Shown here: piece after piece, positions 1 through 64,000 of the stretch
How the letters are laid out: each line of letters opens with the position of its first letter
Numbering within the stretch: the first letter of the stretch is position 1
Virus record (IMG/VR): IMGVR_UViG_3300025732_000016
Source of the DNA: a virus
Taxonomy: Duplodnaviria; Caudoviricetes
Length of the DNA: 64,000 nucleotides
Direction: 5' to 3' (one strand)
Program-made: the position numbers and the translations under genes
Notes under the pieces: generated by a model
What the model was told of the DNA's origin: nothing
What the model saw: only the letters and a program-made list of their open reading frames with translations
The model's database searches: none

Positions 1-434
1 CGCTTCTTCGCCCACTCAAACTTGCCGTCCGCTATCGCTTTCGCACCGTCCCAGTTGTACTTCTTCAGGAGAGCGATCACGCCGGGAGAAGCCTTGTAGG
101 TCTTGCCCTGGTACACTGCGGTCATGGTCGCCTCGAGGAGACGGGACTCGCTCATCGGAGAAGTCATCTCCTCGACGACCCCGTTTCTCATCATGAGGCC
201 AGATCCCGTATAGTCGATCTCGCTCGGGTCGTCGAGGTCGAGCTCCCTGGCGAGATCATAGGAAAAGATCCTCTTCCCCTGGAGACCACCGAGCTCCACC
301 CACTTGTCCCAGACTCGCTGCGGGTCTGGAGTTCCCGTGACGCTGGACGTTCCGCTGTGCCAGGAGTCGTAGAGAGACTCTCGGAGAATTTCCTCCCTGA
401 CGATCCTGCGAAGCTGCGATTCGGTGATCCTCAT
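1..434 (-). CDS. Partial (3'-truncated by window edge) putative head/internal virion protein with conserved leader
   Basis: Own translation from ATG at 434: MRITESQLRRIVREEILRESLYDSW...; open to window start; not in ORF track because no stop in window. Confidence 0.75.
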   Translation of the reverse strand, partial: MRITESQLRRIVREEILRESLYDSWHSGTSSVTGTPDPQRVWDKWVELGGLQGKRIFSYDLARELDLDDPSEIDYTGSGLMMRNGVVEEMTSPMSESRLLEATMTAVYQGKTYKASPGVIALLKKYNWDGAKAIADGKFEWAKK

Positions 435-441
435 GGTGATC

Positions 442-1011
442 TCAGTAGCGCCTGCGCCCGTATCTGCTTCTTCCGTAGCTGCTATATCCGCCACCGTAGC
501 CGCCACCGTATCCGCCGCGGCGACCGCCTCCCTCGTAAGGGACAGAGTCACCATCCTTGTAGAGACCGTGGGACTCGGGGTCGGAGTCGAAGTACTCGTC
601 ATTTCCCTCGTCGTCTCCAAGGTAGGTCTTCCCGTTCTTGCGGAAGAGGATCTGCTCGTACTCGAGGAGCCTCTGGGCCTCCTCACGGATGATCTGGCGG
701 AGCTTTGTCTCCGTAAGTCTGATAGCCATGTTTTTCTCCACGTTCTCTTGAATCTTTATCACCAGACGTCCGGTCCCCCGGACGATCCTGTGCCATGTCT
801 TCGCTGGTATGTTGTAGGTATTCCCTTCAACGAGAGGAATGGGTAGTCCCTTCTCGAGCTGGAGTTTCCAGCCATTGCCCTCGATGACCGCCACACGCCT
901 GTCATTCTTGTCCTGGTGCCAGATGAGATCGTCTGACCTCGTGTCGCTGCGAAATTCCCTGAGCGTGGAGTCTCCCACGACCCTCTGCCTGTAGGGACGG
1001 GGAGTCTCCAC
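442..1011 (-). CDS. Cupin-fold protein fused in frame to a leader-bearing, RGG/YGG-tailed protein
   Basis: GTG start overlapping upstream TAG; cupin-like WHQD...WHRIVRG motifs; internal GGAG RBS + ATG at 729 (MAIRLTETKLRQIIREE); C-term RRGGYGGGYGGGYSSYGRSRYGRRRY. Confidence 0.7.
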   Translation of the reverse strand: METPRPYRQRVVGDSTLREFRSDTRSDDLIWHQDKNDRRVAVIEGNGWKLQLEKGLPIPLVEGNTYNIPAKTWHRIVRGTGRLVIKIQENVEKNMAIRLTETKLRQIIREEAQRLLEYEQILFRKNGKTYLGDDEGNDEYFDSDPESHGLYKDGDSVPYEGGGRRGGYGGGYGGGYSSYGRSRYGRRRY

Positions 1012-1688
1012 TACCACCAACCCGGGACCTTGCGTCCGAACATCTTAGTGGATCGACACGCCCAGTAGCTCGCTGACATCTTGTTCTTGTTCTTCGCGCA
1101 ACCGTGACGGGCGGCGAAGGATTTCCGGCGCGCCTTGTGCTTCGGTGAGTCACCCATCGCGTCCGGCATTCCGGAGCCGAAGGAGATCTTCTTCACCTTC
1201 CCAGACTTCGGGTCCCTCACGTAGACGTGGGCCCGCCCGCCTGATCGCTTCGCGCCCTTCGTGCCGAGCTGGACTTCCCTTCCCTTGTACTTCGCCTCGT
1301 TGACAGTGCCCTCGTCCCACATCGGGAAGTCGAGGGGAACCCACTTGCCCTCGCACACGCCGAACTGGCCGATGTCAGACTCGAGGAGCTCCGCCTCGGC
1401 GTCCGTCGCCTCGTAGAGCCCGCCGTAGTAGAGCTTCCTCGCCTCATTGAAGAGAGAGAAGAATTCTGTCGTGCCTGGCCTGTAGACATTCTCGTCGAGA
1501 TCCAGCCGGTTACCGAGATGGTACCTCATACCCTCTGAGAGGGTTACACGAGACTCCCTAAGGGACTCAGAGACACTCTTGGTTTCCGGATGTGGATTAC
1601 CATTGGTGGCACCGGAGTGAGTGACAGAGAGACTCCGAGAGATCTCCTCTCTCACGACCCTCCGCAGCTGGGCTTCGGCGATCCGCAT
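1011..1688 (-). CDS. Hypothetical virion-associated protein with basic Cys/His C-terminal domain
   Basis: Leader MRIAEAQLRRVVREE; C-term VYVRDPKSGKVKKISFG...RRKSFAARHGC...YWAC resembles a small domain common in large phages. Confidence 0.7.
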   Translation of the reverse strand: MRIAEAQLRRVVREEISRSLSVTHSGATNGNPHPETKSVSESLRESRVTLSEGMRYHLGNRLDLDENVYRPGTTEFFSLFNEARKLYYGGLYEATDAEAELLESDIGQFGVCEGKWVPLDFPMWDEGTVNEAKYKGREVQLGTKGAKRSGGRAHVYVRDPKSGKVKKISFGSGMPDAMGDSPKHKARRKSFAARHGCAKNKNKMSASYWACRSTKMFGRKVPGWW

Positions 1689-1694
1689 GGGAGC

Positions 1695-2261
1695 TCAGTG
1701 TCCCCGCTTGTATTCGTACTTGAGGTAGTCATGGATGACGTCCATGTACTCGTCTGTCACCGCGATCTTCTCCTGTATCCACTCGGGAAGCTGGTCCTGG
1801 TCTCCCACCATGTCGTGGAGAGACTGGGCCTTCGTGGCGATGGAGTAGAGGTTTGACTTTATCATCCCCGCCTGTTCCCCCGCGCCGTGGTCCTCGAACT
1901 TCTTTCCGCCCGAGTGGTTGTCAACCGGGTGGTAGTCGTCTGCCTTCTGTAGGGAAATCGCGTACTCCTCTCCGCACTCCTTGATGATCTTCCGGAGCCT
2001 GCCGATTAGCTTCGATTCCTTGATGGGCTTCTCGTTCACCCTGAAGCCGGGGAGGAGGTTCTTCTTCCTCGTGAGCTGGATGTTGCGGAGGACCTCCGCG
2101 GCCTGGTCCACGTTGAAACCGAACTCGATGATGAGGTCACCGACTGTCAGGGTCTCCACAAGCTCAACTGACTCCTGTGGAATGTCTTGGCCGAGGTAGG
2201 GTCCCCGCAGAGACTCGAGGACCCTGCTGATGTCCTCAGACTTTTTCTTGTCGAATGCCAT
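1695..2261 (-). CDS. Hypothetical protein (likely virion-associated)
   Basis: Probable ATG at 2261 (MAFDKKK); internal LRKIIKE motif; C-term QLPEWIQEKIA...DYLKYE. Confidence 0.7.
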   Translation of the reverse strand: MAFDKKKSEDISRVLESLRGPYLGQDIPQESVELVETLTVGDLIIEFGFNVDQAAEVLRNIQLTRKKNLLPGFRVNEKPIKESKLIGRLRKIIKECGEEYAISLQKADDYHPVDNHSGGKKFEDHGAGEQAGMIKSNLYSIATKAQSLHDMVGDQDQLPEWIQEKIAVTDEYMDVIHDYLKYEYKRGH

Positions 2262-2288
2262 GTCACGCTCCGTTGCTATATCTATACC

Positions 2289-2759
2289 ATGAACGACTGC
2301 TCTGACTACCTCACCGCTTACATTGGCTTCCTCCGCGGAGCCTACCACTGGTTTCACTCGGCGCACCACGTGACGAGGGGGGTCGGATTCCCTGGCGACC
2401 ATGACCTCTACTCTGACATCTACACAGACTACCTCGGTCTCATAGACGGGACAATCGAGAAGGCGGTGGGGCTGAGCAACATAGAGGCTTGCGCAGCCGT
2501 CCTACCGACGCTGTCGATAGCGTGCCAGGTCGTAGAGCGTTATCCCTGTCCGACTGGGTCGACGGCTCTCGGCATCGCTTCGACGGCCTTCCAGGTCGAG
2601 AAGGATTTTGTCAGCGTCACTGAAGAGCTCTTCAGGACCCTTGAGAGCGCAGGCCAGCTCTCTCTCGGACTCAATGACTTCCTCGCAGCTACGGCGAACA
2701 AGCATGAGACTTTCGTCTACAAGCTCCAGCAGAGGATGAAGTCAGAGGTTCAGGACTAG
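2289..2759 (+). CDS. Ferritin-like / Dps-like four-helix-bundle protein
   Basis: ATG at 2289; HWFHSAHHVTRGVGFPGDHDLYSDIY matches the Dps-type H-W-x-V-x-G-x-x-F-x-x-x-H pattern; NKHETFVYKL C-terminal helix; divergent from 1695..2261. Confidence 0.7.
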   Translation: MNDCSDYLTAYIGFLRGAYHWFHSAHHVTRGVGFPGDHDLYSDIYTDYLGLIDGTIEKAVGLSNIEACAAVLPTLSIACQVVERYPCPTGSTALGIASTAFQVEKDFVSVTEELFRTLESAGQLSLGLNDFLAATANKHETFVYKLQQRMKSEVQD

Positions 2760-4577
2760 TCACTCCACGGTGACGGACTTCGCGAGGTTCCTGGGACGGT
2801 CGATGTCCCTACCGAGCAGGTTCGCTACCTCGTAGGCGAGAAGCTGGAGTGGGATGACGGTGAGAAGTGGGCTAGCGAGGTGGTGGCCCGCTCCGGGGAC
2901 GGGGATGAAGTGGTCGCTCAACGCCTCGACCTCCTCATCAAGGGGGTCGGCGATTGAGATGATCTTCGCGCCCCTCGCCTTCGCCTCGATGATGTTGGAG
3001 ACCGTCTTGTCGCGCCACTGGTCCTTGGGAACGATGGCGATGAGCGGAGTCTCACTGTCGATGAGGGCAATGGGACCGTGCTTCATCTCTCCGGCAGGAT
3101 AAGCGAAGGAAGGGATGTAGGAGATCTCCTTCAGCTTCAGAGCGCCTTCCATTGCCACGGGAGCAGAGACTCCCCTGCCGATGAAGAAGACCTGCTTTGC
3201 TCCGTAGACAGACTGTGCGACCTCCCTCACTATCTCTGGCCCACCGTCCAGCCAGCGATTCACAGCCTCGGGAATCTCACCGAGAGCCTTCGAGACCCGC
3301 CATCCCTCCACCGAGGAGAGACCTCGTGTCGTCCCGAAGGAGAGGGCAAGGAGGAGGAGTGCGGTGACCTGTGAGGTGAAGGCTTTCGTGGATGCGACCG
3401 CCTGCTCAGGCCCGCTGTGGATGTAGACTCCCTGCCCACACTCCCTCGCGATTGTCGATCCCACCACGTTGATGACACCTGCGACATGGGCTCCCCGTGA
3501 CTTCACCATCCTGAGGGCGTGGAGGGTGTCCGCAGTCTCACCGGACTGGGAGACGCCGAGGTAGAGATCGTCAGTCCCGATGGGCGGGTTGCGGTATCTC
3601 AGCTCCGAGGCAATCTCTGCGTTCGTCCTCAGACCAGCCAGCTCCTCGAAGGCGTGTGCTGCGACCAGGCCAGCGTGGTAAGAGGTCCCACAGGAGACGA
3701 TGCCGAGGTTCTGGAGGTTGACGATCTCTCTCGGTGTCAGGTTGATGCCACCCAGCTTCGCGGTGTTCTCGAGGAGACGACCAGTCATGCAGCGTCGGAG
3801 AGTCGTGGGCTGCTCGTAGATCTCCTTCAGCATGAAGTGCGGGTGGTTACCCTTCTCAGCGTCAACCCACTCCTCTGAGATCGTCACCGCCCTCCTTGCC
3901 GCGAGGGATCCACCGTGCTTCTCGATCTCCCAGCCCTCCATCGTCACTGAGGCGACATCACCGTCCTCGAGGTAGACGACTTCTCTCGTGTGCTGAGCAA
4001 ACGCGGATGAGTCTGATGCAATCCAGTTCTCACCCTTCCCGACACCGATTACGATGGGCGATCCATTCCGTGCCACGAGGATCGTCCTCGGACTGAGTGA
4101 GGAGACAACTGCGATCCCGTAAGTCCCCCTGAGTAGAGGGAGGGTCTCGAGGAGGGCGGCGAGGAGGTCGCCCCTGTAGTGCTTCCTGATGAGGTGAGGG
4201 ATGACCTCTGTGTCCGTCTCTGAGAGGAAAGCAGCACCCTCTGCAGTGAGCTGGTTTCTCAGTTCCGCGTAGTTCTCGATGATCCCGTTGTGGACAACCG
4301 CAATGTTCCCACTCATGTCTGTATGAGGGTGGGTGTTCGGGATGGTGACGCCACCGTGTGTCGCCCACCTCGTGTGACCGACCCCCGCCCTGCCCTCGAG
4401 GTTCGCGTTCTCAGCCAGGAACTTCACCTGACCGAGAGCCTTCGATGTCACGATGTGTCCGCCATCAAAAACGGCGATTCCGGCGCTGTCGTATCCACGA
4501 TACTCCAGACGCCGGAGGCCCTCGATGAGGATTGGGGTTGCCTGCTTCTTGCCGATGTAACCTACGATTCCACACAT
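2760..4577 (-). CDS. glmS: Glutamine--fructose-6-phosphate aminotransferase (isomerizing)
   Basis: MCGIVG Ntn N-terminus, EYRGYDSAG, GHTRWATHG, HNGIIEN, SQSGETADT, C-term RPRNLAKSVTVE; 605 aa. Confidence 0.97.
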   Translation of the reverse strand: MCGIVGYIGKKQATPILIEGLRRLEYRGYDSAGIAVFDGGHIVTSKALGQVKFLAENANLEGRAGVGHTRWATHGGVTIPNTHPHTDMSGNIAVVHNGIIENYAELRNQLTAEGAAFLSETDTEVIPHLIRKHYRGDLLAALLETLPLLRGTYGIAVVSSLSPRTILVARNGSPIVIGVGKGENWIASDSSAFAQHTREVVYLEDGDVASVTMEGWEIEKHGGSLAARRAVTISEEWVDAEKGNHPHFMLKEIYEQPTTLRRCMTGRLLENTAKLGGINLTPREIVNLQNLGIVSCGTSYHAGLVAAHAFEELAGLRTNAEIASELRYRNPPIGTDDLYLGVSQSGETADTLHALRMVKSRGAHVAGVINVVGSTIARECGQGVYIHSGPEQAVASTKAFTSQVTALLLLALSFGTTRGLSSVEGWRVSKALGEIPEAVNRWLDGGPEIVREVAQSVYGAKQVFFIGRGVSAPVAMEGALKLKEISYIPSFAYPAGEMKHGPIALIDSETPLIAIVPKDQWRDKTVSNIIEAKARGAKIISIADPLDEEVEALSDHFIPVPGAGHHLASPLLTVIPLQLLAYEVANLLGRDIDRPRNLAKSVTVE

Positions 4578-4583
4578 GAAAGG

Positions 4584-4611
4584 ACTATAACGCGAGGAGC
4601 GCAGGTGTACA
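4584..4611 (-). promoter_or_regulatory. Putative phage promoter TGTACA-N16-TATAGT upstream of glmS
   Basis: Member of recurring TGWAMA-N15/16-TAnnnT class. Confidence 0.55.
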
Positions 4612-4652
4612 CGAAGTCAGATGTCCATGCACACGCTGACGCCACGGATACG

Positions 4653-5288
4653 CTATCTACCCACAAGGATTCTTATTATCTCGTTAGCGAGATGGTTGCT
4701 CGGCATGGAACCGTGCTGCTTTGCAAGCTTGATGTAGTCTGGGTGCTTCATGATCTGGGCAGAAAGTCTATCAGTCTTACCCGTCTTTCTTGCATAATCG
4801 ATAGATCTCTTTGGAATTGAAGAGGCAAAGAGCGGTGCCATCTTCTGGGCTGCTGCTACAGTATCAGCTCCCCCCCTGCTACCGAGTCGATCGAGAGCAG
4901 CCGCCTGTGCCCATGTCTCAGGGGTGTCCTGGAACTCTTCGACCTGACTCAGGACGTCGAGAATCTGGTCGTCGTCCATAGGCTGGAGTTGCATTGAAAC
5001 CAGTGAAGCCATCTCGGCTGTGTCTGGGTCGTCCTCTGCGCCACCGAGGATTTGGAGGAGGATGCCCATTGCTCCCTCGGCGTCTCCCATCCCGATGTAT
5101 GACCTGATGGTACGAAGATCAGAAGCGTGTGGGTTCGTAAACGCGATAATCTCCTGAATGGTCTGGGGGAGGTCGAGATTCTGGTAAAAGCTCTCGCGTA
5201 GACGGCGGGAACGTGGACGACGTGAAAGCTTTGCAGCCTCCTCACGGATGATCTGGCGAAGACGTGACTCTGTAAGACGGATTGCCAT
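4653..5288 (-). CDS. Hypothetical protein with conserved leader (putative internal head protein)
   Basis: MAIRLTESRLRQIIREEAAK; RBS GGAGAAAATCAA. Confidence 0.8.
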   Translation of the reverse strand: MAIRLTESRLRQIIREEAAKLSRRPRSRRLRESFYQNLDLPQTIQEIIAFTNPHASDLRTIRSYIGMGDAEGAMGILLQILGGAEDDPDTAEMASLVSMQLQPMDDDQILDVLSQVEEFQDTPETWAQAAALDRLGSRGGADTVAAAQKMAPLFASSIPKRSIDYARKTGKTDRLSAQIMKHPDYIKLAKQHGSMPSNHLANEIIRILVGR

Positions 5289-5318
5289 TTGATTTTCTCC
5301 TATGCTGAAATTGAAAGT

Positions 5319-5744
5319 TCAGGTACGTGACCAAGGGATGGCCCCTGGCCTTTTCTCACCGGTCCTGGCATCAGTGCACAAGTCATCCCAGACGGAACGC
5401 TTTATGGAGTCATCCATCATATCAGTGTTGAGTCCCATCTTGTTCGCGAAATCGTTGAACGTCTTGAGGGCTGCCATCGAGTACTTGGGATCACGAAGGG
5501 CAGACATTATCATTACGCCGTACGAGCTACCCGATGGTGACCTTGGATGCTTTGTGGATGCGAGCTTGTCAAAGAGACGGTTCCCTGCATTTCTCATTGC
5601 AGCGGCTGATTGGTACTTCAGTCCTTTGACGAATGGCTCAGCGATGGAGCCCTCTGGGTCGGATGAAACGAGTGGTGATCCCATCTCATTGATTTCCTGT
5701 CTGATGATCTTGCGGAGACGAGACTCTGTAAGACGGGTTGACAT
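5319..5744 (-). CDS. Hypothetical protein with conserved leader (putative internal head protein)
   Basis: ATG 5744 with GGAG RBS; MSTRLTESRLRKIIRQEINEM. Confidence 0.8.
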   Translation of the reverse strand: MSTRLTESRLRKIIRQEINEMGSPLVSSDPEGSIAEPFVKGLKYQSAAAMRNAGNRLFDKLASTKHPRSPSGSSYGVMIMSALRDPKYSMAALKTFNDFANKMGLNTDMMDDSIKRSVWDDLCTDARTGEKRPGAIPWSRT

Positions 5745-5798
5745 ATGAATTTTCTCCAACGAACAATCCTTACATATACACTCACGAGGTAAAAACAA

Positions 5799-5828
5799 CA
5801 CCGGCCTGGCAAAAACGCCAGGCCGGTG
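5799..5828 (-). terminator. Rho-independent terminator
   Basis: 12-bp perfect stem CACCGGCCTGGC/GCCAGGCCGGTG, followed by TTGTTTTT on minus strand. Confidence 0.85.
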
Positions 5829-5848
5829 GAGGCTAGTGCCTCAGTCGA

Positions 5849-6097
5849 TCAGGTGCGACCCTGAGCGTCCGTGTCGTCGCCGCTGATGTAGGGGCGGGTG
5901 TTGGGACCACCACGGACCTGGAAGTACCGGCCGTTGTAGCGGACCACGGCATAGCCGGAGCGCTGGACCGGAACGCGGATGATGGTCTCATTGGTGTTGG
6001 TAACGCGGATGCCAATGGGGGTGCGATTGCTGACGAACATGTGTACTTTGCTCCTTGCTTTGTTGATCGCCGGTTGGAAACCATTTCCTTCCGACAT
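5849..6097 (-). CDS. Hypothetical protein (82 aa)
   Basis: ORF bracketed by its own promoter-like motif and terminator. Confidence 0.65.
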   Translation of the reverse strand: MSEGNGFQPAINKARSKVHMFVSNRTPIGIRVTNTNETIIRVPVQRSGYAVVRYNGRYFQVRGGPNTRPYISGDDTDAQGRT

Positions 6098-6101
6098 TGA
6101 G

Positions 6102-6128
6102 ATTGTATTCCGGTGTCCCCGGTTTACA
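6102..6128 (-). promoter_or_regulatory. Putative promoter TGTAAA-N15-TACAAT
   Basis: 14-mer TACAATCTCAATGT (6094-6107) identical to that at 53191-53204. Confidence 0.6.
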
Positions 6129-6132
6129 ACAA

Positions 6133-6360
6133 TCAGACGACTCGACCGTCAATCTGGTCGATGTAGTTTTCGCACTCGGGCTCAGAAGCGCCGAGCTTCG
6201 CCTTGATGCGGACGATGCGGATCGCCGCGCTGAGTGCCTTCATGTCAATCTTGTCCTTGTACTCCTCCACGAGAGCCTTGCGGTCATCGCTGAGAAGCTT
6301 CATCTCATTCTCGATCGAGGTGAGACGCTCCATGAACTCCTTGACTACTGTATCTGCCAT
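6133..6360 (-). CDS. Small dsDNA-binding protein, GapR/DUF2312- or T4 DsbA-like
   Basis: FMERLTSIENEMKLLSDDRKALVEEYK..IDMKAL..AIRI pattern typical of that family. Confidence 0.6.
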   Translation of the reverse strand: MADTVVKEFMERLTSIENEMKLLSDDRKALVEEYKDKIDMKALSAAIRIVRIKAKLGASEPECENYIDQIDGRVV

Positions 6361-6372
6361 TGCTTCTTCTCT

Positions 6373-6555
6373 CTAGTTGGGCCCGAACTCTTCTTCGGGT
6401 GGTTGGTAGATGAACTCTTCGTGGAATGACCCGCAGGTCGGGCACTCACCCTCGCTGAAGGTGCCGCCGGCGGTCAGGACGCTTGCAAGATCATCAAAGA
6501 TGTCAGCCAGCGCTGGAATCTTCGCCGCCTCGATCTTCAACAGGAACGACCCCAC
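6373..6555 (-). CDS. Small hypothetical protein with one CxxC
   Basis: GTG at 6555 with GGAG 7 nt upstream; CPTCG; overlaps 3' end of upstream gene. Confidence 0.5.
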   Translation of the reverse strand: MGSFLLKIEAAKIPALADIFDDLASVLTAGGTFSEGECPTCGSFHEEFIYQPPEEEFGPN

Positions 6556-6835
6556 TGGTAGCTCCACTATTCCGCTTTCCCGCACGAGTGTCGCTCCGTG
6601 GGGGAGCAGTATCCTCGGCGGTAAGTCCTTCCTTCTTTTCGGGTGCTTTGGCGGCTTCAATCTTCACCTCTAGTGGAGGAGGGAACAGTGCGTTGATCGT
6701 CTCCTCCGGAGGCGGCAGGACGCCGTGCTCTCTGAGGTGGGCGAGGAAGGTCTCTCTCGTCGTGAGGGAGTTGCGGGTGATGAACGCATTCACGTCAATC
6801 CTACGCCTCGTGATGAAATTCTCCCATGGTGTCAT
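6503..6835 (-). CDS. Hypothetical protein (110 aa)
   Basis: ATGA overlap with upstream gene; MTPWENFITRRRIDV. Confidence 0.65.
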   Translation of the reverse strand: MTPWENFITRRRIDVNAFITRNSLTTRETFLAHLREHGVLPPPEETINALFPPPLEVKIEAAKAPEKKEGLTAEDTAPPRSDTRAGKRNSGATSGVVPVEDRGGEDSSAG

Positions 6836-7098
6836 GCTTCAATCTCCTCTGTGCTGTATTGTATGGCTCTTTTCAGAAAGAGTGTAATCGCGAGACGAGC
6901 GACATGCTCTCCCCTCTCGGTAACTAGCTCTTCGTGGAGGTCCTTTAGGGACTTTGCTGCCTGCGACTCGGTGTCAAGTCCCGAGAGAGAGGCCTTGCAC
7001 TTTTCGATGACCTGGGAGAGGGCTTCCTCATCCCACTCGAGGGCCTCGAGGAGCTCTGTCTCCTCAGCGAGGTTCGGCGGAACGAGGAAGGGTCTCAC
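6832..7098 (-). CDS. Hypothetical protein (88 aa)
   Basis: Translationally coupled ORF in sigma operon. Confidence 0.65.
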   Translation of the reverse strand: MRPFLVPPNLAEETELLEALEWDEEALSQVIEKCKASLSGLDTESQAAKSLKDLHEELVTERGEHVARLAITLFLKRAIQYSTEEIEA

Positions 7099-7394
7099 TT
7101 GTTCCGCTTCCGAATCTCATCAGAGATGATGTCCATCATCGCCTCCTGGAAGCGGGGGTCGCTGGCCACCCGCCAGGACTCATGGTCGAGCTCGGTGCCA
7201 GACTTGCCGTGAAGGGCGAGGAGGGGACGGGAGACCTTCATGAGGCCACGGAGGAGGACGTTGCGGGCAGTGGCGTGATTCATCTCATCGCCGCTCTCCG
7301 TCATCTTCTCCGCGATCTCTCGGAAACCGAGACCGATGTCAGAGGAGACGGTGGAGTAACCGTGCTGGGAACGATGACCCTTGGGCATGGACAT
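7095..7394 (-). CDS. Helix-turn-helix protein resembling sigma70 region 4.2
   Basis: LGFREIAEKMT...NHATARNVLLRGLMKV; GGAGGT RBS; TAATG overlap with sigma gene stop. Confidence 0.65.
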   Translation of the reverse strand: MSMPKGHRSQHGYSTVSSDIGLGFREIAEKMTESGDEMNHATARNVLLRGLMKVSRPLLALHGKSGTELDHESWRVASDPRFQEAMMDIISDEIRKRNK

Positions 7395-8200
7395 TAGACA
7401 CCTCCGAGGCGGGAATCGAGAGCGTTGATTTCTTCCTGAGAGATTGGATAGTTGTCACTGTCATCTGGCTCCTCCGAGATGCCGAAGCGGAGACGGATGA
7501 CCTTCTCCTCGCGGGGAGTGAGGGAGGCGAGGGCCTCACGGACAATGGCGACCACCTTCTCGCGGTCCATCGATTCGATGGGGTCGTGCTGGTTGTGATC
7601 GGCGATCGTCTCGTGGAGGCGAGGACCGTCGGCGTCGCCAGACATTGCCGGAGCATCGAGAGAGAGCGTGCCGCGGTAGGTGTTCATGAGAGAGAGGTAC
7701 TTGTTGAGAGAGACCCCCATGAACTCAGCCACCTCATCATCGTTCGGGGGAGAGCCGAACTCTGCAGTGTAGTCCTGAATCATCATCTTGGCGCGGTAGT
7801 AGAACGCGTTGGCCGAAGCAGGCATCCGGATGTTGCAGGACTGGTCGGTCACATGCCGGCGGACCGACTGGCGAATCCACCACGAAGCGTAGGTACTGAA
7901 CTTGAAGCCTCGGCGCCAGTCGAACCGGTCCACCGCCTTGATGAGGCCGATGTTGGACTCCTGGATGAGGTCCTCGAAGGAGCAGCCCTTGTTCATGTAC
8001 CGCTTCGCGATGGAGATCGCCAGTCGGAGGTTTGACTGGATGAAGATCTCCCTGGCACGCTTGTCACCTGCCTCGATCCGCTGCGCCAGCCGTGCCTCAT
8101 CCTCTCGGGTGAGAAGAGTGTGCTTACCAACGTCCTTGAAGAAGTGAGTCAGAGTATCAGCCATCCGGTCTCCGTGGGGGTTTGGTTGGACCTTTTCCAA
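7394..8200 (-). CDS. RpoD/RpoS-family sigma70 factor, truncated in region 4
   Basis: Region 1.2 (LLTREDEARLA), 2 (NLRLAISIAKRY, DLIQESNIGLIKAVDRFD, FKFSTYASWWIRQ), 3 (SLDAP), 4.1 (LTPREEKVIRLRFGI), then ends; alternative start ATG 8164. Confidence 0.92.
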   Translation of the reverse strand: MEKVQPNPHGDRMADTLTHFFKDVGKHTLLTREDEARLAQRIEAGDKRAREIFIQSNLRLAISIAKRYMNKGCSFEDLIQESNIGLIKAVDRFDWRRGFKFSTYASWWIRQSVRRHVTDQSCNIRMPASANAFYYRAKMMIQDYTAEFGSPPNDDEVAEFMGVSLNKYLSLMNTYRGTLSLDAPAMSGDADGPRLHETIADHNQHDPIESMDREKVVAIVREALASLTPREEKVIRLRFGISEEPDDSDNYPISQEEINALDSRLGGV

Positions 8201-8208
8201 CCTTTAAG

Positions 8209-8217
8209 ATTGTACCA
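8209..8217 (-). promoter_or_regulatory. Extended -10 promoter (TGG-TACAAT) of sigma gene
   Basis: TGn + TAnAAT just upstream of 8200; no TGWAMA box at the -35 position. Confidence 0.5.
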
Positions 8218-8250
8218 TATTGTGATACAGATTGGAATAGGCCAGCGCAA

Positions 8251-10270
<2,020 letters not shown>

Positions 10271-10278
10271 CTGTTCTC

Positions 10279-11097
10279 CTATCGTGCGATCGTGTTGAAA
10301 GTGTTGGTGTACTTCTGCCAGGACTTGTCGTTGGCAATCGACCAGAAACCGCGCTCGATGAAAGCAGTGCGGGTCGTGGTCCACTCTGGGTTGGTGGGGG
10401 TGCGCTCGAGCTCGTCCTCGATCTCGTGGAAGGCGATGAGGAAGAGATTGCGCTCGTACTGTTCACGGCGGCCGGGCTCACTGAGAAACTCATTGAGGCG
10501 AGACTCGTCGTTGATGAGTTTCTCGGCGGTCTTGCCCCCGACCCCCTTGAAGCCGGGAATGTTGTCCGAGCCATCGCCGACGAGGGACTTCCACCTCACG
10601 TAGTCACATGCGAAGGGCTGGACCCAGACTTCCTTGCCGGGGTTCCAGAGTCGAATTCGTTCGTCACCGTGTGTGAGGAGCTGGATGAAGTCAGTGTCGG
10701 TGGAGACGATGACGCAGGACTCATCCTTGTGGACGTTGCGGACGAGGTGAGCGATGGTGTCGTCACACTCCCGCTGGGGGTGGCGGACAATTTCGACCGG
10801 CATCGTGGTGAGGATGCTGACGATGTCACCGTGCTGGCGCCAGAAGTCGTCGCCTGCCGAGGAGCGGTTCGCCTTGTACTCGCCGAAGGCATCGTGGCGG
10901 CGCTGGGGCCTGCCCTCCTTGACGATGTAGACCCGCGAGGGTGAGAACTTCTCCACCGTCTTCCGCAGCATGAGGAAGAAAGTGTAGGTGATCGCGTGGT
11001 CGCCCTTGCTAAAGCCGGCGCGTGCGCGGTGGACCATGTTGTTGAAGTCAATGACGAGGACAGGGCTTTGGACTTCCATGTGATTCCTTCCTTCCAT
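10279..11097 (-). CDS. 5'-3' exonuclease / flap endonuclease (T4 RNase H-like)
   Basis: LVIDFNN, YKANR, ECDDTIA, STDTDFIQL, GDGSDNIPGFKGVGGKTA. Confidence 0.9.
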   Translation of the reverse strand: MEGRNHMEVQSPVLVIDFNNMVHRARAGFSKGDHAITYTFFLMLRKTVEKFSPSRVYIVKEGRPQRRHDAFGEYKANRSSAGDDFWRQHGDIVSILTTMPVEIVRHPQRECDDTIAHLVRNVHKDESCVIVSTDTDFIQLLTHGDERIRLWNPGKEVWVQPFACDYVRWKSLVGDGSDNIPGFKGVGGKTAEKLINDESRLNEFLSEPGRREQYERNLFLIAFHEIEDELERTPTNPEWTTTRTAFIERGFWSIANDKSWQKYTNTFNTIAR

Positions 11098-11150
11098 GAT
11101 TAGATCTTAATCACATCTGGACACGAGAACACCTTCTGGGCAACTTTTTG

Positions 11151-11573
11151 TTACCCGACCTTCACATTCACATTCACCCATTCACCGTCCGGCATCCTCA
11201 CTCTCTGGGTGCTCAACTCTTGTAGGGTGCGGGCGGGTGCCGTCGCCTTCACTTCGGCAGAGAGGGGAGAGGGAGCCTCAGCCTCAAAAGAGGCGGCAAA
11301 CTTCTCGGCGTCATCGCAGATTCCCTCGATCGCCTTGGTCGCGTTCTCTAGCATGTAGACGCGAGCATCCTCGACGGTGAGGAAGACCTTCTCCTTTGTG
11401 ACCTCCAGCGGCATGACTTTCGCCTTTGCCTGCGGACTGGCTCTCACAAAGTACTTGGTCTCCTCACCACCGAGCTTGCGATGGACAACTTCCTCGACGA
11501 CCTGCACGGGAGCGATTCTGTGATCTTCCCGCAGGAGAATGAACACCACCTGACCAACATGAAGCTTTTCCAT
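11151..11573 (-). CDS. Hypothetical protein (140 aa)
   Basis: Clean ORF with promoter-like motif directly upstream. Confidence 0.7.
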   Translation of the reverse strand: MEKLHVGQVVFILLREDHRIAPVQVVEEVVHRKLGGEETKYFVRASPQAKAKVMPLEVTKEKVFLTVEDARVYMLENATKAIEGICDDAEKFAASFEAEAPSPLSAEVKATAPARTLQELSTQRVRMPDGEWVNVNVKVG

Positions 11574-11579
11574 GTTGAG

Positions 11580-11607
11580 ATGGTATCCTGGTCACCCAGG
11601 ATGTTCA
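11580..11607 (-). promoter_or_regulatory. Putative promoter TGAACA-N16-TACCAT with palindromic spacer
   Basis: Inverted repeat ATCCTGG-TCAC-CCAGGAT covers the spacer. Confidence 0.55.
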
Positions 11608-11608
11608 A

Positions 11609-11956
11609 TCAGCGCTTGAAGCCAATCCCTGGGAATCCCATCGTGACAGTGCCGGGAGTGGCTCTCGTGCGCTTGCCAAAGACCTGACCTGAAGTGTAGC
11701 GGGAAGTGGCGTCATCCCTCTTGGCAAGGGCGCGCTTGAGCTCGTCGCGGATCGCCTTGCGGAGGTCAAAGCTCTCCTCGATTTCCTGCACTCCAGCCTC
11801 ATCAATCTCGTACATGCCACCGCCACACTCATCGACGTTGGCCTCATCGACCCTGTCAGCTTCTTGATGATCAGTTTCGTCAACCTTATCAGGTTCCTCG
11901 ACACCCTCTCTCAGAAGTCCGGCGAGCTTGGCCATGCGGCTTCTATCAAATTGCAT
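11609..11956 (-). CDS. Hypothetical acidic protein (putative head protein)
   Basis: RMAKLAGLLREG and LRKAIRDE motifs; AATACATA late-type motif at 11973-11980. Confidence 0.7.
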   Translation of the reverse strand: MQFDRSRMAKLAGLLREGVEEPDKVDETDHQEADRVDEANVDECGGGMYEIDEAGVQEIEESFDLRKAIRDELKRALAKRDDATSRYTSGQVFGKRTRATPGTVTMGFPGIGFKR

Positions 11957-11978
11957 GAGATCCTCCAGTCTCTATGTA

Positions 11979-12626
11979 TTACACAGGAGTGAGTTCCACA
12001 CTGAAGGATTCATTCGACTCCTCCCAATACTTCTTCCTCTCGAGGAGCTTCTGGTATGTCTTGGTGCCTGGCCTCTTCACCGAGAGCTCTGCTTCAATCT
12101 TCTTGAGCATCGTGGAAGAGCGGGGCTCGTAGGAGCCGTGGAGGACGGTGCAACGATCGAAAGTGAGGGACTTTCGCATCCGAACCTTTCCCTTCGAAGA
12201 CTCGATGTGGTGACTAAAATCAGAGCGCTGCAGTGACTTGAAGTGCAACACTGCAAACTTCTCGAAGGAGTCGTCGGCGATGACATAGAGGAAGTCCTTC
12301 CCACTGTCGCCGAAACACTCCTTGTCTGCCTGGAATGTGATCCCACCCGTCGGGGACGGAGTGGTGAGCTTGCACTCAAGCTCCACCCCGATCTCAGGGA
12401 TGAGGATGTCGGGCTTTCCCGTTCGACCATCGTTCTCCGTGGTCGGATACAGAGACTTCAACTCACGAGAGAAATAGTGTTCCTGGGCCTGACTGAGGAG
12501 AGCGTTCCTTCTCCCTGTGTTGCCCTCGATGGACATGTCGTGCTTCTTGAAGACAGAGGAGAGGTCACGATAGAAGTCACGCATAGAACGGAGTGAGGCA
12601 GTTGCAGCTTTTTTCGAGAGGTACAT
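11979..12626 (-). CDS. PD-(D/E)xK restriction-endonuclease-fold protein
   Basis: GKPDILIPEIGVELECKL catalytic motif; ATG 12626 with AGGAG RBS. Confidence 0.65.
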   Translation of the reverse strand: MYLSKKAATASLRSMRDFYRDLSSVFKKHDMSIEGNTGRRNALLSQAQEHYFSRELKSLYPTTENDGRTGKPDILIPEIGVELECKLTTPSPTGGITFQADKECFGDSGKDFLYVIADDSFEKFAVLHFKSLQRSDFSHHIESSKGKVRMRKSLTFDRCTVLHGSYEPRSSTMLKKIEAELSVKRPGTKTYQKLLERKKYWEESNESFSVELTPV

Positions 12627-12644
12627 GTTTCGCTCCTGTAAGGT

Positions 12645-12671
12645 ATTGTACCCCAGCAGAGAGCGTGTACA
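12645..12671 (-). promoter_or_regulatory. Putative promoter TGTACA-N15-TACAAT
   Basis: Recurring class. Confidence 0.55.
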
Positions 12672-12672
12672 G

Positions 12673-13020
12673 CTACTCGAGCTTGCCATTCACCTTTGCA
12701 GCGACGTTCTGCGTTATCTCCTTGCCCTTCTTCGCAGCGTCCGCCCTCTTCTCGAGGCCGAGTGCCGCGCGGACCCTGTCATACTCATCAGGGGCGAGCT
12801 TCGCAGAGAGGATGCTGAGGTCAGCAAATTGCCTGAGCTCCATGTCATAGACGGGAAGCTCCTCACCCTCAGGTCCAGGCTCAGTCTCTCCTGTCTTCCT
12901 GTTGATAAAGATGAAGAGGAGGGCAGGATCGTCTTCCCCCTCTGGAACCTCAATGAAGGGAATCTGCGAATCGTCCTCGTAGAGGATTTCGGGAACCCAG
13001 TTACTCTTTTTCTTGCTCAT
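12673..13020 (-). CDS. Hypothetical protein (115 aa)
   Basis: Clean ORF. Confidence 0.7.
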   Translation of the reverse strand: MSKKKSNWVPEILYEDDSQIPFIEVPEGEDDPALLFIFINRKTGETEPGPEGEELPVYDMELRQFADLSILSAKLAPDEYDRVRAALGLEKRADAAKKGKEITQNVAAKVNGKLE

Positions 13021-13037
13021 GATTGATGATAATGAAT

Positions 13038-14303
13038 CTACGCGCCGCGTTTACCTGCGTTCCGTATTTTTTCAATACCTGCCTTCACAGTTTTCTCGAG
13101 CTCAGAACCAGGAGCAACTTTCTCCAGCGTGTCTAGAGGCGTGTCAGATTGATATTTTTCGAGATATTGCTTACGAAGCTCTTCAGTCTGCTTCACTATC
13201 GATGCCTTAGCATCAACTACTGTCTTGCCGAGAAGGTTGCGAAGCTGGTAAGCTTTCACAGCCTCTATCATCTGCTCTTCTTTCTCTGGAGTTTTTATTC
13301 CGATCTGCTTGAAAAGATCGTCAATCTTGTTCTTCTTCTTTGCAGCATCGACGGCCTTCTTTGCAGAAGATTCCAAGAATTCGGGCGTGAGCTGTTTCAC
13401 GCCGTCGATGGAATAGGGTGTACCATTGAGAGTTTCAATTGCAGACTTCACTTGCTCGATAGTTTTTGCGGCTGCAAGCTTCTGCAAGAAAGAGACCGGA
13501 GCTTCGAGAGTTCTAGCAAAGGAGTCGGCTTCTTCACGCTTTAGCTTCACCACCTTACTCACGGCTTCGCTGTCGACCCCAAAAGTCTCAGGCGGAAAAT
13601 TCTTCAACCCCTCTGAGTAGAACTTCGACAGCATGGAAGGAATGCTTTCTCCCTTTTGCTCGAGGATTACACCCTCAGTCTGACGTGAGAGGAGTCCGAA
13701 AATGTTGTCGAGAGTTTGCTGGATTTTCTTTTGAGTCGCCTCCATCCTCTCGGGACTCGCAGCAGTTCCAGCAGTGGCGCTCATCCCAGCAGCAATGCCG
13801 AGTGTGTCTGCCGTTGCTCTGTCTTTCGGATCGTCCAAGTCAAGGTTCATCGCTGTCTTAGCCCATGAAAGCCACTTGGAGTTCTCAACATCGACGCCGA
13901 CGTCCTTCAGGAAGGTGCGAGGCCCCACGAAGCCGCTGCTTCCCTCCTTTGCGAATTGGTAAGCGACATACGCGCCCGGATTGGCGACAAAGAGAAGCGG
14001 CTCGACTTCGCCGAACTGCTCCTTGATCGGACCGATGATGGTGTTATACTCCATCGCGACTTCCCCCGCTCGAGCGTCATATTTCCTAAAGGCTTCTTCA
14101 ATTGCTTGGGGGTCGGTGCGAAAGATGAGCTCAACATTCAGAACGAGGACTGAGAGCAGGGACTTTATCGCAGTCCCAAAGACTCTAAACACGTCAGTGA
14201 ATGACTTCCAAACGTCCTTGATGTCTTGGGCAGAAAAGTCTCCTGCTGCTTCTGCAAGCAGAATCTCTTTCCTAATGTAGCCCCTGAGCTCAGACTCTTT
14301 CAC
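13038..14303 (-). CDS. Hypothetical protein with conserved leader (421 aa)
   Basis: MKESELRGYIRKEILLAE. Confidence 0.75.
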   Translation of the reverse strand: MKESELRGYIRKEILLAEAAGDFSAQDIKDVWKSFTDVFRVFGTAIKSLLSVLVLNVELIFRTDPQAIEEAFRKYDARAGEVAMEYNTIIGPIKEQFGEVEPLLFVANPGAYVAYQFAKEGSSGFVGPRTFLKDVGVDVENSKWLSWAKTAMNLDLDDPKDRATADTLGIAAGMSATAGTAASPERMEATQKKIQQTLDNIFGLLSRQTEGVILEQKGESIPSMLSKFYSEGLKNFPPETFGVDSEAVSKVVKLKREEADSFARTLEAPVSFLQKLAAAKTIEQVKSAIETLNGTPYSIDGVKQLTPEFLESSAKKAVDAAKKKNKIDDLFKQIGIKTPEKEEQMIEAVKAYQLRNLLGKTVVDAKASIVKQTEELRKQYLEKYQSDTPLDTLEKVAPGSELEKTVKAGIEKIRNAGKRGA

Positions 14304-15217
14304 TTCTGCTTCTCCACCATTGGAGGAACGGGCTGCACTCTCGGGTTGCCGCTACCATTCATCCTCTGAGCTGCAGCGAGCTGCTTCTTCAATGCGTTGA
14401 TCGCGAGGCCGAGCGCGTGATGAGTATCAGAGTTCCTTTCTTGATAAGAGCGGATCCTCTTTAGGTCATCTATCCTCGATTCAATGTCGGCTATGTGCGA
14501 CTTGGAGCCGAACGGAACAACTCTACCTGATCTCACAGGAACGTCGATCTCCTTGAGCTTCTTCACCACACCCTCACCGACAGTGATGGGAACGGGACCC
14601 GCAGACTGTTTCTTCACGGGAGCAGGAGCAGAGCGAGCTGGAGCGGGTTGCGACGCTGCTTTCTCCTCAGAACCACCGCTAATCTCGAGATTCCCGGGAC
14701 TTGAGAAGGTCGGAGCCTCGGCTGCAGATTTGCGACCAAGAACGATTTGAGCAAGAGCATCCAGCGTAGTGTAGACAGCGAGACGCTCTGGCTCTTTTAG
14801 CTGAGCGATCCACGTCGCGATGTCTCTTTTTACCTTCTCATCCTTCAAAGAGGCTCCAGCCCTGATGAAGTTTATTCTCTGAGCAATGTCTTTGGTCGTG
14901 GGAGCTTGACCCGGCTTGAGCTCTGCATCCTCGAGTCTCTTGGCTCCTGCAAGCTTTCCGCCTTTCTTCGGCTCCTTCTTGTCTTCGCCACCTTCCTCGC
15001 CGCCTTCTTCACCAGACTCTTCTCCTCCACCTTCCTCTTCACCACCCTCTTCACCGCCCTCGTCTCCGCCCTCCTCTTCGTCTTTCTCATCGATCCTTTC
15101 ACCCTTGAGACGACGAACCATCCGCTCTTGCTTGTCTTTTTCGCTAGAGCTGTCTTCTTGAATGACTATGAGGGCGCGCAGAAGGTCTGTGTCCCTGTTT
15201 AGGTGCAGACGTCTCAT
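14300..15217 (-). CDS. Hypothetical protein with Glu/Gly low-complexity tract (305 aa)
   Basis: EEEGGDEGGEEGGEEEGGGEESGEEGGEEGG tract. Confidence 0.75.
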   Translation of the reverse strand: MRRLHLNRDTDLLRALIVIQEDSSSEKDKQERMVRRLKGERIDEKDEEEGGDEGGEEGGEEEGGGEESGEEGGEEGGEDKKEPKKGGKLAGAKRLEDAELKPGQAPTTKDIAQRINFIRAGASLKDEKVKRDIATWIAQLKEPERLAVYTTLDALAQIVLGRKSAAEAPTFSSPGNLEISGGSEEKAASQPAPARSAPAPVKKQSAGPVPITVGEGVVKKLKEIDVPVRSGRVVPFGSKSHIADIESRIDDLKRIRSYQERNSDTHHALGLAINALKKQLAAAQRMNGSGNPRVQPVPPMVEKQK

Positions 15218-15321
15218 CTTTGATAGCGTGTCCTGTTCTGTGGGAGCTCACGATAGCGCTCGATGTATCTGCGAGCGTCAGTCTTATCATCGACGGGCGT
15301 CCTGTTTTCTGCCGGTGACAT
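15214..15321 (-). CDS. Micro-ORF (35 aa) not in ORF track
   Basis: MSPAENRTPVDDKTDARRYIERYRELPQNRTRYQR*; purine-rich RBS; ATGA overlap with next gene. Confidence 0.55.
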   Translation of the reverse strand: MSPAENRTPVDDKTDARRYIERYRELPQNRTRYQR

Positions 15322-15334
15322 CTGCTCTCTCTTC

Positions 15335-15730
15335 TCAATCGACTCCATGAACTTGTCGAACTCGAAGGTCTGATTCTCTTCGCTCATCTTCCACCTCTTC
15401 GATATGTATTGCCCTCAACTTGCAACGTAGAGTTTCGATATTGCAAGAAACTTCTCCGATGCTATAGTCGAAGCCGAGGTCTATGCCTGCAATGCTGAGT
15501 CTCTGTCCAGCGACCAGAGTTATCAAAGTTCCCGGGTCTGTCGTGCACTCAAAATCTATTTCTATTACGGGTGGATAGCTCCTGTAACCCTTCAGCACTC
15601 CTACAGCAGTACTGCCCACTGTGACCGTGTATTTTTGAAAGCTACTTGTCTCTATGCTCGCTTGCAGAGATTCCTTGAGCGAGTCAGTGATGTAGACTTC
15701 GCCGTCAATATCCTCTAGTTTCACTTGCAA
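15335..15730 (-). CDS. Hypothetical protein (131 aa)
   Basis: TTG start; fills gap. Confidence 0.55.
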   Translation of the reverse strand: MQVKLEDIDGEVYITDSLKESLQASIETSSFQKYTVTVGSTAVGVLKGYRSYPPVIEIDFECTTDPGTLITLVAGQRLSIAGIDLGFDYSIGEVSCNIETLRCKLRAIHIEEVEDERRESDLRVRQVHGVD

Positions 15731-16055
15731 TCTCTTCTATCATGTTTCTGAAGCGGGAGTCGAGTGATGTCTCAGACTTCACACTCACTTGCAAACCCTT
15801 CACTGTCAGGGTGGTGTAGATTCCCATTTCCTCTTCAAGCTCAAGATAACAGTTGACAAAATCTTGTAAGTCTTCACGTCTCTCGAACCTTATTGTCCTG
15901 TCCAGCTCGTCGTTTCTTGACCACGGAACTTTTTCGACTGATACTGGAAGGCTATGGCCGCCGACGCCAAAATTTGGAAGGAAGTCATAGCGAGTCGTCG
16001 GGGTCGGAGCTGACTTTTCCTCGAGATACTCACGAAGTAGCGTCTTCAATTGCAA
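15705..16055 (-). CDS. Pterin-4a-carbinolamine dehydratase (PCD/DCoH)-like fold protein, degenerate
   Basis: TTG 16055 (LKTLLREYLEE leader); W....LDRTIRF....DFVN...E.EE pattern; catalytic His not evident. Confidence 0.45.
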   Translation of the reverse strand: MQLKTLLREYLEEKSAPTPTTRYDFLPNFGVGGHSLPVSVEKVPWSRNDELDRTIRFERREDLQDFVNCYLELEEEMGIYTTLTVKGLQVSVKSETSLDSRFRNMIEEIASETRGY

Positions 16056-16056
16056 C

Positions 16057-16419
16057 TCAGCCTCCCAGCTCAGCCGTTCCCTCTGCGTCTTCCTCACCAG
16101 CCTTGTCAACCAGGGCCACAAATTGTCTGTAGAACTTTTCTATTTGACTATCTGGAACCAGCTTTGAGAGAGCATCCATCGCCTTTCCAAGCTCAACTTG
16201 GTTCGATGGGACAAACTCTGGATCCTCGACAGGCGGTCTCTGCGTGTGAAGTTGAGTTGCAGTCTGATCACTCGGATTTATCGGAAGGCGAGAAGGAACG
16301 GTTAGCTGCTGTTTCTCATCCTTGCCGTGTGGTGTGGTGCCAGTTGTGGTGGCGAGGGCCTCGCGAAGGATCGACCTTATCGCGCTTTCCCGGGTCGTGA
16401 TTTTCAGCTTGCTCTTCAC
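16057..16419 (-). CDS. Hypothetical protein with leader motif
   Basis: ESAIRSILREAL; late-type motif at 16443-16450. Confidence 0.7.
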   Translation of the reverse strand: MKSKLKITTRESAIRSILREALATTTGTTPHGKDEKQQLTVPSRLPINPSDQTATQLHTQRPPVEDPEFVPSNQVELGKAMDALSKLVPDSQIEKFYRQFVALVDKAGEEDAEGTAELGG

Positions 16420-16442
16420 TTTGAAAACTCCGCAGCCTCGAA

Positions 16443-16450
16443 TAACTATT
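16443..16450 (-). promoter_or_regulatory. Putative late promoter AATAGTTA
   Basis: Recurring ATAnTTA motif upstream of structural-type genes. Confidence 0.55.
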
Positions 16451-16454
16451 CGTC

Positions 16455-16697
16455 TCAGTTGTAGAAGTCATCAGACTTCTTGGAGGGTCCGACTTGCATT
16501 TTTGCACTGCCCTCGTTACGCTTCACGTAATTTAATAAATTCTCAAGCTCCTCTCCCGTCTTGAGGCTTAGAGAGGCGAGCTTTCTAAAGTTGACTGAGA
16601 ACTCTACGAGAGCTCTCTCGAGATCTTCCACTCTCTTTTCTAGCTGCTTTACTCTCTCGTCTTCTTTTCTCTTGAAGAAAATGTCAAACGGGAACAT
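16455..16697 (-). CDS. Hypothetical coiled-coil protein (80 aa)
   Basis: RVKQLEKRVEDLERAL heptads. Confidence 0.65.
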   Translation of the reverse strand: MFPFDIFFKRKEDERVKQLEKRVEDLERALVEFSVNFRKLASLSLKTGEELENLLNYVKRNEGSAKMQVGPSKKSDDFYN

Positions 16698-16958
16698 TCA
16701 CCCTCCGCTGATAGCTTTGTAGACAGCATCCGCATCCGTCTGCGTCACCCTCTTGATGACTTTCTCTCTCTTCATCCTGGCTATTTCTGAAGCGAATTTG
16801 ACGAAGTCTTCGTCACCATCAAGAAAGTGATTGATGCACTCTTCAAGAAAATCCTGCATCGTTATCTTCTGTTGTATGCACGCAGTCTTGAAAGAGATGT
16901 GCTTCTCTTCTGAGACTATCGTGTGGATGGATCTTCGAGCCGATTCAGTCTTATTCAC
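16698..16958 (-). CDS. Ribbon-helix-helix-like DNA-binding protein
   Basis: RRSIHTIVSEEKHISFKTACIQQKITMQDFLEECI resembles ParG/CopG RHH pattern. Confidence 0.5.
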   Translation of the reverse strand: MNKTESARRSIHTIVSEEKHISFKTACIQQKITMQDFLEECINHFLDGDEDFVKFASEIARMKREKVIKRVTQTDADAVYKAISGG

Positions 16959-17419
16959 GCAGTGGGAGTCCTTGCACCTACAGCAAAATTAGTATTTGCT
17001 TCTTCCTCTTGTTTAGCTTCTGCGCTGATGCTGTATTCCTTGTCGAGAATTTCCAAGAGACTGTCAGACGTCTCCTCATCATAAGAGTTCTTCACATAGT
17101 TCTCTGCCATCTGCAGGACGGTTCCCTTGATGTCTAGCAGGTACTCTGCATTCTCTATCAGTCGAGCAACCTCCGAAGCGAAGGTCTCAAGGTTGATTTC
17201 AGGCTTGCCATCCGCAGCCTCCTCATCGGCCTCGAAGAGGAATCTCATCGACTTCCTACGGATCGACTCTTCAACACTCGTTGCATCGAGTGGGTCTCTC
17301 GCGGCGGCGCTACCGATCGAGGCTCGCTCGGCCTTCGTGAAGAAGGCGAGGACCTGCGCATCGAGGGACTTTTCAGGTCCGACCTCGGGAGCCTGTGCTT
17401 CTCTAAGAATCTTTCTCAT
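16955..17419 (-). CDS. Hypothetical protein with leader motif (154 aa)
   Basis: MRKILREAQ; SMRFLFEA. Confidence 0.7.
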   Translation of the reverse strand: MRKILREAQAPEVGPEKSLDAQVLAFFTKAERASIGSAAARDPLDATSVEESIRRKSMRFLFEADEEAADGKPEINLETFASEVARLIENAEYLLDIKGTVLQMAENYVKNSYDEETSDSLLEILDKEYSISAEAKQEEEANTNFAVGARTPTA

Positions 17420-18120
17420 GTCATCACCTTTGCGACTCTTTCAGTCTTATCGAATCGCTCCTCGATCTTGTCCCAGTTGAGCTCCTTCATCATCGCGAAG
17501 ATGTAGGACTTGCGGTCCTTCAGGTAGTCACGATAGTAGGTGTGCTCCCAGCAGTCAACGACGATCACTGGCATGCAGCCGAAGGGCACGTTCCCGGAGT
17601 GGAGGTCAACGACGACGTTAATGTAGCGCTTGAGGAAAGTGTTGTAGCAGGTGACGACCCACCCGTTCCTCGCGGCGAGACCGCAGGCGATGAAGTCCTT
17701 CTGCCACTTGTTGAAGTCTCCGAAATCCCGGGCGAGGCGCATATAGGAGATCGAATCCACAGTAACCTTTGAAGAGAGTGAACCGATGTTATCGAAGAAC
17801 ATTCCATGAAGGAATGAGGCATTGATGTTGTGTGCTTCGTCAACCTTCAGGCTGCGGAATGTAGAATTGTTTGGGTTCGAGCTTTCTCTGTCAGCAGTAT
17901 CTAATTGGGCAGAGACCTCGTTGAGAGCCTTGATGTACCCATCCATCAGCTCCTGGTGAGCCTTCTTGCTCTTCTCGGAGAGAGACTCAGTCTTCACGTC
18001 AAACTTCTTAGTTTGGACGACGTAGGCCTCGTCTACCCTCTTTTGTGGGCGACCCGGGGCTGAGACCTCTGCCAGCGCCTCACTGACAACGTTCTCAAGG
18101 AACTTCTCGCTGATCTTCAC
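17416..18120 (-). CDS. sod: Fe/Mn superoxide dismutase-family protein with N-terminal leader
   Basis: AH(QELMDGY), LHGMFFDN, GWVV, DCWEHTYYRDY signature (D-x-W-E-H-x-Y). Confidence 0.85.
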   Translation of the reverse strand: MKISEKFLENVVSEALAEVSAPGRPQKRVDEAYVVQTKKFDVKTESLSEKSKKAHQELMDGYIKALNEVSAQLDTADRESSNPNNSTFRSLKVDEAHNINASFLHGMFFDNIGSLSSKVTVDSISYMRLARDFGDFNKWQKDFIACGLAARNGWVVTCYNTFLKRYINVVVDLHSGNVPFGCMPVIVVDCWEHTYYRDYLKDRKSYIFAMMKELNWDKIEERFDKTERVAKVMT

Positions 18121-18618
18121 TCAGGCCTCCTTGTAGTGCTTCTCAAACTCTTTCTGGTCGACGACGAACATCGTCTCCCCCTTGTCTTCCCTTGGAGGAG
18201 CCTTCTCCTTCGGGTGAGCCTTCCTTCCATAGTCTCGTTTGTCTTCCTTTTCTTCGTCCTTCTCAGGGTCCGAGTCTTCGAGGACCTCATCCCTGAGCGG
18301 TGGGACAGCGATTCCTGGGATCTCACTTGGCTTTTGCTGTGAGGGAGGTCTCGCAGTCTTTGGAACCTCGTCGGCTGGGGGCTCAACCCTCGGTTCCTCG
18401 GGAGAGCGGAGGACAATCTTTGCGTCACCGGGCTCGCCGGTCACTCCCTTCACAGTGTAGATGAAGCCCGAAGGCTCGTGCTTCACCTTCAGGTCCTTCC
18501 CGATGATGAGCTTGCCACGGGAATCGAAGATCTCCATCTCATTGAGCTGGCTCTTCAGTCTTTCCTCGTACTCCTCACGCATGAGACGGATAATGTCTTT
18601 CGGCTTGAACTTACGCAT
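18121..18618 (-). CDS. Hypothetical protein (165 aa)
   Basis: IIRLMREEYEERL leader variant. Confidence 0.7.
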   Translation of the reverse strand: MRKFKPKDIIRLMREEYEERLKSQLNEMEIFDSRGKLIIGKDLKVKHEPSGFIYTVKGVTGEPGDAKIVLRSPEEPRVEPPADEVPKTARPPSQQKPSEIPGIAVPPLRDEVLEDSDPEKDEEKEDKRDYGRKAHPKEKAPPREDKGETMFVVDQKEFEKHYKEA

Positions 18619-20849
18619 TAGAGTATCCCCGCGAGGCGTTGCCAGCGTTCAATGATCAGTGAGTCGCTCACTTGCTCTGATTCGATGAGGCGATCTGCAA
18701 GACCGGCCTTTCTATCTGCTTGCTTCTTCATCCCAAGTTGACTTGCGGCATCGAGGATGGGCTTCGCGACATTTTGCACTTCTTCTCCACCAAGAGGGTA
18801 TCCGCTGCCATCAAGACCGAGCTTGCCAGATTGCTTCAATGACTTCTTCACTGCGTCGAGGACGCCCTGCCTCTTTCCTTTCTCGACACCTGCTGCTGCA
18901 AGCCCGAGGCTTATCATGTCCTTGCCGTCGACCTTACGAATTTCGCCCCTCTTCGGCTCATCACTCTCAGTTTTAGTCGCGTTGCCATCTTTGTCTGTGA
19001 ACTTTCCATCCTTCGCGAGCTGGTTGAGCTCTTTCACAATCTTCATTGTGAGTTTTTGAGCATCGACCGCTGGATTTTTTCTTTTCTTGACCGGGTACCA
19101 TCCGATTTGATCACCCATCTTGTAAACTTCACCGTCTGAAGCTTTTACGAATTTTCCTTTGTACTCTGCCTGCTTTGCGTTGCCCTTTGTGCCCGCTGGC
19201 TTATCATCATCTCCCGATGACCCACCTGCTTTCCCTCCAGTGATTTTATCGAAGATTTGTTGGGCGACCTCTTCAGGCTTCTTACCTCCCTTTACGTGGG
19301 GCTCGACAGCTTTCACAAGGACAGTCTTTACCTTCTCGGGCATTTCACCCTCAAAGAGGAAAGAAAGAGACTTTCTTGACAACGATGATTCAATCAGTTT
19401 GAGAGTTGTTTGACGATGAGCTGTCTCGAGACGAAGGGCCTTTCGCGCTTCCGAGTCACCGAGAAGAGCTTTTGTCAGGCTGTTGAAACCCTCATCACCG
19501 ATGAGATCCTTGATGAAACTCTGGACATCTGGCTTGATATTGAGGACCTGCGTATTGACAGCGTCGGTCACAGCACCAGTGTTCGGCTTTTCGCCCTTGT
19601 CTACCTGAGTCGAGAGACTCTTGATGAGGACAGACAGTATCTCTTTCATGGTACCGTCAAATTCTTCGAGCTTTTTCTTTCCTGTTGCGATTTCAATGAA
19701 CGCTTGAGAGATCTTGCTCCCGTATTCGTCCTCGAGAGAGCTCGATATTTTCGAACGATCAGCGCTGCTTATGTCGGTTACGTTCTTAACGTCTGAAGTT
19801 GTGGGGGCGCCACCGCCACCGCTGGACCCCCCTCCACCGCCGCCACCGTCGCCGCCGCCGCCCTTGTCGCTGCCGCCGCCACCAGCAGTGGGCGGTGTAA
19901 CCTTCGGTGGGTTAGTGACAAAGCTCTTGAAGAACCCGACATTCTTCATCACGAGGTTGTGGATGTCCTTTGAGCTTGCCTTGGAAAGATCGTCTAGAAG
20001 AACTGTGTCAATTGGCCCCTTGAATAGGGTGGTCAGAGCCTTGACTGATGCCTTGCCAGCAGGAGGAGCGTCGCTCTTAAAGAGACCCATGAACCAGTCC
20101 AGCAGACCCTCGTTGAGTAGATCTGCGTCGTTGGTTACTGCCTCGAGGAACATGTCATCATTGAGATCTTGGGGAACTGTGAGCTGCGCTCGTCTACCCT
20201 CCTCGATGTTGAGTGCAGACTTAATGGCGCGGATCGCCTTCCACGCCGCAGGAGCGGGAGCGAACTTCGAAGCGATGAGCTTCTGCAGCTCTGACTTCCC
20301 CTTCGCCTCATCGCCGTCTCCCAGTGTGGTCGCGACTGTTTGATCATCCTTGTCCTTCCCAGCCTCTTTCACTCTCTTCGCTGTGGAGGCAAGGAGATAA
20401 GAAATAGAAGCGAGAAAGAGCTTGAGGCTTGAAATGGCCGCAACCATCTTCTCAGAATCATCCGCGTTTGTAATCGAGGCAACGACCCGTGACTTTCCGT
20501 TCTGCACGAGCTTGGTCACTCCCGGAAACAGCGCAACAGCCCCCGACTCTGATTTTGCTTGTAGGACCTTAAGCATCTTGTCGAGGTCCTTAATTGCCTG
20601 GTTGCCTTGGCTGTCAAAGAAAGAGTCTAGCTCAGAATCTTCATCGTCGGCTGCGGGATCAGCGGCTGGGTCGCCCCCTTTATCATCTTCAGGTGGGTCA
20701 TCAGCACCCTTGCTCTTGCTATCCTCGCTTAAAAGGAATAGTAGCGAAGCATTTCGAATGCTTTCTCTCATCAGCAACTCAGATGCTGCAGAAGAGCTGT
20801 GAATGCGTTCTACTCTCATTTGTGACAACCTCTCAGTCCACTGATACAC
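18618..20849 (-). CDS. Large hypothetical protein (743 aa), putative virion protein
   Basis: Multiple LxE sites, Gly tract, C-term ERWQRLAGIL; GATAGTTA at 20861-20868. Confidence 0.75.
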   Translation of the reverse strand: MYQWTERLSQMRVERIHSSSAASELLMRESIRNASLLFLLSEDSKSKGADDPPEDDKGGDPAADPAADDEDSELDSFFDSQGNQAIKDLDKMLKVLQAKSESGAVALFPGVTKLVQNGKSRVVASITNADDSEKMVAAISSLKLFLASISYLLASTAKRVKEAGKDKDDQTVATTLGDGDEAKGKSELQKLIASKFAPAPAAWKAIRAIKSALNIEEGRRAQLTVPQDLNDDMFLEAVTNDADLLNEGLLDWFMGLFKSDAPPAGKASVKALTTLFKGPIDTVLLDDLSKASSKDIHNLVMKNVGFFKSFVTNPPKVTPPTAGGGGSDKGGGGDGGGGGGGSSGGGGAPTTSDVKNVTDISSADRSKISSSLEDEYGSKISQAFIEIATGKKKLEEFDGTMKEILSVLIKSLSTQVDKGEKPNTGAVTDAVNTQVLNIKPDVQSFIKDLIGDEGFNSLTKALLGDSEARKALRLETAHRQTTLKLIESSLSRKSLSFLFEGEMPEKVKTVLVKAVEPHVKGGKKPEEVAQQIFDKITGGKAGGSSGDDDKPAGTKGNAKQAEYKGKFVKASDGEVYKMGDQIGWYPVKKRKNPAVDAQKLTMKIVKELNQLAKDGKFTDKDGNATKTESDEPKRGEIRKVDGKDMISLGLAAAGVEKGKRQGVLDAVKKSLKQSGKLGLDGSGYPLGGEEVQNVAKPILDAASQLGMKKQADRKAGLADRLIESEQVSDSLIIERWQRLAGIL

Positions 20850-20863
20850 TTACCAGATGCTAA

Positions 20864-21343
20864 CTATCTATATCGACGGACTGTTAGGCCGGATTCTATG
20901 AGCAACTTTACCCCGCTTGTGTCCCTATATTCTTCAAGGTACACAACTTCCCTCACCCCACCGTTGATGATCGCCTTCGCGCACTGACGACAGGGAGAGA
21001 GGGTGAGGTACATCTTCTTCGCCTTCGGATGGTTGAAGTCGCACTTTATGAGGGCGTTGATCTCGGCGTGGATGAACCCAGATTGTCCGGGTTCGGTGGA
21101 CTCCACGGAATTTGGTCCGCCCCTGTGGTCACCGTTGTACCCCACCGCGAGGACCTGCGTGTTGTCCTCTGCGACTATGACGGCTCCGACTTGGAACCTC
21201 GGATCCAGTGACCTTCGTGAAAGTATCTTTGCAGTTTCCATCCACACCTGATCCCAGGTGGGTCTCATTGGGCTCTCTGTGTCTCTCTGAGAATCGATGA
21301 AGTCATTGATGTGGATTACCTTATCATCGTCAGAAGTAGTCAC
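20864..21343 (-). CDS. dCMP deaminase
   Basis: QVGAVIV, GYNG, HAEINAL, TLSPCRQCAKAII Zn motif. Confidence 0.92.
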   Translation of the reverse strand: MTTSDDDKVIHINDFIDSQRDTESPMRPTWDQVWMETAKILSRRSLDPRFQVGAVIVAEDNTQVLAVGYNGDHRGGPNSVESTEPGQSGFIHAEINALIKCDFNHPKAKKMYLTLSPCRQCAKAIINGGVREVVYLEEYRDTSGVKLLIESGLTVRRYR

Positions 21344-21358
21344 TGGTGGTCACTCCGT

Positions 21359-22201
21359 TCACTTGTCGAAGATCGTCTCGATGCTGGTGTCGGGCGGAAG
21401 GGCAAATCCGGCAGCCTTCCGGTGACCGCCGCCCCCGTACTTCTTTGCGACCTCACTCACGTCCGAGTCGTCGTGGTGGGCTCGGAGGCTCACCTTCACC
21501 TGTCTCGTCTCGTGATCGTAGTACCAGATCACCGCAAAGTCGCACTTGGGGGAGAGGGCCGCTCCGATCTCCGACATCCAGTGGGGTGAGTTCACCACGA
21601 GGACGTCCTTGCCGCCGAGCTTCCGTGAGTGGGCGTTCTTCGAGATCTTGGAGATCACCGTCTTCGAGTAGGCGAGGATGTAGGCTCCGCGCTCCTGTGC
21701 AGAGTCGACAGCCGAGTCGTCGAGGTACTTGTCGAACTCCTCGAAATCGAATGGCACCATGTCGAAGGCTGCGGAGAACTCCTTCGAGTAGGGAATCTCC
21801 CACTTCCAGAGGTCACGGTCCTCGATGAACTTGATCATCCGGGGAGCCTCCTTACCCGGGTGGAAGAAGTTCCAGGCGAGCATCGCTCCGCTGTGCGTCA
21901 TGTCAAAGCGGGTGCAGGAGACGTCGTGGAGCTCGACCATCGCCGACTTGTGGTGGTCGATGATGAGGAATCCCTTTGCTTCCTTCATGAGGAGCTTTGT
22001 CGTCTGGTTGTCATAGGAGAAGTCGAGAACCACGACATTCTTCCCCTTCACATCGGGAGGTGATTCCCCATACTTTGCAGCGTGATACTCGGCCCTGTCA
22101 CCGAGGAGCTTCCACGCTGCGTATGCCGCTCCGAAACCGTCGGTGCAATTTGCGTGGTAGATGACGAGGTCGACCGAAGTTGGCTCAAGTATCATGTCCA
22201 T
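21359..22201 (-). CDS. DHH/DHHA1 phosphoesterase
   Basis: YHANCTDG, LDFS, IDHH, DRDLW, GGGGHRKAAGF. Confidence 0.9.
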   Translation of the reverse strand: MDMILEPTSVDLVIYHANCTDGFGAAYAAWKLLGDRAEYHAAKYGESPPDVKGKNVVVLDFSYDNQTTKLLMKEAKGFLIIDHHKSAMVELHDVSCTRFDMTHSGAMLAWNFFHPGKEAPRMIKFIEDRDLWKWEIPYSKEFSAAFDMVPFDFEEFDKYLDDSAVDSAQERGAYILAYSKTVISKISKNAHSRKLGGKDVLVVNSPHWMSEIGAALSPKCDFAVIWYYDHETRQVKVSLRAHHDDSDVSEVAKKYGGGGHRKAAGFALPPDTSIETIFDK

Positions 22202-22247
22202 CCGTCCTGTATACTGTAAGCCACTCTTGCTAGTTGAACAACATCAT

Positions 22248-22796
22248 TTAGGTGATGCTAGCAAGTGGGTGACAAGTCCAGCACATCGGTTCATAACTAT
22301 CTGCTCCACCCACCAAGATCTCTTCGAGAGACGGAACCCTTCGATGAGTGAGAGCAGCGTCATCTCCGCAGGAGACACATACTGCCGTGCACTTCTCGAC
22401 CCTCGTCGCAAAAGGCATCATCCTTTCTATCTCGCTAAATGACTTCAAGTTGGCCGACAACTCGATGGACGATACGTAGACCGAGACGCCCCTCTTGAAA
22501 ATCTCTATCAACGCATCGGCGCATCCTTCGATCATGAACGCCTCGTCAACGGCAACGACCTCGGGTCTTCGATCTGCGACGTGTTGGACTATCTGCTCTC
22601 CCTTGCTCACTGAAAGAGCATCCATCCTCGAGCCTGAGTGGGTGACGATGGAGCTTGCCGCGTACCTACCGTCGATGTCGGGCTTGAAACAGAGAACCTC
22701 AGTCTGCCTGATGCGGTGCCGCTCGACTGCGGCAGTCAACCTTGTGGTCTTCCCCGACCACATGGGACCGCAATAAATTACAAACTCTTTGTTCAT
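22248..22796 (-). CDS. tdk: Thymidine kinase (type II)
   Basis: GPMWSGKTT P-loop, VAVDEAFM, CVSCG, ILVGGADSYEPMCWTC. Confidence 0.92.
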   Translation of the reverse strand: MNKEFVIYCGPMWSGKTTRLTAAVERHRIRQTEVLCFKPDIDGRYAASSIVTHSGSRMDALSVSKGEQIVQHVADRRPEVVAVDEAFMIEGCADALIEIFKRGVSVYVSSIELSANLKSFSEIERMMPFATRVEKCTAVCVSCGDDAALTHRRVPSLEEILVGGADSYEPMCWTCHPLASIT

Positions 22797-22874
22797 CCGT
22801 GACTTCCGTGACTTCTTTATCATAGTCTTTCCACTCCACATCAATGTTGAGAACATCTAATAACAGGAGGCAAA

Positions 22875-23362
22875 ATGTTCATAGAGAGGATCGAGATCCC
22901 AAGGGTCAAGAAGAACGGTGAGCAGTCAAAGCAGATCAACGTCGTCCTTCGATATCTATGCGATTTTTGCAAGACCACCTATGACAAGAGACCCGCTAAC
23001 GCCAGTCACTCCTCCAGCGGATTGACTTTCTGCAGTAGGCGATGCAGGGGTGAGTCCATCAGGGTCGGAAGGGAGGGGTACAACCTCGCCAAGAAGAAGA
23101 TGCTTGAGCTTCACGGAGTAGAAAACCCGATGCAGCTCAAGGAGACAAGGGACAAGATCAAGAAGACTCTTCTTGACAGGTACGGAGTAGAGAGTCGAGC
23201 AAACCGAGAGACATTGGTAGAGTTGGAAAGTGGGAGCAAGACAGGAAGCAGGATGAGTGGTTCGCGTCTCATTCTCTCAGACTTGTCAGGGTAACAGACC
23301 TCGAAGTGAAAGCAGGTAATGCGCTAAAGAAGATTCATGACTCTTTCTTCGCACGGCCATAG
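22875..23362 (+). pseudogene. Degenerate homing-endonuclease-like gene (Zn-finger, YGVEN repeats, Vsr/DUF559-like tail) with internal deletion and frameshift
   Basis: CDFC...FCSRRC, HGVENPMQ, YGVE; -1 frame after ~23195 reads SSKPRDIGRVGKWEQDRKQDEWFASHSLRLVRVTDLEVK to TAG 23362; opposite strand to neighbours. Confidence 0.6.
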
Positions 23363-23742
23363 TCGTCCTCGACTCTGATGGGTGTATCGTCTACTCTGTC
23401 TCCGACCTCGATGAGACGGGAGTCTTCGAGAGCCTCAAAGCGATAGGGACACTCTGATTGGACGATGAAAGTATCGCCCGTCTTCAGTAAGTTCGTCTTG
23501 TATGGATGCTTTTCGCTGTCCTTCAGAGTCCTCGAATTTCCGTAAGTGACCCTCACGGTCCCGCTGAGGACAAAGAAAACTTCTGATTTGATGTTGTGAT
23601 ACTTCAGGCTCGTCCTGCAGCCCTCGTGTATCGTGATCACCTTGCCATGTATCGATTGTAGAGCGTGCCAGACGATTGTATCGCCCCAGGGCTTTGATTC
23701 TCGGGTAGACCTGCTCGTCCACGCTTCCTTTGGGGCTGCCAT
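23335..23742 (-). CDS. Cupin, mannose-6-phosphate isomerase type II C-terminal-like
   Basis: KPWG, SLKYHNIKSEVFFVLSG; TAATG coupling to epimerase. Confidence 0.75.
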   Translation of the reverse strand: MAAPKEAWTSRSTRESKPWGDTIVWHALQSIHGKVITIHEGCRTSLKYHNIKSEVFFVLSGTVRVTYGNSRTLKDSEKHPYKTNLLKTGDTFIVQSECPYRFEALEDSRLIEVGDRVDDTPIRVEDDYGRAKKES

Positions 23743-24737
23743 TAGAGACCCCACCATTCCCAGGTGAGCCTGAGTCCGTCTTCGAACTTGGTCTGCGGTG
23801 TGTATCCGAGCTGCTCTCCAGCGTATCGAATGTCACTCAGAGTGTGTCGAACGTCACCCGGTCGAGGGGGAGCGTGAACGATCTCAATGTCCTTGAAGCG
23901 CTCACGAAACATGTTGAGGATCTTATTGTTCGTGAATCTCTCACCAGCTCCGATGTTGATGCGCTCACCGTTGAACTTCTCGACCCTTGTCGCGGCGAGA
24001 ATGTTCGCCCCTACAATGTCACCAACAAACACCATGTCACGTGACTGTTCACCGTCGCCATCAGAACGGAGAGGCTTACCCTCCTTCACTCGATTGCACC
24101 ATGCCGTAATCGCTGTTGCGTAAGCCGAGTCGGCAACCTGTCGAGGACCGTAGACATTGAAGTAACGCAGGCAGACAGCGTCGAGACCGTGCAGGCGATT
24201 TGCGATGTGAATGTAGTCCTCAACGTAGGACTTCTGCAGACCGTATGGGGAGAGTGGCAGCTTCTCAGCGCTCTCGCTCGTGGGGATGATCTTCGCATCG
24301 CCGTACACTGCGCAGGTCGAAGAGAAGACAAAGCGGACAGGAGTTGGAGAAGTTTGCACTGCCTCAAGAAGCGAGAGCGTCCGTGTGCAGTTCACGTCAG
24401 TCGTCGCAGCCGGATGCTGTACAGTGTACTCTACTCGTGGGTTTGCCGCGAGATGAAAAACAGTGTCATACTTGCCCGCGCTGATTCTCTTGAGGATCCC
24501 GGGAATCTCCATGTCAGCCTCGACAACAAGAACCTGCCCTTCTCGATTGGGCTCATACTTTTCTTCATATTGATCCAGCAGGAACCCAGGGACTACTCGA
24601 AAATTGACACCTTCGAGAAATTCAATCCTGCCGTTTGACATGTCATCGACAACATCGACAGTCCAGCCAAGTTGCACAAGACTGTGAACTAGATTGGACC
24701 CGATAAAACCTGCCCCACCAGTAACTAGCGCTTTCAT
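23742..24737 (-). CDS. NAD-dependent NDP-sugar epimerase, UDP-GlcNAc 4-epimerase (WbpP)-like extended SDR
   Basis: TGGAGFIGS, HLAA, SSTCAVYG, YGLQK, LRYFNVYGPRQ, GDGEQSRD, RPGDVRHT. Confidence 0.9.
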   Translation of the reverse strand: MKALVTGGAGFIGSNLVHSLVQLGWTVDVVDDMSNGRIEFLEGVNFRVVPGFLLDQYEEKYEPNREGQVLVVEADMEIPGILKRISAGKYDTVFHLAANPRVEYTVQHPAATTDVNCTRTLSLLEAVQTSPTPVRFVFSSTCAVYGDAKIIPTSESAEKLPLSPYGLQKSYVEDYIHIANRLHGLDAVCLRYFNVYGPRQVADSAYATAITAWCNRVKEGKPLRSDGDGEQSRDMVFVGDIVGANILAATRVEKFNGERINIGAGERFTNNKILNMFRERFKDIEIVHAPPRPGDVRHTLSDIRYAGEQLGYTPQTKFEDGLRLTWEWWGL

Positions 24738-24740
24738 ATC

Positions 24741-25709
24741 TCACCTATTGTAGAAGTGGTAAACTCTGTCAGAAGTAGAAAGAAGCTGGATCTTTGCGAG
24801 TCGATCATCCTTCAGCTTCCTCGCTCTGAAACTTCCAAGAACCAGCGTCCAGTCTCTCACGAGCTGTTCTTCTCTTCCCATCTCGTGGACTCCGTCCCTA
24901 AGCTCAGCCTCGCCCAAACCCCAGACCATCCCTTCATAGGCAAGAAGCTTCTCTGTTGGGAAGACTTCAGGCAGGGGCATCATGGGACAACCTTTCGCAT
25001 CCTCGTCATTAGCGATTGCGTCCAGCATCTCAAAGTCTCTTTCATAACAGTGAAGAGAGTTTGAAGTGTGGACGTACTCACCAAGACCGACGCCCAGCTC
25101 GTTTGCCATGATCTCCTGCATCATCGTGAAAGCAGGGACATCATAAGCGATCCCGAGGATGATGTCGCTGGATCGCATGTTGACGTGGAGATGAAGCTTG
25201 CCCTCACGGATGAAGAACTGGAGGGCGAGAGTGCATGGGACATCCTTCACTGCGTGGAGGGAGTCGTCCGGGGTCCTGATGTGGATGACCGCTCGACGGG
25301 AGTCAGGGTCCTTTCGGAGCTCCTCCTTCACGTAATCCCACTGCACAATTCCTCTGTTAGCAATCCTGTCATGCGGACGGAAGATTCGAGCACCGTAGGC
25401 GGAGTTCGCCGTCACACCGTCGTCTGTGATGTTCTTCCAGAAGGAAGCGTACCGGGAGATCCATGCAGTGGAATCGGATCCTGACAGGTACCAGAGCGTT
25501 TCCGCAACGAAGTACGCGGCCGAGAAGTTTCGAGCCGCAACCAGAGGGAGACGGTCGCGAGGATTCTTGATACGAAACTGGACACCGAGGCTCTCCTTTA
25601 TCTTCATCCCCCGAGGGGCCGACTCAAACTCATGTTCATCTCTGATGAGACGACAGAGGTCCACGTAGGCTCGAGTGAAACTTTCATACGACTTCATGCG
25701 CTCAACCAC
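24741..25709 (-). CDS. Thymidylate-synthase-fold dCMP hydroxymethylase-like enzyme
   Basis: DSRRAVI, PCTLALQFFIREGKLHLHVNMRSSDIILGIAYD: Asp at the ThyA Asn177 position, as in T4 gp42. Confidence 0.8.
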   Translation of the reverse strand: MVERMKSYESFTRAYVDLCRLIRDEHEFESAPRGMKIKESLGVQFRIKNPRDRLPLVAARNFSAAYFVAETLWYLSGSDSTAWISRYASFWKNITDDGVTANSAYGARIFRPHDRIANRGIVQWDYVKEELRKDPDSRRAVIHIRTPDDSLHAVKDVPCTLALQFFIREGKLHLHVNMRSSDIILGIAYDVPAFTMMQEIMANELGVGLGEYVHTSNSLHCYERDFEMLDAIANDEDAKGCPMMPLPEVFPTEKLLAYEGMVWGLGEAELRDGVHEMGREEQLVRDWTLVLGSFRARKLKDDRLAKIQLLSTSDRVYHFYNR

Positions 25710-26221
25710 TCCCGAATTTCCTTCACTTCACGGCTGAGGTCTTCATCATCGACCCAGACCGTGAGGACCGGGCACTTTGTCCACTTCGTGAACTCATCGT
25801 AAAGCCGATCGAGCCCCTCGAGAACGTTACTGTCAACGTAGGTATGAAGGTCATCCTGGATCCCATTGTAGCTCTTGCGGCGGCAAAGGATAATCTTGCC
25901 GCCCGCTTCAGCAAACTTCTCGTCAATCTTACGGACAACTTCCTCGTTCGTCTCACGATTGAAGAAGCGAGAGTAGACCCACTCTGACGGATAGTGCCGA
26001 TCAAGGATCGCATCAGGCTGCGTCTGGTGGATGAAGTCGATGAGGAACGTGCCGCCATAGACGAGAAGATTCTTGAAATATGATGGGTCCTTGAGGTCTG
26101 TTGACCACTCACCCGTATTCTTGAAGTATGGGACTCCGAGCTGTCGAGAGAGCTCTTGAGCAATCTCCGACTTTCCCGTTCGGTCCACACCCTCGAAACT
26201 GCATAGAACATTTCTTTTCAT
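25694..26221 (-). CDS. dNMP kinase (thymidylate-kinase-like)
   Basis: FEGVDRTGKS P-loop; ILDRHYPSEWVYS. Confidence 0.85.
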   Translation of the reverse strand: MKRNVLCSFEGVDRTGKSEIAQELSRQLGVPYFKNTGEWSTDLKDPSYFKNLLVYGGTFLIDFIHQTQPDAILDRHYPSEWVYSRFFNRETNEEVVRKIDEKFAEAGGKIILCRRKSYNGIQDDLHTYVDSNVLEGLDRLYDEFTKWTKCPVLTVWVDDEDLSREVKEIREWLSA

Positions 26222-27285
26222 GCCTTGATCTCTCCCTTGGCAACTGCCTCGATGATATCAACTCTATGCTCAGGTCGAATGTCTACAACCTTACGTAGAG
26301 CGCGTTCCTGTTCCTGCACAATCTGGTGCCGGTCATTGGCAGACATGTTGTTGAGGATGTTGACGCAGCGGATGATGTCTTCTGGACTGTCAACGACGAA
26401 CTCACCGAGACCCACCGGACGAGCGTGGATGTACTCGCTCGGGATGAGAGCCACGGTGCCAGCCATGACGGACTCCATGAAGCGACCAGTGATGTTGCCG
26501 TATGGAGTGTACTCATCCTTCGTGATGTGAGTCACCGCGATGGAACGGTTGAAGGCATCGAAGATCTCGTTGTATGCGAGACGTCCACCGAACGAGACGT
26601 AGGGATTTTCCGTGAGGAGCTCAGCAGGATCCCTGCGCTCTGGACTGCGTTCGAGCCAGTTGCCGTGGACCATCGTCTGGACGCCCCGGTCGCGGAGGCC
26701 CCGAGCGGGCATGCCGTAGTACTTCTTGAACTGCTTGTCGCGCTCGTAGTTGTTGCCCACATAAGTGTAGTTGTACGAGTAAGGGACTGTCTTCAGTCGA
26801 CGATTGAGATAATTGCACCACGGAAGCGTCAATCTCTTTCGAGTCTGCACTCTGGAATTGACGCAAGCATCGGTGAGGACTGCGTTGGGAAACATGAGCT
26901 CCTCTTCGGGAGTCATCTTGAGGTCGCCGTCGTGGATGATGATGGGCACGCCCCTGCTGTGATAGTGCTCGAGGCAAGCCATCTGCCGTCGATAGTCTGG
27001 CTCGGTTGCCTTGTCTCCACCGATTGAGACATCATTCTTCCAAGTTGGCCAACGCCACTCAAAGTAAGCGACATCGACATCAGGAAACCCGCCGTCGGCG
27101 TGGAGCTCAACGCCCTTGTATGGCTTCTCATCTCTTTGGATTTGGAGCCTTGTGACCTTGTGGCCACGCTTCAACATCTCATCAACGAAGTCAACCCGGT
27201 TGCCACGTTCGCCGTCAGGTGTCGCAACGATGTTGTTCTCCTCAAACGGCGTGAGGTAACCCCAGAAGCTGTAACCGATCTTCAT
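26218..27285 (-). CDS. GT-B glycosyltransferase resembling T4 DNA beta-glucosyltransferase
   Basis: C-half FGGRLAYNEIFDAFNRSIAVTHITKDEY..GNITGRFMESVMAGTVALIPSEY parallels T4 BGT FTGKIPMNMVSEKNSQAIAALIIGDKNY..NFITLRVWETMASDAVMLIDEEF (recalled, by-eye alignment). Confidence 0.75.
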   Translation of the reverse strand: MKIGYSFWGYLTPFEENNIVATPDGERGNRVDFVDEMLKRGHKVTRLQIQRDEKPYKGVELHADGGFPDVDVAYFEWRWPTWKNDVSIGGDKATEPDYRRQMACLEHYHSRGVPIIIHDGDLKMTPEEELMFPNAVLTDACVNSRVQTRKRLTLPWCNYLNRRLKTVPYSYNYTYVGNNYERDKQFKKYYGMPARGLRDRGVQTMVHGNWLERSPERRDPAELLTENPYVSFGGRLAYNEIFDAFNRSIAVTHITKDEYTPYGNITGRFMESVMAGTVALIPSEYIHARPVGLGEFVVDSPEDIIRCVNILNNMSANDRHQIVQEQERALRKVVDIRPEHRVDIIEAVAKGEIKA

Positions 27286-27303
27286 ACTTTCTCCTTCAGA
27301 TTC

Positions 27304-27330
27304 ATTCTATCAATCACCCCAAGATTTTCA
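27304..27330 (-). promoter_or_regulatory. Putative promoter TGAAAA-N15-TAGAAT for modification operon
   Basis: Recurring class. Confidence 0.5.
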
Positions 27331-30300
27331 TCTTGCGCAATCGAACACTAAGCCCAAAGTCAGAGCTGTCAACCTCACCGAGGCACGCAGTGTAAGGTTC
27401 GAACTCTGCCCGACCGTCCCAGTCCCACATGTACATCCGCTTCGAGATGCCAGACTCACCGACGACATCGAGGAGGAGATAGGGCTTGCCCTTCTTTGTC
27501 TTCTTCATTGTCGTTGCCTTCACCACGAACCAGTAGAGGTCGAGCGCTGTCCAGTGATCAGTGGACCTCACGTCGTTCTTCTCGAGGCGCTCTCTCACAT
27601 CATTAGGGATGAGGCTCACCGCATCGACAGAGCCAACGATCTCCTTCTGGAAGAGGGCAAGCTCTCGCCTTGTCCATTCTTCCATGCCCCACGTCTCCAC
27701 CGCAATTTCCTGCAGCTTCTTCCAACCCATCTGCGGGTCCTTCTTCGTCGCCTTCCTGATGAGGTGCTGGTTCTCAATGATGCAGTGGTACATGTGCTTG
27801 TAGGAGCTGAAGAAGCAACCGGGGCCGACGAAGGGCAGAGACTCGAAGGCTCCCATCTTGATCAGCGCCTCGAGGGCCCGTCGGTTGAACTTCGAGTTCT
27901 TCCAGATTCCTCGATCATCATAGAGGAGGCTCTTCACGTCAGTGTAGGGTCGGAACTCAAGGATCTCCTCAATCGCCGCTCGACCGACAGACTTCAGAGT
28001 GGAGAATGAGGGGATGAATGACTTCCTCGTCTTTGAGATCTCCCAGTCCATTCCAGATTCGTTGATGTCGACCTTGCCGATCTCATACCCGAAGGACTTG
28101 ATGTCAGCGATCGCCTTTGCCCTCGCCTCTGGGCTGCCGATCATGGACTCCATGTATGCGCAGAGCCACTCAGCCTCGTAGTAGGTGAGCAGCCAGGCGC
28201 AGTAGTAGGAGTCCATCGCGTAGGAGATTGCGTGAGATGCGTTGAACCCGTAACCTGCGAAGAAGAGAATATCATCCCAGAGCTTCGAGGCGATGTCCTC
28301 CTTCACTCCGTTCTTCACTGCGCCCTGGACGAAGGAATCCTTCATCGCCTTCGCCTTCTTCATCGACTCTTCAGGATTGCCGCCCTGACGCTTCAGGATG
28401 TTCTTTCGGACCTTGTCGCACTCTGACTTCGGGAACCCGGCCACCACGTTACAGAGGGCCATCAGCTGTTCCTGGAAGATGATGCAGCCGAATGTCGGTT
28501 CGAGTACCTGCTTGATGAGAGGGTGCTTGTAGTCGATCGCGTAGGGATTCGCCTTCGCCTCGAGGTAGAGCTTGTCAACGTGTGCTGCGAGGGGACCGGG
28601 ACGATAGATCGAAGTTAGTGTAGCGATGTCAACGAGAGACCTCGGCTTCGCCTTCTGGAAGAGTCGTTGGGCTCCACCGGAAGTGAGCTGGAAGACTCCT
28701 GGAGTGCGCTTCGTCGCCTGGTGGTAGACGTTCTCATACACCTTCTGGTCGTTGAAGTCGATCACCTCGTTCGCCATGTTCTCATCGAACCAGGCTCGAA
28801 CCTGATCGAACGTCGGGTTCTCAATTCCCTTGTGACGACGGAGGATGAGCTCGATCGAACGTCGAATGATTCGCAGAGTTTCAAGACCGAGGAGGTCGAA
28901 CTTCACCCACCCAAGCATTTCGAGGTGCTTGTAGTTCATGCCCTCGACCCAAGGGGTCTGCTGCTCGCCTCTGGCGGCGATGAGGGGCATCCGCTCAGAG
29001 ATCCTCTCGGAAACGATTACGCCACCCGCATGACGACCGAGCGACTTGTTCTGCCTGAAGAGGACCTTGACGCTCTCGCCAATGTGAGGATACCGATCGA
29101 TGAAGTCCTTGAACGGCTTCGAGTGCTCATAAGAGTCTTCGTAGGTGAGGACGAAGAGGTTCTTATCGTCACCGACCTTCTTCGTCGCATTGACGACATC
29201 CACGTCGACCGTCTTCAACGCCTCGTTCACCTCATCGAGGGGAAGACCGTAGAACCTCGAGATGTCTCGAATGAGAGACTTGAGCTTGAAGGTGTTGTAG
29301 TTCGAGATCGGAATGATGTTCTCAGTGCCGAAGTTGGTCCTGAGCAGATCGAGGAGCTGGTCTCGGTTCTCGATGTCGGTATCGATGTCAGGCAAGCCCT
29401 CACGGTCAGGAGAGAGGAACCGCTCGAAGAGGAGATCGTACTTGATCGGATCCACGTCAGTGATGCCGAGAACGTAGCAGACAACCGAACCGGCAGCCGA
29501 ACCTCGACCGGGACCGACGAACATCTTTGTCTTTGCGAGGCCGATGATCTCCTTCATCGTGAGGAAGTACGAGGCGAAGTCCTTGTCCTTGATGACCTTC
29601 AGCTCGTAAACTGCGCGTTGGACATACTCCTTGTTCGTGTGGAGCCCTTTCTTCTTCAGCCCCTCCTTCACGGATTCCGTGAGAGCCTCGATCGCCGTCT
29701 TCCCCTCGGGGATGATGTAGGTCGGAAGCTTGACAGACTTATCGGGCTGGACGTCTCCAATCGAATTGTGAGCGATGTCCCAGGTCCGCTCCACGGCGTC
29801 CTTCACCATCACGTCATCATAGAAATCCGCCTCGCCGCGGGTCTCCATGTAGGTCTCCCAGACCTGCTTCGCATTCTTCGGGTAGAGTTCGCACTTGAGC
29901 TCGTCCTTCGACTTTGGAAGAGAGTCAGGATTGAACGCCTCGAAGTTGAGCCGGCCGAGCTTCTTGTAGATCTCACGTTCACGCCAGTGCTCAGGACGTG
30001 CGTAGTGAGAGTCACAGGTGACCACGAGCTTGTCGGTGATCCCCTCACGTCGGGCAAATTCGATGAGGGCTCGATTCGCCAAGTGCTGGGCCGGAAGCTT
30101 GTTGAACTGGAGCTCGAGGTGAGCATTCTCGCGACCGACGGCATCGACGATCCGGTCCCAGGTTGAACCGATTCGGGACATGGTCCTGTTCATTAGACTC
30201 TTGTCATCGAGAAGACGCCAGCTGAGCTGGTCAAATTCTACACCCTGCATCTCCTGGAAGACTTCCCAGGCGAGAGGCCCGCCGATGCAGGCAGTCGAGA

Positions 30301-30883
30301 CGAAGAAGTCGCCCTTCGCAGCTTCCTTCAGCATCTTGTAATCGATGCGTGGGAAACGGTAGAAACCATCGGAGTACGACTTCGACACGAGACCGAACAA
30401 CCTCTCCAGCGCTGCAGAGGTCTTCGGAATGACAACAAGGTGGTGTCGACGTGTCACAGGGTTGTAGAACTTCGTTGACTTAGTCTCCTCCTCATTCTCC
30501 ATCGTGAGAGAGGCGACCTCCTCGACAGTCACCGCAGTCGTCTCATCATTCTCGTCCTTCTCAGCAGAGAGGGGAGTGATGACGTCCTCATTCACGATTC
30601 CCTTCGAGCGGTCGAGATCTCGTCTCCACTCATCAAGGTCTGGGTGGAGGTACATCTCGCAGCCCGGAATGAGCTTGAAGTTGCCGCCAGCCTTCCGCAG
30701 CTTATCAGTATGAAGCCAGGCGTGGCCGAAGGAGTTCATGTGACCGTGGTTCGTCATCGACCAAGCGTCTAGTCCGTTCTCACGACAGAAGTCGATGTGC
30801 TCTTGCGGCAAGCTTAGACCGTCAAAAGTACTCGCACCGTCGTGAGAGTGTAGACCCACGAATCGAGAGGGCGGATTCACCAT
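27314..30883 (-). CDS. dnaE: DNA polymerase III alpha subunit (family C)
   Basis: PHP (LHSH, TNHG, DSHY), GPGRGSAAGS, LLFERFLSPDREGLPDIDTD, GRHAGGV, KFDLLGL, YGFNASHA; ATG 30883 with AAGGAG. Confidence 0.97.
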   Translation of the reverse strand: MVNPPSRFVGLHSHDGASTFDGLSLPQEHIDFCRENGLDAWSMTNHGHMNSFGHAWLHTDKLRKAGGNFKLIPGCEMYLHPDLDEWRRDLDRSKGIVNEDVITPLSAEKDENDETTAVTVEEVASLTMENEEETKSTKFYNPVTRRHHLVVIPKTSAALERLFGLVSKSYSDGFYRFPRIDYKMLKEAAKGDFFVSTACIGGPLAWEVFQEMQGVEFDQLSWRLLDDKSLMNRTMSRIGSTWDRIVDAVGRENAHLELQFNKLPAQHLANRALIEFARREGITDKLVVTCDSHYARPEHWREREIYKKLGRLNFEAFNPDSLPKSKDELKCELYPKNAKQVWETYMETRGEADFYDDVMVKDAVERTWDIAHNSIGDVQPDKSVKLPTYIIPEGKTAIEALTESVKEGLKKKGLHTNKEYVQRAVYELKVIKDKDFASYFLTMKEIIGLAKTKMFVGPGRGSAAGSVVCYVLGITDVDPIKYDLLFERFLSPDREGLPDIDTDIENRDQLLDLLRTNFGTENIIPISNYNTFKLKSLIRDISRFYGLPLDEVNEALKTVDVDVVNATKKVGDDKNLFVLTYEDSYEHSKPFKDFIDRYPHIGESVKVLFRQNKSLGRHAGGVIVSERISERMPLIAARGEQQTPWVEGMNYKHLEMLGWVKFDLLGLETLRIIRRSIELILRRHKGIENPTFDQVRAWFDENMANEVIDFNDQKVYENVYHQATKRTPGVFQLTSGGAQRLFQKAKPRSLVDIATLTSIYRPGPLAAHVDKLYLEAKANPYAIDYKHPLIKQVLEPTFGCIIFQEQLMALCNVVAGFPKSECDKVRKNILKRQGGNPEESMKKAKAMKDSFVQGAVKNGVKEDIASKLWDDILFFAGYGFNASHAISYAMDSYYCAWLLTYYEAEWLCAYMESMIGSPEARAKAIADIKSFGYEIGKVDINESGMDWEISKTRKSFIPSFSTLKSVGRAAIEEILEFRPYTDVKSLLYDDRGIWKNSKFNRRALEALIKMGAFESLPFVGPGCFFSSYKHMYHCIIENQHLIRKATKKDPQMGWKKLQEIAVETWGMEEWTRRELALFQKEIVGSVDAVSLIPNDVRERLEKNDVRSTDHWTALDLYWFVVKATTMKKTKKGKPYLLLDVVGESGISKRMYMWDWDGRAEFEPYTACLGEVDSSDFGLSVRLRKMKILG

Positions 30884-30901
30884 TCTTTCTCCTTGAGAGA
30901 T

Positions 30902-30929
30902 ACTGTAGAATTGAGGTGTGATGTGTTCA
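30902..30929 (-). promoter_or_regulatory. Putative promoter TGAACA-N16-TACAGT upstream of dnaE
   Basis: Recurring class. Confidence 0.6.
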
Positions 30930-31127
30930 GCAGCGCTTGACAATTTCCAACAGCTCACGCTTCACGGCAGTGAACACGCCTCCGCCCGCTGAGTAGACGT
31001 CGTAGACGACGCTCACCTCAGTGATGCGAAACTGAGACAGTTCAGAGTGTTCGTACGGACCCTTCAGGACCACGTAGAGAACCTCTGGGCTGCCTGCTAT
31101 GAAGCGGACAACGTCCCCCGGCTTCAT
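30927..31127 (-). CDS. Small hypothetical protein (SH3/KOW-like)
   Basis: MKPGDVVRF start; ATGA coupling. Confidence 0.6.
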   Translation of the reverse strand: MKPGDVVRFIAGSPEVLYVVLKGPYEHSELSQFRITEVSVVYDVYSAGGGVFTAVKRELLEIVKRC

Positions 31128-31330
31128 TCGCCGCTGGGAGCGAGCTGCAGGGTGTGGAAACCCGTCGCATAGTAGCGAAGCTCATTCCCAACGAGGACGG
31201 CGTAGTGGATGAGGTGCGGTCGCTCGGCCTTCACCTCAGCAGCGGGCACTCCCTGCCCGTAGTAGGTACCAACGGCGCACTTATTGCCGTACTCATCAAT
31301 CACTCGAACTCTGGTCTTTCCGGCTTCCAT
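31124..31330 (-). CDS. Small hypothetical protein
   Basis: GAGG RBS; coupled. Confidence 0.6.
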   Translation of the reverse strand: MEAGKTRVRVIDEYGNKCAVGTYYGQGVPAAEVKAERPHLIHYAVLVGNELRYYATGFHTLQLAPSGE

Positions 31331-31339
31331 GATTTTTCC

Positions 31340-31570
31340 TCAGCAGGGGTTATTACGATACCACTCGATCATCTCGAGTATACGGGGGACCTCAGAATCG
31401 TCGCAGTCCTTATAGCTTCGACCGAGGCGCGACTTCAGGCGCTCGTAAATGTGCGCATATGAGTTCCGAACCTTCAAAAACTTGCATGGCGGCAGCCTGC
31501 CCTTCAGGTGATCACCCGCCTCGCGGGCCTTCTCTCTGATGATCTGGATGTTCTCGGGTGAGAGAGCCAT
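31340..31570 (-). CDS. Small hypothetical protein (76 aa)
   Basis: GGAG RBS; clean ORF. Confidence 0.65.
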   Translation of the reverse strand: MALSPENIQIIREKAREAGDHLKGRLPPCKFLKVRNSYAHIYERLKSRLGRSYKDCDDSEVPRILEMIEWYRNNPC

Positions 31571-31579
31571 GGATATCCT

Positions 31580-32221
31580 TTACTCCTTCCTCTTGTTATC
31601 CCAGATTGTACGGGAGAAACACTGGAGATGGTCGAGGAGACCATCCATGTCCTCCTTTTTCACTGAGGCTTTTATCTCTATCATGTCGCCCACGACCTCG
31701 GCGGTCACGCTCCCGGGACCCTTCGGTCCGAGACGAAGGGAGCAGATTTCACTCTCTGAGATTGGTCGATAGCCCCAGAGATCCACGCAGACGTTCACTC
31801 TCTTGCCGCTGACGACGGGACCTTCGTGTCGATGACCGTGAATCTGTAGAGCAACGTGGTCGAGGACAGACTCTGGCAGTGGCTTGTGACAGAGGAGAGC
31901 GCTCCTTCCATCGAGGAGACTGATGGTCTTCCGTTGCCAGACCTCGTCAAAGCCCGAATCGAGCATAGTCCGATGAGACCTGTCGTGGTTTCCCCTGATG
32001 AGGATCTTCTTGCCCCGAAGCTTCCTCACTAGTCCCGCTCCCGCCCCTGCATCTCCGAGAAATACGTCACCGACGACGTACACAGTGTCTTCCTCTTTGA
32101 CCGTCTCATTCCAGCGCTCGATTAGCGCGGCATTCATGGCTCCCAGAGACTCGAAGGGGCGGGAGCAGTATTTCAGAATGTTCTCATGGTTCAGGTGGAG
32201 GTCGCTGGTGAACCAGTTCAA
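31580..32221 (-). CDS. Calcineurin-like metallophosphoesterase
   Basis: FTSDLHLNH, VGDVF, RGNHD, LCHKP, IHGHRH. Confidence 0.9.
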   Translation of the reverse strand: MNWFTSDLHLNHENILKYCSRPFESLGAMNAALIERWNETVKEEDTVYVVGDVFLGDAGAGAGLVRKLRGKKILIRGNHDRSHRTMLDSGFDEVWQRKTISLLDGRSALLCHKPLPESVLDHVALQIHGHRHEGPVVSGKRVNVCVDLWGYRPISESEICSLRLGPKGPGSVTAEVVGDMIEIKASVKKEDMDGLLDHLQCFSRTIWDNKRKE

Positions 32222-32222
32222 G

Positions 32223-33251
32223 TTAGACTCCGAAGATCTGGCGGACCCTCTCACCCTGCGTGACGTTGAGCTTCCTCATCTTTGCCTCCTGTTCAGGAGT
32301 GATGTCCTTGGAGAGCTTCCTTCCAACATTCTCGTCCATTCCCTCTACGAAGGAATCGTAGATTGTCGTCAGCATCTCCCTCGAATCAACATCACCGGCT
32401 TTCTCCATTGTCCTTGCCAGTCCTACAATACCATAAGCAAGTTCTGATATGTTTACATCGTCTGGGTTCAATCCCGGATATTGTTCGAGGAGAGGGTCAG
32501 CGACGTAGGCTCCCTCGATGACGTAGTCCGCGATGTCCCTGAAGAAGCTCCTGAAGTCTGTAGAGACGGAGTGGTAGGTGATGCCGGCCCTGAACTTGGA
32601 GGGGACCCTCTCACCGTCCTTTAGACGAGCCATCACACCCTCAGTGCCGATAGTGAGGACGAGGTAGTCACCGAGAGCCTTGTAGAGGTTACCGGTGACA
32701 TAGCCCTTGATACCGCGCTCGGGAGTGTAGCGACCCTTCATCCACTCTGAATAGCTTGGATGCGTAACGACTGTATCAACTTGCGCCAGACCGCCTGAAG
32801 GGACTTTGACAATGATCATGAGTGGGTGACCGCCCACAGTGAGATCGACGTCGACCATTGGGGGCCTGACCGTCGTGAGGTACTCGGTGAGGAGATCGGT
32901 GTATTCTCTGACTGTGAGAGCCTCCTCTTTCCTCCTCTCTGTCAGATCCTTTCCAGTGTAGTCGACCGGGAAGGAGACAAGGTAGTCGATGTCACCGTAA
33001 GTCGCGCTCGGACGATCGACAATGTCTCTCTCAGCGTGAGTTGCAGAGCCTGTCGGACGAATGGGATCGAGCGGAGCCTTGCCTCTCGACTTGAGCCATT
33101 CATTGAACCCTTTTAAAAATTCTCTGTAGACTCCGCCCGCTTCTCTCACTAATGACGGTGTGAGATCTCTACGGTGCTCAGGAGGAAGTTTTAGACCACC
33201 CTCACTGAGGTAGGCCCTTACCAACTGACGAAGTTCTTTAATTGAGTTCAT
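32223..33251 (-). CDS. Pol beta-superfamily nucleotidyltransferase with head-type leader
   Basis: TGS...YGDIDYLV and QVD third carboxylate; N-term ELRQLVRAYLSEG. Confidence 0.65.
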   Translation of the reverse strand: MNSIKELRQLVRAYLSEGGLKLPPEHRRDLTPSLVREAGGVYREFLKGFNEWLKSRGKAPLDPIRPTGSATHAERDIVDRPSATYGDIDYLVSFPVDYTGKDLTERRKEEALTVREYTDLLTEYLTTVRPPMVDVDLTVGGHPLMIIVKVPSGGLAQVDTVVTHPSYSEWMKGRYTPERGIKGYVTGNLYKALGDYLVLTIGTEGVMARLKDGERVPSKFRAGITYHSVSTDFRSFFRDIADYVIEGAYVADPLLEQYPGLNPDDVNISELAYGIVGLARTMEKAGDVDSREMLTTIYDSFVEGMDENVGRKLSKDITPEQEAKMRKLNVTQGERVRQIFGV

Positions 33252-33282
33252 TTAATGGCCTCATGAATCAGAATGTAAAATT

Positions 33283-33480
33283 CTAAGAGCTCTGACCGAG
33301 TGAAGACCTGAGAGTCCTGATGAGAGCTTCCTCAATCTCCGGTGTCACCTTGAACGTTACGCTAGCCGTACCGTCAGGCTGAGAAGTAAGAGTGACTCCG
33401 CAGACTATCTCGCTGTTAAAGCTGAGAGTCCGATTCTCAGGATTCTGGACTGTCTGATTGAGTGTGACTGTTGTTTCCAT
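33283..33480 (-). CDS. Small hypothetical protein
   Basis: Clean 65-aa ORF after Gly-rich gene. Confidence 0.55.
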   Translation of the reverse strand: METTVTLNQTVQNPENRTLSFNSEIVCGVTLTSQPDGTASVTFKVTPEIEEALIRTLRSSLGQSS

Positions 33481-33481
33481 A

Positions 33482-34558
33482 CTATGACCCCGTTAGAATG
33501 AGAACTGTCCCAGCAGTGCCTGCGGCGCCGGTGGTGCCGCCATTTGCGCCATTTCCGAAGGCGCCCCCCACTGATGAAACTGTTCCAAGATTGATGACCG
33601 TGTTTGCTGCAACGATGACTCCGCCGCCTGCGCCGCCACCGCCGCCGCCGGCTTTTGTAGTACCACCTGCTGATGTTCCATTTGCACCGTTCCCACCGAT
33701 TGCACGAATTGTTCCAGCGTTATTAAGGGAGTCACAGAAAACGTAGCAGTTCGCCGCCCCTCCGCCACCGCCGCCGCCCGTCCCAGAATTGACACCGTCG
33801 CCGTTGACAGCCCCACCACCGCCGCCGCCCGAACCGTTTATTGATTGCACGGTTGCGACGTTGAAAACTCTACGTCGAACAAAGAAACCGATGTCACGCC
33901 AGCCTGTCACCACTGCAACAGGGGCAACAGTGGTGTTACCAGTTCCACCCGCTTGAGCGCCCGCGCCGCCGCCCCCGCCGCCGCTGGAGTTCGAGCCAGC
34001 TCCTGACGCATTCGAACCCGCAGCGTTTCCGGTCGTCGGACCGCCGCCGTTTCCTCCCCCGCCGGTTGAGTAGTTCCAGGACCCCTGGTTGGAGATTGCT
34101 CCACCTGCCGTGGCGTTTGTCGCATCGTTACCCTTCGCCTCGTAGGTTCCGTTGTTCGTCAGGGTCCCTTTCACAAAAGGGAGAAACCCAGCAACCCGAA
34201 GTGTCACCCCCGAGTTGATCGTGAGATCGCGAAGGTAGGCATCGCGGGTCATCGTATAGACGGAGCCCACTCTCGACGCCCAACTTACAGAAGCAGAACC
34301 ATCGAGAGTCGCCGAACCGTCTGACGCATCACCAAGGAAAGATGAGGGTATGTTGAAATTCTGGGCGCTGATACTTCCCGTTATGATGAGGGCTACGCCC
34401 GTGCCAGCGTTAATGGTGACAGCCCCTGAGTCTGCAGTGATCGTTCGACCCGTTCCCACCCCGCCGTTATCGTAAGCATCATCGAGTGAGTAGACAATGT
34501 CAGCGGGCCCGAGACTGTTGTCGGCAACCTGCAGACCTCTGATCCTTGTGGGTGGCAT
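33482..34558 (-). CDS. Glycine-rich tail-fibre/appendage-like protein
   Basis: Repeated GGGGGG/GGNGAN tracts with beta-repeat linkers; 358 aa. Confidence 0.7.
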   Translation of the reverse strand: MPPTRIRGLQVADNSLGPADIVYSLDDAYDNGGVGTGRTITADSGAVTINAGTGVALIITGSISAQNFNIPSSFLGDASDGSATLDGSASVSWASRVGSVYTMTRDAYLRDLTINSGVTLRVAGFLPFVKGTLTNNGTYEAKGNDATNATAGGAISNQGSWNYSTGGGGNGGGPTTGNAAGSNASGAGSNSSGGGGGGAGAQAGGTGNTTVAPVAVVTGWRDIGFFVRRRVFNVATVQSINGSGGGGGGAVNGDGVNSGTGGGGGGGAANCYVFCDSLNNAGTIRAIGGNGANGTSAGGTTKAGGGGGGAGGGVIVAANTVINLGTVSSVGGAFGNGANGGTTGAAGTAGTVLILTGS

Positions 34559-34567
34559 TTTAGCTCC

Positions 34568-35356
34568 TTATCGTATCCTTTTCTCAGGGCGTGTGCCGAG
34601 TTTCCTCCGCTCAGCGCCAGACTTTATCCTGCGAACTCTTCCGAGTCTATCGACGATGTCGAACTCGGGCTCAGACTCGAGCTTCACAATGATGTCTTTG
34701 AGGACATCATCATCTGGTGTAGGTATCTGCATTACCCTGCAACAAGCATGCAAAACTTGAATTCGCTTTTGCGTGTCACCGAAAGAGATACCCCAGTGCC
34801 AGCTAATCGTCTTCTGAGATCCCTCGATCTCATCCCTGATCGATCTTATCTTTGACTCCAGAGCCCTCTCCAGCTCTGCAGTGGGGATCTCCACTTCAAT
34901 CTCAAGTTCTGCAGCGACCTCAGCAAGAGACTCATATTTCTTCTCGTGATACGCTGAAGTTGCTTCTCTATATAGAGAGATGAGCCTTTCGCGCTGATTG
35001 TCAGTGAGCCTTTCATCGTTGCCTATCCTGTCTGGATGCGTCTTGAGCGCGATCATCCTGTAGGCTTTCTTTGCCCACCCAGGCGTCGAATCAGCAGGAA
35101 TCTCACCAGTCGCTTCATCCTCTTCTAGTGGAGGTGGTGGAGGCGGTGGGTGTGAAGACTCTGGGGGATTTTGCTCACCGACAGGCCGTCTAATGTCAGG
35201 CGAGCTTTCCCTTTCGACTATCTTCGTGAAACGAGAGAGGGCCACAATCGCCCTGTTCACATCGTGATCGTAGGCCGCCTTTCTCTCAGAAACTTCATCC
35301 CTCTCATCCTTGAGATCTCTGAGGGCTTTTGCGAGGGACGAGGCCCTTGACATCAT
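34568..35356 (-). CDS. J-domain (DnaJ-type co-chaperone) protein
   Basis: KKAYRMIALKTHPDR with intact HPD. Confidence 0.75.
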   Translation of the reverse strand: MMSRASSLAKALRDLKDERDEVSERKAAYDHDVNRAIVALSRFTKIVERESSPDIRRPVGEQNPPESSHPPPPPPPLEEDEATGEIPADSTPGWAKKAYRMIALKTHPDRIGNDERLTDNQRERLISLYREATSAYHEKKYESLAEVAAELEIEVEIPTAELERALESKIRSIRDEIEGSQKTISWHWGISFGDTQKRIQVLHACCRVMQIPTPDDDVLKDIIVKLESEPEFDIVDRLGRVRRIKSGAERRKLGTRPEKRIR

Positions 35357-35601
35357 TTTCTCCGCTTATACTCTTTCCAGATCTCAAGTGGCCAGAGGAA
35401 TGACTGCCGGTAGCGAGCAACGATCTTCTCCTCCACCGCTTGACACTCACGCTTTGTCTCTCTTGACCTCGTGAGCTCGCCGAGATCACGCACGAAATTA
35501 GCGATCACGATCTTGGAGACAAGAGAAGAGACTGCGATGACAGTATACTCTGCCGAGATGATCGCTAGAGCGCAAAGGACAATTTGAAGATTTTCTGACA
35601 A
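35353..35601 (-). CDS. Small membrane protein
   Basis: N-terminal hydrophobic helix; GGGAGG RBS; GATAGTTA at 35617-35624. Confidence 0.6.
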   Translation of the reverse strand: MSENLQIVLCALAIISAEYTVIAVSSLVSKIVIANFVRDLGELTRSRETKRECQAVEEKIVARYRQSFLWPLEIWKEYKRRK

Positions 35602-35615
35602 GATAGCCTCCCTTG

Positions 35616-36092
35616 CTAACTATCGTTTTGCTTTCTGTTCTTTCTAACTCGTTCGGCTTCTCTGAGAGTCGAAATCTTCTCGGGGTGTCGTGGATCGCCT
35701 TCTTCGTTGATAACTCTCTCAATAGCTTCTTTCTTCCCGATGAGAGTCACTTTCTTGTCATCGAGAAAGCTAGAGAATGATTCGAGGACAGCAACTCTCT
35801 CTCTCATAGCTGGCAGCTTCTCCTTGATCTTGGTTGACTCAACCCTTGCATGCTCTATCATCTTTTCGATGCCTGTGACGAAAATGGAATTGAGCTCTTC
35901 TTGTGAGGTCGATTTCTTTGCGGACTCTAGCAGACCGACAGCGAATCTCTCAATCTCTCCTAATTGCCTGATGAACCGCATCTCGACTTGAGACTCAACG
36001 AATTCAGACCTTGCTCTTTCCAGAGTGTTCCTCAGCATTGTTGAGATCTCTTCGATCTCGCTGACTCTGGTTTCTATCTCTTCGTACTTCAT
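35616..36092 (-). CDS. Coiled-coil hypothetical protein (158 aa)
   Basis: Heptad-rich helical sequence. Confidence 0.7.
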   Translation of the reverse strand: MKYEEIETRVSEIEEISTMLRNTLERARSEFVESQVEMRFIRQLGEIERFAVGLLESAKKSTSQEELNSIFVTGIEKMIEHARVESTKIKEKLPAMRERVAVLESFSSFLDDKKVTLIGKKEAIERVINEEGDPRHPEKISTLREAERVRKNRKQNDS

Positions 36093-36125
36093 TTCTTGAA
36101 TCTAAAAATTGATGTTAAAAGTAAA

Positions 36126-36151
36126 CGGCGGGGGACCGAAGTCCCCCGCCG
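36126..36151 (-). terminator. Rho-independent terminator with UUCG loop
   Basis: 11-bp stem CGGCGGGGGAC/GTCCCCCGCCG, TTCG loop and TTTACTTTT tail on minus strand. Confidence 0.9.
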
Positions 36152-36178
36152 CCCCCTCGTCAACCGAGGGTCATGTCA

Positions 36179-37852
36179 TCAGCGGATGACAACCACAACC
36201 ACGTCGTCGATGGCCACGTCGAACGTGAAGTCGACGGAGGCACCTCCAGCAGAGATCGAGTAGTCTGCTGTCGAAGTCATCATCTGGCCGTTCAGGTAGA
36301 TGTCAACGCGTGTGAGGTCCGACGGGAAGACGTTAGATCCCATCGCTGCAGACATATCCACGATCGAGGCATCGGGGGAGGGCACGGCGCCGAGTATCGC
36401 CTTGGACCACTTGCCCTTGCCACCGCCGCCACCGGCAGCGAGCTCATTGAGAGCGCCGATGATCGAAGTCGAGGTGAAGCCAACGAGTGACGTCTGGCCA
36501 GACTGAGCAACGGTGATCGAACCACCGTTGTAGCCGAGCTGGAGGTACTGGCTTCCACCGTCGATGTAGGCGTCAGATGCGGTAGCACCGTCGATGAACA
36601 CCTTGCCGAACTGGACAGTCGCGGAGGTATTGATGCTCTGGGGCAGGCTGAGGGTGATGCCGTGGAGATCGGTTCCGCTGCCAGTGACGATCACCTGATT
36701 GGCGGTGCCGAGAACCCAGTCGGCGAAGTCCATCTCGACGAGGTTACCAGAAGGGTCAACAGCGACCGGAGCCGAACTGAGGTCCAGAGCCTGGATGGTA
36801 TCCGCGGCAAACTTGTCAGAGGCGATCCACTTGCCACCATCAGCCGTCGTCCAGCGGATGCTCTCATCGACGTTCGAATCGGAACCGAGGTAGATACCTG
36901 CTCCGTTAACGATCGAGCCCGAGGAGATGACGATCTTCGCGTCCTTCACCAGAAGGTCCTGGGTGTTGACGTAAGTCGTCGAACCCATGATGTTCAGGTC
37001 ACCGGTAACAGTGAGGTCACCCAAGAAGGAGCCGCTGCGAGCGCTGAGGTCCTTGCTGAGAGTGAGACCTGTCCCTGCCGCGTAGGTCATGCCAGCGTCA
37101 GAAATGATGCTCTTGTCGGTGTCAACGTAAGTGACCTGCGTAGCAGTGAGGTTGGTGCCCTGGAGCTTGGGAGCAACGAAGACGCTGTTCGGGGCGTCGT
37201 ACTTCAGCCCAGCGTTGTCGATAAGCTTCTTCGTGCTATCGTGGAAGACGATCGCACCAGCAGTGTTCGAGAGATCGTTGACCGTGAGAGGACCAGCGAG
37301 AGTCGTGCCCGCAGACTCGAACTTCGCCTTCTCTGCACCGCCGAACTGGATGGAGAGCTTCTCACCACCGAGGCTTCCGAGGTCCGCAACGATCTTCTTG
37401 CCACCAGCGGGTGAGAACTTGAGATCGTTAGCAGTAGAGACCTTCGCTTCGACAGCCTTGTTGAGGATCACGTCGCCAGAAGAAACGGTGACGTCACCCA
37501 CAATCTTCGCGGTGGCGCCGACGTCGAGATCAGCATTGAACTTCGCGCCAGCAGAACCGGTCACGGAGCCAGTAGCGTTGCCCACAGTGAACTTGTCGTT
37601 CGCCGAGCCGTCCTGAACCTTGAAGTCGCCACCCTTGATGGTGGTCGCCTGGGTGAAGAGTCCCGCCACCTGATTGGTGAACGCGCCTGCACCGTGGATG
37701 CGCTTGATGGCGCCAGCAAATTGTCCGAGAACTGCCTCAAGGTCGCCCGCGGCAATAGCGCTCGGCGCCGCCGCGATGGTACCAGAGGCGGCAGCCTCGA
37801 TGCTTGAAAGCGACCCTGTAATAGAGTCTAGTCTGAGTTGTGTACGTGCCAT
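36179..37852 (-). CDS. Tail fibre / virion structural protein (557 aa)
   Basis: G/A/S/T-rich beta repeats, DLLVKDAKIVI, C-terminal xNGQ domain. Confidence 0.75.
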   Translation of the reverse strand: MARTQLRLDSITGSLSSIEAAASGTIAAAPSAIAAGDLEAVLGQFAGAIKRIHGAGAFTNQVAGLFTQATTIKGGDFKVQDGSANDKFTVGNATGSVTGSAGAKFNADLDVGATAKIVGDVTVSSGDVILNKAVEAKVSTANDLKFSPAGGKKIVADLGSLGGEKLSIQFGGAEKAKFESAGTTLAGPLTVNDLSNTAGAIVFHDSTKKLIDNAGLKYDAPNSVFVAPKLQGTNLTATQVTYVDTDKSIISDAGMTYAAGTGLTLSKDLSARSGSFLGDLTVTGDLNIMGSTTYVNTQDLLVKDAKIVISSGSIVNGAGIYLGSDSNVDESIRWTTADGGKWIASDKFAADTIQALDLSSAPVAVDPSGNLVEMDFADWVLGTANQVIVTGSGTDLHGITLSLPQSINTSATVQFGKVFIDGATASDAYIDGGSQYLQLGYNGGSITVAQSGQTSLVGFTSTSIIGALNELAAGGGGGKGKWSKAILGAVPSPDASIVDMSAAMGSNVFPSDLTRVDIYLNGQMMTSTADYSISAGGASVDFTFDVAIDDVVVVVIR

Positions 37853-37867
37853 GATTCCCTTCCCTGT

Positions 37868-37995
37868 CGGTTGGAGTGATCCCAGTGACTACCGAGTCAC
37901 TGAGTACGTTGACTGGACGCGTGGTCCAAAATCTTTCCGTCGTCCAGGCTCGTAGCCCTTAGCGGTTCGCGACTCGACTCAACATGGACTGGGCT
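37868..37995 (-). ncRNA. Candidate structured 5' leader RNA
   Basis: Nested inverted repeats CCCAGT/ACTGGG, ATGTTGA/TCAACGT, CTGGACG/CGTCCAG and competing hairpin CAGTGACT-N4-AGTCACTG. Confidence 0.35.
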
Positions 37996-38222
37996 CATGG
38001 CCCGTAGAGCATTCTCTTCACCTGACGCAATGAAGCGTCATAGCGTGGATACTCTGAGAGTATGTATTCTTGAGAAAGTTCTAAAGCTCTATTTTCTGCA
38101 TCATCAAACTCAAAAACGAATTTCCCTTTTTCCCTGGTAGCTGAGATGATTCTCACACCTCTCATAAGCAGAAAGGCGGCGAGAGAGATGTCAGCAGTAG
38201 TGTAGTGCGTTTTTGTTTCCAC
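37995..38222 (-). CDS. Small conserved protein (DUF5659-like)
   Basis: YTTADISLAAFLLMRG...FVFEF pattern (family name from recall). Confidence 0.55.
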   Translation of the reverse strand: METKTHYTTADISLAAFLLMRGVRIISATREKGKFVFEFDDAENRALELSQEYILSEYPRYDASLRQVKRMLYGP

Positions 38223-38258
38223 GTTATCAATTAGGCACCACGCGAAACTACATGCACA

Positions 38259-39434
38259 CTAATACGAGTACGTCGCAAAAAATCTCGATTCTTGAATGTC
38301 AACTAGTGAGACTGCGAGAACGACATTCTTGCCCGAAAGAATGTAATCATTTGTTTCTCCTGCAGTGAGGAGCTGGCCGTTCATGAATAACATGAGAGAA
38401 TCTGGTGGTGACGGAACGTTGGCGAGCTCGATCTCATATCCCGAATTTCCCATCGTCAGGCTGGTTATGGGCTCGTTGATGGAGTACGACTTCACTGGGA
38501 CCTCGTAGGAGTACATCGCCAGTATGACGTCGTCGAGATTGGGGGCGGGAATGAACTCTGATAGGACTACTTCGTCACCGATAGAAAGAAAATCAGATCC
38601 GTTGCCCCCTGCGAGGAGCTGACCGTTGAGGAACAGCATGAGAGAGGAAGGGGGAGACGGGACGTGTGAGAGGCTGAACGTCTTGTTGACTCCGTCCCTC
38701 ACACCCGCCACCTGCTCATTCATGGCTAGACCGACCCCCAGGCCGCCCTTCAGGTTAGAGACCTTCAGCTCAAGCGCGCTGAGCGAACCAGACAGGCTCG
38801 TCAGTGAACCAGAGATTGCTGAGACGCTGCCAGACAGAGAGCTAGAGAGCGCAGTGACCGAATTTGACAGGGAGCTCGAGACTTCCGTGACCCTGGTGTC
38901 GAGAGAGGAAGACGTGCTCGTTATGAATGTGTTGAGTGTGGTGACGTTTCCTGCGATCAAGTTCGTCGTGGACTGAAGGTTCGTGACTGATGACTGTAGA
39001 GTCGTCACATTGTTCGTGATCGAACCGAGACTCGAAGCGAATGAGCTCACAGTCGCCGCGAGGGATGACACTTGGGCTGAGAGGGAGTCCACGAGGCCCG
39101 GAACTTGGGCAAACTCCTCCGTCAGGGAGCTCGTGTCTGCCTCCGCGTTGATCACGATGCTGCCGTCAGTGTTATTCGCAATGGTAACGTTGTTGCCCGA
39201 TCTAACAGTCGGCGCACCGCTTGGGAGAGTCAGCGCTCCCTCGACACCGTCCTTAAAGTACGCGCTACCATAGACCGTTAGGTCTCCTGACGTGAGAACG
39301 TTCGCTTTCTTCTCTACGACGCCGATCTTCATGTCGTAGAGCGTGGTTATGCTCCTCACCGACTTCGTCTTTGGGTCTCTGACGATGGTGAAGAGCTGAT
39401 TCTCTACTTCAGTTCTTGCAATCTTTGCAGACAA
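38259..39434 (-). CDS. Structural protein: S/T-rich coiled-coil stalk plus tandem duplicated C-terminal domain
   Basis: Heptad LSSSLSGSV repeats; two NE...PSPP.SLMLF.NGQLL..G...D repeats; GATAATTA at 39450-39457. Confidence 0.75.
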   Translation of the reverse strand: MSAKIARTEVENQLFTIVRDPKTKSVRSITTLYDMKIGVVEKKANVLTSGDLTVYGSAYFKDGVEGALTLPSGAPTVRSGNNVTIANNTDGSIVINAEADTSSLTEEFAQVPGLVDSLSAQVSSLAATVSSFASSLGSITNNVTTLQSSVTNLQSTTNLIAGNVTTLNTFITSTSSSLDTRVTEVSSSLSNSVTALSSSLSGSVSAISGSLTSLSGSLSALELKVSNLKGGLGVGLAMNEQVAGVRDGVNKTFSLSHVPSPPSSLMLFLNGQLLAGGNGSDFLSIGDEVVLSEFIPAPNLDDVILAMYSYEVPVKSYSINEPITSLTMGNSGYEIELANVPSPPDSLMLFMNGQLLTAGETNDYILSGKNVVLAVSLVDIQESRFFATYSY

Positions 39435-39472
39435 CTCAAGCTCCCAGAGTAATTATCCCTGAGAGCCCGAGC

Positions 39473-39856
39473 TCAGTAACCGTTTTTTAGACGCTCTAAG
39501 ATCTTTTCGTGCTTTTTGCGGTAAGCATCGTGAAGCTCATCGGGACTGATTCCAATCAGCACCAGAGTCGTCAAGAAGTAATTGTAAGCGTCGACAATCT
39601 CCTCGAGGAACTCCTCCCTCTCAAAATGAGCCACCTCAGTCTGTCGATGGGGCTTCGAGTTCTTCAGGTGCTGAAGAGCTTCGAACATCTCCTCGACTCC
39701 TCGAAGGACGGAATCGCGAAGGATGACCTGGCTCTGCTTCTTGGAAACGTCTATCGGCCAGTCAGGATAATAGCCCGGCATCTTCTCTGAGATTGCCTGC
39801 ATGAACTCTTCACGCAGGCGAAAGATCTCTGTCAGCCTGTCATCAGTTGACGTCAT
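39473..39856 (-). CDS. All-alpha NTP pyrophosphatase (dCTPase/dimeric dUTPase/MazG-like)
   Basis: VEEMFEAL...KPHR...FLEEIVDAYNYF...AYRKKH motif; ATG 39856. Confidence 0.75.
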   Translation of the reverse strand: MTSTDDRLTEIFRLREEFMQAISEKMPGYYPDWPIDVSKKQSQVILRDSVLRGVEEMFEALQHLKNSKPHRQTEVAHFEREEFLEEIVDAYNYFLTTLVLIGISPDELHDAYRKKHEKILERLKNGY

Positions 39857-40067
39857 TCTGGAGATCCAGAGCCTTCTGCGCAAGGTCATCGAGATTCTTC
39901 TGGAAGTTCTCGTTGAACTCGGAAGTGGGGGTGAGCTCCTCTCCCTGGGCTTCAAGACGCAGAGTGCGAAGATTGTCAACGACGTCCGTGCCCGTCAGGA
40001 TGGCGAGCTGGACGAGCTTTGCGATGGAAGAAATGGTCTCATCAGAGAGTCTGTACTGCATATTCAC
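39843..40067 (-). CDS. Small hypothetical protein (74 aa)
   Basis: LSDETISSIAKLVQLAILTGTDVVDNLR; coupled to neighbours. Confidence 0.7.
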   Translation of the reverse strand: MNMQYRLSDETISSIAKLVQLAILTGTDVVDNLRTLRLEAQGEELTPTSEFNENFQKNLDDLAQKALDLQNDVN

Positions 40068-40798
40068 TCCTTTGGCTTCTTGAAGAAGAGGTCTACTCGA
40101 GGACGGTCCTTCGTGAGAGCGTGCTCCCTATTGATCGTCCTGCCCGTATTGATCGTAGCCACGTAGCCACGATCAATGAAAAAGTCCCAGATATCAACAG
40201 AAGTGACTCCGCAACGAGACAGGTTCTCGTCCTGAGCCTCAATTTGAAAGACTGGGTTGTGCTTGTCGATGAGATTCTTCATTCCGTGGAGGGCTCTGAG
40301 TTCAAATCCCTCGACGTCCATCTTCACGAAGTCAACACTTCCCTCACCAATGTCAACATCATCGATGGCGACAATCGTGATCTCGTGTGAGACTTTTGTC
40401 GGAACGGCGGTCACAAAGGACCTTCCCTCGTTGCCCCTGATGAGATTGATGAAAGCCTTCGCGGGACCTGATCCGACCCCCAACTGTTCGAGCCTCACAT
40501 TCTTGATGTTGTTCTGGTCAACGTTCTGCTTGAGGACCTCGAAGGTCGCGGGATTGGGCTCAAATGAGATGATTCGATTCGCCCAACCGGTGTAGTAGAG
40601 CATCTCCTGACCGATGTTCGCACCGATGTCTAGAACGACGTCGGGCTTCTGGACGATCTTCTGTGCGTATGCCCAGTTGCGCTTCTCCCACGCGTTCTTT
40701 CCGTTTTCATACGCCTTCACCCACAGCTTGTTCTCTGTGAAGAAGGTTACGATCTTGCCGTCAAACTGCTTGACAGTTTGCGTGGGTTTCACAAACAT
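40064..40798 (-). CDS. FkbM-family SAM-dependent methyltransferase
   Basis: VVLDIGANIG, SFEPNP, FVKMDVEGFEL. Confidence 0.9.
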   Translation of the reverse strand: MFVKPTQTVKQFDGKIVTFFTENKLWVKAYENGKNAWEKRNWAYAQKIVQKPDVVLDIGANIGQEMLYYTGWANRIISFEPNPATFEVLKQNVDQNNIKNVRLEQLGVGSGPAKAFINLIRGNEGRSFVTAVPTKVSHEITIVAIDDVDIGEGSVDFVKMDVEGFELRALHGMKNLIDKHNPVFQIEAQDENLSRCGVTSVDIWDFFIDRGYVATINTGRTINREHALTKDRPRVDLFFKKPKE

Positions 40799-40815
40799 TT
40801 TGCTCCTTGCAAAAT

Positions 40816-40843
40816 AGTGTAATGAGCCGAGGAGAGTTGTTTA
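40816..40843 (-). promoter_or_regulatory. Putative promoter TAAACA-N16-TACACT
   Basis: Variant of recurring class. Confidence 0.5.
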
Positions 40844-41632
40844 ACTCTGAACTCGCGGAACCCACCACGTTGTGCGACCGTCCTTGGTCTCCTGGCACAC
40901 CACAGTCTCGCCGTTGGGGTCCGTCTTTCGGCCATAGACAAGCATAGAGTGTTTCCCTTCCTCACCGTCGAACCCCTTGTAGGTGAGGATGGTGGAGCCA
41001 CCGTTGAGGTACGCCGTCTTGATGACATCCTTCACGGATTCACAGAGAATTGTGAGCTGCTCATCTGTCGTCTGGTTCACCTTTCGCCATGGGCTGAGTT
41101 TCGCCATCCAGAGAGAGTCCGCCTTCAGGTAGTTTCCGACTCCTGAGACGATTCCCTGACTCATGAGGACTTCAGCCAGGGTCGCTTCAGGATGCTTTCG
41201 AAGCCTCTCGATGAAAGTGGCAGGCTTCACTATCTCGTTGAGCATGTCGGGGCCGAGTGAATCAAGCTTCACCTTCAAGTCCTTGCGGCTGCAGAACTTT
41301 AGGGTGCCGAAGTTTCGCGGATCATTGAAGTACAGTTCACCCTCGGATGTCTCGAACTTCACCCTTGCGTGACGAGGGGCGTTTGACCATGCACCTGACA
41401 TCCCGAGAGTGTTGAAGATGACTGTTTCAGTGTCCTGGAAGGTCCAGTAGATGAACTTGCCCTTGCAACCCACACTCTCGATTGTGAGAGGAAACTGGAC
41501 GTTGGCGAGTCCCTCGATGGGCTTCTTCGTGTAGCGACCTGATAGTGGCGTAACTGAGAGAAGCCTGTCACCCTCACCGAGGAAGCTGTTGATGGAGCGG
41601 ACAAAGTTTGCGACTTCGGGACCCTCGGGCAC
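40841..41632 (-). CDS. Fpg/Nei-family DNA glycosylase (no canonical Cys4 zinc finger)
   Basis: N-terminal PEGPEV, GKFI, LGMSG, F.DPRNFG, LGPD, GVGNYL H2TH, GRTTWWVP.VQ. Confidence 0.92.
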   Translation of the reverse strand: MPEGPEVANFVRSINSFLGEGDRLLSVTPLSGRYTKKPIEGLANVQFPLTIESVGCKGKFIYWTFQDTETVIFNTLGMSGAWSNAPRHARVKFETSEGELYFNDPRNFGTLKFCSRKDLKVKLDSLGPDMLNEIVKPATFIERLRKHPEATLAEVLMSQGIVSGVGNYLKADSLWMAKLSPWRKVNQTTDEQLTILCESVKDVIKTAYLNGGSTILTYKGFDGEEGKHSMLVYGRKTDPNGETVVCQETKDGRTTWWVPRVQS

Positions 41633-41641
41633 AACGCCTCC

Positions 41642-41911
41642 TTAGAATCGATCACAGGTTTGCAGGCTTCCGTTGACTCGGAACTGGTACTTCGACTTTG
41701 CACTCTCTGCGGTGTAGATGACCCACACTGGGCCCGTTCCCTCCCACACCTCGGTGGTTCCGACAAAGCCCGTCCTGCGGAGGTCTCCCTGGTGGTGGGC
41801 AGAGAAATTTCCCACCGCTGAGATGTAGTGGGGCTCATCACCCCAGAATTGACAGGTACCGATGAGAGTGTCAGCGAAAGAAAAGTTGAGCAAGAGATAG
41901 AGCGGTAGCAC
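41642..41911 (-). CDS. Hypothetical protein, possible signal peptide
   Basis: GTG 41911 after purine-rich RBS; MLPLYLLLNFSFAD. Confidence 0.5.
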   Translation of the reverse strand: MLPLYLLLNFSFADTLIGTCQFWGDEPHYISAVGNFSAHHQGDLRRTGFVGTTEVWEGTGPVWVIYTAESAKSKYQFRVNGSLQTCDRF

Positions 41912-41924
41912 GTCTTCTCTTCCT

Positions 41925-42134
41925 CTAGCTCGAATGCCACTTTCGAGCGTTGAAAGATCCCATGAGAGCGGGTCGTTCATCGTGAGGTGTCCTGTTGACC
42001 TCAGCGAGCATATTCTCAATGTTGGCCAGCGCGGTGATCTCCCAATCACGAGGCGTCGACCCTGCCTCGCTGTCACAACGCTCACGTGCAAGCCGAAGAG
42101 CCGTATGAACTGCTGCAAGCTCGATATTGGTCAT
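41925..42134 (-). CDS. Small hypothetical protein
   Basis: AAGGAGG RBS. Confidence 0.65.
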   Translation of the reverse strand: MTNIELAAVHTALRLARERCDSEAGSTPRDWEITALANIENMLAEVNRTPHDERPALMGSFNARKWHSS

Positions 42135-42208
42135 TCCAGCCTCCTTGTTCTTTTTAATTCATCGGATGAACAGAGAACACAATTTTGTGAAACTTTTGTG
42201 TCTTCCCG

Positions 42209-42661
42209 TCAACAGGTGAAGTTGTGGTTGGCAGACGGATGTTCTGACTCGCCGTAGTGCTTCTTCAGGAAGTCGTGGTAGTCATTGAGAGCGTGGTCCT
42301 GCGGCTGGACGCTGCGCCAGTCACCGAGGACGAAGATTCGGTACGCGTCCGAGGCATACTTCCCAACTCCGTGAAGCTGGAGGACGTCATTCCACTTGCC
42401 CTCGTGATACTGGGCCGACATCTTCTTCAGAGTATTGACGCGCTTCTTCCACATGCCAAGAGTTCGGATGACATCCGTGAGCTCTGCGTCATCAGCTTCT
42501 GACAGAGACTTTGCATCAGGCCATCGCTGGAACATCCTTTCAACAACTGGTTCCATCTGCTTCCTCGTAGTGAGGTTGAGACAGAGGCAGCAGACAAGGA
42601 TCTTCCAGGGATCAGGCCAGTACTTCTCTTGGATTAGTCCGTACTTTGGGGGAGTCCACAA
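42209..42661 (-). CDS. MBD4-like HhH mismatch DNA glycosylase
   Basis: WTPP...IQE...DPWKILV...N.T, LHGVGKYASDAYRIF, W..V.P.DH.LN.YHD parallel to the MBD4 catalytic domain. Confidence 0.85.
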   Translation of the reverse strand: MWTPPKYGLIQEKYWPDPWKILVCCLCLNLTTRKQMEPVVERMFQRWPDAKSLSEADDAELTDVIRTLGMWKKRVNTLKKMSAQYHEGKWNDVLQLHGVGKYASDAYRIFVLGDWRSVQPQDHALNDYHDFLKKHYGESEHPSANHNFTC

Positions 42662-42680
42662 GCTTCACCTCCGTATCAAG

Positions 42681-42707
42681 ATAATACATCCTGACGGAGA
42701 CTTTACA
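42681..42707 (-). promoter_or_regulatory. Putative promoter TGTAAA-N15-TATTAT
   Basis: Recurring class. Confidence 0.55.
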
Positions 42708-42727
42708 AACTTGTGGACTCCCTTTGA

Positions 42728-43528
42728 CTACTTCACTGGGAGAGCGAGGAGAGCAGCCCAGATAGACTCATCGCCTGCAGTAATCTTCGCTTTCACGACA
42801 GCCTCTGCGAGCCCAAGGGCTAGACAAAGTGCGGCAATGCTCTTGGGACCGAGAGCACCGTCGATCTTGCCAATATCGAATCCAGCACGACAAAGAAGGG
42901 CCTGTGTGACCGCGGGGAAACCCTGGAGATCGCCGTGACCAACGAGGAGAGCGCCGCAGAGTGCGGCCTGCTCATAGCCGAGCCGGTTGAGAACGCCAGT
43001 GAGCTCGCCCCAGAAGTCAAAGTGCCAGGCTTCCTTCGCTCCCTCGTCCGCAGTCTTGATGATCGGCTTCCAGCCAAGAGGAATTGCGAGGTCCCAGAGC
43101 TTGTCAAGCTGCTTATCTGCAGGGACACCCGGGAACTTGAGCTCTGAGAGGTGAACGTCGATGCTTCTGCCTGCATTGTGACCGGAGCGACCCGGAAGAG
43201 CCACGAAAGCGTTCTTCATGGTGGCGGCGTTCCAGGTTGCAGATCCGGGCGACGGCTTGCCAGCCTTTACCCAGTTGTCATACTTTGTCCTTGCAGCCTG
43301 TTGGACTGCAACATCTCTGTGGCACTCAGTGATTCGGAGATCACCACCTGCAGCAGCAACTGCATCAGAGAGTGCCTTGAGAGCCGGTGCCATCTCGGGG
43401 TGGGCAATTCCTGCCTTACCCAGCTTGGCAAGGGGCGTGAGATTTGCTCTGGGACCACCTGTCCCACCTGACTTGTTGTATGACGATGCGATCGAGAGAT
43501 CAACTGGAACGAGCTTAACTGGCGGCAT
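42728..43528 (-). CDS. Peptidase M15-like (Zn DD/L-Ala-D-Glu peptidase) endolysin candidate with peptidoglycan-binding domain
   Basis: R...Q, PGRSGHNAGRSIDV, EAWHFD; C-term QALL.RAGFDIGKIDG.LGPKS; TATAGTTA at 43566-43573. Confidence 0.75.
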   Translation of the reverse strand: MPPVKLVPVDLSIASSYNKSGGTGGPRANLTPLAKLGKAGIAHPEMAPALKALSDAVAAAGGDLRITECHRDVAVQQAARTKYDNWVKAGKPSPGSATWNAATMKNAFVALPGRSGHNAGRSIDVHLSELKFPGVPADKQLDKLWDLAIPLGWKPIIKTADEGAKEAWHFDFWGELTGVLNRLGYEQAALCGALLVGHGDLQGFPAVTQALLCRAGFDIGKIDGALGPKSIAALCLALGLAEAVVKAKITAGDESIWAALLALPVK

Positions 43529-43579
43529 GCTGTTATCCTTTACGGGCTGTTTACCCGTCCATCGATAACTATACTGCAG

Positions 43580-44248
43580 TCAGTAAGGTGGGTGGAAAGT
43601 TTCCTCGACTCTGTCAGCGAGACCGAACGCCTCGATCGTGTGCTTGAACGGATTTGTTGGGATGCCGGCAACGAGCTGGAGCATCTGCTCTGCGATCTCT
43701 CTCACTTCCCTCTGAGCGTCACTCTTCATCCGCAGGTTGAGAAAGTGATTGAAGGAACGCCAGTTGAACATGACGTCCATCGTCACCTGGTTGCCATAGG
43801 GCAGATAGAATCGGGCAGACTCCTTGGCTCGCTTTCGATCCATCCCGTCCTTCACAAGACGCTCAAGGGTATCATGGTAGCGCATTATCGCGTCTTCCAT
43901 GAATGCGATATACTTCGCTTTCTCGACAGTGGGCCAGTCATCCGGCACCACGTACTTGTCGTCCTTGAGCTCCTTGTAACGAGCAGACTCTGCATTGATT
44001 GAGACGCCTATGCGATGCTTGAGGAGATGAATGTGAGTCGCAGTGTCCACTGTCACGAGGAAGTGAATCGAGCTCTTCTCAAACGGCGTCTCGTGCCCGT
44101 TCTCCGCGAGCATCTTCAAAAGCTCTGGAACTCTCTTTCTCTTCTCTGGGCTGATGTCCCTGCTCGTGCTCGTCCAAGCCGAAAGTGCGTGAGCCTCGTC
44201 TCCACCGTACCAACCAATGAGCTCTACCTTGTTCTCTTGAAAGGGCAT
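43580..44248 (-). CDS. thyX: Flavin-dependent thymidylate synthase
   Basis: GHETPFE, KHRIGVSINAESARY, KESARFYLP, NWRSF..FL.LR, AQREVR. Confidence 0.9.
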   Translation of the reverse strand: MPFQENKVELIGWYGGDEAHALSAWTSTSRDISPEKRKRVPELLKMLAENGHETPFEKSSIHFLVTVDTATHIHLLKHRIGVSINAESARYKELKDDKYVVPDDWPTVEKAKYIAFMEDAIMRYHDTLERLVKDGMDRKRAKESARFYLPYGNQVTMDVMFNWRSFNHFLNLRMKSDAQREVREIAEQMLQLVAGIPTNPFKHTIEAFGLADRVEETFHPPY

Positions 44249-44453
44249 TCCTAATTCTCTCTCTAATGTGTCTGTCCCAAATGATCTCAAACACCCACTG
44301 AAGGAGGGTGAGTGTTGAGCCCGTCAGAAAGACTATTCCTGCGGACTCTCCCACGCTGTGGGTGAAGATGTAGGTTATCGTGAATCCGTAGAGCATGGAA
44401 AAGAATCTCCATGCTACAACTTTTGTCAGCAGCTCTATCTTTGCTGGCTTCAC
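44079..44453 (-). CDS. DUF2061-like small membrane protein (3' end overlaps thyX)
   Basis: KVVAWRFFS..., two hydrophobic helices, FEIIWD; GTGA coupling to GS stop. Confidence 0.55.
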   Translation of the reverse strand: MKPAKIELLTKVVAWRFFSMLYGFTITYIFTHSVGESAGIVFLTGSTLTLLQWVFEIIWDRHIRERIRNALSREQGRAHWLVRWRRGSRTFGLDEHEQGHQPREEKESSRAFEDARGERARDAV

Positions 44454-45484
44454 TCCACCCCGCAGACCGCCTCAAGAAGCAGACGGGTCACGACGTATGG
44501 ATCAACGTTAGCGCACGGTCGACGATCCTCGAGGTATCCACAGCCCTCTTGCGCCACATGGAGAGGTATCCGAATAGAGGCTCCTCTGTCACTCACACCG
44601 TATCGGAACTCTCTGTAGGAGCATGTCTCGTGGTGACCCGTGAGACGAAGCTCAATACCGTGGCCGTAGTGAGCAATGTGATGCTCGTGACGAACGCGAA
44701 GCAGCTCGCAAGCTTCCTTGATAGCATAGATTCCCTCAGGTTCACGCATACGCTTTGTTGAGAAATTGGTGTGGGCTCCTGCACCGTTAAGCTCTGCGAC
44801 TGGCTTGGGATCAAGCTTCACAGTGATCCCGTGCTTCTCGCCGATTCGGTAGAGAAGCCAACGTGCAAAGATGAGGTGGTCAGAGACAGTGAGAGCGTCA
44901 GCAGTTCCGATCTGGAACTCCCACTGGCCAGGCATCACCTCGGCGTTGATACCGCAAAGGGCGATGCGGGAGTCGAGACATGCTGCCATGTGCTCCTCGA
45001 CAAGCTCCCGACCGAAGACCTCATCGGATCCAACACCGCAGTAGAAAGGACCCTGCTGGGGAGGGTAGCCACCCGTGGGCCAACCGAGGGGCCGACCGTC
45101 CTTGAACATCGTGTACTCCTGCTCGATACCGAACAGGGGCTCGTGGTCAAGGGTCTTCTCAACAACTTCACGAAGCTTGCTGCGAGTGTTTGACTCGTGG
45201 GGCTTCATGTCCGCGGTGAAGACCTCGCAGATGACGAGAATGTGGACTCTCTCGTGATTCTTCTCTCGAGTGGGATCAAGAGTAAATCTTGCGGGAATCA
45301 GAAGACAGTCACTTCTGTCACCAGAAGCCTGTCCGGTGGAAGAGCCATCAAAGGTCCACCGAGGAATGTCCTCTATTCCGAAAGGCTTGTTTGCATCGCT
45401 GTATTGCAGGATTTTTGTCTTGCTTCGAAGTTTGTGGGTCGGATGGCTTCCGTCCTGCCAGATGTACTCGGCTACGATATTCAT
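44450..45484 (-). CDS. glnII: Glutamine synthetase, type II-like
   Basis: AEYIW.DG, LRSKTK, W.FDGSST.QA, QGPFYCGVG, INAEVMPGQWEFQIG, NGAGAHTNFST, RLTGHHET, RGASIRIP, GYLEDRRP. Confidence 0.95.
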   Translation of the reverse strand: MNIVAEYIWQDGSHPTHKLRSKTKILQYSDANKPFGIEDIPRWTFDGSSTGQASGDRSDCLLIPARFTLDPTREKNHERVHILVICEVFTADMKPHESNTRSKLREVVEKTLDHEPLFGIEQEYTMFKDGRPLGWPTGGYPPQQGPFYCGVGSDEVFGRELVEEHMAACLDSRIALCGINAEVMPGQWEFQIGTADALTVSDHLIFARWLLYRIGEKHGITVKLDPKPVAELNGAGAHTNFSTKRMREPEGIYAIKEACELLRVRHEHHIAHYGHGIELRLTGHHETCSYREFRYGVSDRGASIRIPLHVAQEGCGYLEDRRPCANVDPYVVTRLLLEAVCGVE

Positions 45485-45486
45485 GC

Positions 45487-46089
45487 TTAGTCCAAGATGT
45501 AATCGAGGTTGATCTTACAAGTGAGAGTCGGGATTCGAAGCTCGTTGGCGAGGTTGTGACCCTTCGCCTCATTTGCATCGAGGTACCAATCTGCGTGACC
45601 CCTCTCGTGGACCATCTTCAGGAAATAGTCCGATGGCTTGCCGCAGTTGCGAGCCATCATCTCGTAGACCTTCTTGTTGAGGCGCTCGACTTCCTTCGCG
45701 TCGGCCTTGATCTCCTCGACCTTGCCCCATGCGCCGCTGGAGACGTCGTGGATCATGAGGGTCGCGTCCGGGTCCATGTAACGCTTCCCCTCAGCTCCGA
45801 AGCTGAAGAGGATCGCTCCGCAGCTCATTGCCTTGCCCTCGATGATGGTGGCCACCGGAACTCGGGAGGCCTTGATCGCCGAGATCATTGCCATGAGGGA
45901 GTAGACCTGACCGCCGTAGGAGTCGATGACGATGGGGATCACCGACTGGCCCGTGTTCTGTGCCATGCTCATCTGGGAGGTAAACTCCTTCGCCGAATCC
46001 TCGTCGAACTTGTTCACTCGGATGATGATCGGATCGACCTTGAGCTCGACTGCCTTGATGTGATTAGAAACGTCTGCGATGAAGTTCAC
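45487..46089 (-). CDS. clpP: ClpP-family protease
   Basis: IDSYGG, GKAMSCG (Ser), TLMIHD (His), DWYLDANEA; GTG 46089. Confidence 0.88.
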   Translation of the reverse strand: MNFIADVSNHIKAVELKVDPIIIRVNKFDEDSAKEFTSQMSMAQNTGQSVIPIVIDSYGGQVYSLMAMISAIKASRVPVATIIEGKAMSCGAILFSFGAEGKRYMDPDATLMIHDVSSGAWGKVEEIKADAKEVERLNKKVYEMMARNCGKPSDYFLKMVHERGHADWYLDANEAKGHNLANELRIPTLTCKINLDYILD

Positions 46090-46141
46090 TGCGTACCCCG
46101 GTTGTGTTAGGTTGCGAATAGCCTGTTCGATTTCGTCTTCT

Positions 46142-48631
46142 TCACTTGCACTTGGAGAAGCCACACGCCTTGCAAGAGAGGCACCCCTCTTGATAGACGA
46201 GCTCTGAGTTACCACACTCAGGGCACCCCTTTTCGCTTGACTTTGTACCATCCTTGATGTACCCCTTGAGAACTCTTGCGATTACTCTTGCGTATGAGAA
46301 CATGTCACTGTTCTTGTCCTTCTGTAGTTGTTCCACGATGTACTGGAGTGGGACATCGTGACGGAGAGCCAGTGATATAGTCCTCGTGAACGCTCCTTGA
46401 GTCGGATTGTCGAAGAGGTTGACAACGTCCTTGAAGACGAGATTCTCATCGTCACCGACCGGGACAGAGAGGTTGTATGTGGCAACACCATCACGCTTAC
46501 CATTTTTAATCAAGGAACCTGATTTGTATCGCTTCGGGATCTCGATATTCTCAGGAATGCCGCAGAAGACTTCGTAGGGCTTGCCATCGTTGAGACCTAT
46601 GAGGACCATCCACGACTCAGTGTTCTCACCGTTCCTGATGTTGGCCCGGTGAATGTCGCAGTGAAGAGACTTCGGCCTCCTGGGAGTGAGTCTCCCATCC
46701 TCTGACTTCTTCTCCTTCTTGGGCTCATCATTCTGCACCAGAACGCCTGTCCTACATCCGTCACGGTAGACTGTGAAACCCTTACAACCGAACTTCCACG
46801 CCTTCATATAGACGTCATTCACAATCTCACGTGTAGCAGAGTTCGGGAGGTTGCAAGTTTTAGAGATGGAGTGATCGATCCACTGCTGAGCCGCAGCCTG
46901 GATGTCGACCGACTTTTCCCAATCGATGTCGTTCGCAGTTGCTCCCCAGTATGGGCTCTCCTTTGGGTCGGTCTTTCCCGTACGATCCATCCACTTCTTG
47001 AACCAGTGGTGGTAGACCGTGTACTCCTGCCACTTGTCACCCATCGGATCCACAAAGTCGACCCTTGACGTGAGATCTCCCTGCGTGATCTTACGACGAC
47101 GCTTGTATGAGAGCAGGAATGCAGGTTCGATACCCGATGTCGTCCTGGTAAGACAGGAGACTGAGCCAACCGGCGCCGTAGTCGTTAGGGCAATGTTGCG
47201 GCGGCCAGTGGTCTTCCACATATTATAGCTGTCACCATTGCAGGCTGACATCACCCTGCACAGGTAGAGATGGTCCTTCTCCTTCTCATAGTCGAAGGCT
47301 GGGAAAGCGCCGCGCTCCTTCGCCATGATGAGTGAAGAACGGTGAGCTCCGATTGCGAGAGCTCTGTAGATCTCACGAGTAGCGTCGATCGAACAACCGT
47401 CACCGTAGCGAATGTTCATTGCTGCAAGAGCGTCACCGAGTCCAGTGACGCCGAGACCCGTCCGTCGACCATTCTTACCAGCCGCGCGGATCTTGTGCCA
47501 GAGATCCCATTCAATCCGCTTCACGTGATCTGGCTGCGGGTCCTTCTCGATCTTCTCGAGGATTCGATCCACGCACTCAATCTCAAGATCGACAAGGTCG
47601 TCCATGAGACGCTGGGCCTTCATCACCACAGTGTTGAATCGATTGAAGTCAAACGTAGGACTGTCGCCGAAAGGATCGGTTACAAAGGACGTGAGATTAA
47701 TGACCATCAAACGACACGAGTCATAAGGACTGAGAGGAATCTCACCGCATGGATTGGTAGAGATCGTCTTGTAACCGACGTCACGATAGCAGTCAACGAT
47801 TCCTTGGTTGACGATGGTGTCCCAGAAGAGAGCGCCAGGCTCCGCGGAAGCCCAGGCTGCATCAACGAACTTATCCCAGATCTGCTTCGCGTCGACCATC
47901 TTGACGATCTCTGCGTCCTCGGGATGAGCCTCAACCGGCCAGCGAAGGCAGAAACCGGTGTTGCCCTCGACCGCCTGCATGAACTCGTCCGTGAAACGGA
48001 TAGAGATATTCGCGCCCGTCACCTTCTTCAGGTCACGCTTGATGTCAATGAATGTCTCGATCTCCGGGTGGCGACAGTCAATCGTGAGCATCAGAGCGCC
48101 ACGTCGGCCGCCCTGCGCCACCTCGCGTGTAGAGTTAGAGAATCTCTCCATGAAGACACCGATGCCATCAGTCGTCCGAGCAGCATTCGTGGTGGGCTGA
48201 CCCTTTGGGCGAATGGTGGAGACATCGAATCCGACTCCGCCGCGGCGCTTCATGATCTGGACCTGCTCCTGGTCAGTGAAGAGAATGCCACCGTAAGAGT
48301 CCTGTGGCTGCTCAATAACGAAGCAGTTTGACAGGCTCTGCAGTTGGTAGTAATTCCCGATGCCCGACATCGGAGAACCCTGTGGGATGACGTCCTTGAA
48401 GTCCTTCAGGAGCTCGTAGATCTCGTCTTCGCTCATCGGGTTCGGATACTTTGCCTCAATACGGGCAAACTCCTTCGCGAGTCGACGATGCATCTGGTCC
48501 GGATTGGTCTCGATTAGGTCGTCGTCTGCGTCGCGAAGCGCATACTTCATGAAGACGTCTGGAGCGAGCTCATCACCCTCGAAGTAAGCGGATGTCTCCC
48601 TAAGTGCAGTTTGCCTCGTTGTCTCGTTCAT
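46142..48631 (-). CDS. nrdJ: Class II (B12-dependent) ribonucleotide reductase
   Basis: PQGSPMSG, SNCFV, GGVG, GANISI, TNPCGEIPL, TTTAPVGSVS, TTSGIEP, KGFTVYRDGCR; C-terminal Zn ribbon; no NrdB in window. Confidence 0.9.
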   Translation of the reverse strand: MNETTRQTALRETSAYFEGDELAPDVFMKYALRDADDDLIETNPDQMHRRLAKEFARIEAKYPNPMSEDEIYELLKDFKDVIPQGSPMSGIGNYYQLQSLSNCFVIEQPQDSYGGILFTDQEQVQIMKRRGGVGFDVSTIRPKGQPTTNAARTTDGIGVFMERFSNSTREVAQGGRRGALMLTIDCRHPEIETFIDIKRDLKKVTGANISIRFTDEFMQAVEGNTGFCLRWPVEAHPEDAEIVKMVDAKQIWDKFVDAAWASAEPGALFWDTIVNQGIVDCYRDVGYKTISTNPCGEIPLSPYDSCRLMVINLTSFVTDPFGDSPTFDFNRFNTVVMKAQRLMDDLVDLEIECVDRILEKIEKDPQPDHVKRIEWDLWHKIRAAGKNGRRTGLGVTGLGDALAAMNIRYGDGCSIDATREIYRALAIGAHRSSLIMAKERGAFPAFDYEKEKDHLYLCRVMSACNGDSYNMWKTTGRRNIALTTTAPVGSVSCLTRTTSGIEPAFLLSYKRRRKITQGDLTSRVDFVDPMGDKWQEYTVYHHWFKKWMDRTGKTDPKESPYWGATANDIDWEKSVDIQAAAQQWIDHSISKTCNLPNSATREIVNDVYMKAWKFGCKGFTVYRDGCRTGVLVQNDEPKKEKKSEDGRLTPRRPKSLHCDIHRANIRNGENTESWMVLIGLNDGKPYEVFCGIPENIEIPKRYKSGSLIKNGKRDGVATYNLSVPVGDDENLVFKDVVNLFDNPTQGAFTRTISLALRHDVPLQYIVEQLQKDKNSDMFSYARVIARVLKGYIKDGTKSSEKGCPECGNSELVYQEGCLSCKACGFSKCK

Positions 48632-50016
48632 TACTTCGCTCCCATCACCTGGGTCCACTTTTCCTTGATCAGCTTCTTCCGGTCGTTGTCATCTTGGTTC
48701 AACGCTTCCTGAAGAGTAAGTTCGCTCTCTTCCAAGATCTTGATTGTGGATCGCGCTGTGTCAATGTGAACTGGGAAGAGAATTCCGTCCCGACCCGCTC
48801 GATTCTTAGCCACGAAGAGTCGGCCAGCTCCGGTCGCCTTCTCGGTCGGCTTTCGAGAGAGTGAGAGAACCACATCGGCGACCATCGCCTTTCCGTAAGA
48901 TTCTGACATATTCTCGAGACCGACAACATCTGCGTTCGACGAATCCCTGTTCGCCTGAGAGGCAGTCCAGATCGGAATGTTCCTCTCCATCGCAAGGTTG
49001 CGAAGCTCCTCGTAGATGAGCTTCAGCTCAAGGCGGAGGGCATCATACTCACGGCTCGAACGCATGATGTCTGCATAGTCGATGAGCAGCATGCTGGGAG
49101 TGAAGCCACGGAGCGAGAGCTTCTCAAGGTGATTGCGGATCGTGTTCACCGTCGCTGCGCCTGTCGGGTATTCCTTGATGATGAGCTTTCCGAGATCCAT
49201 CTCCTTGTACTTGTCAAGGACCTCCTGCTTCGAGTCCTGGATTTCGTTGGAAGCAATACCAGTCAAGTGAGAGTCGTACCTGATTCCGACCGCGGTCTCT
49301 GTGAGCTCAAAGGTGTAGTGGACGACGTTCTTGCCGAGCTTGAGAGCCTGCGCGCCGAGTCCAACCAGCATGTGGCTCTTGCCGACGCCAGTGTTCGCCA
49401 CAATGACACCGAGCTCACCTCGACCGAGTCCACCGTTGAGAACGGTCTTCTGGTCGAGCTGCTCGAGACCAGTCGGGCAAGCGAGACGATTGATCTTCAC
49501 AAAGCGGGCCTCTGCATCCTCGAAGAAGTCATGACCGACAGAAGTGGGTAGACCGACGGAAACCGCCTTGCGCATGAGATCGACAACGGCATCGTACTTG
49601 TCACCTGAGATGAGCTCAACGGACTTCTCAAGCGCCTCACGAAGTGCCTGCTTTCTGCAGAAGTCGAGTGACTTGTCCTTCACATAGGCAATGTCGCCCA
49701 TGTCGGGAGAAGTCCGCATGCGACCGAGGTACTCAACGATCTGTTCCTTGAGGACAGCGTTGTTCTGCTCCTTTAGCTCGTCCTTGATGATCGAGATGAG
49801 GAGAGACATCGTCGGGAAAGCCTTGTACTTCGTGTGGTACTTGAAGTACTTGTCGCTGAGAAACGCGAGGTACTTGAGATCGAAGTAGACAGGCTTCATC
49901 ACCTCGGTCATCTGTGCTGCCCACGTGTGGTCAGTCAAGAGACCTTGGAAGATTTTCTCTTGGAAAGCCTTCCCGTATTGCTTGAACAGGGCTTCACCCG
50001 GATTGAACTCAGACAT
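48631..50016 (-). CDS. dnaB: Replicative helicase, DnaB/T4 gp41 family
   Basis: ANTGVGKS, FELTE, LIDYADIM, WTASQANR, KNRAG. Confidence 0.92.
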   Translation of the reverse strand: MSEFNPGEALFKQYGKAFQEKIFQGLLTDHTWAAQMTEVMKPVYFDLKYLAFLSDKYFKYHTKYKAFPTMSLLISIIKDELKEQNNAVLKEQIVEYLGRMRTSPDMGDIAYVKDKSLDFCRKQALREALEKSVELISGDKYDAVVDLMRKAVSVGLPTSVGHDFFEDAEARFVKINRLACPTGLEQLDQKTVLNGGLGRGELGVIVANTGVGKSHMLVGLGAQALKLGKNVVHYTFELTETAVGIRYDSHLTGIASNEIQDSKQEVLDKYKEMDLGKLIIKEYPTGAATVNTIRNHLEKLSLRGFTPSMLLIDYADIMRSSREYDALRLELKLIYEELRNLAMERNIPIWTASQANRDSSNADVVGLENMSESYGKAMVADVVLSLSRKPTEKATGAGRLFVAKNRAGRDGILFPVHIDTARSTIKILEESELTLQEALNQDDNDRKKLIKEKWTQVMGAK

Positions 50017-50983
50017 TCTGCTTTGCCGCCTTGAGGTTTACTGTTGCGTTGAGATAGAGTCGATCGACGTCGAATGTCTTGATCCCAGCCTTGATTAAGG
50101 AACGTATGAGCTCAATCTTGTTCCCTTCGGGAAGGGAGTTTTCGACTGCACCGTTCACTTTCGAGACTTGGTTCCAGCTGAGGTTCGAGACATCCAACTT
50201 CATCAATTTCCAGTTCATTCTACCCAGGTCTGCGCTGTTTTTCACCTGTGCGTAAACCTTGGGAGACTTGTCGGGCATGGAGCTCGCCTTCTCGATTATC
50301 TGTTCGAGCTTTACCTCTTCGTCCCCAGCGAGCTCTGGGAAACGCTTGACCATCGTCCTCAAACCGAGACCTTTCACTCCCGGCAGTGCGTCTGATGTGT
50401 CGCCACAGAAACAGCGGGCGACGAGAAGGTTGTGCGGCCATATCCCGGTCTTCTCCTTGACAGACTCTCTCGTCACAATCGATCTCAGTGTAGGAGACCA
50501 TATCGTGATCCGATCGTCCACCAGCTGTAAGTAATCATGATCTGAGGAGACGATCAGCACCCGTGATCGTGAGTATGAGTATTTTGCGAGGTAGCCGATG
50601 ACGTCATCCGCCTCGCAGTCAGAGACGTAGACCTGCCTGACCGGGAGGTTCCTCATGACGTGGATGAGCAGTTTCACCTGCCAGTTCCTGTTCTCGAGAG
50701 TGTCTGGAATGTCACCCTCGTGGAACCTGTTGAGCTTTACGGGACGACGCTTTGCCTTGTAGTCAGGATAGATGTCCCGCCTCCGGGTCGAACCTCCACC
50801 CTCCCAGACGACGACGCACTCCTTCGGCCTGTGAGCAGCTATGAGAGAATTCAGTGACTGTAGGAACCCCACAACTCCGCCCACGTGCTGTCCATCCGCC
50901 ATCAGCGGGTTAGCGCAGAAATTGCGAATGAACAGGTTGTAGGCGTCGATGAGTAGGACTGGGCGTTCGTCCTGCATTTTCAT
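50009..50983 (-). CDS. 5'-3' exonuclease / flap endonuclease (second copy)
   Basis: LLIDAYN, YKAKR, EADDVIGY, SSDHDYLQL, GDTSDALPGVKGLG. Confidence 0.9.
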   Translation of the reverse strand: MKMQDERPVLLIDAYNLFIRNFCANPLMADGQHVGGVVGFLQSLNSLIAAHRPKECVVVWEGGGSTRRRDIYPDYKAKRRPVKLNRFHEGDIPDTLENRNWQVKLLIHVMRNLPVRQVYVSDCEADDVIGYLAKYSYSRSRVLIVSSDHDYLQLVDDRITIWSPTLRSIVTRESVKEKTGIWPHNLLVARCFCGDTSDALPGVKGLGLRTMVKRFPELAGDEEVKLEQIIEKASSMPDKSPKVYAQVKNSADLGRMNWKLMKLDVSNLSWNQVSKVNGAVENSLPEGNKIELIRSLIKAGIKTFDVDRLYLNATVNLKAAKQNV

Positions 50984-52191
50984 TCCGGTGAGATATCGTA
51001 TCCAGACTCGGTGAGTTGATCAGCGAGAGAGCGAACTTCCTCGTAGGACTCAGGATCGATGTCGACATCCTCAGCCTTCAGCGCAGTTCGAGTCATGGCA
51101 CGCTCGAGGAGTCCGTCGATCCACGGCTTGTACTTCGGATCGTTCATGAGCTCGAGGAAATCGGGCTTGTGGAACTTCTTCGTGATGACATTCTCGTTCT
51201 TCTCATTGACGACGCTGAGAGTCTTCCAGGCACCCGTGCCCTCGACTGTCACCTGGTGGTTGTCGACCATATCGGGACCGTGCTGACGCAGGATGTCAAA
51301 GATCTCCTCGTGCTCCTCGATCCCCTTGCCGAAGATGATTCGGAAGCTCGCTGCGCGGAAGGGCGGCCCGACCTTGTTCTTGATCGTCTTCGCGGAGACG
51401 TTGATGCCGATGACAGAGTCGTTCGGTCCCTTGATCTGCTGTCCAGCACCGAGCTTGATGCGGACAGAGGAGTGGAACGGGATCGCGTTGCCACCCGGCA
51501 CCGCAGTCGGGTCTCCGTACATCACACCGATCTTCGTGCGGATCTGATTGAGACAGACGAAGAGGACGGACTGGTCACCGATGACGCCAGTGATCTTGCG
51601 CATCGCCTTCGAGATCACGCGGGCCTGGAGACCGATGGTGTCCTTGTCGTAGGCACCCTCGAGCTCAGCCTTCGGGGAGGAGGCAGCGACCGAGTCCCAG
51701 ATGATGGTGATGGGGACGTCCTTGTTGAGCGCCTTCGCCTTCAGGACCGTCTTCTCGGCAATGTCGAAGACCTCTTCGGTGCAGTGAGTATCGACGTACA
51801 CGAAACGCTTCGAGATGTCGACACCGAGCGCCTGCAGGTTCTCTGGGTTCGTGGCATTCTCGGTGTCGATGTAGACCACGATCCCGCCCATCTTCTGGGT
51901 GGAGCGGGCAATGTGAGTCGCGATGTGGCTCTTACCGATCGAGGGCGGGCCAAAGATCTCGACGATTCGACCCTCGGGGAGTCCACCATCGCGTCGATTC
52001 GCCACAATGTAATCGAGCTGCTTCGAACCCGTAGAGATCCACCGCTTCACGTGGGTGGGCGACTGGTCCGATGCGAGATTGTACGCGACCCGGTGGCCGA
52101 GGTCCCGGTTGAGAGAGTCGATGAGATCCGAAGTGAAGTCATCGGTGGGATTCGTGGTGCCCTCAGTGAGGGGCAGCTTCCTTCTTGACAT
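50980..52191 (-). CDS. recA: RecA/UvsX recombinase
   Basis: GRIVEIFGPPSIGKS, YIDTE, IIWDSVAA, LQARVISKAMRK, NQIR, GGNAIPFHSSVRI, KNKVGPPF. Confidence 0.95.
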   Translation of the reverse strand: MSRRKLPLTEGTTNPTDDFTSDLIDSLNRDLGHRVAYNLASDQSPTHVKRWISTGSKQLDYIVANRRDGGLPEGRIVEIFGPPSIGKSHIATHIARSTQKMGGIVVYIDTENATNPENLQALGVDISKRFVYVDTHCTEEVFDIAEKTVLKAKALNKDVPITIIWDSVAASSPKAELEGAYDKDTIGLQARVISKAMRKITGVIGDQSVLFVCLNQIRTKIGVMYGDPTAVPGGNAIPFHSSVRIKLGAGQQIKGPNDSVIGINVSAKTIKNKVGPPFRAASFRIIFGKGIEEHEEIFDILRQHGPDMVDNHQVTVEGTGAWKTLSVVNEKNENVITKKFHKPDFLELMNDPKYKPWIDGLLERAMTRTALKAEDVDIDPESYEEVRSLADQLTESGYDISPE

Positions 52192-52209
52192 TTGTCCTCC
52201 TGCTTACTG

Positions 52210-52236
52210 ATTCTAATCGGCGCCTTAAAGTGTTCA
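52210..52236 (-). promoter_or_regulatory. Putative promoter TGAACA-N15-TAGAAT for recA
   Basis: -35 box overlaps arm of upstream hairpin. Confidence 0.55.
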
Positions 52237-52260
52237 CCCCGGGCCGAAACCCGGGGTGAA
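52233..52260 (-). terminator. Hairpin/terminator after SSB gene
   Basis: 11-bp stem TTCACCCCGGG/CCCGGGGTGAA, loop TTTCGG; weak U-tract. Confidence 0.7.
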
Positions 52261-52282
52261 GGCTCGTTAGAGCCGGTTTGAG

Positions 52283-53110
52283 CTACTCGAGCTCTGCGAA
52301 TGCGTCATCGAGGTCATCGAATGCCTTCGACTTGGGCTTCGGCTTCGACCCACCGCCCCCGCCACCGGAGCGCATCGCCGCGATGTCATCATCGATGGTT
52401 TCCGCCGAGGAGGTCTTCGTCTCGACCTTCACGGCAGGAGTCTCGGAGGAACCGCCCGTGAGCCAGTCATTCACTCGCTTCTCGATCTCCTCCACACCGA
52501 GGAGCTCATCGTAGTCCTCCATGCGGGGGATCGCCGAGAGCCACTGCTTCATCTGCGCCGAGTCCTTCGAGAGGGGAGTCGGCGTGGCGCGGGGAGTCAC
52601 CTTCGTATCCGCGAACGCCTTGCCCGGAGCGCGGCTGACGGAGACCTTCACATCGCGGCCGGCCTCGGGATCCGTGATGTCACCGTAATCCTCATCGAGC
52701 ATGAGCTTCAGGAGGTCCTGGTAAATCATCTTGCCGAAGGACCAGAGGCGGACACCCTTGTCCTCCTCGCCGCGGACAACCACCGCCGCAGTGGTGCGGA
52801 GCTTCGGGTAGAGCTTCTTGGCGAGCTCGCGGGAAGCATCGGAGTTGTCCTCACGGAGCTTCGTGATGAGGTCTTGGATCGGATCCTTCTTACCGAACTG
52901 GTACGGAGCAAGGATAGCGCCAGCCTTGTCACCACCGATGCCGTAGTAGTACCAGCGGTCCTTGAAGGGCTGGCCGTCGTTGTCCGGGAAGGCGATGATG
53001 CGGACCTGGTAGTCCTTGCCCTCCTCGGGGCGCCACGTCACTGCGGACTTCTTGTTCTGGCCGGAGAGCTGGCCGAGCTTCTTGCGGATTGCGTCAAAAT
53101 CGATTGCCAT
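52283..53110 (-). CDS. Single-stranded DNA-binding protein, T4 gp32-like
   Basis: WRPEEG...VRII, PF..RWYYY, KLYPK, GVRLWSFG.MIY..LL, YGDITDP..GRD; acidic C-tail DDLDDAFAELE. Confidence 0.85.
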   Translation of the reverse strand: MAIDFDAIRKKLGQLSGQNKKSAVTWRPEEGKDYQVRIIAFPDNDGQPFKDRWYYYGIGGDKAGAILAPYQFGKKDPIQDLITKLREDNSDASRELAKKLYPKLRTTAAVVVRGEEDKGVRLWSFGKMIYQDLLKLMLDEDYGDITDPEAGRDVKVSVSRAPGKAFADTKVTPRATPTPLSKDSAQMKQWLSAIPRMEDYDELLGVEEIEKRVNDWLTGGSSETPAVKVETKTSSAETIDDDIAAMRSGGGGGGSKPKPKSKAFDDLDDAFAELE

Positions 53111-53198
53111 GTTGTTTTTGTCCTTGATTGTTGGGAGTTTAGCATCCGGAAGCGTCGCCCCTTACCGGATGCCTCTTTGTGGAACCATCCACATTGAG

Positions 53199-53226
53199 AT
53201 TGTAGAAAGTGTAGTAGAGTTGTTCA
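53199..53226 (-). promoter_or_regulatory. Putative promoter TGAACA-N16-TACAAT for SSB
   Basis: Recurring class. Confidence 0.65.
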
Positions 53227-53607
53227 GTAGCGCGGAGTCAAATGTTTCTTGACGTGGTGATGAGAGTCGAAAGGACTTTCAGACCCACCGAATGAACGTG
53301 CGAGTCTCTCGACTGAGTCATAGTACATCTGCTCACGGGTGCGTGGGACCTTCCCAAATGTTGAATCAGGTTTCCCGTCTCCGTCGTAATCACCAGAAAC
53401 TATGACAGAGCCAGCAGAATAGACTGTGCTCGCCTCCTTGATCTTTCGCTTCTTCCCGATTTCTGAGTCAGGATAGTGAGCGTCCGTTCCGAGCGGCATG
53501 GCGGGACCGCCGCCAAGAGCTGCGACACCAGAGAATTCGTCGAGGCCCTCTTCCTCCTCGATCTCCTCGATCATCTCTCGAATGATGGCCCGTAGTTCTC
53601 TGTGCAT
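53224..53607 (-). CDS. Hypothetical protein with leader motif
   Basis: MHRELRAIIREMIEE; AATACTTA at 53612-53619. Confidence 0.7.
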   Translation of the reverse strand: MHRELRAIIREMIEEIEEEEGLDEFSGVAALGGGPAMPLGTDAHYPDSEIGKKRKIKEASTVYSAGSVIVSGDYDGDGKPDSTFGKVPRTREQMYYDSVERLARSFGGSESPFDSHHHVKKHLTPRY

Positions 53608-53610
53608 GCT

Positions 53611-54201
53611 TTAAGTATTATGCCCCTTGAGAATCCACTGGCGTGCCTGGGTGAGAAGTACACTAATGTCCGGCTCAGAGCCGATGTAGAACCTATTCTC
53701 CTCCCTCGAGGGACCCGTCGAGGTCGCAATTGCCACCCACTCGTCCATTGAGAGGCACACACCGAAGTGCTGTAGCACGTGGAGGGACCTGTGAGCGATC
53801 GGCATCTTCGGGAGATGCTCATTGTAGCGGTAGAGCCGGCCCTGCTTTCGATGCCAATCAGAGTCCTGCTCAACGAGATAGTCCTCACCCTCGAGGGGTC
53901 CGCCCACCATGCCGATGTTGTGGAAGAGCCCCACGAGGATGAGGGACTCCGTTGGGACCTGGATTTCCAGGGCTTTCGCGATGGAACGCATCTTCATGGT
54001 GACGCCGATCGACTGGTCAATGAGTCCGCCCGGTCGGCTCCAGGGCTGTCCCTCGTTGAGAGAGCCTGGGCACATGAGAAGCCTCTCACCGAGAGACTCT
54101 ACCATCTCCTTTACTTGTGAAGATCTCCCCTCACCTGCAGAGTGAGAGAGCTTGCAGAACTTTTCGTATCGGGCCTGGAGCTGAGTGAGTTGATCTTCCA
54201 T
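53611..54201 (-). CDS. HD-domain-like protein with degenerate metal ligands
   Basis: GGLIDQS (usually GGLxxHS) and LFHNIGMVG (usually LLHDIGK). Confidence 0.65.
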   Translation of the reverse strand: MEDQLTQLQARYEKFCKLSHSAGEGRSSQVKEMVESLGERLLMCPGSLNEGQPWSRPGGLIDQSIGVTMKMRSIAKALEIQVPTESLILVGLFHNIGMVGGPLEGEDYLVEQDSDWHRKQGRLYRYNEHLPKMPIAHRSLHVLQHFGVCLSMDEWVAIATSTGPSREENRFYIGSEPDISVLLTQARQWILKGHNT

Positions 54202-54207
54202 GAGAAG

Positions 54208-54234
54208 ATTCTAAGAGCTTGCCGTCGAAGTTCA
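54208..54234 (-). promoter_or_regulatory. Putative promoter TGAACT-N15-TAGAAT
   Basis: Recurring class. Confidence 0.55.
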
Positions 54235-54732
54235 ACCCTTGTAGGTGATTATGACAGCAAATTTCTCGCTTCCCTTCTGCTCTTTGCCCGTGCCACCGAG
54301 CTGGATGTCGTCTCTCACAAAATCAAAATCTATCAGCCCATTTGAAGTGGCGGCAAGAAGAGTCGCTTGCACGTAGCGAGGTGCCTGTGACTTTGGCACT
54401 GCTGGAGTTTTACCGGCGATCATTGTTATTGGGATTGAGATTCCCTTGTCTGCCTTCTGCGGCCTCTCAAACGCGATGCCCAGCTCAGACTTCGTGAATA
54501 CCTCGATGAGGAAGTTTAGGACCTCATCGAGCTTGGTGTTTCCCTTTGTCTTGTAGTTGTCGACCTTCAGCCGACGAAGAAGCTCAGTCGGATTCGTGGC
54601 TGCAAGACCGAGTGATTGCCTCGCCTTCGCAGAGATTCTGCCTGCGCCAAGACCTTTTCTCGTTGAGTACTTCGGCCCTTCCTCACTGAGGATCTTACGA
54701 GTGTGGTGTCTGATGAATTGCAAGGTGTCCAT
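54232..54732 (-). CDS. Hypothetical basic protein with leader variant
   Basis: FIRHHTRKILSEEG; AATAGTTA at 54738-54745. Confidence 0.7.
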   Translation of the reverse strand: MDTLQFIRHHTRKILSEEGPKYSTRKGLGAGRISAKARQSLGLAATNPTELLRRLKVDNYKTKGNTKLDEVLNFLIEVFTKSELGIAFERPQKADKGISIPITMIAGKTPAVPKSQAPRYVQATLLAATSNGLIDFDFVRDDIQLGGTGKEQKGSEKFAVIITYKG

Positions 54733-54740
54733 GGCGATAA

Positions 54741-55868
54741 CTATTCCGTGAACTCCAGTCCATTCAGAGAAACGGGAAACCTTCCGTAAGGGGAAACCTT
54801 TATTCCCTCAGATGCGATCTCTGAGATTATCCCAGTGTTCTCAGAGGGAACGTCAATGAACATCGCGTCGTGGACGAGGAAAAGCGGGTCAGCGAAACCG
54901 CTGAGGCGCTGCGCAAGATCACTGAACCCGAGGAGGCAGACGTCCACTGCAGTTGACTGCACCCAGTGAGGTATTAGCAGACGCTCCTCTTCGACCTGAA
55001 GCGGCCTACCGTAGCCGTTGCGACCTTGACAGTCCTCAATCTTTCTGCGCAACTCGTTCACGTTGAAGAAATCTCGGACGTGTCGCTTGAGCCTGTCGCC
55101 GACTCCGTCCGTCGCGGCAGCGCCATACAAGAAAGAGAGAGTCGCTATCTTTGTCTTTGCCCGAGACTCGCCTGACAGCCTCGACATCTCGTCATAAACG
55201 TCACCAGCAGACTTCTTGCCCACTGCGAAGAGAGCGAGACGGGGCTCAAGAGAGACAAAGTCAATGCTCAGAATTTTCCCACCAGGATACCTTGACGTGA
55301 GAACATTCCTGTGCTGCTTTGACATGGTGAGGACGCGGGGACCAGACTCAACCCTCAACCGACCCGTCTTTGTACCGTGTGTGTACCGTACCCTTTCGCA
55401 CTCATTGCCAGATGGTGGAATGAAGGACTCGAGAGGCTCACCAGAATCGACAAGAGACCTCACTCTCACTGGATCAACCCTGATCGGTTGGAGGTTCTCA
55501 AATATCCTGCGACCCCTGATGAGGACTTCTGCGTAACCCGTAGACTCCATTTCCTCAACAATCTCGAGCACATCGGATCGATATCTCTTCAACTCTGCAG
55601 CGAGACCCCTCGCTCCAAGCGCGAGGTTCCAATCGATCTCGTTGCTACCAAGATATTTCTCGTAAGCAGCTCGCATCTCTTTTGAGACTAGCTGTGGGAG
55701 CTCAAGCGAGAAACCCGTGACAAGGTCCTCGAGTGAGGTCGAGGCCGGAGAAGTCGACCCGACTAAGTAAGAGCCCTCTGGGGGACTCTTGAGGGTCTGC
55801 AGACGTTCCCTGATTGAGATTGTCTTTCCCGAACCTGTCACTTGCGGAAGTAAAGTTATTTCTCTCAC
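54741..55868 (-). CDS. Compact family-A DNA polymerase-like protein
   Basis: TKTGRL, motif A SIDFVSLEPR, motif B K...LSFLYG, VQSTAVD, motif C VHDAM; only 375 aa. Confidence 0.75.
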   Translation of the reverse strand: MREITLLPQVTGSGKTISIRERLQTLKSPPEGSYLVGSTSPASTSLEDLVTGFSLELPQLVSKEMRAAYEKYLGSNEIDWNLALGARGLAAELKRYRSDVLEIVEEMESTGYAEVLIRGRRIFENLQPIRVDPVRVRSLVDSGEPLESFIPPSGNECERVRYTHGTKTGRLRVESGPRVLTMSKQHRNVLTSRYPGGKILSIDFVSLEPRLALFAVGKKSAGDVYDEMSRLSGESRAKTKIATLSFLYGAAATDGVGDRLKRHVRDFFNVNELRRKIEDCQGRNGYGRPLQVEEERLLIPHWVQSTAVDVCLLGFSDLAQRLSGFADPLFLVHDAMFIDVPSENTGIISEIASEGIKVSPYGRFPVSLNGLEFTE

Positions 55869-55898
55869 GCTTGACTATAGTCTCAAGTCGAAATGTTT

Positions 55899-58800
55899 TC
55901 ACTGGCTCTTTCTTTCTCTTTTCATGGAAGCGACTTCCTCTTTCTTACCAGAGATCACTGCGTCAAAGCCGTCCATGTTCACGTAGAGAACATTTCGCTT
56001 GATAGGAGGCGCGCCCCTTGGCGAAAAATCGTACAAGTATCCCTTTTGTTGTATGTTCACAGATTTTGTGGTTGGAATCGCAATTTCATAACACCTGTAC
56101 TTTTCTTGCTCAGGTGTAAGTGAAGCGAGGCCCTGCGGAGAGGTCGAGACAGGAGTGACGACCTCGATGTGTGAGTCTCCCACAAGGTTGAGCTTGAAAT
56201 ACTTCGAGAGGCTAGAAGCCGGTTGCCCGTCAGTGCTCATCCAGAACCTCAACCCGCTGATCGCTCTGTTGATGGTCTTCACTACTTCAATCTGCGTGTA
56301 CAAGTCATCTAGCGAGACCGTGCCCATGAGGCTTTCAATCGGTGTCGGTTTCGGAGTTGTCGCAGTTGAAGACGTCGCTGACCCGGAGACCGGGGCTGGG
56401 CCGCGGCCGAGGAGTTGGGCAAGTGAGGCCGCAACCTTAAACTCTCTCGCCGCAGAAGAGTATATGCCGAAGGCTCCAACGTTCAAGGTAAACTTTCCTG
56501 TGGTCGTGAACTCTCCCGGAGTGATCTTGTGTGAGAGGCCAGTGCAGACGTAAATGTTGTCTATCGAAGTGTTCGTGCCGAAGTCAATGTAGAAAGACTG
56601 CCCAAAGTTCAATATAGGACAGCCCACCATGTCTACGTTGACCTCGGTTCCGTTCACGAGCAGAGGAAGACCCCTTTCACGAGCAGAACTCTCAGCCTGA
56701 CCCGAAGTTTCGTTATTCCTCAACATGGACACGGTGTTCATTCTCGGATCGGAGATGCTGCTCACTGAGATGTTAGTGACTAGTCCTGCAGAGCTTCCGT
56801 AGCGTATGACTGGCAGTCCCCGCTGCATGAAGGACTTCAGCTTGCGAGGATCACCTGCCCTAAATAACGCGTTCAGATCTATTTTCCACTCACTCGTATC
56901 AGGAGCTGCAGATGTCGTCGCCACCGCGGTGAGAACTCCTTCGGATTGCATTTTTGTGAAGACATCTGTGCGTGTTTTGAGAATCACGGCACTACTCAAA
57001 TCGTTAGTCACGAAACCTCTTGTGAACAGAGGATGCTTGGGAGAGATACTTCCCATGTCTACGAATCTCGTCACATCAGATCTACCAGCCGTAATGGCTT
57101 CAGCATATTCTTGGTATGCGCTGCAGGACTCATCGCGGACGTAAACTCGAAGTATTGTCTCTTCCTTTCTTTGCCAGTGCGGCACACACTCGAACTGCAC
57201 AGAAAGCTGTGGTTTTTGAAATTGCGAGTCCAGGATTCCGGCATTCTTTAGAGCCTGATCTATTATACTGGGCTCACCCTGCTTCTGCTCTATGAGCTTG
57301 CCGTCTTTGTCATACGCTGTACTGAACCCGTATGCTGGGTGCGCGATGTCTCCGACGTGTTGGTCGGCGATTACCGATATTAACTGAGAAATTGAGACTC
57401 TAACATTTTCTTTATAGAGCTTTGTAACGCTGTCCTTTAGCTTGTTGTAGTCGAGTGGGAATGCAGCTGTTGACAGACTTCTCATGAAACCAGCTCTATC
57501 GTTGAACTTGTTGAAGATGAATTGAATCTCGTCAAATTTGCCAGAGGCTTGTAGTGGGTTGCCTGCCAGAGTGACTAGGGCGGCTCCAAGAGAAACTGCG
57601 CCGCCCTCGTACGCATCGGATGAAAGAGGCTTTAGTCCCGAGTATTCTAGCGCACCCTTGGCGGTTTTGTAATGCCATAGATTACCGGCGTCGTTGAGCA
57701 CCACGCCGCCGGCGCCGGTGCCTCCGCCGAAGTTCCTAGCGAGTTCTTCTTCACAGCTTGGAAAGGTCGCGGATGCACCTACGACCATGTTAGAGAACAT
57801 CTGATCCACCGCTCTGACAGCGGCGGTCTTTGCTTCCTCGTTCGCAGCAAGCGCAGCGTTCATTTTAGCAGCAATGCTAGAGAGGCTTGCTTCTGACGAA
57901 CGTGACTTCTGGAACTTTTTAACGTCAGCTGCAACTTCCTTTAGCTGTTTTTCATCTAGGGCGTAGACGGCGTCTTCGCTCGCGACAGCTCCGAGAAGAT
58001 TCTCAGGAATGACCGACTTCAGCTGTTCTGAAGTTCCCGTAAGCGTGCTATTAAGATCTTCTATTATCGCCCTGAGTCTCTCCTTCGCAGTGCTTGGAGT
58101 GGAAGCAGTAATATCGAGACTTCTGGCATCGGCAGCCCCCTTCATCGAAAGATCGAGCGAAATGTTGACCTGTCCGGTATCATCAAAATTGAAGGTCGAG
58201 TTCACAACGATGTACTTCTCAGTCACTCTTAGTGAGTCAACAAATTGTGCAAGAGTATCGTCTTTGAGCCTTGCACCGTAAATTGCATCTCCTACACTCA
58301 TCTCTTCGCCCCTCACGGCCGCCGCGGTGGCGTCGGCGGGGCTCGCCTTCCTTCCCGCAGAAGCATCTATCGACCACCCGTACTCTATCTCAATCTCTGT
58401 GCTGCCGTAGAGACCCGCCTTGACAAATGGTGCCACCTCTGCAAGACGACCCCTGTCATGAAGAACGATCTCAGCCTTCGCAGTCTTGAAAGACATGAAT
58501 CCTGCCGCGGCGCTGGCCACGTCAATAGACAGACTAGTGAGCGTCATCAGGGGTCTAAATCTATCGATGGGCTTGGATTTTGAGAACCCCGCGGTCCACA
58601 ACTCATCGGACACCATCGTTTGGGGGGCTGTGAAGAGCTCCATCCCACCCGGAGTTGGATAGATGCCTGTTTCATCCGCAACCGTCTCACCTTCAAATCC
58701 CAAGATTCCATCAGAGGGATTGGAAGAGTTCCACGGCACCTCACCCTTCAAGTAGCGAAGGAGATTCATGCTCTTTGCGGAGATCCGACCGTCTTCACCT

Positions 58801-59492
58801 TGAGCTGTTGTCGGCGCACCGTGAATTCTCAAAGAGACATAGGGCACAGCCCTTGAGATCACATGCGTAGGAATGAGGCTGGCAAAGATGCTCAAACCAG
58901 TTGTGTCCCTCACAGAAGTCCCAAGATTCGAGTTGAGAACCTCGATCACAGAGACATGCGTCGACGTCTTCGAGGGTGAAGGGTTACCGATAGGGACCCA
59001 AAACCCAGCCTGCGGGGTAGCTATGGATTCCAGAACAATTTCAGGAGCAAGCGCCAAATCCCCAGCACTGTTTATGATTTTAGCTTTAAAGCACTCAGGG
59101 AAACGTTGCGCCCCCAAGGCCACCGTGCCCTCAGCAGATGATGAGTAAAGCGAGTTTACATTCGTAGAGAGAGTAAAACGAATAAACTCAGCGATTCTTT
59201 GAGCGCTTTGATTTTTGCCTCCGTCCGCAGTTCCCTTGAGCGCCTCTTCAAGACGTTCCAATATTTCGGTAGTATAATAGCCTCCGTTGATAACGTCGAC
59301 TATCGGACCGAGCAGTCGTTGTAAAAATTCAGTCCTTTGATTATATTCGATGTCCGTTGAAGTGTTAGCCGCAATGAGATCTTGTCCCGTGAGAATCGCG
59401 GCTACAAAATCTTCTTTGCTTGTTGAGTTCAGATAGGGTTTCAACTTTGCAACTGCGTCGAGATAGACATCACGTCTTGTAGTGAAAGCCAT
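55899..59492 (-). CDS. Large tail/baseplate hub-like protein (1197 aa)
   Basis: IEIEYGWS, INVDMVGCP..NFGQSFYIDFGT, Y....LSH.I..G.F.T pattern of baseplate hub/late-control proteins; follows LysM gene. Confidence 0.65.
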   Translation of the reverse strand: MAFTTRRDVYLDAVAKLKPYLNSTSKEDFVAAILTGQDLIAANTSTDIEYNQRTEFLQRLLGPIVDVINGGYYTTEILERLEEALKGTADGGKNQSAQRIAEFIRFTLSTNVNSLYSSSAEGTVALGAQRFPECFKAKIINSAGDLALAPEIVLESIATPQAGFWVPIGNPSPSKTSTHVSVIEVLNSNLGTSVRDTTGLSIFASLIPTHVISRAVPYVSLRIHGAPTTAQGEDGRISAKSMNLLRYLKGEVPWNSSNPSDGILGFEGETVADETGIYPTPGGMELFTAPQTMVSDELWTAGFSKSKPIDRFRPLMTLTSLSIDVASAAAGFMSFKTAKAEIVLHDRGRLAEVAPFVKAGLYGSTEIEIEYGWSIDASAGRKASPADATAAAVRGEEMSVGDAIYGARLKDDTLAQFVDSLRVTEKYIVVNSTFNFDDTGQVNISLDLSMKGAADARSLDITASTPSTAKERLRAIIEDLNSTLTGTSEQLKSVIPENLLGAVASEDAVYALDEKQLKEVAADVKKFQKSRSSEASLSSIAAKMNAALAANEEAKTAAVRAVDQMFSNMVVGASATFPSCEEELARNFGGGTGAGGVVLNDAGNLWHYKTAKGALEYSGLKPLSSDAYEGGAVSLGAALVTLAGNPLQASGKFDEIQFIFNKFNDRAGFMRSLSTAAFPLDYNKLKDSVTKLYKENVRVSISQLISVIADQHVGDIAHPAYGFSTAYDKDGKLIEQKQGEPSIIDQALKNAGILDSQFQKPQLSVQFECVPHWQRKEETILRVYVRDESCSAYQEYAEAITAGRSDVTRFVDMGSISPKHPLFTRGFVTNDLSSAVILKTRTDVFTKMQSEGVLTAVATTSAAPDTSEWKIDLNALFRAGDPRKLKSFMQRGLPVIRYGSSAGLVTNISVSSISDPRMNTVSMLRNNETSGQAESSARERGLPLLVNGTEVNVDMVGCPILNFGQSFYIDFGTNTSIDNIYVCTGLSHKITPGEFTTTGKFTLNVGAFGIYSSAAREFKVAASLAQLLGRGPAPVSGSATSSTATTPKPTPIESLMGTVSLDDLYTQIEVVKTINRAISGLRFWMSTDGQPASSLSKYFKLNLVGDSHIEVVTPVSTSPQGLASLTPEQEKYRCYEIAIPTTKSVNIQQKGYLYDFSPRGAPPIKRNVLYVNMDGFDAVISGKKEEVASMKRERKSQ

Positions 59493-59776
59493 CAGATCAC
59501 CCTACTCACTTGCTCTAAATTTGGTACAAGCAGCCGAGTCCCAGGCGGCATTTGCAGACCCCAGCCTATGCCTGATGCGGCTGCGATGATCCACCAGAGA
59601 GTCGAGTCGCCATATTCCTCTCCAGCGATAGTGTCAATTCTCTCGCCTTCCTGCGTGACTCTCACGGACGCTGGGACGATGCCGAGGCGGACTGCGTCGT
59701 ACACCGCGCCAGGTGATCTGGCAGCGCCGCGAGCCTTGCCGAGGTTGTAAACAGTTGAGCTCGTGTATCTTCTCAT
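59492..59776 (-). CDS. LysM-like baseplate/tail protein (gpX/gp53-like)
   Basis: GERIDTIAGEEYGDSTLWWIIAAAS.I......PPGTRLLVP. Confidence 0.8.
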   Translation of the reverse strand: MRRYTSSTVYNLGKARGAARSPGAVYDAVRLGIVPASVRVTQEGERIDTIAGEEYGDSTLWWIIAAASGIGWGLQMPPGTRLLVPNLEQVSRVI

Positions 59777-62700
59777 TTAGTTTCAGCGACCTTGCGCAGT
59801 TGTTGTAGGCTGTAGTCTGCTTGGACCCTGTCTGGGAAATGCATTCTTCGTGTTAGGTCGCCGACAGGGTATGCGACTGCTCTTGCGGTTCCGTCCGCGG
59901 CGAGACCCATCGGAATGTCGTGAACCGGCGTGAACGAGACTGATACAGTGACCATGTTAGGAGCCCTGGATCCGGCATCTGTCGTCCAAGTTATGTCCGT
60001 TGAACCGTATTCCATTCCGAGCTGCGTGATAAATCCCGCGAGACCCCGGCCGCCTGAGCCTTGCTCGAACGATCTAACCACGGCGTTCGTAGTAGGATCG
60101 AGAAACTTTTGCACAAGAACTTGCGTGGCATCGTCAGGCGGTGAAGAAAGACCGAGCAAAGCAGCAAGACCCGGAGGGAGACCTGCAGACGGATCTACTG
60201 AGTCAGTGCTGATGGTGATTTGATCTTTCGTGCAAGAGATATACGCATACTCTTCTTGCAATATTCCTAATTTCAACGGCATGTCAAGCTGCACTATGAT
60301 GTTAGAGCCCGGAGTCTTAGTTTCGTTGCTTTCCGCCACTGAGTAAGCGACCACCTTACCTTCGATGATTCTTACAAGGCCTTTCTTGCCATTTTGTCGG
60401 AAGGCAGCATCAGTAGCAGACTTGTAGAGCGTGTATTTGTTCTCTTCGACTAGAACGCTGACTGGACTAACCAGCAGTGAAATAGTTCCAGCGAGTGTGT
60501 AGATGATGTTGTTGAGAACTCCTCCGTCTAGCGGAGTGTTGAGATCATTGGAGGCGACTATAACCGTGCTGCCCGCTTCAGCTGCGACGCCGGTCTTCGC
60601 AACATCGCTAACGCCCTTGAGGTCGCCTGATGTGCTCTTCTCAAAACTCGTGATGTCAGCATCAACTGCTGCGGTAGGAACTTCCAGCGACACATCCTGC
60701 AATTTTGAGTCAGCCTTGTCCAACCCAAAGATTCTGCTCAAAGCGAATCTTGAATAGTTGCTGTGGATCACATCTCCTATTCTCACCCGCAGCATCGGCG
60801 ACGCTGCAATCGTCTGGCTGAAGGGCTGCGTGAAAGTCTGGTTCTTACCACCCGAAAGTCCGCTGATTTGCTCACCCTCACTCCACTGCGGGTAGACCAT
60901 GTTGACTAGCTTATTCACAGAATACCACATGTTGTCGTGATCGTCCTTCGACGTGGCCACAACCGTGAAGGTGAAGCTAATGCTACGCGTCGTATTCTTA
61001 TACGTCTGGACGGGATCCATTCTCCCGAAGCCCTCTGTCGAGTTGTAGTTAGCGCTGAAGCTGTCGGATATGGATGACAGGAATGCATGGAATGAAAGAA
61101 TCTCGTTGGTGCGAAGGTCGTGAAAGTAAAAGGGCATGTACTCGCCGTCTAAGAGCTTTTCATGATACTCTCGTTCCTCAGCGCTAATCCTACCCACGCT
61201 ACTGAAGACCTTCCTCGCCTTCAGCTTTCGAAGAGCTCCCGTTCCAGTGACCTGGCTTCCCACATTGATCGGGTAATTCGCATAGGCTCTTAGAACCTGA
61301 TCGGTCACAAGCTCAGCTCTTGTGTAACCGATGGAAGAGTGTGCCCATGCCAATCGCTTGCTACCCTTAACTTCACGTGATCTAGAAACTCTTGCCTGAC
61401 CCGCTTTGTAAGCACTCGTTCTAAGAGTTGCGGGAGAGCTGGAATCTCCTCCCGCTATGTACATTAGATTTGTGCTTATAGGGTCATCAGGTTGGATAGC
61501 TGGGTCGATGTTCTTCGCATAAGAGTTTACGATCCCCAACCTTGCACAGGTATCAACAAATCTTGTCAGCTTCATTCCGCCGAGGCCCTGCAGGATTCCC
61601 AGTATGCTCGACTCAGTTTTTGGACCGAGCTTCTGTCCAATATAGTAGAAGTCCCTGGCGATCTCCCTTACTAGAATGAGATAGAAACTCGGCGCTGTTC
61701 CGAAATTTATCGCGATATTTGCAGCAGATGACAGGAGCGCTCCGCCAATGTTTCCGGCGGTGAAACTGTCAGTGTTGATGCCGATGATTGACAGGGCTCC
61801 CTCTAGGGCTGAGAAGAAGTACGCGATGAAGTCTGCAGCGACCGAGTCGAAAGGACTCTCGTAGGGTTGCATGAGACCCATCACTTTCGCTATGAGACTT
61901 CCTAAAACTCTAAGAACGTCGAGGATTCCGCTACCAGAGTCTGCGTCAAACAGGAACTTACCGAAGTCTGCTCCCCTCTCAGAACCTCGCGGAAGCTCTG
62001 AGATCTGTGCATCGGGACGTGGCAGCCTGTTGACGACTATTGAGATAATGAGAGAAAGTACAACTGTACCGATGAAGATCGCAGCATAGGCTAAAAGAGC
62101 GAGTGGTATTGTCGCAAGAGTCCCTCTGCCAGAGAATTGACTGAGGTAGTTGTTCAACTGACCGAATGACCTGTTGTTGTAAACAACCTCAGCGGCTAGA
62201 AATGAATCTTGCAATCCGCTTGTCCTGTCGATGTCCGTGTCATCTCCACCGAAATTGGGAGGATCAATGCTGACAGTGTCAGGGTTGTTGAGGTCAACGA
62301 GCCCTCCACCCGGAGCAATGTACTTCGCTCTATCTGCTCCCACTCTTAGCTTGTCGACATCCGCAATTTTCGCTTCCTTCTCTTCTATTGCACCAAATGG
62401 GAGAGCCAAGGAAGTGAATGCGAAACCGAGACGAGAAGTGTTTATCTTATCGCCCGTCTCCCCCCACGCAGCGTACTCCATCGCAGCGATGGCTTTCTTT
62501 CGCATCGCAGTGTACACGTCCTCATCGCCGTCAGTCGGAGTGTTGCCCGTCGGTGCCCTCGGCATCGCCTTCTTGTAACCGATGTTGGCGAACTTATTAT
62601 CAGAGTTGAAGCGATTGCTCATGAGAACGCTACTGACAGCGGGCTTGACAATGGGTTCTGAGTTTAGGACATCATTTCCATTCGGAGCATCGACAGTCGT

Positions 62701-63594
62701 TGATCGATCGGCAGATGGGACAACTTTGACAGTATTGCGAAGACCAGGCTCATACGAGCGACCGCGTGACAGAGCTTCATCGTCAGCAAACTTACCCTGC
62801 AGCTTGACGTCTGCTCCGATGGGTGAGCCCGGATAATTGCTGCCCGGATCTATTGGGTAGTTGTTCGCTCTTGTTGTGTTGCTCCGATACAGTCCGTCAG
62901 CCTGCGATTCATCAACAATCGGCTCAGGAACGACGTTGCTAGTGCGGTTAGAGAGATAATCGCCAAGTTTCGCAACAGTGTCGCTTGATCTTAGATTGAC
63001 GCCATTTCGACCGAGCACTCCAGGCGATCCGGTGTAGCCGTCTCCCAAGCCGCTGACAGTCTTCACTGAGTCGTAGGGTGAACCACTCTCTCCTGAGCGA
63101 CCGTACTCTGCTCCGTTCTCTGGTGAGTTATAGTTCTGCGAAAATACGCCGCTGTCAGCAGAGTTGTAGATTTCTGAGTTTGCCACTGACGTTTCATCAG
63201 CAACAGTCTCCAGAAGACGGTGACCACCTGTCGCACCCGCAGACATTCCTGTTCTTGCAGATGGCTCAAGACTCACGACTGAGGCTAGTGTAGGATTTCC
63301 AGCGTGCGCTGTGAGGTCAGCGGCAAAAGCTGGTTGCGTGGACTCTGAGGGGGAGTGATGGTCTGCTGACGCGTGAATCTCCGTCGGACCCGTGCTCGAA
63401 TCTATGTTAAATTCGTTGGGCCGCGGAGGCATGTAGGTGTAAGTGCCATCATGCCCGGGCTGGACGTATGTCTCTGCTCCGCCAAGAGTCCTCGAAGAGA
63501 GATAGTCGGCGAGAGTCTTTTTGGAAGTCGCCTTGATGTCCTTTGTGATCTCATCAACGATGTAATCGCTAGAATCGACTTTGCTAGACATCAC
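59773..63594 (-). CDS. Large baseplate / tail-tube-initiator-like protein (1273 aa)
   Basis: MPFYFHDLR...F.AFL.SISDSF...Y....GFGR.DPVQ.YK.T.RSISF.F; G.ITQL..EY...TW. Confidence 0.65.
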   Translation of the reverse strand: MMSSKVDSSDYIVDEITKDIKATSKKTLADYLSSRTLGGAETYVQPGHDGTYTYMPPRPNEFNIDSSTGPTEIHASADHHSPSESTQPAFAADLTAHAGNPTLASVVSLEPSARTGMSAGATGGHRLLETVADETSVANSEIYNSADSGVFSQNYNSPENGAEYGRSGESGSPYDSVKTVSGLGDGYTGSPGVLGRNGVNLRSSDTVAKLGDYLSNRTSNVVPEPIVDESQADGLYRSNTTRANNYPIDPGSNYPGSPIGADVKLQGKFADDEALSRGRSYEPGLRNTVKVVPSADRSTTVDAPNGNDVLNSEPIVKPAVSSVLMSNRFNSDNKFANIGYKKAMPRAPTGNTPTDGDEDVYTAMRKKAIAAMEYAAWGETGDKINTSRLGFAFTSLALPFGAIEEKEAKIADVDKLRVGADRAKYIAPGGGLVDLNNPDTVSIDPPNFGGDDTDIDRTSGLQDSFLAAEVVYNNRSFGQLNNYLSQFSGRGTLATIPLALLAYAAIFIGTVVLSLIISIVVNRLPRPDAQISELPRGSERGADFGKFLFDADSGSGILDVLRVLGSLIAKVMGLMQPYESPFDSVAADFIAYFFSALEGALSIIGINTDSFTAGNIGGALLSSAANIAINFGTAPSFYLILVREIARDFYYIGQKLGPKTESSILGILQGLGGMKLTRFVDTCARLGIVNSYAKNIDPAIQPDDPISTNLMYIAGGDSSSPATLRTSAYKAGQARVSRSREVKGSKRLAWAHSSIGYTRAELVTDQVLRAYANYPINVGSQVTGTGALRKLKARKVFSSVGRISAEEREYHEKLLDGEYMPFYFHDLRTNEILSFHAFLSSISDSFSANYNSTEGFGRMDPVQTYKNTTRSISFTFTVVATSKDDHDNMWYSVNKLVNMVYPQWSEGEQISGLSGGKNQTFTQPFSQTIAASPMLRVRIGDVIHSNYSRFALSRIFGLDKADSKLQDVSLEVPTAAVDADITSFEKSTSGDLKGVSDVAKTGVAAEAGSTVIVASNDLNTPLDGGVLNNIIYTLAGTISLLVSPVSVLVEENKYTLYKSATDAAFRQNGKKGLVRIIEGKVVAYSVAESNETKTPGSNIIVQLDMPLKLGILQEEYAYISCTKDQITISTDSVDPSAGLPPGLAALLGLSSPPDDATQVLVQKFLDPTTNAVVRSFEQGSGGRGLAGFITQLGMEYGSTDITWTTDAGSRAPNMVTVSVSFTPVHDIPMGLAADGTARAVAYPVGDLTRRMHFPDRVQADYSLQQLRKVAETK

Positions 63595-63818
63595 TTCCTC
63601 CCAGTGCGATCCTTGATCGCTGATTCTATCTGTTCCATAGTGATGTCAGATTCAGAGGCTTTCATTTGAAAGCTTGACAGTGCATACGAAGCGAGCTTGA
63701 TGAGTTCGTCGACAGCTCCATCAACCTCTTTACGCTCTTCAGGCTTTATCGAATCGTAGATGGCCTTGAAGAACTTATCATTCGCAAGCTCTTTGCGAAT
63801 CTTCTCGTCGTACTTCAT
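63591..63818 (-). CDS. Small hypothetical protein (75 aa)
   Basis: ATGA coupling on both sides. Confidence 0.7.
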   Translation of the reverse strand: MKYDEKIRKELANDKFFKAIYDSIKPEERKEVDGAVDELIKLASYALSSFQMKASESDITMEQIESAIKDRTGRK

Positions 63819-64000
63819 CTTCCGCTCCTCGACTTCTCTGCCTCTTCATATTGCTTCTTCGCGAATGTGCTGAGGTTGAAATTTCCTTCCTTAGTCAGCT
63901 TACCAGCGACCTTGAACACGTCCTTTGTAAACTCTTCAGCCTTGAAGGAGACGTGCATCTGCAGGTTGATGTTGATGGGCTTGTGATTAATGCTGATGCT
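63815..64000 (-). CDS. C-terminal end of a CDS starting beyond window (possibly tape-measure-like)
   Basis: Own translation ...SINHKPININLQMHVSFKAEEF...KSRSGR*; identity inferred from position only. Confidence 0.55.
   Translation of the reverse strand, partial: SISINHKPININLQMHVSFKAEEFTKDVFKVAGKLTKEGNFNLSTFAKKQYEEAEKSRSGR

Follow-up and report, generated by a model that had tools for sequence, protein, structure and literature searches.

A PolX-like nucleotidyltransferase with a putative head-targeting leader and its metallophosphoesterase neighbour in a giant T4-like phage: a possible 3'-end repair pair

Background

What would a phage use a nucleotidyltransferase for, when the enzyme is made with an N-terminal leader and its gene directly precedes that of a metallophosphoesterase? 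The question is raised by a locus in a stretch of 64,000 nucleotides (the 64-kb window) from an uncultured giant T4-like phage. One known front in the conflict between phages and their hosts is the repair of cleaved tRNA or of damaged DNA. An earlier note, made from the sequence alone, had read the two genes as an injected writer/eraser pair, acting in tRNA repair, in NMPylation of host proteins or in jamming of defence signals. The current work confirms the observation of a leader-tagged nucleotidyltransferase paired with a phosphoesterase, and partly supports that first interpretation.

The gene pair and its junction

The genes of the nucleotidyltransferase (NT) and the metallophosphoesterase (MPE) are arranged as follows:

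32223..33251, minus strand: NT gene, ATG start, 342 aa (open reading frame and translation)
31580..32221, minus strand: MPE gene, 213-aa binuclear metallophosphoesterase of the aq_1665 / phrog_547 clade (PF00149, phrog_547, 1xm7)
32219..32225, minus strand: junction TAA-c-TTG, NT/MPE translational coupling, with GGAG 6 nt upstream of TTG

The NT stop codon TAA (32225-32223) is followed by one base, c (32222), and by the TTG start of the MPE gene (32221-32219). Because only this base separates TAA from TTG, the MPE start lies 2 nt beyond the final base of the NT stop codon, exactly as had been claimed. The same start codon is ATG in one relative (L004) and GTG in another (L003), and the two genes abut or overlap in relatives. 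A GTG at 32254, given as the MPE start by the ORF lister, was rejected as the real start. The pair lies 1.3 kb from the gene of DNA polymerase III alpha, amid nucleotide-metabolism genes. Sigma-70 and terminator scans of the window gave results at chance level, and no T4 late promoter (TATAAATA) occurs in it.

Family and catalytic motifs of the nucleotidyltransferase

Nucleotidyltransferases of the Pol-beta superfamily have the pattern hG[GS]...[DE]h[DE]...h[DE]h. The corresponding elements of NT are:

33045..33050, minus strand: G68-S69, the NTase GS motif, invariant in the 38-homologue alignment
32985..32993, minus strand: D87-I-D89 (YGDIDYLV), first two metal-binding carboxylates, invariant, codons checked against the sequence
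32775..32777, minus strand: D159 (Q-V-D-T), third carboxylate, invariant together with Q157 in the alignment

In the NT alignment (A1; 38 homologues, 37-89% identity), G68, S69, G86, D87, D89, Q157 and D159 are invariant, so that the Pol-beta motif (GS, DxD, D) noticed earlier behind the leader is borne out. The spacer from GS to DxD is 17 residues, and the predicted structure shows the order helix-strand-GS-helix-strand of the superfamily.

The NT family was sampled through 144 homologues and, at 50% identity, 172 cluster representatives (it has at least this many clusters); none of them has a Pfam domain. Searches of NT against Pfam, PHROGs and NCBIfam gave no useful match; phmmer and profile searches of PDB sequences returned chance matches only, with no polymerase among them; and tblastn with three divergent family members found no match in 50,697 cultured phage records. 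This is apparently a family of Pol-beta fold without annotation, all of whose members come from uncultured phages. The NT domain also occurs as the middle domain of polyproteins of 944 and 990 aa (such as P0151 and P0165), and fusions were seen with a ligase-like DUF6267 domain and with cytidylyltransferase/NMNAT-like domains. In L024, the C-terminal half of a fusion protein of 695 aa shows no relationship to either the ligase-like or the NT family.

Predicted structure of the nucleotidyltransferase

The AF2 model of NT (pLDDT 91.6) can be divided into two main parts behind the leader:

32442..33173, minus strand: catalytic palm and thumb-like subdomain, residues 27-270 (VIA-align to family X polymerases)
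32226..32441, minus strand: C-terminal three-helix domain, residues 271-342 (helices 268-284, 290-313, 319-340)

With VIA-align, the nine best matches among 48,161 PDB representatives were all family X polymerases (Z 8.9-10.3), and these matches span palm and thumb, from about residues 5/27 to 268-278. They include Pol beta (3k75_D, Z 10.3), ASFV Pol X (5hr9_A, Z 10.2, 169 of 176 residues aligned, rmsd 3.2 Å), and Pol lambda, Pol mu, TdT and Thermus thermophilus PolX (Z 8.9-9.9). Foldseek likewise gives family X as the closest fold, and giant-virus PolX proteins appear among the BFVD matches. A thumb of the PolX type follows the palm directly in the model, and among the listed PDB matches the first 31 are nucleotidyltransferases of the Pol-beta fold or inactive relatives of that fold. 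The three-helix domain gave no informative structural match. An NTase fold is present, as seen both in the catalytic triad and in the structural search, and judged by the model NT is a PolX-like Pol-beta-fold nucleotidyltransferase, shaped like a miniature DNA-repair polymerase.

Other nucleotidyltransferases, including CD-NTases and TUTases, reach Z 7.5 at most, over the palm only, ending near residue 180. The comparison that the earlier note had suggested, with the CD-NTase, CCA-adding and MNT families, led instead to family X in both structural searches; these three identities, whose matches are palm-only or poor, were dropped. NMPylation of host proteins and jamming of defence signals are likewise unsupported. 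In the second of these functions the pair would be a nucleotide-signal module, NT making, or MPE degrading, a cyclic or linear oligonucleotide messenger in order to block host defence signalling or to imitate it. CD-NTases, OAS/cGAS-like enzymes and small alarmone synthetases do share the palm (Z 5-7.5), but these matches cover only residues 28-180, or extend further at an rmsd of 8-10 Å, and the module is highly improbable, even though phage calcineurin-like phosphodiesterases have been proposed as signal degraders (PMC7824862). More improbable still is a protein or small-molecule nucleotidylyltransferase (MNT/AbiEii-like or aminoglycoside-NTase-like) that AMPylates a host target, with MPE as the eraser. 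The minimal Pol-beta NTase motif is common to such enzymes, and PF01909 is found in 33% of the members of one ESM-Atlas neighbour cluster; against this, no such family is among the 50 listed structural matches, and NT has a thumb-like subdomain.

Sequence profiles show no link of NT to PolX or to RlaP. The PolX palm and thumb models PF14792 and PF14791 and the RlaP model PF10127 gave no match at E<=5 in any of the 38 NT members. With hhalign, a single true mini-PolX sequence did not match the NT family, and the profile of a true 176-aa phage PolX aligned GS...GDID correctly at a probability of only 2%. A bona fide phage mini-PolX coexists with NT in the L035 contig, and the two profiles align without significance. 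The 8-kDa dRP-lyase domain and the helix-hairpin-helix fingers are absent from NT, which has only the 17-residue leader and a 10-residue arm before the palm. No solved RlaP structure was among the structural matches.

The structural matches raise the possibility that NT is a miniature family X polymerase, filling gaps or tailing ends of DNA, with MPE cleaning the 3' ends. Carried in the head with the genome, NT would mend nicks, gaps and restriction damage on entry or in replication. All nine top matches are DNA polymerases, thumb included, and the giant-virus PolX proteins point the same way. However, NT is without the 8-kDa and helix-hairpin-helix parts and matches no PolX model of Pfam, and the phage of L035, with a mini-PolX in its contig, already has a true PolX, to which the NT profile does not align significantly. 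We regard this DNA reading as rather unlikely.

The metallophosphoesterase

The second gene had been called calcineurin-like, and its product is indeed a complete metallophosphoesterase by Pfam, by motifs and by fold. MPE matches Pfam Metallophos PF00149 at 25.7 bits (cut-off 21.5), the phrog_547 'phosphoesterase' at 2e-48, and PDB 1xm7 at 1.3e-11 (phmmer). For the AF2 model (pLDDT 93.4), 1xm7 is also the best fold match (Z 20.4, 158 residues, rmsd 2.2 Å), the next match having a Z of 13.4. All five PF00149 motifs (DxH, GD, GNH[DE], H and GHxH) are invariant in 13 MPE sequences; they lie at D7-x-H9, G51-D52, G77-N78-H79-D80, H112 and H128-G129-H130-x-H132, and the invariant residues are D7, H9, D52, N78, H79, H112, H128, H130 and H132. 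From its sequence, MPE is taken to be a catalytically complete metallophosphoesterase of the uncharacterised aq_1665 / phrog_547 clade, for which we know of no substrate. One further element lies behind the catalytic domain:

31583..31729, minus strand: C-terminal extension, residues 165-213, a beta-hairpin and a long helix (strands 171-177 and 180-186, helix 189-212)

Structural matches end at about residue 164. The extension is kept in NT-linked MPEs; in most homologues from cultured phages the alignment ends at about residue 162.

No enzyme of known polynucleotide specificity came out as a close structural relative of the MPE model. LpxH scores Z 13.4, a Pseudomonas putida MPE (6nvo) Z 9.2 and the Clostridium thermocellum Pnkp phosphatase Z 7.8; the fact that the phage MPE is structurally no closer to end-healing enzymes than to LpxH counts against a repair pair. 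The match to PdeM / P. putida MPE (TIGR04123) is weak (23.5 bits, below the cut-off of 150). The MPE family was found in 1,633 cultured phage records, all without NT, including phages of Vibrio, Pseudomonas, Staphylococcus, Listeria and Bacillus, and that it occurs on its own in so many cultured phages (more than 1,600 genomes) also counts against a repair pair. Among these homologues, that of Vibrio phage K354 is immediately next to an Rnl1-type RNA ligase; in a Bacillus phage the neighbours are DnaB and Mre11, and in phage CBB the DNA polymerase is nearby.

Gene linkage and operon partners in related phages

Gene neighbourhoods were drawn from IMG/VR loci, near-identical loci being counted once, which gave 33 distinct related loci. 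The earlier note had named conservation of the pair as a check, and MPE is linked to NT, in either gene order, in 17 of the 33. It stands directly downstream of NT in 13 loci and one gene further in L026, where an XPD/DinG-type helicase lies between; in three loci of a clade only ~31% identical, it stands directly upstream. Both deep branches of the NT tree contain MPE-linked loci, and linkage is kept down to ~30% NT identity. The other 16 loci have no MPE within 6 kb of NT; with an adjacent MPE missing in about half of the loci, the two genes are not an obligate pair, which counts against the repair reading. In L035 a PAP2 phosphatase occupies the place of MPE, its stop overlapping the NT start.

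Adjacency of this kind could be synteny without joint function, MPE being a general phage phosphoesterase and NT an independent, possibly head-borne enzyme. The cultured phages that carry the MPE family without NT would agree with this, as would the loci without a nearby MPE and the absence of any NT-MPE fusion among 261 NT family proteins. Yet the genes stay adjacent even where their order is swapped, as in the distant clade in which MPE lies upstream; adjacency persists over both deep branches at ~30% identity; the genes are tightly coupled or overlapping; and a translationally coupled PAP2 phosphatase is present where MPE is missing. Mere synteny is judged improbable.

Eight distinct loci (L010-L014, L025, L027 and L040) share the operon order NT, MPE, NMNAT-like, RNA-ligase-like. 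The NMNAT-like gene has HxGH, and its PDB profile matches are NadR/NadM at ~1e-3. The KxDG ligase-like gene matches PF09414 RNA_ligase in 5 of 7 cases (best 1.3e-6), and the two genes are separate in some relatives and fused in others. Both are also nearby in L007 and L009. An RNA ligase and end-healing neighbourhood, as known for RlaP, is thus seen in the eight loci and in L007; within the 64-kb window there is no ligase-like or NMNAT-like gene. The ligase-like partner in this NT branch is of PF09414, not DUF6267; DUF6267 was not found in the contigs of five relatives, and control genomes likewise gave no match. A NUDIX gene in L007 was considered as a substitute for MPE and rejected, since it more likely goes with the adjoining NMNAT-like gene; NadM-Nudix enzymes are a precedent for such a pairing.

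These partners bear on several readings. Of the three functions guessed earlier, repair is favoured by the RNA-ligase-like gene of relatives and by the ligase/NMNAT-like fusions, and the other two are not. Ligase-like and NMNAT-like enzymes, rather than effectors or sensors, as partners and in fusions argue against a signalling module, and the absence of a HEPN or antitoxin partner argues against AMPylation. A DNA substrate is opposed by the match of the partner ligase to the RNA_ligase family. In its favour are the gp32-like gene downstream of NT in L029, with a UvsW-like helicase ~3 kb further, the helicase of L026, the MPE homologues near DnaB, Mre11 and the CBB polymerase, the weak match of MPE to the DNA-repair nuclease PdeM, and the position of the pair near DNA polymerase III alpha among nucleotide-metabolism genes. 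Early nucleotide-metabolism regions of T4-like phages also hold RNA-repair genes, so this position is not decisive for DNA.

The leader and the predicted prohead-protease site

The NT open reading frame begins with MNSIKELRQLVRAYLSE, directly followed by GGLK. Two features were assigned there:

33201..33251, minus strand: leader, residues 1-17 (MNSIKELRQLVRAYLSE), helix, probable propeptide/head-targeting tag
33198..33203, minus strand: predicted prohead-protease site between E17 and G18 (L-S-E / G-G), from motif conservation

The leader is modelled as a helix at low confidence (pLDDT below 50 for residues 13-20), and its length differs among homologues. The motif [LIVM][RK]..[LIVM][RK][EQAK] occurs in the first 30 residues of 9 of the 76 products of minus-strand genes of the window, an enrichment of about six-fold relative to the remaining length of these proteins (binomial p = 2e-4). 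In 113 of 127 NT family members GG is preceded by E, and in 13 by the start Met; among members with an extension, P1 is E in 113 of 114, and P3 is L, I, V or M in all. In 19 of 22 multidomain fusions, the [LIVM]-x-E motif before GG likewise lies ahead of the NT domain, at the domain boundary. The motif of the T4 prohead protease gp21 is L/I-X-E (PMC9026906), and a Peptidase_S77 (gp21) homologue scores above the Pfam cut-off in four of five relatives' contigs.

These regularities of sequence suggest that the leader is probably a detachable propeptide or head-loading tag, removed after E17 by a T4-type prohead protease, and that mature NT may start at G18 and be carried in the head. The cleavage reading is weakened because the invariant GG could instead be part of the catalytic domain. 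If NT is packaged together with DNA, as the leader implies, this would also suit a DNA substrate; ASFV Pol X is carried in the virion with its genome.

The leader is found on NT only. MPE has none, and the NMNAT-like and ligase-like proteins of relatives likewise start without one, a strange arrangement for enzymes that would work together as one kit. The notion of an injected pair is consequently unsupported, because only NT looks head-loaded.

A possible role in 3'-end repair

Taken together, NT and MPE may work as a pair that repairs the 3' ends of broken nucleic acid, a reading that we put forward tentatively and at somewhat less than an even chance. MPE would take off a blocking 3'-phosphate or 2',3'-cyclic phosphate, or trim the end, to leave a 3'-OH. 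NT would use this 3'-OH and add back one or a few nucleotides, and a ligase-like enzyme, encoded in the same operon in relatives, would then seal the break. NT would be made with its 17-residue helical leader and cut after L-S-E17 by the T4-type prohead protease, and the mature enzyme from G18 may travel in the phage head. The logic of writer and eraser is then probably reversed, MPE most likely preparing the 3'-OH for NT and not undoing the NT product.

We lean slightly to RNA, such as cleaved tRNA in RlaP-type repair, over DNA as the substrate; the best structural matches, being DNA polymerases, pull against this leaning. RlaP nucleotidyltransferases add 1-2 NMP to RNA 3'-OH ends and reject 3'-phosphate ends (bioRxiv 10.64898/2025.12.29.696909), and jumbo phages combine RlaP-type nucleotidyltransferases, phosphoesterases and ligases (PMC7824862).

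A fuller version, which we consider doubtful, is an undescribed four-enzyme pathway of MPE, PolX-like NT, NMNAT-like enzyme and ligase. MPE would be the 3'-end healing enzyme feeding a nucleotide-restoring NT and the ligase, and NT would be packaged in the head, matured by the protease and injected with the genome. If this is true, the job of the aq_1665 / phrog_547 phosphoesterase of more than 1,600 cultured phage genomes is revealed; the operon of NT, MPE, NMNAT-like and ligase-like genes suggests a testable role for this common, unexplained phage 'phosphoesterase'. The NT family is new, structurally nearest to family X polymerases and invisible to sequence models. If the leader is a real head-loading tag, a repair enzyme joins the short list of known phage head cargo, and injected proteins of T4-like phages become predictable from sequence.

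Comparison with known systems

The nearest likeness is to family X (Pol beta, lambda, mu, TdT, bacterial PolX-PHP), and above all to ASFV Pol X, an enzyme of 174 aa (PDB 5hr9). In these polymerases as in NT, a thumb-like subdomain comes after a Pol-beta palm that bears GS and three Asp, and ASFV Pol X and NT are alike in being without the 8-kDa and fingers parts. Unlike family X, NT has an extra C-terminal three-helix domain, an N-terminal leader and a GGxK arm. Bacterial PolX carries a metal-dependent phosphoesterase, the PHP domain, for 3'-end cleaning (PMC2566882); the phosphoesterase of NT is a separate protein of the calcineurin type, not a fused PHP domain.

The leader resembles that of T4 IPI-III and Alt, capsid-targeting cargo trimmed by gp21, in its short N-terminal helix and its L/I-x-E motif followed by a small residue, and relatives of the NT phage encode a gp21-type protease, as T4 does. 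The NT leader (LRxxIRxxLxE) is unrelated in sequence to the T4 tag. The cargo in the case of NT would be a nucleic-acid enzyme, unlike T4 IPI-III and Alt.

RlaP (PF10127, including T4 NrdC.11) and NT are both Pol-beta nucleotidyltransferases; RlaP is genomically tied to RNA ligases and end-healing enzymes, and NT is so in some of the related loci. We know of no head-targeting leader on RlaP. A phosphoesterase would be a helpful partner to such an enzyme, because RlaP requires a 3'-OH and does not accept ends with a 3'-phosphate. RlaP is common in jumbo phages (PMC7824862).

Bacterial Pnkp-Hen1, T4 Pnkp-Rnl and LigD (polymerase, phosphoesterase and ligase) are the other systems of comparison, all of which heal and seal ends. 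The phosphoesterase domain of LigD cleans 3' ends. The phosphatase of Clostridium thermocellum Pnkp is a binuclear metallophosphoesterase that acts on 2',3'-cyclic phosphate ends (PMC3675462). In contrast to these systems, no kinase was found with NT and MPE, and the components are separate genes. MPE belongs to the aq_1665 clade, and the Pnkp phosphatase matches it at only Z 7.8; NT is of the Pol-beta fold, whereas the LigD polymerase is of a primase-type fold. What NT and MPE would share with all of them is a common logic: clean, fill, seal.

The gene pair and its surroundings

The putative nucleotidyltransferase (NT) and the metallophosphoesterase (MPE) are encoded in tandem on the minus strand, which is the orientation of all genes around them in the window:

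32223-33251, minus strand: NT gene, ATG start, 342 aa, N-terminus MNSIKELRQLVRAYLSE-GGLKLPP
31580-32221, minus strand: MPE gene, 213-aa ORF, start codon TTG at 32221-32219, end at 31580

The NT stop codon (TAA, 32225-32223) is followed by one base and then by the TTG. An upstream in-frame GTG from the ORF listing was rejected as the MPE start; TTG is taken as the true start because relatives keep ATG or GTG at the same position. The MPE scores above the Pfam Metallophos cut-off and matches phrog_547 "phosphoesterase" at 2e-48. The earlier note had described a nucleotidyltransferase motif, a leader and a phosphoesterase starting 2 nt after the stop; the ORFs and matches agree with this in all details, and the pair is real as observed. 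Two genes lie upstream of it:

33482-34558, minus strand: glycine-rich protein of 358 aa, weakly similar to phrog_13336, with a composition like that of fibres or beta-helices
34568-35356, minus strand: 262-aa protein, sub-threshold DnaJ J-domain match

In L031 (L-numbers denote IMG/VR loci of related phages), the MPE-NT pair has a complete DnaJ gene nearby.

Sequence family and fold of NT

NT has no match in Pfam, PHROGs, NCBIfam or PDB sequences, and NT and two distant family members used as queries gave none among 50,697 cultured phage records. Homologues were found in a set of 5.8 billion proteins (144, with 172 representatives at 50% identity); contigs of 100-300 kb carry many of them. 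Not one of these homologues or representatives has a Pfam domain. The sole named record, "Bathyarchaeota", on a 288-kb contig, is probably a mis-binned phage. In an alignment of 38 sequences, 37-89% identical to the window protein, G68, S69, D76, Y85, G86, D87, D89, Q157, D159 and the block W170-G194 are invariant or nearly so.

The AlphaFold2 model built from this alignment has a pLDDT of 91.6 and a pTM of 0.86; its low-confidence part is residues 13-20, which link the N-terminal helix to the body. When the model was compared with one representative of each of 48,161 PDB clusters, every one of the top nine matches was a family X DNA polymerase, including Pol beta (Z 10.3), ASFV Pol X (Z 10.2, 169/176 residues, rmsd 3.2 Å), Leishmania Pol beta, TdT, Thermus thermophilus PolX, Pol lambda and Pol mu. 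These matches span residues ~5-27 to ~270, corresponding to palm and thumb. A second tier (Z <=7.5), composed of CD-NTases, small alarmone synthetases, GLD-2, terminal uridylyltransferases, OAS and poly(A) polymerase, covers residues 28-180 only. The Foldseek ranking agrees. The three-helix domain of residues 271-342, past the end of the PolX matches, gave no informative structural match. In the viral library BFVD, the first match is an uncultured-phage fusion protein (A0A6J5TD12, 1,096 aa, E 1e-19, TM 0.72), followed by giant-virus PolX proteins; this closest viral structure is named ParB/Sulfiredoxin, and therefore the NT domain also appears fused to a ParB/Srx-type domain.

The profile of true 176-aa phage PolX proteins, which has PF14791 and PF14792, placed the helix-GS-GDIDxhV region of NT correctly, at a probability of only 2%. 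For this reason NT is named PolX-like in its predicted fold and is not called a family X member. Judged by the model, its family is an unrecognised PolX-like nucleotidyltransferase family. A true 176-aa mini family X polymerase (L049:1159-1686, minus strand, motif YQSTG...NEYGL) is encoded on the 238-kb contig of L035, ~10 kb from the NT-family gene of that contig; it has a precomputed PF14791, and some relatives have PF14792 too.

Family and fold of MPE

The five metallophosphoesterase motifs are invariant in 13/13 NT-linked MPE sequences. The MPE model (pLDDT 93.4) best resembles Aquifex aq_1665 (PDB 1xm7, function unknown) at Z 20.4, followed at a wide distance by LpxH (13.4), MJ0936 (11.2), YfcE (10.4), Mre11 (about 9.8), P. 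putida MPE (9.2), lambda phosphatase (8.8) and the Clostridium thermocellum Pnkp phosphatase (7.8). On these matches an active small binuclear phosphoesterase is predicted, and the fold says nothing of its substrate. A hairpin and a long helix, residues 165-213, extend the core. Phages very commonly encode members of this family, which has matches in 1,633 cultured phage records. In Vibrio phage K354 a homologue adjoins an Rnl1-type RNA ligase, in a Bacillus phage one is next to DnaB and Mre11, and phage CBB has one near its DNA polymerase.

Conservation of the linkage

The 40 IMG/VR loci with an NT relative, 33 distinct once near-identical loci were merged, were searched with the MPE profile over all six frames. 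MPE is linked to NT in 17 of the 33. It is immediately downstream in 13, one gene further downstream in L026, with an XPD/DinG-type helicase in between, and immediately upstream in three loci of one clade, in which NT is only ~31% identical and the upstream gene matches phrog_547 at 3e-48. In a maximum-likelihood tree, MPE-linked rows occur in both deep branches, with several losses. No NT-MPE fusion was found among 261 family proteins. Inside the clade with MPE upstream, L035 has no MPE, and a different phosphatase takes its position:

L035:5060-6010, plus strand: PAP2-superfamily phosphatase, 317 aa, PF01569 31.6 bits, directly upstream of NT

Its stop overlaps the NT start; here a non-homologous enzyme seems to have replaced the phosphoesterase partner. 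Thus, the linkage is conserved, ancient and robust to gene-order change, yet not obligate.

One NT clade has a conserved 276-289-aa protein downstream of NT (L016:7038-7865, L018:7065-7928, L019-L023 and L028), which has the N-terminus MNVVGLGKAGCAIA and matches nothing in Pfam or PHROGs. On visual inspection, its SGGSKIAGA stretch is reminiscent of the glycine-rich nucleotide loops found in FtsZ/tubulin-type or Rossmann-type proteins.

Operon and fusion partners

In L010-L014, L025, L027 and L040, two more operon genes follow MPE. The first encodes ~270 aa (start MKLGLYGGGFKPFTTGHF, HxGH motif), and its PDB profile matches are two NMN adenylyltransferases, NadR and NadM (about 1e-3); the second encodes ~410 aa with an EKxDGQN (KxDG) motif and matches PF09414 RNA_ligase in 5/7 members (best 1.3e-6). 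The NMNAT-like and ligase-like parts are separate genes or are fused as proteins of 950-1,560 aa. A related row occurs in L007, sister to the NT clade of the window:

L007:3287-7868, mixed strands: ligase-like (689 aa), NMNAT-like (opposite strand), NT, NUDIX (PF00293, 7.9e-18)

Since the pairing of NMNAT-like and Nudix proteins recalls bifunctional NadM-Nudix enzymes, a role in handling NAD+ is possible for this part of the module. On the L009 contig the ligase-like gene is ~19 kb away, with the NMNAT-like gene beside it. Some longer proteins carry the NT domain behind DUF6267 or behind cytidylyltransferase/NMNAT-like domains, and in others it is joined to an amidoligase. None of these ligase-like, NMNAT-like and fusion partners was found within the 64-kb window.

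Leader and possible head loading

The motif [LIVM][RK]..[LIVM][RK][EQAK] occurs in the first 30 residues of 9/76 window genes, a six-fold enrichment (p = 2e-4). Genes with such leaders, for example MRIAEAQLRRVVREE, MAIRLTESRLRQIIREE and MHRELRAIIREMIEE, mostly encode small proteins of unknown function and cluster at 13-18.6 kb.

Other window genes with an LRxxIRE-type helical leader (N-terminal motif)
1011-1688, minus strand
4653-5288, minus strand
5319-5747, minus strand
13038-14303, minus strand
15705-16121, minus strand
16057-16419, minus strand
16955-17419, minus strand
53224-53607, minus strand
18121-18618, possible
54232-54732, possible

Among the 127 family members with both GGxK and YGDxD, GG is preceded by Glu in 113, by the start Met in 13 and by Val in one; all that bear an extension have Leu, Ile, Val or Met at P3. 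In 19/22 multidomain fusions [LIV]-x-E|GG precedes the NT domain, the linkers being otherwise unrelated. T4 gp21 cleaves after L/I-X-E, and the short N-terminal propeptides of T4 internal proteins are capsid-targeting sequences (PMC9026906). Contigs of 4/5 relatives carry a Peptidase_S77 homologue above the Pfam cut-off. The E|GG statistics, fusion boundaries, gp21 motif and Peptidase_S77 genes together make cleavage of NT at E17|G18 plausible; the invariant GG and K21 may also have a role in the enzyme itself. On L035's 238-kb contig, the Peptidase_S77 match (L053) lies inside a 629-aa open frame, ~2.4 kb from the mini-PolX.

MPE and the other partners are leaderless. The proposal of the earlier note that a writer/eraser pair is injected is thus not borne out: NT alone, if anything, would be injected. 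The T4 late-promoter consensus TATAAATA has zero occurrences in the 64-kb window; the late promoters of this T4-like phage must therefore carry other signals.

A putative end-repair module

NT and MPE are best explained as a nucleic-acid end-repair module, which would combine an unrecognised PolX-like nucleotidyltransferase family with an uncharacterised, very common phage phosphoesterase. In the preferred reading, MPE would generate a 3'-OH on the broken end and NT would use it; such a need could account for the tight coupling of the genes. DNA as the substrate is suggested by the PolX-like thumb, by the helicase and SSB genes neighbouring in some loci and by possible packaging with the genome. 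RNA is slightly favoured, on account of the RNA-ligase-type partners and the RlaP precedent.

The clean-fill-seal logic of such a module is known from T4 Pnkp with Rnl, bacterial Pnkp-Hen1, LigD and bacterial PolX with its PHP domain (PMC2566882). In bacterial Pnkp-Hen1, the phosphatase is likewise a binuclear metallophosphoesterase (PMC3675462). Jumbo phages are reported to combine such nucleotidyltransferases with phosphoesterases and ligases (PMC7824862). The nearest functional precedent for NT is RlaP, a Pol-beta nucleotidyltransferase adjoining RNA ligases, which extends broken RNA by one or two NMPs, requires a 3'-OH and is inactive on 3'-phosphate ends (bioRxiv 10.64898/2025.12.29.696909).

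What the first reader, a model, noticed from the sequence alone, without database searches (positions are those of the whole stretch)
42209..42661. Phage MBD4-like glycosylase: repair partner for a modified-cytosine genome
Seen: striking by-eye similarity to the eukaryotic MBD4 catalytic domain (WTPP, DPWK, LHGVGKY..D.YRIF, W..V.P.DH.LN.YHD). Known: MBD4 excises T, U and 5hmU opposite G, the deamination products of 5mC/C/5hmC. Inference: independent support for 5-substituted C in this DNA and a dedicated maintenance arm; also relevant to MBD4 origins.
Basis: partly seen in the sequence, partly recalled or inferred. Interest (0 to 1): 0.7.

Follow-up and report, generated by a model that had tools for sequence, protein, structure and literature searches.

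The report
Phage stand-alone MBD4-type mismatch glycosylase
A giant freshwater phage encodes an intact copy of the catalytic domain of the eukaryotic DNA-repair enzyme MBD4, usually next to a mimivirus-type Nei repair gene, and it most likely removes the T-like bases left when the phage's modified cytosines decay.

Summary
ORF 42209-42661 (- strand, 150 aa) is an MBD4-family HhH-GPD glycosylase. It matches the human and mouse MBD4 catalytic domain at E 1e-33. Its model (pLDDT 93) superposes on MBD4 at TM 0.86-0.94. The catalytic Asp and the pocket Gln and Tyr are kept, and dN/dS is 0.04-0.11.

The phage carries a cytosine-type ThyA homologue (Asp at the Asn177 position, closest to a CMP hydroxymethylase). 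In the 5mC phage Xp12 and its relatives, the same glycosylase lies in one same-strand gene run with the dCMP-modifying genes. All 13 ThyA-family ORFs found on contigs that encode this glycosylase are Asp-type.

The steadiest neighbour, however, is a zincless, mimivirus-Nei1-type Fpg/Nei. It lies within 10 kb in 15 of 21 sequence clusters and directly downstream in 8. Most contigs are fragments, so universal linkage to cytosine modification is not shown.

At least 348 IMG/VR viral contigs encode a relative. No match was found in 400 bacterial genomes sampled. The window protein groups with viral forms, not inside the eukaryote clade.

I found no paper that recognises this family in phages. This scan has already noted the same MBD4-Nei pair in at least 8 other genomes. 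It is a new variant of a known kind. No activity has been measured.

The parts
42209..42661 (-). Stand-alone MBD4-family HhH-GPD DNA glycosylase (150 aa). It has no MBD domain and no Fe-S cluster motif.
   Evidence: PDB phmmer E 1e-33 to MBD4. Pfam HhH-GPD. Model pLDDT 93.4, TM 0.86-0.94 to MBD4. Q11, N29, T31, L68, G69, G100, Y102 and D122 match human Q449, N467, T469, L506, G507, G538, Y540 and D560. dN/dS 0.04-0.11.
42662..42727 (-). Intergenic leader of the glycosylase gene: a Shine-Dalgarno GGAGGTGA, and a sigma-70-like site (TTGTAA, 16 nt spacer, TATTAT) at 42708-42681.
   Evidence: Sequence read. Consensus scan, which is a pattern match only and not evidence of function.
40841..41632 (-). 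Zincless Fpg/Nei glycosylase/AP lyase of the mimivirus Nei1 type. It is the likely downstream partner that cuts the abasic site.
   Evidence: Pfam Fapy_DNA_glyco, H2TH and C-terminal domains. PDB best hits 3a45/3a42/3vk7/4nrw at E 7.5e-34 over the full length. N-terminal PEGPE is invariant. The last 40 residues hold one Cys, so there is no zinc finger. A homologue lies within 10 kb of the glycosylase gene in 15 of 21 clusters and directly downstream in 8.
41925..42134 (-). Small ORF (69 aa) between the two glycosylase genes; function unknown.
   Evidence: No Pfam or PHROG match. Called as a gene on the JGI contig.
41642..41911 (-). Small ORF (89 aa) between the two glycosylase genes; function unknown.
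   Evidence: Called as a gene on the JGI contig. No PHROG match.
39473..39979 (-). NTP pyrophosphohydrolase. I infer, without a test, that it could act like a dCTPase.
   Evidence: PHROG nucleotide pyrophosphohydrolase 5e-14. Weak Pfam dUTPase_2 match. A homologue lies within 10 kb of the glycosylase gene in 11 of 21 clusters.
24741..25709 (-). ThyA-family enzyme of the cytosine type (dCMP hydroxymethylase-like). It is the presumed source of the C5-modified cytosine.
   Evidence: Pfam Thymidylat_synt 1.6e-34. Best PDB hit is the CMP 5-hydroxymethylase MilA at 1e-42, against 1e-24 for true thymidylate synthases; Asp aligns with the TS Asn of PFNIAS.
43580..44290 (-). ThyX flavin-dependent thymidylate synthase. 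It supplies dTMP, so the ThyA paralogue is free for another role.
   Evidence: Pfam Thy1 1.6e-36. Found beside the glycosylase gene in 19 of 84 loci.
50009..50983 (-). 5'-3' exonuclease / flap endonuclease, a possible later step of the repair.
   Evidence: Pfam 5_3_exonuc_N 6.8e-34. A homologue lies within 10 kb of the glycosylase gene in 12 of 21 clusters.

Best explanation
The ORF encodes a monofunctional, Fe-S-free HhH-GPD glycosylase of the MBD4 family. Like MBD4, it most likely flips out and removes a uracil-type pyrimidine paired with guanine: T, U, 5-hydroxymethyl-U and perhaps bulkier 5-substituted U. These are the deamination products of 5mC, C, 5hmC and their derivatives. This phage very probably replaces cytosine with a C5-modified form, so such lesions would arise in its own DNA. 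Host uracil glycosylases are not expected to remove T or hmU opposite G (general knowledge, not tested here). The abasic site would then be cut by the nearby zincless Nei-type AP lyase. The gap would be trimmed and refilled by phage or host enzymes (flap endonuclease, polymerase, ligase).

Shown: family membership, intact active-site residues, purifying selection, the conserved Nei neighbour, and co-occurrence with cytosine-type ThyA genes.

Inferred: substrate range, the hand-off to Nei, and the link to modified cytosine as the selective reason.
For: Family and fold.

Residues: PMC3479182 names the residues that matter in human MBD4. These are catalytic D560, essential Q449, Y540, the main-chain contacts of V448, and L506, which contacts the opposite G. 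All are present in the window protein and are invariant or nearly so in 330 family members. Tyr occupies the HhH position where bifunctional enzymes carry the lyase Lys (alignment; PMC8307549). The enzyme should therefore need a separate AP lyase.

The gene is under purifying selection, with dN/dS 0.04-0.11.

Partner: an MvNei1-type Nei lies 577 nt downstream (580 nt by tblastn hit ends). A homologue lies within 10 kb in 49 of 84 loci, which is 15 of 21 clusters at 62% identity. It is directly downstream, within 60 nt on the same strand, in 8 of 21 clusters, although both proteins have diverged to 40-50% identity.

Link to modified cytosine:
- The window's ThyA homologue is closest to CMP hydroxymethylase and has Asp for Asn177.
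- In Xp12 (5mC shown by LC-MS, PMC7653180), the Janthinobacterium phage Donnerlittchen and AXL1 (restriction-resistant DNA, PMC9206674), the gene order is glycosylase, NTP-PPase or HAD hydrolase, ThyA-like, dCMP deaminase, DHFR.
- All 13 ThyA-family ORFs on carrier contigs are Asp-type and none is Asn-type.
- 8 of 21 clusters have such a contig.
- Among 50,697 phage records, only 16 hit. 13 of these are Xp12-like, 1 is the cyanophage S-TIM54, which also has an Asp-type ThyA, and 2 are weak partial hits in an Aeropyrum virus.
Against: No enzyme activity or DNA chemistry has been measured for this phage or any phage homologue.

The residue that fills the DNA gap in human MBD4 (R468) is Leu here and in most viral forms. 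G471 is Arg and K562 is Ala, so DNA handling and specificity may differ.

The gene lies about 17 kb from the hydroxymethylase cassette in this window. 14 of 18 large carrier fragments showed no ThyA-family gene. They are only 25-82% complete, so this neither supports nor refutes the link.

Most carrier loci share a replication module: DnaE, DnaB, RecA, gp32 and RNR. Much of the neighbourhood conservation may therefore be shared descent.

Well-known hmC phages of the T4 type have no homologue, so the enzyme is not a required part of cytosine replacement.
Confidence: 0.6

Rival explanations
1. It is a general base-excision repair kit of large aquatic phages. The MBD4-type enzyme and Nei repair ordinary deamination (U:G, T:G) and oxidation damage in a long-lived, light-exposed virion genome, whatever the cytosine chemistry. 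The link to modified cytosine is incidental or lineage-bound.
For: The strongest neighbour is Nei, not the modification genes. The gene sits inside a replication and repair module with FEN, RecA, gp32 and RNR. The phage also encodes a superoxide dismutase. No ThyA-family gene was found on 14 of 18 large carrier fragments.
Against: In the Xp12 group there is no Nei nearby, and the gene lies in the same gene run as the dCMP methylation genes. Every ThyA-family gene found on carrier contigs is cytosine-type. The gene is rare among the 50,697 sequenced phages, and the carriers are concentrated in a known 5mC clade.
Confidence: 0.27
2. It is a counter-defence or pool-error repair enzyme. It removes U, hmU or T produced in phage DNA by host DNA deaminases, or by misincorporation of deaminated modified nucleotides made by the phage's own dCMP deaminase pathway.
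For: The phage encodes a dCMP deaminase (20864-21343) and a hydroxymethylase, so hmdUMP could form. The conserved pocket fits uracil-type bases.
Against: There is no direct evidence. MBD4-type enzymes act on G-paired bases, whereas misincorporated hmU would mostly pair with A. No deaminase-type defence of the unknown host is documented here.
Confidence: 0.08
3. It is an offensive enzyme that attacks unmodified host DNA, for example by excising normal bases, to help degrade the host genome.
For: Phages with fully modified cytosine often encode enzymes that target cytosine-containing DNA (general knowledge of T4). PMC3479182 shows that cytosine can sit in the MBD4 pocket.
Against: In that structure cytosine acts as an inhibitor, not a substrate. 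The residues that read O2, N3 and O4 of uracil-type bases (Q449 and Y540 equivalents) are invariant. The pairing with a repair-type Nei also argues for repair.
Confidence: 0.03
4. It is a recent capture from a eukaryote, or eukaryotic contamination of the assembly.
For: The best long hits are plant and algal MBD4-like proteins at 47-50% identity.
Against: The gene is flanked by phage genes on contigs of 169-208 kb. 348 viral contigs carry relatives. In the tree the window protein groups with short and viral forms, outside the clade that holds 36 of 39 long (eukaryote-type) sequences.
Confidence: 0.02

Closest known systems
Glycosylase domain of mammalian MBD4 (PDB 4dk9, 3iho, 4e9e-h, 4evv, 4ew0, 6vjw, 1ngn)
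   Same: The same Fe-S-free HhH-GPD fold (TM 0.86-0.94) with about 37-44% identity over the whole domain. It has the same catalytic Asp (D560), pocket Gln449 and Tyr540, the LN-x-T wedge loop and the L506-G507 loop. It has Tyr instead of the lyase Lys, so it is predicted to be monofunctional.
   Different: It has no methyl-CpG-binding domain or linker. Leu replaces the gap-filling Arg468, Arg replaces Gly471 and Ala replaces Lys562, and these changes hold across the viral forms. It is encoded by a bacteriophage, usually beside a Nei gene.
Plant MBD4-like proteins (Arabidopsis MBD4L; PMC6728418)
   Same: They also lack the MBD domain. Plant and algal proteins are the closest long relatives, at 47-50% identity. 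Some plant forms also have Leu at the Arg468 position.
   Different: Plant proteins carry long N-terminal extensions and are nuclear. The phage form is the bare 150-aa domain.
Xp12-group phage proteins annotated 'hypothetical', 'ENDO3c domain' or 'endonuclease III' (Xp12 QNN97216.1, AXL1 gp65, Donnerlittchen USN14433.1)
   Same: They belong to the same family, at 34-37% identity and 113-121 bits to the family profile. They keep the Gln, Tyr and Asp residues and have Leu at the 468 position. They are stand-alone phage proteins in genomes with modified cytosine.
   Different: There the gene lies in one same-strand gene run with the ThyA-like dCMP-modifying enzyme and has no Nei nearby. The AXL1 paper did not recognise an MBD4 relationship and doubted the active site.
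MIG / Mth TDG (PDB 1kea), MutY and endonuclease III
   Same: The same HhH-GPD superfamily. MIG is also a T:G mismatch glycosylase, and I recall (not checked here) that its gene is linked to a C5-methyltransferase.
   Different: The similarity is only marginal (E 0.003-0.01, TM about 0.6). Those enzymes carry a 4Fe-4S cluster loop that is absent here.
Mimivirus Nei1 (L315; PDB 3a42, 3a45, 3a46, 3vk7, 3vk8) and human NEIL1, for the neighbouring gene
   Same: The neighbouring gene matches MvNei1 over its full length at E 7.5e-34. It has the N-terminal Pro-Glu catalytic pair, an H2TH motif and a zincless finger.
   Different: It is phage-encoded and gene-linked to an MBD4-type enzyme. Its substrates are untested.

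Membership tests
MBD4-family glycosylase domain | HhH-GPD fold without an Fe-S cluster, closer to MBD4 than to any other HhH-GPD branch | tested here: met
   PDB E 1e-33 to MBD4 against 0.003 for MutY and MIG. Foldseek TM 0.86-0.94 to MBD4 against 0.65 or less for others. Cys occurs only at residues 24, 25, 27 and 150, so there is no C-terminal four-Cys loop (sequence).
MBD4-family glycosylase domain | Catalytic Asp of the GPD loop (human D560) | tested here: met
   D122 lies in QPQDH and aligns with D560. This position is Asp in 328 of 329 aligned relatives, the exception being an alignment gap. Its role is described in PMC3479182.
MBD4-family glycosylase domain | Base-pocket residues Gln449 and Tyr540 that read O2 and N3 of uracil-type bases | tested here: met
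   Q11 and Y102 align with them. All 83 viral loci have Gln and Tyr at these positions.
MBD4-family glycosylase domain | Arg468, which fills the gap left by the flipped base | tested here: not met
   The window protein has Leu30. Viral and short forms have Leu in 158 of 186 sequences, with Arg three residues later. The position also varies among long eukaryote-type forms (R 57, K 34, Q 14, I 11, V 10, C 10), so it does not define the family.
MBD4-family glycosylase domain | No lyase Lys in the HhH motif (monofunctional enzyme) | tested here: met
   In GVGKY the Tyr occupies the position of the endonuclease III lyase Lys, as in MBD4 (alignment; the principle is in PMC8307549). The positional equivalence to Nth K120 comes from my own knowledge.
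MBD4-family glycosylase domain | Excision of T, U and 5hmU opposite G | not testable with these tools
   This needs an enzyme assay.
Full-length animal MBD4 | N-terminal methyl-CpG-binding domain | tested here: not met
   The protein is 150 aa and aligns with the catalytic domain from residue 2. Pfam finds only HhH-GPD and a sub-threshold DUF4298 hit.
MIG / MutY / endonuclease III branch | C-terminal 4Fe-4S cluster loop and closer sequence similarity | tested here: not met
   There is no Cys cluster, and E is only 0.003-0.35.
Fpg/Nei, NEIL1 / MvNei1 zincless type (neighbouring gene 40841-41632) | N-terminal Pro2-Glu3, an H2TH motif, and a zincless finger in place of a Cys4 zinc finger | tested here: met
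   PEGPE is invariant in 21 aligned partners. Pfam finds the three Fpg domains. The best PDB hits are the MvNei1 entries. The C-terminal 40 residues hold one Cys.

The most novel reading that the evidence does not exclude
The MBD4 glycosylase family is at home in large bacteriophages that replace cytosine with C5-modified forms. There it works with a zincless Nei as a two-gene repair cassette for decayed modified cytosine. The eukaryotic enzymes that guard methylated CpG (MBD4 and plant MBD4L, and perhaps NEIL1-type Nei as well) would then derive from this viral pool, rather than the reverse.
Probability: 0.2. Interest if true: 0.8.

Novelty: new variant of a known kind. Interest (0 to 1): 0.6.

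Why it matters
MBD4 is known as a eukaryotic guardian of methylated DNA. This work shows a large, conserved and nearly unannotated viral branch of the family. PHROGs has no family for it, and the BFVD viral structure library has no phage match.

The branch includes a gene of the classic all-5mC phage Xp12 that has been annotated only as 'hypothetical'. That gives a culturable model for a simple question: do phages with fully modified cytosine need their own repair of deaminated modified bases?

The enzymes are small stand-alone domains with a different DNA-wedge residue. They could serve as tools for detecting T:G or hmU:G mismatches. The conserved pairing with a NEIL1-like Nei resembles the glycosylase hand-off described for mammalian demethylation (my recollection; no paper was read for this).

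The distribution, with eukaryotes plus phages and almost no cellular prokaryotes among those sampled, also makes the origin of MBD4 a testable question.

Tried and rejected
- Complex prediction of Nei with the glycosylase gave no verdict (score 0.15, mark 0.32). It counts neither for nor against binding.
- PHROGs gave no family for the glycosylase.
- Megablast of 20 kb of the window against sequenced phages gave no match.
- The first genome-contig scan with the 20-sequence alignment failed because it had no conserved stretch. A 7-sequence alignment worked.
- Whole-record searches for ThyA-family genes on 18 large IMG/VR carrier contigs found 4. The contigs are 25-82% complete, so the negatives say little.
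- I tried to root the family tree with a cellular prokaryotic sister group. The only 'genome' hits were MAG contigs that look viral or belong to the S-TIM54-like viral subgroup. The tree was rooted only on the Xp12 branch and has a weak backbone.
- Literature searches for a described phage MBD4-like enzyme found none. The MetaGPA papers do not mention HhH-GPD.
- The S-TIM54 paper says nothing about DNA modification.
- Eukaryotic contamination or recent capture was considered and rejected.

Full report
**The object.** The finding's coordinates coincide with an ORF on the minus strand, 42209..42661, 150 aa, with a TTG start. A GGAGGTGA ribosome-binding site lies 5 nt upstream. Relatives start with the same M-W-T/I-P-P, so the start is sound.

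**Family.**
- phmmer against all PDB sequences gives E 1.2e-33 to 1.7e-32 for 15 distinct human and mouse MBD4 glycosylase-domain sequences, over residues 2-136. The next glycosylases, MutY and the archaeal T:G glycosylase MIG, score only E 0.003.
- Pfam reports HhH-GPD above its cut-off.
- An AlphaFold model built on a 20-sequence alignment has pLDDT 93.4. Its 16 best Foldseek hits in PDB are all MBD4 domains (TM 0.86-0.94, rmsd 1.0-2.2 A), followed by MIG at TM 0.65/0.47.
- The protein has no four-Cys Fe-S loop and no MBD domain.

**Active site.** PMC3479182 names the functional residues of human MBD4: catalytic D560, essential Q449, Y540, main-chain contacts from V448, the intercalating R468, and L506 packing against the opposite guanine.
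- The window protein has Q11, Y102, D122, L68-G69 and the LN-x-T loop at the matching positions.
- In an alignment of 330 family members, the Gln, Asn467, Thr469, Leu506/Gly507, Gly538, Tyr540 and Asp560 positions are invariant or nearly so in every group.
- The viral and short forms differ from eukaryotic forms in a consistent way. They have Leu where human MBD4 has Arg468, Arg where it has Gly471, and Ala where it has Lys562.
- Position 468 also varies among eukaryote-type sequences, so it does not define the family. The phage enzymes do form a recognisable variant.
- Tyr sits where bifunctional HhH enzymes have the lyase Lys, so the enzyme is predicted to be monofunctional (PMC8307549).
- dN/dS against three close relatives is 0.04-0.11, so the gene is maintained by selection.

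**Genomic setting.** The window is phage DNA, and nearly every sizeable ORF that matched a family lies on the minus strand. I found:
- DnaE-type polymerase, DnaB, RecA, a gp32-like protein, ribonucleotide reductase, ClpP, glutamine synthetase, ThyX and a VanY-type lysin;
- the glycosylase, two small unknown ORFs, an Fpg/Nei gene, an FkbM methyltransferase and an NTP pyrophosphohydrolase.

The same gene order occurs on a 169-kb JGI metagenome contig. About 17 kb from the glycosylase gene lies a ThyA-family gene (24741-25709). Its best PDB match is the CMP 5-hydroxymethylase MilA (1e-42, against 1e-24 for true thymidylate synthases), and it has Asp aligned with the Asn of the TS motif PFNIAS, which is the cytosine-type signature. 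Next to it are a glycosyltransferase-like gene, a sugar epimerase/dehydratase, a cupin, a thymidine kinase and a dCMP deaminase. With ThyX present for dTMP synthesis, a C5-modified cytosine is a reasonable reading. An earlier follow-up of this scan reached the same view (e1-5410859). I re-tested only the ThyA part.

**Distribution.**
- Among 50,697 sequenced phage records, tblastn finds the protein in 16. Thirteen are Xp12-like siphoviruses (Xp12, FMYAK-P1, MET13-T1, Ep029, YB23, DoCa6, Stenotrophomonas AXL1, Janthinobacterium Donnerlittchen). One is the cyanophage S-TIM54. Two are weak partial hits in an Aeropyrum virus.
- Xp12 is the classic phage in which all cytosine is 5mC (LC-MS in PMC7653180). 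AXL1 DNA resists enzymes with G/C in their sites (PMC9206674).
- In Xp12 and Donnerlittchen the gene order is glycosylase, HAD or NTP-PPase hydrolase, ThyA-like, dCMP deaminase, DHFR. The AXL1 paper lists the same domains in consecutive genes gp61-gp65.
- The AXL1 paper describes this protein (gp65) only as an ENDO3c-domain protein with an uncertain active site. My alignment shows the MBD4 Gln, Tyr and Asp in the Xp12 and Donnerlittchen homologues.
- In metagenomes the family is large. There are 108 close stand-alone relatives of 98-189 aa. 2,425 representatives score E 0.001 or better, and the best are plant and algal MBD4-like proteins at 47-50% identity. At least 348 IMG/VR viral contigs encode a relative.
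- A pattern scan of 185,579 species genomes gave only 10 loci, all in MAGs. Several of these are plainly phage contigs or belong to the S-TIM54-like subgroup.
- A profile search of 400 further genomes drawn from one bacterial phylum found no match at E 1e-20 or better. This means 'not found in those searched', not 'absent'.
- PHROGs has no family for the protein. BFVD has one structural match, and that is in a baculovirus.

**Neighbours across lineages.** I compared all window proteins with the 84 loci held at that point (80 IMG/VR, one JGI contig, three sequenced phages). The most frequent neighbour of the glycosylase gene is the Fpg/Nei gene.
- It lies within 10 kb in 49 of 84 loci. At 62% identity clustering that is 15 of 21 clusters. 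It is directly downstream on the same strand, with gaps of 2-15 nt, in 8 of 21 clusters.
- The window's Nei matches the entries 3a42, 3a45, 3vk7 and 4nrw over its full length at E 7.5e-34. I recall these as mimivirus Nei1; the search output titles them only 'formamidopyrimidine-DNA glycosylase'.
- All partners keep the N-terminal PEGPE and a Cys-poor, zincless C-terminus.
- I found this pairing before opening the scan's notes. The notes show that the same MBD4-Nei pair has already been recorded in at least 8 other genomes.
- Other frequent neighbours, by cluster, are the flap endonuclease (12), RNR (11), NTP-PPase (11), ClpP, DnaB and RecA (10 each), and DnaE (9).
- Most carriers therefore belong to a broad group of related large phages, and part of this conservation is shared descent.

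**Link to cytosine modification.**
- Thirteen ThyA-family ORFs were found on carrier contigs, in the flanks or by whole-record Pfam search. All have Asp at the Asn177 position and none has Asn.
- A scan with the window's ThyA homologue showed that five more carrier contigs of the window's own lineage hold both genes.
- In all, 8 of 21 clusters have at least one such contig.
- Against this, 14 of 18 large IMG/VR carrier contigs gave no PF00303 match. CheckV rates them 25-82% complete, so the negatives are uninformative.
- T4-type hmC phages have no homologue.
- My reading: the association is real but not shown to be universal. The glycosylase alone is weak evidence for modified DNA.

**Phylogeny.** I built a careful IQ-TREE run on 76 representatives and 145 columns.
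- It puts 36 of 39 long (eukaryote-type) sequences on one side of a branch (support 94/97).
- It puts the window protein with short metagenomic and viral forms.
- Rooted on the Xp12 branch, the eukaryote clade is nested among viral lineages. The backbone is weak, the outgroup is itself viral and long-branched, and 'long' is only a proxy for eukaryotic origin.
- Recent capture from a eukaryote is excluded. The direction of the ancient transfer is open.

**Mechanism proposed.**
1. The enzyme scans phage DNA, flips out a uracil-type base opposite G and hydrolyses the glycosidic bond using D122.
2. The Nei-type lyase cuts the abasic site.
3. End-cleaning, the flap endonuclease, a polymerase and a ligase finish the repair.

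The family, the residues, the selection and the gene linkage are shown. The substrate range, the Nei hand-off and the selective reason are inferred. I put the repair-of-modified-cytosine reading at about 0.6, a general repair kit at about 0.27, and the other rivals at 0.08 or less each.

**Verdict.** This is a new variant of a known enzyme family: a viral, stand-alone form with an altered wedge loop, usually gene-paired with a zincless Nei. It is apparently not described in the literature I could search. Interest is moderate to high because Xp12 and AXL1 make it directly testable.

Noticed in passing
window 40841-41632 (-): The Fpg/Nei gene near the glycosylase gene is a full-length match (E 7.5e-34) to PDB 3a42, 3a45, 3vk7 and 4nrw, which I recall as mimivirus Nei1. 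It has a zincless C-terminus. PHROGs lists its family (phrog_21295) as 'unknown function'.
   Followed up: yes
L010 / L087 (Cyanophage S-TIM54, OP053362.1, 145421-146233): The ThyA homologue of S-TIM54 has Asp at the Asn177 position, like the Xp12 enzyme, and the phage also carries an MBD4-type gene. This suggests an unreported cytosine modification. The phage's paper (PMC10087341) does not mention one.
   Followed up: partly
L090, L091, L092 (GTDB MAG contigs NYZO01000017.1, NHDW01000006.1, JBBAUR010000009.1): L090 is labelled archaeon and carries the glycosylase gene plus a homologue of this window's NTP-PPase. L092 is labelled Bdellovibrionota and carries the glycosylase gene plus several other genes of this window. 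Both are probably phage contigs binned into MAGs. L091 is labelled Methylococcaceae and matched only the glycosylase gene, so its origin is undecided.
   Followed up: partly
BFVD entry U5KBB0 (Clostera anastomosis granulovirus A): A baculovirus HhH-GPD protein is the only clear MBD4-like structure in the viral structure library (TM 0.86, 34% identity). It is probably a separate capture from an insect host.
   Followed up: no
window 41925-42134 and 41642-41911 (-): Two small ORFs (69 and 89 aa) with no family match separate the glycosylase and Nei genes here. In many relatives the two genes abut.
   Followed up: partly
window 44450-45484, 45487-46251, 17416-18120 (-): The phage encodes a short glutamine synthetase, a ClpP protease and an Fe/Mn superoxide dismutase close to the repair genes.
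   Followed up: no
window 10279-11097 (-): A 272-aa ORF that I did not annotate has homologues within 10 kb of the glycosylase gene in 10 of 21 clusters, and at 42% identity on the Bdellovibrionota-labelled contig L092.
   Followed up: no
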